From Utricularia gibba (Eukaryota > Plantae > Magnoliophyta), in contig NEEC01000172.1 of assembly GCA_002189035.1 (NCBI GenBank), positions 1 to 31,221 of the forward strand: a DNA stretch of 31,221 bases, given 5' to 3'. Position numbers and translations under genes: made by a program. Numbering within the stretch: the stretch's first letter is position 1; every line of letters begins with the position of its first letter. Positions 1 through 31,221 of the stretch are shown here, one piece after another. The notes below the pieces were generated by a model. It was not told the DNA's origin. It was given only the letters and a program-made list of their open reading frames with translations, and ran no database searches.

Positions 1-3000
1 AAGCATGTTTCCAGATTACTAACATTCATAAAGGAATTATTAAGTGCAAATGAGTGGCTCTCCACCATGTTTCTGAATCAAGAAAGCATAAGACTCTATT
101 GTCATATTCAATGCATGTAAATCACCATTACAAAATATATGAAGTCCTTACGTGTTCCCTTGTTGGCATTGTTCAGGAGATGAATTTGTCAAGGCAAAAT
201 TGTTGAATGAAACATCGCTACAAGTATTATACGAAAGAAAAAATATTGAAGGTTGCAAGTGGTGACTGAAAGAAAAGTAACTGTAAAATGTTATATGACT
301 TACATAACGTTGTCACTAGCTGAAATCCTTCTTGGTATTTTTCCTGTTAATTTGTTACCAGTTAAATACCTATTAGCACAAAACATGAAGGTTTAGAATC
401 ATAGTTCTTGAGAAAATATGATCTCAATTAAAATGGCCTGAGGGAGGCAAAGAACACTTACATGTTTTTAATTTTCTTGGGAGGAAGAGAGTCAGGGATT
501 ACACCAGTCAAATTATTAAAGCTAAGGTCCCTATGTTGATGAGCTTATACCGTGAAGATTTGAGCTAAAATGCATACTAAGGACAACATCTATCGAACGA
601 TAAGTGTTTTCACTTACAATGTTTCTAACTTGGAAAGATTTCCAATATACTCTGGGATACTGCCTTGAATAGAGCAACGCCTTAGTATCCTGTGAAAGAG
701 ATGTGGATTCAACATGAACAATTTTGGCCAGAGAGTTAAAAGAAACCAAGGACTCACAGGTGTTTGAACTCTCCCCAATTGCTTATTAAGGGAAAATCTG
801 ATACCCCTCCAACCAGATCACTGATTCGTCTGCATGGTAAACGACCGTTAAACCTATATTCACAAGTAATAATGCTCAGTAAAAACATTTGCAAGCCACC
901 TACAAGTCCTTTAATTTTTTCAGGGAAGAAAACGATGAGGGAATCGGGCCACTCAGACGGAACCTTGCAGGTACCTGTATGGTGAATGAAAGTTGCTCAA
1001 GAAGGAGCCAATCACATTCAACAGAATCAAACATGCATACAACAGGGTGATGAAAAAGCTTACAGTTTCTCAAGTTTGGTTATTCTGCCGATAAAATCTG
1101 GAACCATTCCCGTGAAATTATTGTCATTAGCCTCCTAAAATATTAAAGGGTTGCAGCTAAGTCAGAGTAAAGAAGCTTCCAATCTCGGAGGAAGAATACT
1201 AAAACCAGCAACAGAAAGACAAATCATCTGTAATCCCTGTTACATTAGTTTTTCCACGATAGTGTTGAGATGGGGGCAAGCAAAATGTACTCACAAGTCA
1301 GCCAGGGATGTCATGTTGGTTAACTCCACTGGTAGTGTCCCCGTGAAAAAATTCGATGACAGGATGCTGGAAAAGCAGGGGAAAATCAATACCTTAAGAA
1401 CCATTTACACACAGGAAGTGACATATAGCAGAACATACAGATTTTCTACGTGAACAAGAGTCCAATCTGAGGAGGAATGGATCCATGAAACTGGTTCCCC
1501 TCAAGACTCCTTCATACAAGAGGTCAGTATAAACGTATTATACCTCGGAGCAGCCTAAAAGTCTCAGCATGATGATTCACATATGAGTTTGCCCTAGCCA
1601 TGATAACAAATAAAACAATGATCACTGAAGTCTAATCATACAGGTTAAGGAGGCTGGTCATTCTTGTGAGAAACGTGGGAAACGGACCAGACAAACGGTT
1701 TCCCATGAAAGACCTGCACATAAACAAAAGGGAAATTAAATTTGGTGCTGACTTCAAAATGGGGTAGAAAGGCAGGTTGAACAAAGGGATTACAGGTTTT
1801 CCAATTTCAGTTTCCCCAATTCAAGGGTATGTTCCCACGAAAGTAGTTTCGACTAAGATCCCTGAAAGAAAAAAAAACGCAAATAAGACGATACACTTGA
1901 ATGTTTGAACAGAGTTCAAAGTCATTTGGGATGTGCCAAAATTTCAAACAGCATCATAAACAATAATTTTTAATGAAGAAGACTTACAATACTTTAAGAT
2001 AGGGCAACTTAGCAAACTCTGGTGGAACATTACCAGTCAGATTTTGTGATTTCAAAGCTCTACATCAATTCAATATGACACAGTTAGCAACTGGAATATC
2101 ATTATCATTTATGGTATAGCAGCAATATATGTGAGTCAAGTCCCACTTCCCAGTACAGTATTAGCACAAATACGCTTCTACTTCACGTAGACATTGTAAA
2201 CCTACATGAATGTTGAAGCTCATGATTCATCAACTAAAAATCCAATCTTTTAACACGGAACATGTATCTTAAACAAGAAGACTCAATTAGTCATCAGAAA
2301 GGACTAAAAGAACAAGTAGAATGACTCAAGAAAAGGATATATCTCTTTCACCAGATAAAAGAAATCGACTGATTGACTTGACGACACATACGGCAAGGTC
2401 ATGATTGACTTGGCTCAGTCAACACTTGAGTCATTCTTCACACGTTTATTGAACGCTCAGTCAAATAAGCAGGGAGATCACACAAGGACTCTATTTCCTC
2501 TACTTCTCTGTCTACAACTCACTTTTTTCATTGTCTTCTTTTTCCCAATATATCTGATTGTGGGGCGAATTGAAATGGAAGATGAGAACATACGTGTAAT
2601 TAACGTGGCAGACAGTATTTATTGCTAAACGTGCAATCGCATCGAACTTGGCTTTGAATGCTTGCACGTTGAAAGGGTAAACTCCAATTCCCTTCCCCAC
2701 TGCATGGATCCTTGCTAAAGTCCCAGTCTTCTTCCCTATACGCTTCGCAATCGCCTTCAACGCTGCCACTATCACCGATGACAAAGCAAGCGAATCAAGC
2801 AAACAACACAATCTCATGCGTACACAGAAGGTGATATCTTACGCAACAGTTAACTCTAACCCAGAAACAGAACAGAAAAAAGAATGCAAGAAACGAGCCA
2901 GGGGAGTTGCAAACACCTGACCCATTTCAAAAACTAAGACTACTGATTACCTTCGCTTGGAACAAGTTTTCCGTGGTGGCCAAGTCAGCCGATGAAGCTA

Positions 3001-3049
3001 CAACTCCGCAGAGAATCAACATGAAGCACAAAATCTTGGCAAGTCCCAT
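1..3049 (-). CDS. LRR receptor-like kinase, subfamily LRR-VIII-2 (At1g07650-like), 5' part; apparent frameshifts
   Basis: 15 GT-AG exons: 3049-2951, 2768-2594, 2059-1988, 1861-1794, 1713-1642, 1509-1439, 1366-1295, 1134-1064, 974-904, 829-758, 689-618, 530-462, 369-304, 217-152, 72-<1. Signal peptide MGLAKILCFMLILCGVVASSA; LRR N-cap (DWDFSKDPCSGEGNW...CDCTF...CHV); one LRR per 66-72 bp phase-2 exon (ALKSQNLTGNVPPEFAKLPYLKVL, SFMGNRLSGPFP, ILRRCSIQGSIPEYIGNLSKLETL, DLSFNNLTGVIP). Frameshifts near 2972, 2728/2619, 1812, 1456, 1127 and 958. Malectin and kinase domains are expected beyond the left edge and are not seen. Confidence 0.9.
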
Positions 3050-4659
3050 TCTTCTTGTGTTTTCCCCTTAACCCACGAAAGCTGGTTCACTTGGTGAGGA
3101 GCGAAGAGGAGACTGACTATATATGGACTGGACGCATCAAGAGTTCGCTCCCTTGTCTAGTTTTCATGGGGAAACCTGTCTGAGACTCATTCGTGATTTG
3201 TAAGTTTGGTCCCATGGTCTCTGACTCCGCGTTCTTTTGCTATTTGAACATCGGAAATAATTAATTTATGCTATTCAAAAACTAAACAAATTTAATTAAA
3301 GATGAATTTTAAGAAATTTTAAATAATTGAATATTACTGATGTCAATCATTTTTATAATAATGGTTATTATATCAAAATATTTATGTAAATAATTGGTAT
3401 TAAGTTATTGAGCATCAATTTTTTTAAACAATAGTGATTAATTTTACCAATATTTTGAAACAATGAAAACTAATTATATCCAATTTGTAAACATTGAAGA
3501 TTGTTTTTGTAATTTTTACAAAGAGTAAGAATCAATGACGTGAAAGAGCACAAATTAGTACTCTGAAAACTCTATCCTATACAGTCATATGTTTAAATTT
3601 CGAGTTTTGGTCTCTTATTTCAAAATAAAATATTCTTGAAATTTCCTCAAATTTCTATTTTGAACCCAATTAAAAATTTTCTTAAATTTCAAGCGTTGCA
3701 TTAAGAAATGGTCGTAGATTGGGTTCGATCCGGTACCAACAAGAACTGAAACCAAACACATTTAAATATTGAATTATTCAGTTTTTATCCACATGATTAC
3801 TTTCGTTTATTAATTGATTTCGGTTTTAAATAGTAACCATTTATAAATTTTTTTATTTATATTTATATTTTAAATATTAATGATCTAAAATTTCAATTGT
3901 ATTTTATTTTTGTTGAGATATAAATGATAAATTTATATTATTAACTTTAAATAATCTATGTATTTATTTTAAAAATATAATATATAATATAATCAATTTT
4001 ATAAAAAAATAATCAATTCAATTTTAAATAAACATTCATAAAAATTTAAATCGAATCCAAATCATTTATTATCAGTTCCAATTTATCGATTTCAATCATA
4101 ATAATAATATCTTATCCATCCACATCCCTAATCGCACCCCACCCCGTCATCACTTCAAACCCTACACGGAAAATGCAATTATTGAACGGGCCCACTAAAA
4201 TGGCTGAATTGGTCAATGATTGGCTAATACAAAATTAAGATTATATACATATTACAAAACCACTAGCTGTTATTTATTTGTGAAACAAATCTGAAACGGT
4301 TTACGAGAGACGTAGGCCATGGAATGCACCTATTCCTAAGACATGGAGCAGGCAGCATATGATCGATCGAGATGAAGCAATGCTCGCGCCTTCGCGAGGA
4401 CGAGGAAGGAGATTTGATGCATGATGGTCGTGATTCCAACTCTGGGACCAAAAGAAACCCGGGAGAAGATTCAGTTGCACGGCTTGGACAATGTTTGTGT
4501 CCCATTAGGGATGGAAACGAAACCCCACAACTGCTTAATTGCTTTTCATGCATCTGAACCGGTTGCTTTGCACCTGGTATGTGTATACACAGTGTGTTCC
4601 TTGTGTTTGAATCATCCATGGTATAAGCACCGATACAGAGAGAGAAATAGGGCTGAGCG

Positions 4660-6527
4660 TCAGTGGAATCTTCTCTGGGGCGGCTTGATATACTTGAATG
4701 ACGATGATGATGATGAAGACGGAGGGGGAGGCGGCTTCACACTTTTGAAGGAAAAGGGCAGCGTAAGAATGCGTTAACCAAGAATAAAATCATATGGGTG
4801 ACTGTACTTGAATTGAGGATGGCTAGTACCTGCTGCTGTTCCTGACCACCGGATTCTTCTTCAGACTGGCGAGATTTTTCACCTCACGGCTGTAAAAAAC
4901 CAGTTCCAAAGGGGTAAGGAGTCAGAGATACGCAAACCCTGTTGATTATCATTTATAAGAGTTTCTCAGGGATGCAATAAGTATCACAAACAAAAAAGAA
5001 AAACCAATGAATGCATGCACAGTTTTCAAGATGAGAAGTGAATAACATCATGACCGATCAATCAACAGTATCGCATCCACACGTGCAAGAAATTACTTAT
5101 TCCAACAAAAACAAACATCATAAGAAAAAGCAGGCGATGTCATCAAATTAAGTGATAAACTTATGGAGAATGGTCCATTTCCCAAGGAAAAAAACTCTGA
5201 TGGCAGGTGGGCACCGGAAAGTCAAGTGATGAATTGTTCTCTGTGGATCCTCTCCCCATGTCTGGGAAGAGAAACCATCAGTTGGTTGCAACAACCAATA
5301 AGAACATACGCAGACTTTTATTGGTTTTGACACCACTTTCACTATGTTAGTTAAGGTGTCTTCTGGTAGAAGGCAAAGCATCCACCACAACAGTACTCAA
5401 ACACGCTCGCATTTTTTATACCAACCCTTCTTATGTCTGATCAGTGCACCAGCATTCAATGCACGGACATGTAGTTTTAAAAGGTGAAATTTCAAGATTA
5501 AACATCAACGTAGAGAAACATCAAAAGAAAGGTAAATAGCTTCTAGATCTTACCAGTTGACAAATTCGCCTTGCTTTCTTCATCAGTGAACTTTTGGTAT
5601 CATATGGGCTGCCTATATAATTTGAAATCACATTTGAGTCAATCCAATACGTTTACTCAAGACATAAAATGACCCTTCAACAAGCCAAGTTACATAGGTA
5701 CCTCCAAAGTATCTTTTAGAGCCACTGGGAGGGACTTTGTTGCAAACCTGAACTTGTCGACTCATTTTCTCTGCAACAATACATCGTTAAAAAAACCTAT
5801 CTAATGTCTTAAAAACTTTTGCTTCATGCTTTGTCATTGGTGGCCACCTAAACAAAGTGAGCAAAGGTCTTGAACAACCTTTATCTTAATAAGCGACTGT
5901 TTCAAGAATTATGCGAAGATGAAATTGAGAGAGAAGAAGCAAGTGAATCACACTTACTAGCACGCTCTTGCTCATAATGTTGTTTTAAACGAGCAAGTGA
6001 ATCTTCTGTCATCTTCTCCCTCTCCTCCAATTTTGCCTGGGGCAATGCGAAGCCAACATGAACTACCAAGGAACATTCACAACTTGACTTGCAAACTGAC
6101 AAACGAACAAGTACCTCGTACAATTTCCGCCATTTAATGTTGACTCTTTTCTGCTTCATTCTCCCAACAACAGCATTCATGCTCTCCTTTCCAAACTGTG
6201 ACTCGTAAAATTTCTTCCACAACTTATCAGTAACAGGGCTAAGATCTCTACCCTGAAAATGGAACACACTTACTGACACAACAATGAAAAAGAACCCAAC
6301 AAAAATCAGATATTTCGAAACAAAAACCTCACCCTCGTACTGTCCTCGATATGCCTCAACTGATCGAGTGTACAATGGGACAGAAAGCGATCCAGGAGAT
6401 GATTTTCAGTTTCCCCAACATCTCCAAGAAACCTAACATTATCTATCGCCACCTGAACACAAAGGTCGACTAACGAAGGCAATTTCTGCATATTCATTTC
6501 CGCTGTCGAAAAATCAGAATCCAACAT
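4660..6527 (-). CDS. Plant Elongin A-like protein (transcription elongation factor B polypeptide 3 family, At2g42780-like)
   Basis: Exons 6527(or 6497/6491)-6333, 6252-6115, 6036-5958, 5770-5702, 5612-5554, 4889-4830, 4741-4660. Motifs LPSLVDLCVQVAIDNVRFLGDVG, HCTLDQLRHIED, DLSPVTDKLWKKFY, KWRKLYE, RQVQVCNKVPP, LMKKA, REVKNLA. The 59-bp exon 5 is out of phase with exon 6 (frameshift near 5570). Start codon uncertain. Confidence 0.85.
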
Positions 6528-7512
6528 CAACACACAACATTTACCCCTAAAAAATCGTAATTCGCCACACAAATCGTCAAAGTTCCCCAAGAAAAGAACT
6601 GAATAAGCGCTGGCACAATACCACTTGTAAGATCCAAGTTGCGGAAGGATCGATCGGAGGATGATTTCGATCCGAAGGGAGTGAAATCGAAATCAAGACT
6701 TGTCCTTGCCTAACCGGAATCAACACCTGTGCGGATATTTACCAAAAAGGCATTCACTTTAGATTTTTGTTCAAAACTTTGGAAATTTTTTATCCAAGTT
6801 ACTAAAGTTGAATAAAATCAAATATCACCCCATGGGAACAAAATAAAATATTTTTCTACCTCCTGCATAAATATAGTAAATTTAAATCAATATATTTTAT
6901 AGTATTTATATGGTAACAATTTAAAAAAATGGTTTCTCACGGTGTGAATCTTGATTGAACTAACAAATAAATCAAATCAATATTTATGTAGATATCATAA
7001 AATATATTTAATTGATAAATTATAAATATCATGAAAAATAATCTATTCATAAAAAATGATTATATCCCTACTATTTTATAATATAAAATAGCAAATGAAT
7101 CATGAAATATATAAATTTCACCATAAGACCTAAGAGATAATTCACATACACTAAAATTAAGAATATTAAATTTCAATATCAATTCTTTATAAATCTTAAC
7201 ATGGTATTTATTATCATTTACTACCAAACACATACTTATGTCATCCATTCTCTGTTAGTTTCAATTTCAAAAATTAGATAATTAGTTGCATTAATTAATT
7301 GATTAATAATGCAAAACATGGTACTAAAGAGACTGGTTAGTAAACAACTTTCTTTAGAAGTCCAGTGTCTCAGCTGCTGCTGCTCCTCCTCGCCTCACTT
7401 CTAAATCCAATCTGCTGAATTGCTCCTCCAGGAGCACTCAAGTTAGCACATGCATTGCATTCCGAGAGTCAAAAAACAAGTGTAGAATGCTGAGTACACA
7501 CTCCTCTGGTCA

Positions 7513-9651
7513 TTAATCTACGTCCATTTCCTGCTCCTTCTCAGATTGCCTGCTGGTCCAGATCTTGATGGTCCGATCATGTGAGACGGATGCAATGAAT
7601 TGCCCATCTGTGGAAACATACAGAATCAGCGTATGAACAAGTTTTCAACCAGCAGTAGTTTAAGAGGATGAGTTTGGGAATCCTTGGGAGATTAGAGCGC
7701 ACCTCCCATTGCATCTATGGATGTAACTTTGGCCTCATGACCGGAGAGTGTCCTCACAGGCTTGAAATCTCTTGAAGACCAGATCTGGATATGAAAAGAG
7801 CAGCATGTTGGCAAGAGCATCGCCAAATGGATGTTGCGGCAAAAAAGCTATAAATGCACACCTTAACCGTCATGTCGTATGAAGATGTAATGAGAAAGTA
7901 CCCTTCCTGAGGTTCGTATTTGACCTGAGAGATGAGGTTGGAATGAGCAGGTATTATGGAGAGGCATTTTCTCTTCCTCAAGTCCCATATTCTGCAGGAA
8001 TTATCTTCGCCACCGGTAGCTAGATGATAACCGTTTGGAGAAAAGTCGAGACCAAGGACCTGAGAGCAAAGGGAGATATAAGCATTTCCCTACTAGAGTG
8101 TGGAGAACAGAAGCAACTAAAGAAAAGGGATTTTACAGGCTTGACATGGCCTTCCAGAACAAGAATACTTCTGCCGGATCTCAGATCCCAGACACGAGCG
8201 AGAGCGTCAAGCCCACAAGATGCAGCTAAGGAGCCATCCTGATGAAAACATATTCCATAGACACTCTACTATGACCTTCCTGGAGAAGCAACTCGTCACC
8301 TGTTTCTACATCCCATAATCTCCATGTTCTGTCAAAGCTTGCTGTGCCTAAATATTTCCCTGTAGGATGAAATGCAATACGAGCCAAGCGATCCAGATGC
8401 CCCTGAAATGTTCTCAAAGCTGATCCCTGGGTACTCCACAGTTTTGCACTTCTATCAGCAGAAGCAGTCGCCAGTTGGGTTCCCAGTGGAGAAAATGCAA
8501 CATCAGTAGCTCGTTCAGTATGCCCCTTCAACTCAGAAACTAGCTTTACCCCAGGCATGCTCCACAGCTTTGCAACCCCAGTTAAAGAGCTAGAAACAAG
8601 GGGATGATGAATCCCATCAGCTAATGAGAATAGCTCGTTACATACAGCAAATATGAAAACATAACACAGCTAAAACATTGCATCTCAAGTTAGTGGACAC
8701 ATACAATCACATCTATAAAAAGGTATCTGCCAATTTTAACAAAAAACTAAAAAAATACCAGGTTGCAAGAGTCTTTCCATCATGTGAAACTGAACATCCA
8801 GAGAGGGGCCGATCGTCACCGATCTCACTGCATTCCAGGGCAAGCGTTGAAGCATGTTTCAGAGCCCAGTCTATCTCTGCATCTAAATCCTCATCAGGAT
8901 CATCTACTCTACGCCTCGCACGATTAAGGCGCTTTGCAGCCTTTACAAGCGAATACTTTGCAATTTCTCTACGAGCCTCTAGTAGTGCTTGTGAACCTTC
9001 AGTGTAAAAGGGGTATTGTATATGTTCTTCAGGTTCTTCAGATAAAGCGGAAGCTGTCGTTTCTTCATCCTCATGTGCCTTCATAAGCTTTTCAAGCTGC
9101 CCTTCAGAATCGAGCTTTGCCATAAGGGCCCGCAACCGATCACGTCTCTCCATCTCCCTCTCCCCAAAGAGAGTGATAGGTTCACCAAGACGCCGAAGCC
9201 TAGCACAGACTGCACTATCATTGGTAGGAACAGCCAAAGCTGCTGCACGGCGCTTCATCATAAGCTCCTGCACAGCTTTCTCATTCCTCTCTCTAGCCTG
9301 TTTGCTCTCTTCAGAGATATGATATTCCTGCGTCGACCCTTTAGAAGCACGGCTTGGCACCGACTCTTCATGCTCAGAATTGAAGTCACTACTTCGAATA
9401 TCCCCATTCCGAACAAGAGGAGAATTGACCACCGGGTTCCGAAGAGGCAATGGTGCCAAAGGCCTTGGGACAGGAGGGGGAACACCTGGTATGGGAGCAA
9501 TGGGAGGAGGTACGGCAGGCGTTGGAGCAAAAGAAGCGACAACATCACTACTGGGCGCTGAGACTGCATCAATTTCAGTAGCGTCATCATCAACGGTTAC
9601 AGAGGTCTGCGCGGCTGAGCTAGCGACGGGAGTTTCCTCATCGACGCCCAT
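7513..9651 (-). CDS. PRP4: U4/U6 snRNP Prp4-like WD40 protein (LACHESIS orthologue; not the PRP4 kinase)
   Basis: Exons 9651-8759, 8590-8137, 8059-7862, 7784-7703, 7607-7513. SFM/PRP4 motif [34 protein letters not shown] followed by WD40 repeats ([52 protein letters not shown]). One base is missing near 8265 ([21 protein letters not shown] continues in the shifted frame). Probable 5'UTR intron at about 9657-9886. Confidence 0.93.
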
Positions 9652-10022
9652 TTTTCTACCAAGAACAACAAAAGCGAAAACCCATAAAAATCATTCTCTT
9701 AGTTCCAGAAATTCAGCATTCAAATGGATAAAAAATAACGTTTTCGCTGATTCTCAACAACCAAATCAAGCATCTCTCTCTCACTAGAAATGAAAAATTC
9801 ACAGAGAACTCCGAGCCAACTTCCAAAATTCATGGAGATTAACACCAAGCACTAAGAAAACTCGCGCGTGAACGCAAACACCGTACCTGTGCTTGCCGCC
9901 GTCGAGGACACGCAGCCGTGAAGCAAAGTCCACTACCCGGTAAGCAAGAACCGATTATTCTCCGTCTGGTTCCCTGCAAGTGCACAGAGTCATCTACCCA
10001 GAACCCCCACAATGCAAAAGCT

Positions 10023-10108
10023 AGCCCAAATAAAGCCCATCAAGCTTACCAGTTAAAATTCAAAGCATCGGCCCAAAAAATGTAAAAGATGGGCCTCAAA
10101 TAAGCCCA
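10023..10108. promoter_or_regulatory. Cluster of five site II (TGGGCY) motifs in the divergent PRP4/SYP5 promoter
   Basis: AGCCCA 10023-28, AGCCCA 10034-39, GGCCCA 10070-75, TGGGCC 10090-95, AGCCCA 10103-08, between head-to-head genes. Site II is the known TCP-binding element of plant housekeeping promoters. Confidence 0.6.
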
Positions 10109-10953
10109 TTAATCATACACATCTGATTATTGCCAAAAAGTGTATGACTGTAGAAGGGATGAATTTATTTTAAAATTGACTCGATTTTGAGCAGAATAAA
10201 AATTCATGATGAGGTGTTTTTTTAATATATATATTTTTTCGAAAAATTCATATATAAGAATGCTATAAAAGATAGTTTCGTTACTGAAATTGGTTACTGC
10301 TCTTACAGGTTAATTAATTAATTAAAGGGACTCTCTGGACTAGGACGACTCTTCGCCGTCCGTCGTGATTAGATTTCAGCGGCGACTTTTCGCCGCGGTA
10401 CGTCTTGCCCTGGTCGTCGATGGATTCTTCAACAGATCTTTAGGAGCGCGTCCGTAAAGACGACTTTTGTGCTTCCTATTTGAGGGGATTGCTCGATAGA
10501 ATCCAATTTAGGGTTCGTTAAAGCATACGATCATTCGCATTTAAGCTGTCCTCGTTGTTCAAATTTGCGGGGGAGGTATCTAGATGTTTTTGTTCTTGTA
10601 TTTTCATATCTTGATATATCCTGATTGATGCTCCAATTTTGACACTTGGATCGTAAACTTTTCAGATGATTGAGTAGAAAAATAAAGGAATTTGAAAGCG
10701 TAATATTCACTTATAGGTATTTTCTGTGGCTTTGAGGTGTCAAAGTTAAATTCTTTGTTAAACTACATTCATGTTTTTCCAGCGTATTTTGTCTGAGATC
10801 ACATTAGTCTAATTCTCTGATTGTTGTGAAGCCTACATTTTAAAATTACCTCTTGTCGCGCTCCAGTCAGTCAGCCGAGGCATTGAATATATGCTCGTTC
10901 TTGGGAACCATGGTTATTTACGTTGACTAAAAAGCTGTATGTTTTACAAGACA

Positions 10954-12322
10954 ATGGCAGCTTCGTCCGACTCATGGGTGAGGGAGTACAATGAGGCAGT
11001 CAAACTTGCAGATGATATCAGCAGTATGATAAGTGATAAAAGTACGTTGCAAGTGATGGGCCCAGAAGCACAGAGGCATTCTTCCGCAATGAGGAGGAAA
11101 ATAACTATACTAGGAACCAAGCTTGATGGCCTAGATGTGCTCTTGTCCAAGCTTCCAGGAAAGCAGTCTATGTAAGAATCCCGATTCTTGAGGAAGTCAT
11201 CTATCTCTACAATGTTGCACCTTCTCTCATTTGAATTTATAACCTGTAAATGCTCTAACTAACAGTACGGTGAGGGAAATGAACCGTCGCAAGGACATGA
11301 TGAATAACTTGAGATCAAAGGTAAACCAGATGGCATCCATGTTAAACATGTCCAGTTTTGGAGACCGAGATGGATTGCTTGGCCCAGAAGTAAAACCAAT
11401 TGATGCTGTTACTAGAACACAGGATCTTGACAACCAGGGAATTGTCGTTCTCCAAAGGCAAATCATGAGAGGCTAGTTTTATCTCCAACCTCCTCTGCAT
11501 TTTGCCGCCCTTTGTTGTCGTCTTGACAGTTCATTGTTGTTTCTTCAGAACAAGATGAGGATCTTGATAAATTAGAGGAGACAGTCATAAGCACAAAACA
11601 CATCGCTCTAGCCGTGAATGAAGAGCTTGATCTACACACCAGATTGATCGTATGAATGCTTTTCTGATGTTTATATTTCCTAGAAATTTTGAATTTGTTG
11701 TATCCATGAATTATATATCGTGTGATGCAGGAAAATCTGGATGAACATGTTGATGTCACTGACTCAAGACTGCAGGTTACTTTTCTCCCTATAGAAAACG
11801 CTTCTTTTTGTGTTCACGTGATCGAAAACTTTTTCCAAGCTGGAACTTGTATGCAGATTAACTCCTTTTGAAATTTCTATGATCCTAAGCTTTAACGTGC
11901 CAGTTATCATTCGTGTATAAGTGCAACTCCAGCCTCAAAGCAGTGGGTTCCCAATTTTTTTCGCACCATACACCAAGGGTGGTGTGTGGGAATCCATGCA
12001 GTTAAATCTCATCGTTCATTTCTGCCAAACCTTTCCATGTCGTTCGACTTATCTCCTGTTTCAGAACATACATATCTTCATGCTTAGACTAGAAGTCTCT
12101 AACTACAAAATGCATTGTTTCATAAATTTATCTCCATTCTGTTCGACCAACTGACTCCCTTCTTCCCAACTATTTCTGGCATTGTAACAGCGAGTGCAGA
12201 AAAGGCTTGCAGTATTAAACAATCGAGCAAAGAGCGGCTGCTCCTGCTTATCCCTGCTCCTCTCAGTCATCGGTATTGTCATTTTAGCCACGGTTATATA
12301 TTTTCTGGTCAGGTACCTGTAA
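10954..12322 (+). CDS. SYP5: Syntaxin of plants 5 (SYP51/SYP52-type Qc-SNARE)
   Basis: Exons 10954-11171, 11266-11471, 11549-11649, 11731-11775, 12191-12322. MAASSDSWVREYNEAVKLADDI; SNARE motif QRQIMREQDEDLDKLEETVISTKHIALAVNEELDLHTRLI; C-terminal TM CLSLLLSVIGIVILATVIYFLV. Frame intact; intron 2 needs a GC donor. SYP51 and SYP52 cannot be told apart. Confidence 0.93.
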
Positions 12323-12502
12323 TTACCAGCAAAGAGAAGCAGCGTTGCTGGTGCTTCACTAACTCCATATTCGGAAATGACCTGTTTGTGTGTTTATAAA
12401 GCTGGTTTTTATGATCATGGTTTATACCTTGTCATATGTGAATGAGCGAGTAAATACAAAGAAACTTCATGGATGGTGTCTGGCCAAGCATTGATATACA
12501 CA

Positions 12503-13610
12503 GGATTGACCATTGGCCCTTCCCTTGTTGTATTTATTCCCTGGCACTACGTTGTTTTTTTTATTTATTTTTACACAAATCCCCCAAGTCCCAAAATACA
12601 AAAGATGCACGAAAATTGATGTGGCACGTGTTCATTACACGCTTCTAATGTTTATTAGGAAAAAAGATATACACAGAAATAAACACATGCAAACAATTTT
12701 TTTCCAAAAGATGCAGTAAAAAAAAAGTCTGCAAGCCCTAAAAAAATCCTGCGACCGCAGCTGCCACACTTGCTCCCCTCATCAAGAGGTTCAAGAGTTC
12801 GAGCAATTTGAGGCGACTTTTGTTGTCGGCCATGATGGGGCTGCATATTTTGAGAATCTGCTCCTTAAGCTCAGCCTTTTTGGAGTCGAATTCCTGTCGC
12901 GTACGAGCATGCTGGTTGTCGTCGATCCAGTTGATGGTGGAGGTAACAGCATCCTCGATCTTCTTCCTAGTGGCGGCGGGGAGCATGGCTACTATCTCAT
13001 TTTCCAGGAGAGCGTCTCTTAGTTTGTAAGCGTATGTCTCCAAATCGTTTTTCGCAGTTGCCCTCTTCCGGAACTCCTCATCTTCCAGCTTGAACCTTTC
13101 GGCCTCTTCTATCATCCTTTCGATCTCCGCCTTGGAGCGCCTTCCGTTGTCGTTGGTGATTGTGATTTGATTCCTCAAGCCGGTGGTTGTTTCCACGGCA
13201 GATACCTTGAGAATTCCATTAAAATCGATCTCAAAGCAGACCTTAAACTTTATTTTCTCACTTGGAGCCGGAGGAATTCCAAAGAGCGTGAATTCACCCA
13301 GCAAGTTGTTGTGTTTGGTGTTTGCGCGCTCACCTTCATAGATCGAAAAGTTGACTGTAGTTTGGTCATCTTTGCTTGTACAGTATGCACGCTCCTTCTT
13401 GGTGGGAATAGTGGTGTTCCTTGGAATCACCACACTCATGTAACAGTCCACGGTGTCCACACCAAGGGAAAGCGGAGTGACGTCTAGAAGTACGATATCC
13501 TTAATCTTCTTAGTAGCCTCGCCACTCAAGATGGCAGCCTGAACAGCAGCACCATATGCAACAGCTTCATCAGGGTGAATGCCTTTACTACAGAGCTCTT
13601 TCCTATTGAA
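12503..13610 (-). repeat. ~1.1-kb duplicated block (Hsp70 3' coding half plus 3' flank), paralogous to about 16250-17374
   Basis: Direct alignment by eye: both begin GGATTGA.CATT.GCCCTTCCCTTGTTGTATTTATT in the flank, share AATGTTTATTAGGAAAAAAG.TATACACAGAAATAAACAC, and stay collinear through the CDS to GCTCTTTCCTATTGAA. No poly(A) at the 3' boundary. Confidence 0.92.
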
Positions 13611-13613
13611 CAA
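12738..13613 (-). CDS. HSP70: Hsp70 C-terminal half (end of NBD, linker, SBD-beta, lid, hydrophobic tail); 5'-truncated copy B abutting gag
   Basis: Uninterrupted 291-codon frame with [77 protein letters not shown]. It has no ATG of its own at the start and no ATPase N-terminus upstream. Confidence 0.85.
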   Translation of the reverse strand: MFNRKELCSKGIHPDEAVAYGAAVQAAILSGEATKKIKDIVLLDVTPLSLGVDTVDCYMSVVIPRNTTIPTKKERAYCTSKDDQTTVNFSIYEGERANTKHNNLLGEFTLFGIPPAPSEKIKFKVCFEIDFNGILKVSAVETTTGLRNQITITNDNGRRSKAEIERMIEEAERFKLEDEEFRKRATAKNDLETYAYKLRDALLENEIVAMLPAATRKKIEDAVTSTINWIDDNQHARTRQEFDSKKAELKEQILKICSPIMADNKSRLKLLELLNLLMRGASVAAAVAGFF

Positions 13614-14078
13614 CCCGAGCTTTCAACTTACGTTCCTCTCGATCATCTACTTCTTCTCCAAGTCTCTTCAATTTTTCTAGATTTTTCAGTAGTTGTTCAG
13701 TATTGGCAGCCACTTCACCCTCCTTGATTTTGAAATTGTATACTTCATTCCACAGCTTTTGTGCTTCCCTTCGCTTGTCTTCCTTTGTTTCTTCAAACGT
13801 TTTTTTAGGGTAAGCCACGCTTCTCTGGGAGGTTTTCTGGTAATGCTACGGTAAGCATCCCCCACAACAGCTGAGGCTAGAACCACCGAGGCTTGGATTT
13901 CCTTTTCTCTGTGAATCTTCTCTGCAGCTGATTTCTCATCGGGTGTTCCCTCGAAGATAGGCTCCATGGCAATAATCTTCCAGAGACCATGCAGTTGGAG
14001 GTAAATCTCCATTTTGGGAGCCCATATGTCATATTCTTTTCCATCGAAGGTTGGTGGTGATATGTTTGTGATTGACAT
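13614..14078 (-). mobile_element. Ty1/copia gag N-terminal fragment (DUF4219/UBN2, Retrotran_gag_2-like)
   Basis: MSITNISPPTFDGKEYDIWAPKMEIYLQLHGLW is the copia gag N-terminal signature. After one added A in the 13800-13806 run it continues PREAWLTLKKTFEETKEDKRREAQKLWNEVYNFKIKEGE...LEKLKRLGEEVDD. No zinc knuckle, protease, integrase or RT follows. Confidence 0.85.
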
Positions 14079-14146
14079 GATGGTTTGCTTCTTACAGGAC
14101 TGCAAAACAGAGCACAGCACTAACAGGTTTGTAAGAGAAGTTTTAG

Positions 14147-14430
14147 AGTTTCAAACCAGTTTTGAAGGTTGCCGATGTTGAGTAGTTGTCGTTCACGTCG
14201 GGTTCACCATGATAGCACTTGTTGATGTGTGTGTTTTTGGTGATGCTGAGCATAAAACGAATGATGTATATAGCCTTTTGTTCTTGGTATTGAGAAGATT
14301 TTTGTATTGAAAACAGGCTTCTTTTTTTGGAGTTGATTACAGGTATTTATACAGTCAGATTTACAACGACAGCCTATACACTAGGAATTAGCCGTTGTGG
14401 TTCCTCATCTTTAGTTGCTGTAGACATCAA
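14147..14430 (-). mobile_element. Possible 5' LTR remnant with degenerate PBS
   Basis: On the minus strand it begins TG at about 14430 and has TATAAATA at about 14353-14346. It ends near ...CAAAAC followed by TGGTTTGAAAC, which resembles the tRNA-Met PBS TGGTATCAGAGC, about 70 bp before the gag ATG. No second LTR or TSD found. Confidence 0.35.
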
Positions 14431-14738
14431 GCTTAGGGCCTTGGATAATCATGTGACTTGGTTGCTGGATCAACCTTGAGAGCCCATTTACTTGATTTTC
14501 GGTCCAATATGATAAGTCCAAGTTCGTGTTGTACTCTTTTCTTCTTCTTGCCTCCTCCCGTCGTTCTCCTCATTTCAGCATCCGATTTTTCAGAGTTTCT
14601 TTCAGAATGCTGTTGACTCACCTTTTGTTCATCCTTAACCATCATCAAAGATGTGAGAGTTTTGGAGTGGATGAATCTTTCTGAAACTCAAAATATTGTA
14701 TAGAACGTCAAGAGGAAGCACCTGCTTTTACAAATCCT

Positions 14739-14776
14739 GGTACCCTTTATATAGAAGGTACCCTTTATATAGAAGG
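14739..14776 (-). repeat. Perfect 18-bp tandem duplication containing a TATA-like box
   Basis: GGTACCCTTTATATAGAA x2 (14739-56, 14757-74); reads CTATATAAAGGG on the minus strand. Confidence 0.9.
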
Positions 14777-15499
14777 CGAAAAAACTAGCCGTTGCCTCTT
14801 GACCGTTGGATGTATTTGTCTGGTTCATAGCTACTTAGTCGTCGGATTTGCTTCTCCAAAGCATGTGAGGGACAGTGGGCCGTGAAGTGTTGCCTTTGGA
14901 CTGGACTTACCTCATATAATGGGCTGTAGCCCTTTGAGATGAGTAGGGCCCAGCATAATCAAGCTTACCCCTGCAGTGCGTTGCTTCTCCTTCATCGGGA
15001 TTTCCTCCTCACGACAGAACTTCTCCAGATCGCCGGACCTGTTCTTCCTCTCTTGTTGATCCTTGATATTCGCTGAAGTCTCAATTTTATCCTCACGATC
15101 TAACATAAATGTGCGACTCACTGCTGTGTTTTTGAGTGCGACTTGTGAACTCTTTCTTGCTTATTTGATTTCTGCTATTATCATCGAGGCTAGAAGCCCG
15201 ATCAGAATCACATGCCCTTCTCTGTTGAAGACTGCTGCTTGTGATGTCGAACAGGAAGGGTTCTGTCGTCGTCTCCCCAAATCAGCGGCTGTCGTGATAG
15301 AACATCTGCAAACAAAGTCAGTTACTGGGCCAATTAAACAACAAGGCCCAACACCAGCTATGGGAAAGCCCAAACCGAAGTTAATCACTCAGGCCCGCTG
15401 CTAGATGTATCAACGGTCGACTGCTGCTTTTACAATGCTTTAAATATCGCTCAAACCTGTTGTAAACGTTGCACTGTATTTTCAACTCTCTTGAGACAT

Positions 15500-16050
15500 A
15501 CAAGCTGTTATGCTGCTCCAAAACTGCTACATAAACATTTTCATTCTCAAGCTCCACTTTCCTGCTTTTGAAGTCATGAACCCCAGCGTCTTGGTTCTCG
15601 TCGAGCCATGTTTTGTTTGGAGTCTAACAGCATCTCAAAACCCCCTTTCTGATCGCAGGCGGAAATTTGGAAGCCATCTCATCACTGATTTCGTTTAGTA
15701 GTTTACCAAAGTACACCAGCAAATCATTTCTGGCACCGTATCTGCTCTTATCATTCGCAATTGTGAGTCATTCTTCAGAATACCGTTTTCATCCATTTCA
15801 AAACATACACTACACTGGAGTTTTCCTTTGCGTGCAGGGGGGAGACCGCATTGAGTTCGAATTTACCCAAGTTTGTTATCTTTGGTATAAGAACTCTCGC
15901 CTTCATACACTGAATACATTATTCCAGTTTGGCTGCTTATGCCTGTTTCATATCTCTTCTCCTTCCTTGTGGGAATTCTTGGAAGACAGAAGAGCGTCGT
16001 CAGGAATTACCAGATCACTATTCCATTTGTAAGGTCTGGACAAGCATCAA
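15500..16050 (-). pseudogene. Decayed Hsp70 SBD/lid relic (copy C)
   Basis: Minus-strand fragments in shifting frames: IPTRKEKRYETGISSQTGIMYSVYEGESSYTKDNKL, GKFEL, GLPPARKGKLQCSVCFEMDENGILK, LTIANDKSR, ARNDLLVYFGKLLNEISDEMASKFPPAIRKG, TWLDENQDAGVHDFKSRKVELE. They are collinear with the Hsp70 C-terminus and have two internal deletions and several frameshifts. Confidence 0.75.
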
Positions 16051-16501
16051 TACAACATGATGACATGCCAGTTGCCATTACTGAATGCTTGTTGACTGGT
16101 GGCCTTTTGGTCGATTAAGTAGAAAGAGACATCGTGACCCATTGGAAGGCCTGGTCAAAGCCGCCATCAATGCATACATCAATCATGTTGGGGATAACCC
16201 AAGATCTGAGTTTATCCAATTTATGATAAAGATTACATTTTTATTATTGGGATTGATCATTTGCCCTTCCCTTGTTGTATTTATTACTTGGCACTACGTT
16301 GTTTTTTTATTTATTTTTACACAAATCCCACAAGTCATACATAATATGTGGCTCTTGTTCATTACACGCTCCTAATGTTTATTAGGAAAAAAGCTATACA
16401 CAGAAATAAACACAAGCAAAAGGACATCACGTCGTGAGTGTCACACACAAATTTTTCCAAAACATGCAGTAAAAAAAAAAAAAAGCAAAGGTCTGAAAGC
16501 C

Positions 16502-18532
16502 CTAAAAAAATCCTCCGATTGCAGCTGCCACACTCGCTCCACTCATCAAGAGTTTCAAGAGTCCGAGCAATTTGAGGCGACTTTTGTTGTCGGCCATGAT
16601 GGGGCTGCATATTTTGAGAATCTGCTCCTCCAGCTCAGCCCTTTTGGAGTCGAATTCCTGTCGCGTAAGAGCATGTTGGTTGTCGTCGATCCAGTCGATG
16701 GTGGAGGTAACAGCGTCCTCGATCTTCTTCCTAGTGGCGGCGGGGAGCATAGATACTATCTTATTTTCCATGAGAGCGTCTCTCAGTTTGTAAGCGTATG
16801 TCTCCAATTCGTTTCTCGCCTTAGCCCTCTTCCGGAACTCCTCATCTTCCAGCTTGAACCTTTCGGCCTCTTCTATCATCCTTTCGATCTCCGCATTGGA
16901 GTGTCTTTCGTTGTCGTTGGTGATTGTGATTTGATTCCTCAAGCCGGTGGTTGTTTCCACGGCAGATACCTTCAGAATTCCATTGAAATCGATCTCAAAG
17001 CACACGTCAAACTTTATTTTCTCTCTTGGAGCCCGTGGAACTCCAGAGATCCTGAACTGACCCAGCAAGTTGTTGTCTTTGGTGTTTGGGCGCTCACCTT
17101 CATAGATCGAAAACCTGGCTGCAGTTTGATCATCTTCGGTTGTACAGAAGACATCCTCCTTCTTTGTGGGAATAGTGGTGTTCCTTGGAATGACCACACT
17201 CATAGAATAGTCCTTAGTTTCCAAACCAAGGGAAAGCGGATTGACATCTAGAAGTACGATATCCTTCATCTCCTCAGTAGCCTCGTCGCTCAAGATGGCA
17301 GCCTGAACAGCAGCACCATATGCAACAGCTTCATCAGGGTGGATGCCTTCACTAGACAGCTCTTTCCTATTGAAAAATTCCCGCATTAATTGCTTCACTT
17401 TGGGGATCCTGGTGGATCCTCCCACTAGAACCACATCATCCACACTCTTCTTGTCCATCTTCGCATCCTCCAAACACTCTTTTACTATCTGCACACACTT
17501 GTTGAACAAATCCTTGTTTAGCTCCTCGAACTTCGCACGAGTCAACCGTGCGTGGAAATCAACACCCTCGAACAGATTGTCAATCTCCATGTGGGTTTCA
17601 GCTGTGGATGACAACTCCTTCTTCGCTTTCTCACAAGCGGTCCTCAATTTCCTCAGAGACTTGAAATTTCCGCTCATATCTTTTTTGTGCTTTCTCATGA
17701 ACTCCGCAACGAAATGCTCAACCATTCTGTTGTTGAAGTCTTCGCCTCCAAGGTGAGTATCACCGGCGACAGCCTTAACCTCATGGTGCCCCCTCCATCG
17801 GTGGTAAGAATAGAGACATCAAAAGTGCCACCACCGAGGTCAAAAACCAGAATATTTCTTTCTTCGGCAGAATTTTGGTTCAAGGCGTAGGCAAAAGCAG
17901 CAGCTGTTGGCTCACTTATGATGCGCATGACATTTAGGCCGGCAATAGTACCAGCATCTATGGTTGCACGGCGTTGAGAGTCGTTGAAGTATGCCGGAAC
18001 AGTGATCACGGCCTGTTTCACAGCTGACCCAAGATATTTTTCAGCTGTCTCCTTCATCTTCGTCAACACCATGGAAGATATCTCCTCCGCCGAAAACAGC
18101 TTTTCCTCACCCTTGTAGTTCACAACAATCATAGGCCTGTCGTTGCTTCCTCGGATGACCTTGAAGGGCCATAGCTTGATATCTTTCTGAACAAGCTCAT
18201 CCGAGAACTTCCTTCCAATCAGCCTCTTTACATCTGTTTGTGAGCGGAGATTGTAGGGTAGAGAAATGAATCAAATGGGCTTTGATGAATGCAAGTTCTA
18301 ACCATCTGTATTACTCACCAAACACAGTGTTGGTTGGATTTGAGGACAGCTGATTGTGAGCAGCTTGACCAATGAGCCTTTCAGTTTGGGTGAAAGCAAC
18401 GGCAGACGGCGTCGTCCGGCTACCGTCCTGATGATTCGCGATGATCTCGATGCGACCCTTGTGCCAAGCGCCGACGACGGAGTAAGTAGTTCCAAGATCC
18501 ATGCCAATCACATGACCTTTTTCACCAGACAT
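16502..18532 (-). CDS. HSP70: Divergent cytosolic-type Hsp70 (copy A, full length; one apparent frameshift)
   Basis: Exons 18532-18319 and 18233-16502, with the intron at the conserved plant cytosolic position (VF-D|VKRLIG). Motifs [76 protein letters not shown]. Frameshift in the G5 run at about 17788-17792. Ends [24 protein letters not shown] with no EEVD. Confidence 0.92.
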
Positions 18533-18668
18533 CTTTCTCCACACGCTCACACAGATTTAGGGAACTTTTGATCGCAATGCACAGATGAATGAGAACCTCC
18601 ATGGCGCTAATTATAGTCGCGTCCCAAGGCTTCCTCCTCCAAAAGAAAAAAACTCTTATCCAGAATGG

Positions 18669-18862
18669 TTGACTTGACTTGACTTGATTGTGTGGAGCAG
18701 CTTGAAGATGACGACGTTTGTGGGCCCTCTGTAGCAGACTTTTTCTTATTTTGGTATTTTTAATTTCAAAAAATATTTACATACAAACAAAAACTGTCCC
18801 ATAACCAGGCACAAGTCCGTAATTTGGGAGGGACCAGTCGAAGTCAACTCAGGTCAAGTCAA
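18669..18862. promoter_or_regulatory. Six W-boxes (TTGACY) in two inverted arrays upstream of Hsp70 copy A
   Basis: TTGACT at 18669, 18674, 18679; reverse-orientation AGTCAA 18842-47, GGTCAA 18852-57, AGTCAA 18857-62. TATA-like TATAAT on the minus strand near 18610-18616. Confidence 0.6.
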
Positions 18863-20102
18863 TATTTGGGTCCCACTATTAATAAATCTTTGACAAATCC
18901 GTCACAGTGACCTGGTCTTGCTTGTATTTTTAATGTTGAAAGATTATCTTTCCAGAAATATTCAAAATTAGGAAGGAACTTGGGCTACAGCCCAACAGTA
19001 CGAGTGCGACGCGAGGCCATTTTCCAAACCGAATAAGAAATCGGAAATAAAATACTAAGAAATGTGAAATAAAAACATCCTTTTTTGAACATTTCATTTT
19101 AGTTGGGGCCGGGTCTTTAGGAATCACCCTATCGACCGCTGAACACCCCCAACTCACAGTCTCGTCATGTCCGATCTAGTTGGATTGTGTGACAATCAAG
19201 CAATTAAAATAAACTAATTAAATATATAATAAATTATAAATTATTATAATTGATTGAAAATTTTTAATATAATTCACGTTTATTATATATTTAGATATCA
19301 TGTATGCTCACTATAACTATTGAACACTCAATTTCAACAAGTTTTAAAATAATAAAATAGAATCCAATAAATATAGAAACCAACTTAAAAAAATCAATAT
19401 TTAAAGGTGGGAATAAAAGCATATTATAATTAAACAAAAAGATTATGTTAAATGCTAATAGTTCGATATTAGATTAAATTTTAAAATAAATATATAATTC
19501 TTTAATAAATGATCTAGATGTTTATAAAATATAAATCGAAATATTAGAAATATAGTATAATATAAAAAATATTTATTTTATATTTTTTGACGTTTTACGT
19601 TTAGAGGTGTTTCTAATCGAAATATAAACAAGAATATTTTGATTTATTCCTATTTATTAAAAAATTATATAAAAAAAATTAATCTTTTTACATTATTTTT
19701 GTTTAAATTCAAACAAATTAAACTTTTTGCATTGTAATCACATAAAGCAAACACTACTCAAGAACAGAGGTAACAGATTATATGATGAGATAATACGTAT
19801 TTCATACCTATTAGAATTTTTATTTTATTTTAATTAAAATAATGTTTGATGGGAAAAAAAAAAGGTCCCATAGATGATAATGTTAGATGAAGGGCGAGGA
19901 TGCAGTCCCGGTGCACGCGTTCGAGGGAAGGTGAGACCACCGCCCTGTTCCACCATTGACAGCGAGGGCGGTATTTCAACAGTGGGCTTCAGTTGGTATC
20001 CATGGAACGGGGTGAAAGTTTGCCTTCCCCAGGCTTCTCTTTCTTTGCCCTTCGCTACTGTTGTCTTATTTCGGACACCGCGTCCGGGAGCAGCCACTCA
20101 CC

Positions 20103-20876
20103 ATGAGCGGTGCTGATGCAGCAAACCCTAATAACTCTCCTCCCCCAGAGACTTCCCCTCCGCTCAACAAGAGGCCAAGCAAGGGAAAGGGAGGTCCCGA
20201 CAACGGGAAATTCAGGTACAGAGGGGTGCGCCAGAGGAGCTGGGGAAAATGGGTGGCGGAGATCCGCGAGCCCAGAAAGCGCACGCGCCGATGGCTCGGA
20301 ACCTTCGCGACGGCTGAGGAAGCGGCTCGAGCCTACGACCGTGCCGCGGTTGTGCTGTATGGGTCCAAGGCTCAATTGAATCTTCAGACATCTGTTGCTG
20401 GTACTGGCAGGAGCGGAGGCGGTGATGCCCGGGAACGCGCGTCAAGTTCCTCGTCCACGCAGAGACTACTGCGGCCCTTGCTCCCTCGGCCCTCGGGGTA
20501 CGGGCTTACGTTTCCGATGCCGACTCCGCCGTCTTCGTATCCTGCTGCGCCAGCTTCGCGGCCGTATGAAATGACACAAGGGGAAGCAGCGGCGATGAGG
20601 GAATGGTCAGAAACTGCTGTTCCGTTCCAAAACCCTAATTCCAGCTCCGGTTGGCAAGAAGAGAATCCTCAGCAATTCAGCAACTATCATGGTTATGATG
20701 AAATGAGCCCACTCGCTCCCCCCGATCCCACACAGGCGCCACCGCAGTCGGATCCCGCCGCGTTGTTGAACGGAGGATATACCAGTTGGCCGCCGTTCGG
20801 CAATGAACCCGACGATGGGTATCCATCAAATAGCATTTGGGACGACGGCGATCCATTCTTCTTCGACAACATCTGA
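20103..20876 (+). CDS. ABI4: AP2/ERF transcription factor ABA INSENSITIVE 4 (DREB A-3 group)
   Basis: Intronless. [68 protein letters not shown], plus the ABI4-typical LRPLLPRP motif and acidic C-terminus [15 protein letters not shown] 20103 preferred over 20061. Confidence 0.9.
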
Positions 20877-22385
20877 ACATGGCCCAGCTTATTTGTAATT
20901 CTGCTTAGGCTTGCGAAGTTGCAGAAACCATTCAATTCGTGAGATCGATCGATCAATCAAGCCACCGTCGAGAATGCTTGCAGGGCCAGGCAAGGGAATG
21001 CTACTAAAACTTTCTGTTTCAGTTGCTTAATGAACAGTCAGTCATTTCAAGTTTTCCAGACAATCCCATTGAAAATTTCAAGTACGAGCTTATCTATACT
21101 TGATAGAGCGTGCGTTCTCGAACAAAGTATCCCCAGGGCATAGCTGAATCTGTTGCACGGCTCATCAATGCGAAGCCTAGTGCTAGTTTCCTTGTTCCAT
21201 CTTATTTCTTAGTCTCAAAGTTCACCTTCCCATTTGTATGAAAAAGATGCTTGTTTGAACTTGGAAGTGAATAGAGGTTAACGGCATAGCTTCTGGGTTC
21301 TTGTACAACAACAGCACAGCACTCAAGAAATTCTGTTGCTCTTCCGACGAGACATGGGAAGGCTCGAAGCACACAACGAACTTCTGCCGAGGATGCCATA
21401 TAGGATTTCCAACCTTACAATGGTTGAGTTGGGTTTTCCTGATGCAACGTTGATTGAATCGTCAATTGATATGCAACACTCAAAATATGACTACAACTTG
21501 ATTGTTTGTTGAAAAGTAGGATCATTTTTTCTAAAGATCACATTCTAAAATTCCATGAAATGAAAACACCCCGATTTGTTTTCTGCGTGCAATGAAAGAA
21601 CGCATAATAAGCTCAACACACCCCAATGCTCGCCTTCTTTGGTATGATTCTGAATTGAAGGACTGAAACATCCCTTCGTCTTCTTCGATCTGATGTGTAG
21701 TCCCCGTGATTCCTCGAGTAGCTCGTTGGAGGAACCGCGTCATGGCATTTGGCAGCAAACCCGGTGGCGGACGCTTCTTTGCAACAGGGTTGGTTAGCAC
21801 CGGCTCAGTGGAACACAAATCTGTTCATTGCAGAGGCAGCGGCTCTCAACTTTAATAAGCAAAAACCGTCACCTCCAGTCTCCGGTGCCGCCGGTGGTCT
21901 CATCGGAGTTTCTAGTGGTACTCAAGAAAAGCGCTGGAAAAAGGTTGCAGTTATGTAGGCATGAACAACATGGGCAAAACATTGCATGCACTTGAAATAA
22001 AAAAATATATTTAAAATATAGAATTTAATTATATAAGATTATAAATATTCCCAAATACGCCTCGAAATATCCTAAGTTTTTAAAGTGATAATATTTTGTT
22101 GCACGGACAAAGGGGTGGGTGAAGTTGGGACGGAGGAATGTGATGAGAAAAGACGATATTACCCTAACACGTGAAGATGTTGTGGCAGGTCAGGAGGGCA
22201 TTATTTATACAGACAGGGAAATTGACACTAATCATTTTGGCGTCGAGGGCTCCGCTCTGTGTTTCGATTGTTTATTCAATTCTTGATTTTCTTCTTTCAG
22301 CAGATTTGATTCGGAGATCCAGTTTGACTCTTCTTTTGGCCTCTTGGGATTGTGGTTTTTGAGAATTGGATCTGGGTTTGAGGTG

Positions 22386-23977
22386 ATGGCCGGCGGTGAT
22401 GCGGCTGCGGCTCTCAGCGCTTCTGTTGCCCCGGCGAATCTGCCTCTCGTCTCCGCCTTGCTTGCCTGTGCTATTGCGCAGTTTCTGAAGCCTTTCACGA
22501 CTTGGTAATTTATTATGTACAATTTTGAATTTTTTTTGTTCCAGTGGAATGTCTGATGTTGATTGATGTGTTTCGTGGAGTATCTGGGCGCGCTTAGCGG
22601 TAGTTTAATGTCGTTGCATTCGCGTGATTTACGATAAAGATTGGTTTTTTATTATTGTGGGTGAATTGGAAGTAAGTTAATAGTTAATGTGTTGAATATC
22701 CTCGCATTGAATGGATTTGTGGACACTAGGGGAAGGTTGATACTTGATTGTTTTTTATTATTTATTTTTTCAACACCTATGGTGGATTGTTAACCGGAAA
22801 ATGGTTTTCTTTCGATATTCGTCTTTGCAGTTGGGAGTTCATTTCTCTTTATCGTATGATGTATCCCTCTTAGACTTGCAGGGTGAAGGATAAAAAATGG
22901 GACTCTAGAAAGATGGTCAGCTCAGGAGGTATGCCTTCTTCACACTCTGCGACTGTTATAGCTCTTGCAACGGCAATTGCCTTGGACGACGGAATTGGAG
23001 GAGCACCATTTGCCATTTCTGTTGTCTTGGCATGTATTGTACGTACTTTCTAAACCAGGTTCTCTCCATTCTTTAGCATTTCGAGTTTGCTTCTACCAAG
23101 GATGTTTCCTTAAGTTCTAGTCACAACACATGTGCTTCTTGTGTCGTGTGTTATTTTGTTTCTCCATTAGGATTTCATTGATGTTTGGGTTTTTTAATAC
23201 TTAATCAATTTGTACAAGAGTAGAGGGTTCGTGGTAATTTTCTCATAGAAAAACATGTTACATGGCAATAGTCTTTTCATATGCTTCCATACTATATTTG
23301 ACAAAACTGACTGTGAGAACCGCAGGTAATGTATGATGCTACCGGCATCAGACTCCATGCTGGTCGTCAAGCTGAGGTGAGGTCTCATGTAAACAGGATC
23401 CTTCATGTACCCCATGTTTTTTTTTTCTGTAGCCAGCGTTATTTTTGGATTGGTTGTTAATACAGTTGCTGAACCAAATTGTTTGTGAACTACCACCGGA
23501 GCACCCCGTTGCTCATGTAAGGCCTCTTCGTGATTCTCTTGGCCACACCCCACTTCAGGTACGCTTGTCAAATATTTCATCTTCAATCCTTTTTCATTGT
23601 TAAAAAAGCATGCTAGTATAACCCCTTTTGGTTATTTGATATGAACTGGTGTTTTCCCAAGGAAATGTTCTCAGGCCTGGTGTCAGAATGATGTGTATTA
23701 TGCTATCTCCCCAAGCACCTAGTATTTCAATTATTGTTAATACACACCTCTTTGTCAGCCAAACCTGAATATCTGTTAAAATGAATAGCTGCTCAGCATA
23801 TAAAGACATATTTTGATCTTCGGGTTTCTCCTATACCCATGCTTTCCTCTGCTAAATGGTAGAGTTCATACGAAAGCCTAGTTAGTAAAACACCGAACCT
23901 TTGTTTTGTTTCCACAGGTGGCAATGGGCGGGGTGCTTGGGTTTGTAGTTGCACTTCTCTTAAGAAGCACAGCATAG
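22386..23977 (+). CDS. Acid phosphatase/vanadium-dependent haloperoxidase-related protein (DUF212)
   Basis: Exons 22386-22504, 22882-23038, 23326-23376, 23466-23558, 23918-23977. Motifs AIAQFLKPF, SSGGMPSSHSATV, VMYDATGIRLHAGRQAELLNQIV, LGHTPLQV. Frame intact. Confidence 0.93.
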
Positions 23978-24463
23978 CATGAAGGATATGTCAACCTATA
24001 GGTCTTTGCCATCTTGATCTTCTATTTTTGTTGATCATCATCGTCATTAAGGATAAGTATTTTGAAGCACCAAGTATTTTGGAAGTCAGTGTATTAAAAA
24101 CCAACCTGATATTGTGGGCTTTTTTACATGCCAAAACAAGATTTTCTTATGTAACATAATATATTGGGTTTCCTCTTCCACTAATCTGAAACCATGAACT
24201 GACTGATTCGTGAGTTTGTTCGCTCAGTTACCTGAACGCCTTTTTCAAAACACTGGTTTGAACTACTTGCTTAAAGAAGAAACTGAGGCTGGTTATGATG
24301 CCGTGAAAGCCTTGAATGAGATGGGAAATAAACGAGTTTGAAGGCCATGGATTTTGCCATTTGCTGGATGGCCTAATTCGGCCAAATCAAGAGAAAAGAG
24401 AAACAAACAAACTACTTGGCGAATCTGTAGTATATAAAGCAGCTCTCATTGCATTCGGTTCTC

Positions 24464-25008
24464 ATGGAGAAGGTGAAGTTCACCCAGCTTTTGAGGCGTC
24501 TCCTGATGCCACTGCTTCTCATCCTCACACACGTAGTGCCAACATCAAGATTCAAGAATTCCCACTTCCTCCTCATCATGGCTCTCGGGGTAGACTCGTG
24601 CCTCATACCCTTCATTTGGTTCGGAGACGACAATGGCGGACATGCTGCAGATCATCAAGATGCACCATATGTTGGCGCTGGTGATGGTGATATCAAGAGC
24701 GATGCTCCAATAGAAGGGACCCAAGGACCCAAAACCAAAATGGGGTTGGGAACGGGTAAGTGTTCAAGGGATGACATTTTCATGCAACTGGAGGGGGAAA
24801 ATCTGCTCCAGCACCGGGAATCGTCATGGTAGAAGACTGTGAGAGCAGGCAAGAAGATGAAGAGGATGATGGTGATGATAACAAGCTTGACAGCGCCGGC
24901 GACCAAGAACTGTTTCAGAGAGCTGAGATGTTCATTGGGAATTTCTACAAGCAGCTGAAGATGGAGGAGAGAGCATTCGTTAGAGAAATCCATGACATGA
25001 GCTTCTAA
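24464..25008 (+). CDS. Small intronless protein with N-terminal hydrophobic segment and C-terminal DUF761 (cotton-fibre-expressed) motif; one apparent frameshift
   Basis: MEKVKFTQLLRRLLMPLLLIL...IMALGVDSCLIP, then acidic EDEEDDGDD and ELFQRAEMFIGNFYKQLKME (DUF761-type). One T is missing in the run at about 24777-24780; restoring it joins the two ORFs. TATATAAA at 24431. Confidence 0.75.
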
Positions 25009-25569
25009 GCACTTGTTACTTTACGACCAAAACCACCTACCTACATAACCTTGTACACAGTAAAATTAGTAGGACTTTTGAATGTCCCATGAACACAGAC
25101 AAAAATAAATTGAGCAAAAATTAGTCTAAATTTAAACTCTTGCTACTGATGTCTTACCTTTCTGTATAGGTTAGAATTGCGATGACACGATATATTATAA
25201 ATCGTGATGATTTTTACTGTTCATAATACATCATTTCGAAATTAGTTTCCAATGATCATTCTCATTGAGCCATGAATGATTAAATAATATTTTTAAATAT
25301 TTTTCAAAAAATGATTTCGAAAAAGTGATGCTCCATCACTCTCACGAGTTAATGATTAATTTAAAATTATATCAAACAAAGATTAGGATTTAATTATAAA
25401 AATTAAAGGTCATTAACTAGTACAGTACAATCTAATCTCACTTCCAAACTACCAAGTCCAACTCGTACGGAAACGAACGAAGCATCAGCAACACATCACC
25501 AGTACAACCCATTCCGGCACACTGGAAGTGGAAGGAAGCTCTGTTGTATTCACAAGCATCATCATCCCT

Positions 25570-27613
25570 TCAGCCCTCGCAGCCCGGCAGCGAGTGCGCC
25601 GAGGTGTAGGGCGAGAACGTCCGGCGGACTCGCTGTAATGCAGAGGATTCGTTCGGGCCGACTCGCTGTACTGCAGAAGATTCGTCCTGACCGACTCGCT
25701 GTAATGCAGAGGATTTGGGACGTAGCTTGAGGACGCTACATAGCTGGATGATGCGTTGCCGACGCCCGGAGCATACGGGATAGGAATCTTGAGCTGGAGT
25801 TCAGTGGCGATGAGGAAGGATAGCCGAAGGACTGAGGTGAAGCTAGATAAGCACTGTTCAGTCTCTGAGAAGACATGTTCCTGAAGCTGGATGCAGAGGC
25901 AGAGGGATGAAGGGAGTGACCAGAGTGGCGGCTGTAAGATGCTCCGGTGATCGAAACAGAGCGGGAATGATGCGATGGCTGGTTGATACGGAGGGTTGCT
26001 GAAGATGCAACAGAAGATGGAAGTGAAGACAGAGAAGCTGCACTGGAGCATAGCAAAGGGGTGGATTCTGATGCTGCTGGTTCACCATCTCTACTTCTTG
26101 CATCGTGCTTGCAAACCGGACAAAATGTTCTCCATGAGGTGAGCCAATCATCAACACATACAGCGTGGAATTCTGGTACACAGGAAACTTTGTTAGACTA
26201 GGAAATGTAAGAGCACTGGGAAAGGTGAAGAAGGCTCACTGTGAAGGCATGGCAGAATTCTCAGCTTCTCCCCGACTGTATAATCCTCAAGGCATATAGC
26301 ACACGTTCTTGAGGTGCTTTTATCCTCCACAACAGCTGTAAATCTGAGACTTGGCATGGCCTTCACTAAGCGATGGCTCATCCCATGGAATTCTCGCACA
26401 TGCGAGGCTCGAGGTTGTTCTCTTCTTATTCTATGTCTTCGCACGAAGAAACACGTGGCTAAAACAGCAGACATGGCCAGTAAAGAAATGAAGGATATAG
26501 CCATAATAGACCATGCAGAATTATCAAATGTTGGGACTATCCATAGCACTGCATCTGCTGAGAGGGCATATTTTGCAAGTGTTTCGCCACAAGTTCTTGA
26601 AACAAATACAGCATTTATCCTAACACCAGCAGAACTTCCAGCCACTGCATTTAAATGTGAACTTCAATTGCACCCTTTAAGTAGATAGACATACAAAGAA
26701 TTAAAGCAATCAGCATTCTCTTGAAACCATGGTTTCTTGAAACATTTAACGTAGAATAGAAGCCAAAATATAGGTTTTAAATTTCTTCCATTCCCTAATT
26801 TCAAATAGCAGCACTCTTATTTTAAGATCATGCAAATCCATGTAAATCTATAGAGTCAACAACAAAGCTTCTAGACATCAGGATCGTAGGCTATGACAAG
26901 AATAATCATGGACAAATAAAGATAAACGTTTCTTAAGTTTCTACATATAAAAATCAACAGAAAACTAAATCTGAAAGAGTTCACAGTACAAGAATATTAC
27001 TTGCAACCAGGTCATCATTTTCGTTGTTGTAGATAATAGCAGCTTTGAATCCTGCAACTTGAGCATTTCGAACTTTATCCTCAAAGCTGCATCCTCCTCT
27101 AACAATCAACACGAAAGGGGATATTGAGATGTTCGTATTCAAAATATTTTTATTAGAAAGTGGTGAGCATGCATCTAAAGGTTCTGCCAAATGCACTGTT
27201 CCACATATTCCAGAACCTTTCGTCACTGGAGCTGCGAAGAGAGGAGCTTTCATCAGTTTTTTTTTGGCGATTATAAGCATTACAAGACCATTTTAATCCG
27301 CATCTTTCATCACTGCATATGCAAAAAGCCTTCCTATATAATGGGAAATTTGAAGTAATGCATGTAGAGAGGACATGTTTGGCGATGTAATGAAGTACTT
27401 TCAACAATCTAGACATGAATCAGAAAATATTTCAAAATTACTACATCAGGGAGAAAAATGAACAAAATAATAACGAGAACACTAACCAAAATTGGCTTCT
27501 ATATCACTGAAAGATAAATTAATGTTTTTTCCAACGAGGACCACATTAGCAGAGGCCTTGAATGAAGTTGCTAATGTGAAAAGGGATACATAAAATAGCC
27601 ACAGACTGAACAT
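25570..27613 (-). CDS. RMR: Receptor homology region-transmembrane-RING-H2 protein (PA-TM-RING vacuolar sorting receptor); two apparent frameshifts in the tail
   Basis: Exons 27613-27487, 27231-27001, 26644-26240, 26172-25570. Signal peptide; PA domain ([40 protein letters not shown]); TM ([25 protein letters not shown]); RING-H2 [42 protein letters not shown]; Ser-rich tail. Restoring single bases near 25780 and 25620 gives the family-like end ...[22 protein letters not shown]. Confidence 0.92.
25627..25715 (-). repeat. Three tandem 33-bp coding repeats (NPLHYSES-type 11-aa unit) in the RMR tail
   Basis: GACTCGCTGTA(A/C)TGCAGA(G/A)GATT at 25627, 25660 and 25693; period 33. Confidence 0.9.
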
Positions 27614-29541
27614 GGTGAAGAGTTCAACTTTCCAATAGCAGCCCCTTTTTTCCTGGAAACGATCTTGGGTGAATCTACAGTGCAACTGAAAACATCCCAA
27701 TGTACAATTCAGTTTCCTTTTGATTTAGGATTTTCTGAACCAAAAATTCCATGTCAAAAGAAAGAGAAATAAAGACATGGAATTCTCTCAGAAAAGACAA
27801 ACCATTCTCCGCGTATCCAGAAAACAAAAAAAGGGGAACGGAAAAAGAAAAGAAATAACCAAATTCATGGATGAATCAAATAGTAAGATAATGTGCTCCT
27901 AACTAAAGAAATAATTCATCTCTAAAAGGAGCTCCAGTAAATTACATAATTACATGCATGTGCCAGCATTCTTGCCTTTCAGTTCATAAGAACTCAAGAA
28001 TCGATTAAAAATCAATTCTGGGAAGAAGCAGGCGTCAACATTTTATGAAAATTTTACTCGAGGGCTCAAATTAGCAAGAACATGATGTGGAAGAACCAAA
28101 TAAGCAAAATCTATCTAGTATCTACTTAAAAGAACTGCAACAATCGAGATATCCTCATCTACAAAGTAAATGGAGCCCCTTTACTTGTATACGGAACCAG
28201 CAAGAAGTGAATCTTGGCCAAGTAAAAACGTTAAAATAAAAAAAATCCAACGTCATTTCCCCATCTCTGAAACCTCCAAAAAAATCCCACACAGGCCGGC
28301 CAGTCAAACTATAAAGCAGAAAAACATCATTTTGAGATGCTCAAGAAAATTACCTTCGCTCAACTTAATATCCAAACCAAAACGAGGGGTCGAAGACAAC
28401 AAAAACACTTTCCAGCCTACAAGACATAGCCCATTTCAGATCTTCCCGATAAGGCGTTGCTTCTCACAAAAATACGACGTAACCGACCGGAAACGGTCGC
28501 CTCAATCACTCGATCCATTGGTTAGTTTCCGCTTGGGCTCACAGGCTTGAAAGTTTCAGTAACTCGCATGAGGGCTCAGATGAGAGTGAAAAGAAATTGA
28601 AAATTAACTCAAAGGCTGTAATGGGTGGCTGTGGTTTTGGTTTTTGATTTGGGTTCCGTCTCTATAGGTTCAAGAAAACGAAAGCAAGCCAACTCAATAC
28701 CGGGATGACAGGCAATCCTTGTGCGGTTATAGGATCAAAACGTGCCTGAAGATCGAGACCAACCGAGAAGAGTTGCCGCTGTTGCGCCTACGCAGAGGAA
28801 AAGGAAAGATTTTGATTGATGGGGCCATTGTCTCTGATCTTATCACCTCCTCTCCACCATTCTCCTTCCTGCCACTTGAACGATGATTAAGAAAACCAAA
28901 AACATGGTACAGCCAGCACACCCACTCTTAATATTATTTCCATTTTTAACAAAATATTTTATAAACATAAGGCCATCAAATATTATATATAAAAATTTGA
29001 GATTGCATTAAGTTTAAATTCTTTTAAAATATAAATTCGTTATTTGAGTTAACTATTTTTTGTTTTTTTTTTTATAAAAATACCTCAAAACATATTTTTT
29101 TAAAAAATGAATGATTAAAATATAGTCAAATAATTACATATCTTAACAGAGAGAAGCATATTGTATTGGAAAATCTTTATTATGGAACTTATACTCAATT
29201 TTTATTCAAAATTATAATATTCCAGAGGATATCTTGATTAGTGTTGTCACCCAACACTAATCCTTATCTTAGAGAGGGGCATTTTGGGAAGTCGGTTCCA
29301 GGATATGTTCTACCAACAAAAAAAAAAAAAAAAAGAAAGAAAAAGAGGGAACCAGCGCATCTTGTAATGGGCATCACTGAAAAAGGAATATGCGATTTTA
29401 GGTTGAAACAGATACTATGAAAACGTGTGACTCGACAGTGGAAGGTGAGAAGAAAGCATGCAAACAGACTTCAATGAGAGACAAGGCATTCACTAGCAGG
29501 GGATTGGATGGTCCGGGGAGAAGGAAGCTCTGCTGTTGCCA

Positions 29542-31221
29542 CTACAAAAACAACCGTCTGTTCCGGGCTTGCGCCGCTCCTTTCACTGTAGAGGGTGCGT
29601 GGACGGTGATCGGGAGAACCCACTCGCTCCTGTCCCTCCCTTCTGTTAGCAGAGGGTGCTCCATCCTGCAAGTGGTCATCACGGCATCACACACGAATCA
29701 GAAGAAGGTTCAAACAATGGAGGAGACCCAAGCAACTTTGAAGAAGGGATACATGCCAAAGACAAAAGTTTCGAGGAGTTGCAATGAAAATAGTTCCAAC
29801 AGGACCCATGGAAAAGCATCACAACTTACCTTGAACTCTTTACATTCTTTGGGGTTGTCACGAACTCAAACCTAAGAGACCACTCCACAGCAACATAGCG
29901 GGTTGAAAATGTCGTAGGCCCATCCATTGGAATGGAAAATATGAAGCTAGTTTGCAGTAAATCCGCCACAATCTCGTGGTGATCACTATAAACCTACGAT
30001 CAGAAAGGTGCAAGTTAGCGAAGTACTATTGCTTTTGAGGAATCCAAATTTTCAATGCTCCATCCTGTACACGGCTTAAAAAAGGAATCTTGAAGTTGGA
30101 TATTAGTTCATTTTAACAGGAATTTTTAGGCAAACCCCAAGAAAAAAGCTACTAAAAGAAAAATATTTTAATACTCGCTAGCAGCCTGAGCTACTTGTTC
30201 AAATTATTGGAGAATCAGGATATTTGTGTTTTACATCTCGAATATCACGTAAATAAAAAATGGTAATCTGTTGTGAAAAGCAACGACATCAACATGTAAC
30301 TCGTAAATGAGTGATAGAGAGAACAAATTGTAAAAACCTTTGTAATAATTGGAGAATGCCTTCGAGATGGATGAACAAATTGCCTGTTTATAATCTCCTT
30401 TGACTCCAATGTTATAAACATCTAACAGAACCAAGAACCTCATCAACTCCCTGATATTCAAAAAAGAATTATTCAAATATAGGTTGCATGAACTGTACCT
30501 CAAGACACTGCCTAGCCCCTTCTTCATGGAAAAAGGTCAAGGTTCCACCTATCTATGAAAAGTGGAATTAGACTGAATCAGGTAGAGCAATGACTTCAGC
30601 AAATGGTAATGTATTATGAAGCTTTACCGTATCACTGAAATAGTATGTGGAATCTGGATTTTTAGGGGTAAACCTCAAAAGTACCCGATTATCAAGCCTG
30701 ATATTGTACGATCTTCCTCGAGCAATGACTTCTGCTGAAGAAATACTGAACGAAAATTAATATGAATCAATGGAAGCAACGAAATACGTGAGACTGTAAG
30801 AACAAAATTACATGTTCCGGAGGAAACAGATTCTGAAGGCGGGGGATATCTTGAGTCATCTTCAGCAAATGGGCTTTTCTTATATTCTTTCAAGGGTTGA
30901 CTTGCGAGAATTATATTGGCAGCCTTATCTGGAAGAAGCAAGAAGAAAAGAAGATAATCAGAAGAAATTTGCAATTGCTTCAGATGGCTCCAAGTAAATC
31001 AGACATTGAAGCCAAAGTTACAGTTCACCTGCACCAGAATCATCCAGGATCTCAGTCACGGACAGTCGGGGAAGAGCTACACTACCCCGGCCTTCTACAT
31101 ATAAACCTCCAGTTGAAGACCTTGCATTAAATGATTGTAACGACAGGAACTTCCAAATGCCCTATTTAGGTCATCCTTTGAAGGGTTGTAGGAAGAAACT
31201 GATGAGATCTCATCATGTGAA
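29542..31221 (-). CDS. RGP1: Rgp1 (Ric1-Rgp1 Rab6/Ypt6 GEF subunit), 3' part; one apparent frameshift
   Basis: Exons >31221-31029, 30928-30812, 30734-30628, 30552-30499, 30421-30338, 29993-29830, 29665-29542. Motifs RGRSYNIRLDNRVLLRFTPKNPDSTYYFSDT, IGGTLTFFHEEG, FVHPSRRHSPIITK, SDHHEIVADLLQTSFIFSIPMDGP, LRFEFVTTPK, EHPLLTEGRDRSEWVLPITVHAP. One C is missing near 31146. Confidence 0.85.

What the first reader, a model, noticed from the sequence alone, without database searches (positions are those of the whole stretch)
12738..14078. Candidate chimeric gene: copia Gag N-terminus fused to an Hsp70 substrate-binding domain and hydrophobic tail
Seen in the sequence: the gag ATG (14078) and the 291-codon Hsp70 half are in the same frame; only 13800-13614 is shifted. 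Adding one A to the A7 run, plus the AA that the paralogue has at the junction (CGGGAATT in copy A vs CGGG--TT in copy B), gives a continuous ~447-aa protein reading ...GEEVDDREERKLKARELFNRKELCSKG..., which matches REFFNRKEL in copy A. Removing one G at the junction also restores the frame. These are the same kind of indels that break essential genes in this window. Copy B has many substitutions versus copy A yet no stop or indel over 291 codons, which suggests it is translated, and gag is its only N-terminus in sight. Inference: a retroelement-derived capsid-like module joined to an ATPase-less Hsp70 peptide-binding module could act as a holdase, decoy or particle-associated protein. I do not know of a description of this architecture, but I could not search.
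Basis: partly seen in the sequence, partly recalled or inferred. Interest (0 to 1): 0.8.

Follow-up and report, generated by a model that had tools for sequence, protein, structure and literature searches.

The report
Gag fragment abutting truncated Hsp70 copy
The front piece of a plant jumping-gene coat protein lies directly against the back half of a duplicated, already unusual heat-shock gene, but the two are out of register as assembled, so this is most likely a dead mosaic in a decaying gene cluster and not a new fusion gene.

Summary
The sequence facts hold. On the minus strand an ATG at 14078 opens the N-terminus of a copia-type Gag. The frame breaks at the A-run 13800-13806. A weakly Gag-like stretch then runs in another frame to a TAG at 13605-13603. 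From 13613 an open 291-codon Hsp70 half (end of the ATPase domain, linker, substrate-binding domain, lid, hydrophobic tail) runs to 12738.

This half (copy B) is a 5'-truncated duplicate of the neighbouring full-length gene (copy A, 18532-16502). A third decayed fragment (C, 15991-15540) lies between them. A and B lack EEVD and are only 55-60% identical to canonical cytosolic Hsp70. They fit the published "truncated cytosolic Hsp70, T1 lineage": tandem clusters, diverse C-termini, barely expressed.

The Gag piece lacks about the last 40 residues of its capsid-type domain and the zinc knuckle. No LTR, primer-binding site or pol was found. As assembled, the ATG gives 130 codons and never reaches Hsp70.

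A fusion protein needs two separate frame breaks within about 200 nt to be assembly errors (about 0.2-0.8% at the break rate seen in the window). The lack of indels in B is real evidence of past constraint, but B evolves no differently from A (dN/dS 0.58). Best reading: a non-functional rearrangement relic. Low interest.

The parts
13800..14078 (-). Gag piece 1: true Gag start codon and 93 codons (DUF4219 motif plus the start of the copia-type gag domain).
   Evidence: hhalign against relatives gives 98.2% probability, E 3e-14. The best database relative is only 38% identical.
13800..13806 (-). A7 run where the Gag reading frame breaks (first frame break).
   Evidence: The Gag profile continues colinearly in a different frame after this run.
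13606..13799 (-). Gag piece 2 (about 62 codons in the shifted frame). It is followed by a stop, TAG 13605-13603, three codons after the junction.
   Evidence: HMM positions 101-157, E 0.03, the best frame. (BLASTP against P0150, E 0.046, colinear). Pfam finds nothing.
13611..13620 (-). Gag/Hsp70 junction (second frame break). Homology to copy A starts at 13613. There are at most 4-5 nt of ambiguous microsimilarity.
12738..13613 (-). Hsp70 copy B: an open 291-codon frame plus stop. It corresponds to about codons 358-648 of copy A: last helix of the ATPase domain, linker, SBD-beta, lid and tail. There is no start codon at its head; the first Met is residue 58.
   Evidence: (PF00012, E 2.3e-67).
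12741..12827 (-). Hydrophobic C-terminal tail that replaces the Gly-rich/EEVD end (29 codons), shared with copy A.
   Evidence: Kyte-Doolittle 19-residue maximum is 1.61 in B and 1.78 in A. AlphaFold predicts a helix at residues 264-278 with low confidence. No protein with this tail turned up among 5.8 billion.
12503..12737 (-). 3' flank of B, homologous to the 3' flank of A. It has 4 indels and 10.7% mismatches, and keeps the AATAAA-type motifs. Homology ends about 30 nt after the last such motif.
16502..18532 (-). Hsp70 copy A, the full-length paralogue. Exon 1 is 18532-19, the intron 18318-18234, exon 2 18233-16502. It has one frame break at a G5 run near 17795 and the same tail as B.
15540..15991 (-). 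Hsp70 relic C: a decayed substrate-binding/lid fragment with stops and an internal deletion.
   Evidence: tblastn: 47% and 33% identity to copy A residues 178-252 and 298-368. Read directly.
14079..15539 (-). Unassigned spacer upstream of the Gag ATG. It has TATA-like motifs (a perfect 18-bp tandem duplication at 14739-14774; TATAAATA near 14350). It has no tRNA-iMet primer-binding site, no LTR partner, and no Pfam hit in its ORFs.

Best explanation
This is a non-functional mosaic left by rearrangement inside a small tandem cluster of divergent, EEVD-less cytosolic Hsp70 genes of the 'truncated T1' type.

Copy B is a duplicate of copy A. Its 5' two-fifths (promoter, start codon and almost all of the ATPase domain) have been replaced. 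What now lies upstream is the first ~155 codons of a copia-type Gag ORF that has lost its LTR, primer-binding site, zinc knuckle and pol. The two pieces meet out of frame, and the Gag piece carries a further frame break.

Shown: the ATG at 14078 yields at most a 130-residue peptide, or a ~155-residue Gag stub if the A-run is slipped over. The Hsp70 half has no initiation codon of its own.

Inferred: the junction arose at the DNA level. Candidates are deletion or illegitimate (micro-similarity) end-joining, or break repair copying from the neighbouring paralogue. B was probably an intact paralogue for most of the time since the A/B duplication (dS about 0.14), which would explain its indel-free frame. 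It became a pseudogene only recently.
For: - As assembled there are two frame breaks and five in-frame stops between the ATG and the Hsp70 half.
- Homology to A starts abruptly at 13613. No trace of B's 5' half exists anywhere in the window.
- The Gag fragment is truncated inside its domain. In the relative P0150, PF14223 spans residues 27-200, while the window matches only to about 161. There is no CCHC knuckle.
- There is no LTR pair, TIR, tRNA-iMet PBS or pol ORF.
- The locus carries another decayed Hsp70 fragment (C), and copy A itself has a frame break.
- dN/dS between A and B is 0.58. Unique changes are equal in A and B. Both have lost residues that are invariant in 26 canonical Hsp70s: 29 shared losses, 9 in A only, 6 in B only.
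- A and B match the published description of the T1 lineage of truncated cytosolic Hsp70: no EEVD, variable lid and C-terminus, tandem clusters, transcripts scarcely detectable (PMC10687569).
- Gene models that join a Gag N-terminus to host domains are common among this Gag's nearest relatives (3 of 17: MOZ/SAS, AOX, RRM). Such juxtapositions are therefore an ordinary by-product of TE activity.
- No credible in-frame intron exists: 59 arithmetic GT-AG options, all with weak donors and 18-24% U.
Against: - B's 873 coding nt have no indel, while 215 nt of its 3' flank have four (P 3e-4 to 0.017 for the B lineage).
- dN/dS is below 1 (Fisher P 0.044).
- B has not accelerated relative to A.
- The assembly does contain at least one probably false frame break, in a conserved gene (PRP4-like).
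- One of the two breaks here sits in an A7 run, a typical error site.
- The ATG and the Hsp70 half share a frame (1-in-3 chance).
- B keeps A's 3' processing motifs.
- No transcript or read data could be examined.
Confidence: 0.8

Rival explanations
1. A real chimeric gene. Both frame breaks are assembly errors, and the locus encodes one ~447-residue protein: Gag N-terminus, then Hsp70 linker, substrate-binding domain and lid, then the hydrophobic tail.
For: - The ends share a frame.
- One break is in an A7 run.
- A conserved PRP4-like gene in the same window is broken by a 1-nt-type frame change, so assembly errors do occur.
- B is indel-free and dN/dS is below 1.
- The Gag start codon is retained, and TATA-like motifs lie upstream.
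Against: - Two errors within 465 nt at the observed break rate has P about 0.002-0.008.
- The junction break is not in a long homopolymer.
- The Gag module is truncated and lacks the knuckle.
- dN/dS of 0.58, with rates equal to A, does not single out B as constrained.
- No protein of 160-509 aa in 5.8 billion resembles B at more than 59% identity. Among the 120 best hits listed, none carries a gag Pfam domain.
- T1-type Hsp70 genes are reported to be barely transcribed.
Confidence: 0.03
2. Same dead end product, but an RNA-level origin. An LTR-retrotransposon reverse transcriptase switched template between element RNA and co-packaged Hsp70 mRNA, as for maize Bs1 and the LTR-mediated retrocopies of animals. 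This would have placed the 3' part of the mRNA behind the 5' part of gag.
For: - gag and Hsp70 are in the same orientation.
- Only a partial copy including the 3' end was taken.
- Homology to A ends about 30 nt after the last AATAAA-type motif, where a poly(A) site would be expected.
- There is short microsimilarity at the junction.
- The mechanism and its signatures are described in PMC5131818.
Against: - The defining flanking LTR sequences are absent on both sides, and no PBS is present.
- The presumed parent gene lies only about 2.6 kb away in tandem orientation, with a third fragment in between. That points to local DNA duplication.
- The only intron of A lies outside the copied part, so intron loss cannot be scored.
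Confidence: 0.1
3. Copy B is translated in some other way, for example spliced to an unrecognised upstream exon or started internally. It would then act as an ATPase-less, tail-bearing Hsp70 fragment, and the Gag piece would be irrelevant.
For: The frame is indel-free, dN/dS is below 1, and the 3' signals are retained. AlphaFold gives B the same beta-sandwich-plus-lid topology as a canonical control.
Against: - The first Met in the frame is residue 58, inside the beta-sandwich.
- In the Hsp70 frame a TGA lies four codons upstream of the ORF's first codon (13613).
- No convincing acceptor or donor pair was found.
- No related truncated protein is in the databases.
Confidence: 0.07

Closest known systems
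Truncated cytosolic Hsp70, T1 lineage (cyHsp70T1; Chen et al. 2023, PMC10687569)
   Same: Copies A and B lack the C-terminal EEVD. They keep a recognisable ATPase domain (A only), beta-sandwich and lid, and have a deviant C-terminus. They are far more divergent than full-length cytosolic Hsp70s (55-60% against more than 85%). They sit in a tandem cluster with partial copies.
   Different: The hydrophobic 29-residue tail has no counterpart among 5.8 billion proteins. No phylogeny against reference T1 sequences was made. The paper does not describe members abutting retroelement ORFs (no 'transposable' or 'retrotranspos' term in it).
Maize Bs1: an LTR retrotransposon that carries fragments of three host genes and is reported as a chimeric gene (Elrouby and Bureau 2010, as cited in PMC3726574 and PMC5131818)
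   Same: Retroelement sequence is joined in sense orientation to partial host coding sequence. This is the known precedent for retroelement-plus-host-fragment chimeras in plants.
   Different: Bs1 is flanked by LTRs, its host fragments come from unlinked genes, and copies share switch points across Zea. Here there are no LTRs, the donor is the adjacent paralogue, and the frame is broken.
LTR-mediated chimeric retrocopies formed by template switching (Tan et al. 2016, PMC5131818)
   Same: Partial mRNA-like copy, short microsimilarity at the fusion point, no poly(A) tail.
   Different: The flanking discontinuous LTR element, which that paper treats as the signature, is missing. The insertion is next to the parent gene.
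Annotated plant gene models that fuse a copia Gag N-terminus to host domains (for example P0135, Capsicum, 'MYST-like histone acetyltransferase', 759 aa; others with AOX or RRM)
   Same: The same Gag N-terminal module is followed by an unrelated host domain.
   Different: Those are continuous predicted ORFs, and their reality is untested. None carries Hsp70.
Closterovirus Hsp70 homologue (from my own knowledge; not checked here)
   Same: An Hsp70-derived protein associated with a virus-like particle.
   Different: It is a full-length Hsp70 with an ATPase domain, encoded by an RNA virus. It is not a Gag fusion and not a host pseudogene cluster.

Membership tests
Ty1/copia Gag (DUF4219 + PF14223 Retrotran_gag_2) | N-terminal DUF4219 motif and the start of the gag domain | tested here: met
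   Pfam DUF4219 scores 25.5 bits, below the cut-off of 27. hhalign against relatives gives 98.2% probability, E 3e-14. All 17 relatives carry PF14223 and DUF4219.
Ty1/copia Gag (DUF4219 + PF14223 Retrotran_gag_2) | Complete Retrotran_gag_2 domain in one frame | tested here: not met
   There is no PF14223 hit for either piece. The second part matches only weakly, in a different frame, and ends at HMM position about 157, some 40 residues short.
Ty1/copia Gag (DUF4219 + PF14223 Retrotran_gag_2) | CCHC zinc knuckle downstream of the capsid-type domain | tested here: not met
   The Gag-derived sequence is cut off by the junction at 13611-20. Hsp70 sequence follows.
LTR retrotransposon (element level) | Paired LTRs, primer-binding site, pol domains | tested here: not met
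   Self-BLAST and the repeat search find only the A/B duplication. No tRNA-iMet PBS within 3 mismatches lies on the right strand upstream of gag. Neighbouring ORFs have no Pfam hit.
Hsp70 (PF00012) | Substrate-binding beta-sandwich plus helical lid | tested here: met
   PF00012, E 2.3e-67, profile positions 352-597 of 599. AlphaFold gives the same topology as a canonical control, with low confidence in both.
Hsp70 (PF00012) | N-terminal ATPase domain | tested here: not met
   Copy B starts at profile position 352. No other ATPase-domain fragment is in the window apart from copy A's.
Canonical cytosolic Hsp70 | C-terminal Gly-rich region ending in EEVD | tested here: not met
   A and B end in a hydrophobic tail.
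Truncated cytosolic Hsp70, T1 lineage (PMC10687569) | Lacks EEVD, keeps the lid, and is nearer to full-length cytosolic Hsp70 than T2 is | tested here: inconclusive
   EEVD is absent and the lid is present. Identity to cytosolic Hsp70 is 55-60%, and 43-48% to EEVD-less Arachis and Saponaria proteins. No tree with reference T1 and T2 sequences was built.
Truncated cytosolic Hsp70, T1 lineage (PMC10687569) | Occurs in tandem clusters | tested here: met
   A, C and B lie on one strand within 6 kb.
Truncated cytosolic Hsp70, T1 lineage (PMC10687569) | Very low transcript levels | not testable with these tools
   No expression data exist for this unidentified species. No identical or close protein is in the collections.
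LTR-mediated chimeric retrocopy (Bs1-like) | Host fragment flanked on both sides by the retroelement, including LTRs | tested here: not met
LTR-mediated chimeric retrocopy (Bs1-like) | Microsimilarity at the switch point | tested here: inconclusive
   There are at most 4-5 nt, depending on the alignment.
Functional chimeric (fusion) gene | One continuous reading frame, or a credible splice joining the modules | tested here: not met
Functional chimeric (fusion) gene | Purifying selection on the fused copy | tested here: inconclusive
   dN/dS is 0.58 (P 0.044 against 1). There are no indels, but the rates equal those of copy A, and the date of the junction is unknown.

The most novel reading that the evidence does not exclude
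Both frame breaks are artefacts of the assembly. On this reading the plant makes a protein in which a retrotransposon Gag N-terminus replaces the ATPase domain of a T1-type Hsp70. That would leave a nucleotide-independent peptide-binding domain with a borderline membrane-seeking tail. It would be a domesticated Gag-chaperone chimera with no described counterpart.
Probability: 0.03. Interest if true: 0.6.

Novelty: new member of a known kind. Interest (0 to 1): 0.15.

Why it matters
If the fusion were real, it would be a rare example of exon shuffling between a retroelement capsid gene and a chaperone.

As it stands, the locus mainly illustrates two ordinary things:
- T1-type truncated Hsp70 clusters turn over through partial duplication and decay.
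- Transposon fragments placed next to gene fragments can mimic chimeric genes, especially in assemblies that carry indel errors.

The practical lesson is for annotation. This locus should be called a pseudogene or fragment unless accurate reads and transcripts say otherwise.

Tried and rejected
- **Splicing rescue.** I listed every GT-AG pair that would join the ATG frame to the Hsp70 frame without stops. There are 59, all with weak donors (3 of 7 consensus positions or fewer) and 18-24% U. The neat GTAAGT...CAATAG pair at the junction spans only 29 nt and is out of phase (own reading).\n- **Slippage at the A-run.** This would only extend the Gag frame to the TAG at 13605-13603. It would not reach Hsp70.\n- **LTR, TIR or Helitron-like borders.** None were found beyond chance-length matches.\n- **Canonical copia primer-binding site.** It is absent.\n- **Structure prediction as a test of decay.** B's beta-sandwich scores low (pLDDT about 53-66). 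A canonical Hsp70 fragment with the same 31-sequence alignment scores just as low (43-60). The test therefore does not discriminate.\n- **Gene conversion between A and B.** Differences are denser in the first 360 nt (P 0.002), but this is mainly non-synonymous. The longest identical run (72 nt) is not exceptional (P 0.075).\n- **Finding the species, orthologues or transcripts.** Exact look-ups were blank. The closest proteins are 59% identical (Hsp70), 38% (Gag) and 49% (ABI4-like, Lamiales on top). No orthologous locus could be compared.\n- **Apparent frame breaks in the Elongin-A-like and RING genes.** These turned out to be ordinary introns.
Full report
**What is in the sequence.** The region is plant nuclear DNA.

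On the minus strand, the ATG at 14078 opens a frame that reads 93 Gag-like codons up to an A7 run (13800-13806). It then continues as unrelated sequence to a stop at 13688-13686, 130 codons in all. A second frame is open from 13818 to a TAG at 13605-13603. A third ORF, in the same frame as the ATG, runs from 13613 to 12738. It encodes 291 residues of Hsp70 ending in a hydrophobic tail.

**Identity of the two modules.** The 291-codon ORF matches Pfam HSP70 (E 2.3e-67) over profile positions 352-597 of 599. That is the last helix of the ATPase domain, the linker, the beta-sandwich and the lid.

The first Gag piece scores just below the Pfam threshold for DUF4219 (25.5 against 27 bits). A scan of 1.84 billion representative proteins found only 28 relatives, the best at 38% identity. 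All 17 that I aligned carry PF14223 (gag polypeptide of LTR copia type) and DUF4219. A profile-profile comparison places the piece on Gag residues 6-102 with 98.2% probability.

The second piece has no significant match by itself. It is nevertheless the best of all frames against a Gag profile, and it aligns colinearly at positions 101-157 (E 0.03; BLASTP E 0.046). So the Gag frame really does shift at the A-run.

In a relative, the gag domain spans residues 27-200. The window's fragment ends near residue 161 and has no CCHC knuckle, so the 'capsid-like module' is incomplete.

**Context.** Homology searches within the window show a single duplication: 12503-13613 against 16250-17377, 86.8% identical.

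- The partner, copy A, is a complete Hsp70 gene on the same strand (ATG 18532, an 85-nt intron at 18318-18234, stop at 16502). It has the same tail and one frame break at a G5 run near 17795.
- No part of the window resembles the missing 5' half of B.
- Between A and B lies a third, badly decayed Hsp70 fragment at 15991-15540.
- Upstream of the Gag ATG there is no LTR partner, no inverted repeat of note, no tRNA-iMet primer-binding site, and no ORF with a Pfam hit.
- The junction lies within 13611-20 and shows at most 4-5 nt of alignment-dependent microsimilarity.

**What kind of Hsp70.** Copies A and B are only 55-60% identical to canonical plant cytosolic Hsp70s. Nothing among 5.8 billion proteins shares their C-terminal region; the best hit is 46% identical and does not cover the tail.

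They lack EEVD. At 147 columns invariant in 26 canonical sequences, they share 29 replacements, with 9 more only in A and 6 more only in B.

This matches the published 'truncated cytosolic Hsp70, T1 lineage'. That lineage has no EEVD, a variable lid and C-terminus, expansion in tandem clusters, and transcripts that are hard to detect (PMC10687569).

The tail is borderline for a membrane segment (Kyte-Doolittle 19-residue maximum 1.78 in A and 1.61 in B).

The neighbouring ABI4-like gene is closest to Lamiales sequences, at only 49% identity. The species is therefore not in the collections, and no orthologue or transcript could be examined.

**Is copy B under selection?** A and B differ at 78 of 876 nt and 49 of 291 residues. 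dS is 0.142, dN is 0.083 and dN/dS is 0.58, which is marginally below 1 (Fisher P 0.044).

- The absence of stop codons is not informative. With 39 random substitutions the frame stays open 32% of the time.
- The absence of indels is informative. The 3' flank has four indels in 215 aligned nt, while 873 coding nt have none. For the B lineage alone this gives P between 3e-4 and 0.017, depending on whether homopolymer indels are counted.
- Relative-rate tests with eleven outgroups show no excess of changes in B (about 12-15 unique to A and 9-13 unique to B with plant cytosolic outgroups).

B has therefore evolved like A: weakly constrained, frame kept. This fits a B that was a complete paralogue for most of its history and lost its 5' part recently. 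It also fits a B that is still translated. The data cannot separate these.

The PRP4-like WD40 gene is otherwise intact and highly conserved, yet it changes frame near 8262 in the middle of a repeat. Copy A's break is a second candidate.

Apparent breaks in the Elongin-A-like and RING genes are introns, and the ABI4-like gene is intact.

That gives one or two breaks in roughly 7 kb of conserved coding sequence. At that rate, two breaks inside the 465-nt Gag stretch have a probability of about 0.002-0.008. The junction break is not in a long homopolymer.

No in-frame intron with plausible plant signals exists. Slippage at the A-run would only reach the TAG just past the junction.

**Conclusion.** The most likely reading (about 0.8) is a dead mosaic. 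A 5'-truncated member of a turning-over T1-type Hsp70 cluster has been joined out of frame to a stranded Gag N-terminal fragment. The join was probably made by DNA-level deletion, end-joining or repair copying from the adjacent paralogue. That mechanism is inferred, not shown.

An RNA-level origin by reverse-transcriptase template switching, as in maize Bs1 and LTR-mediated retrocopies (PMC5131818; PMC3726574), is a minor alternative for the origin. In its favour, B's homology ends about where a poly(A) site is expected. Against it, the defining flanking LTRs are absent and the donor gene is next door.

A real, translated Gag-Hsp70 fusion is not excluded but is improbable (about 0.03).

Predicted proteins that join a Gag N-terminus to host domains occur among this Gag's nearest relatives (3 of 17). 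The architecture class is therefore not unusual in plant annotations, although I found none with Hsp70.

Structure prediction did not discriminate. B and a canonical control gave the same topology and equally low confidence.

**Handling note.** I built no continuous or mended version, and I describe only where the breaks lie.

Noticed in passing
window 8226-8300 (minus strand), within the PRP4-like gene about 9651-7500: A U4/U6 snRNP PRP4-like WD40 gene, otherwise intact and conserved, changes reading frame near 8262 in the middle of a WD repeat (EGHSR | [12 protein letters not shown]). This is probably an assembly indel and makes a useful internal control for the error rate.
   Followed up: partly
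window 17785-17800 (minus strand): Hsp70 copy A changes frame at a G5 run inside its ATPase domain. This is either an assembly error or a sign that the 'parent' copy is itself a young pseudogene.
   Followed up: partly
window 15540-15991 (minus strand): A third, heavily decayed Hsp70 substrate-binding/lid fragment with stops and an internal deletion, starting about 260 nt downstream of the end of copy A's 3' flank (16250).
   Followed up: partly
window 16505-16591 and 12741-12827 (minus strand): The 29-residue hydrophobic tail that replaces the Gly-rich/EEVD end is shared by A and B. It has no match among 5.8 billion proteins and is borderline for a transmembrane segment. This could be a lineage-specific T1 Hsp70 subtype.
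   Followed up: partly
window 14739-14774: A perfect 18-bp tandem duplication containing a TATA-like motif (minus strand TTCTATATAAAGGGTACC, twice). Another TATAAATA lies near 14350, about 270 nt upstream of the Gag ATG. Its promoter role is unknown.
   Followed up: no
window 14200-14215 (minus strand): A CA|TGG... step (TATCA followed by TGGTGAACCCGA) resembles an LTR end followed by a primer-binding site. It does not match tRNA-iMet, and no partner LTR exists.
   Followed up: no
window 20100-20876 (plus strand): An intact, intronless, GC-rich (57%) AP2/ERF gene of the ABI4 type. The best hits are Lamiales at only about 49% identity, so the source species is an asterid not represented in the protein collections.
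   Followed up: partly
window 5902-6590 and 25485-26645 (minus strand): An Elongin-A-domain gene and a RING-H2 gene. Their split ORFs are explained by ordinary GT-AG introns.
   Followed up: yes
window 3001-4000 and 19001-20000: Two very AT-rich kilobases (GC 0.26-0.27) amid sequence of about 40% GC.
   Followed up: no
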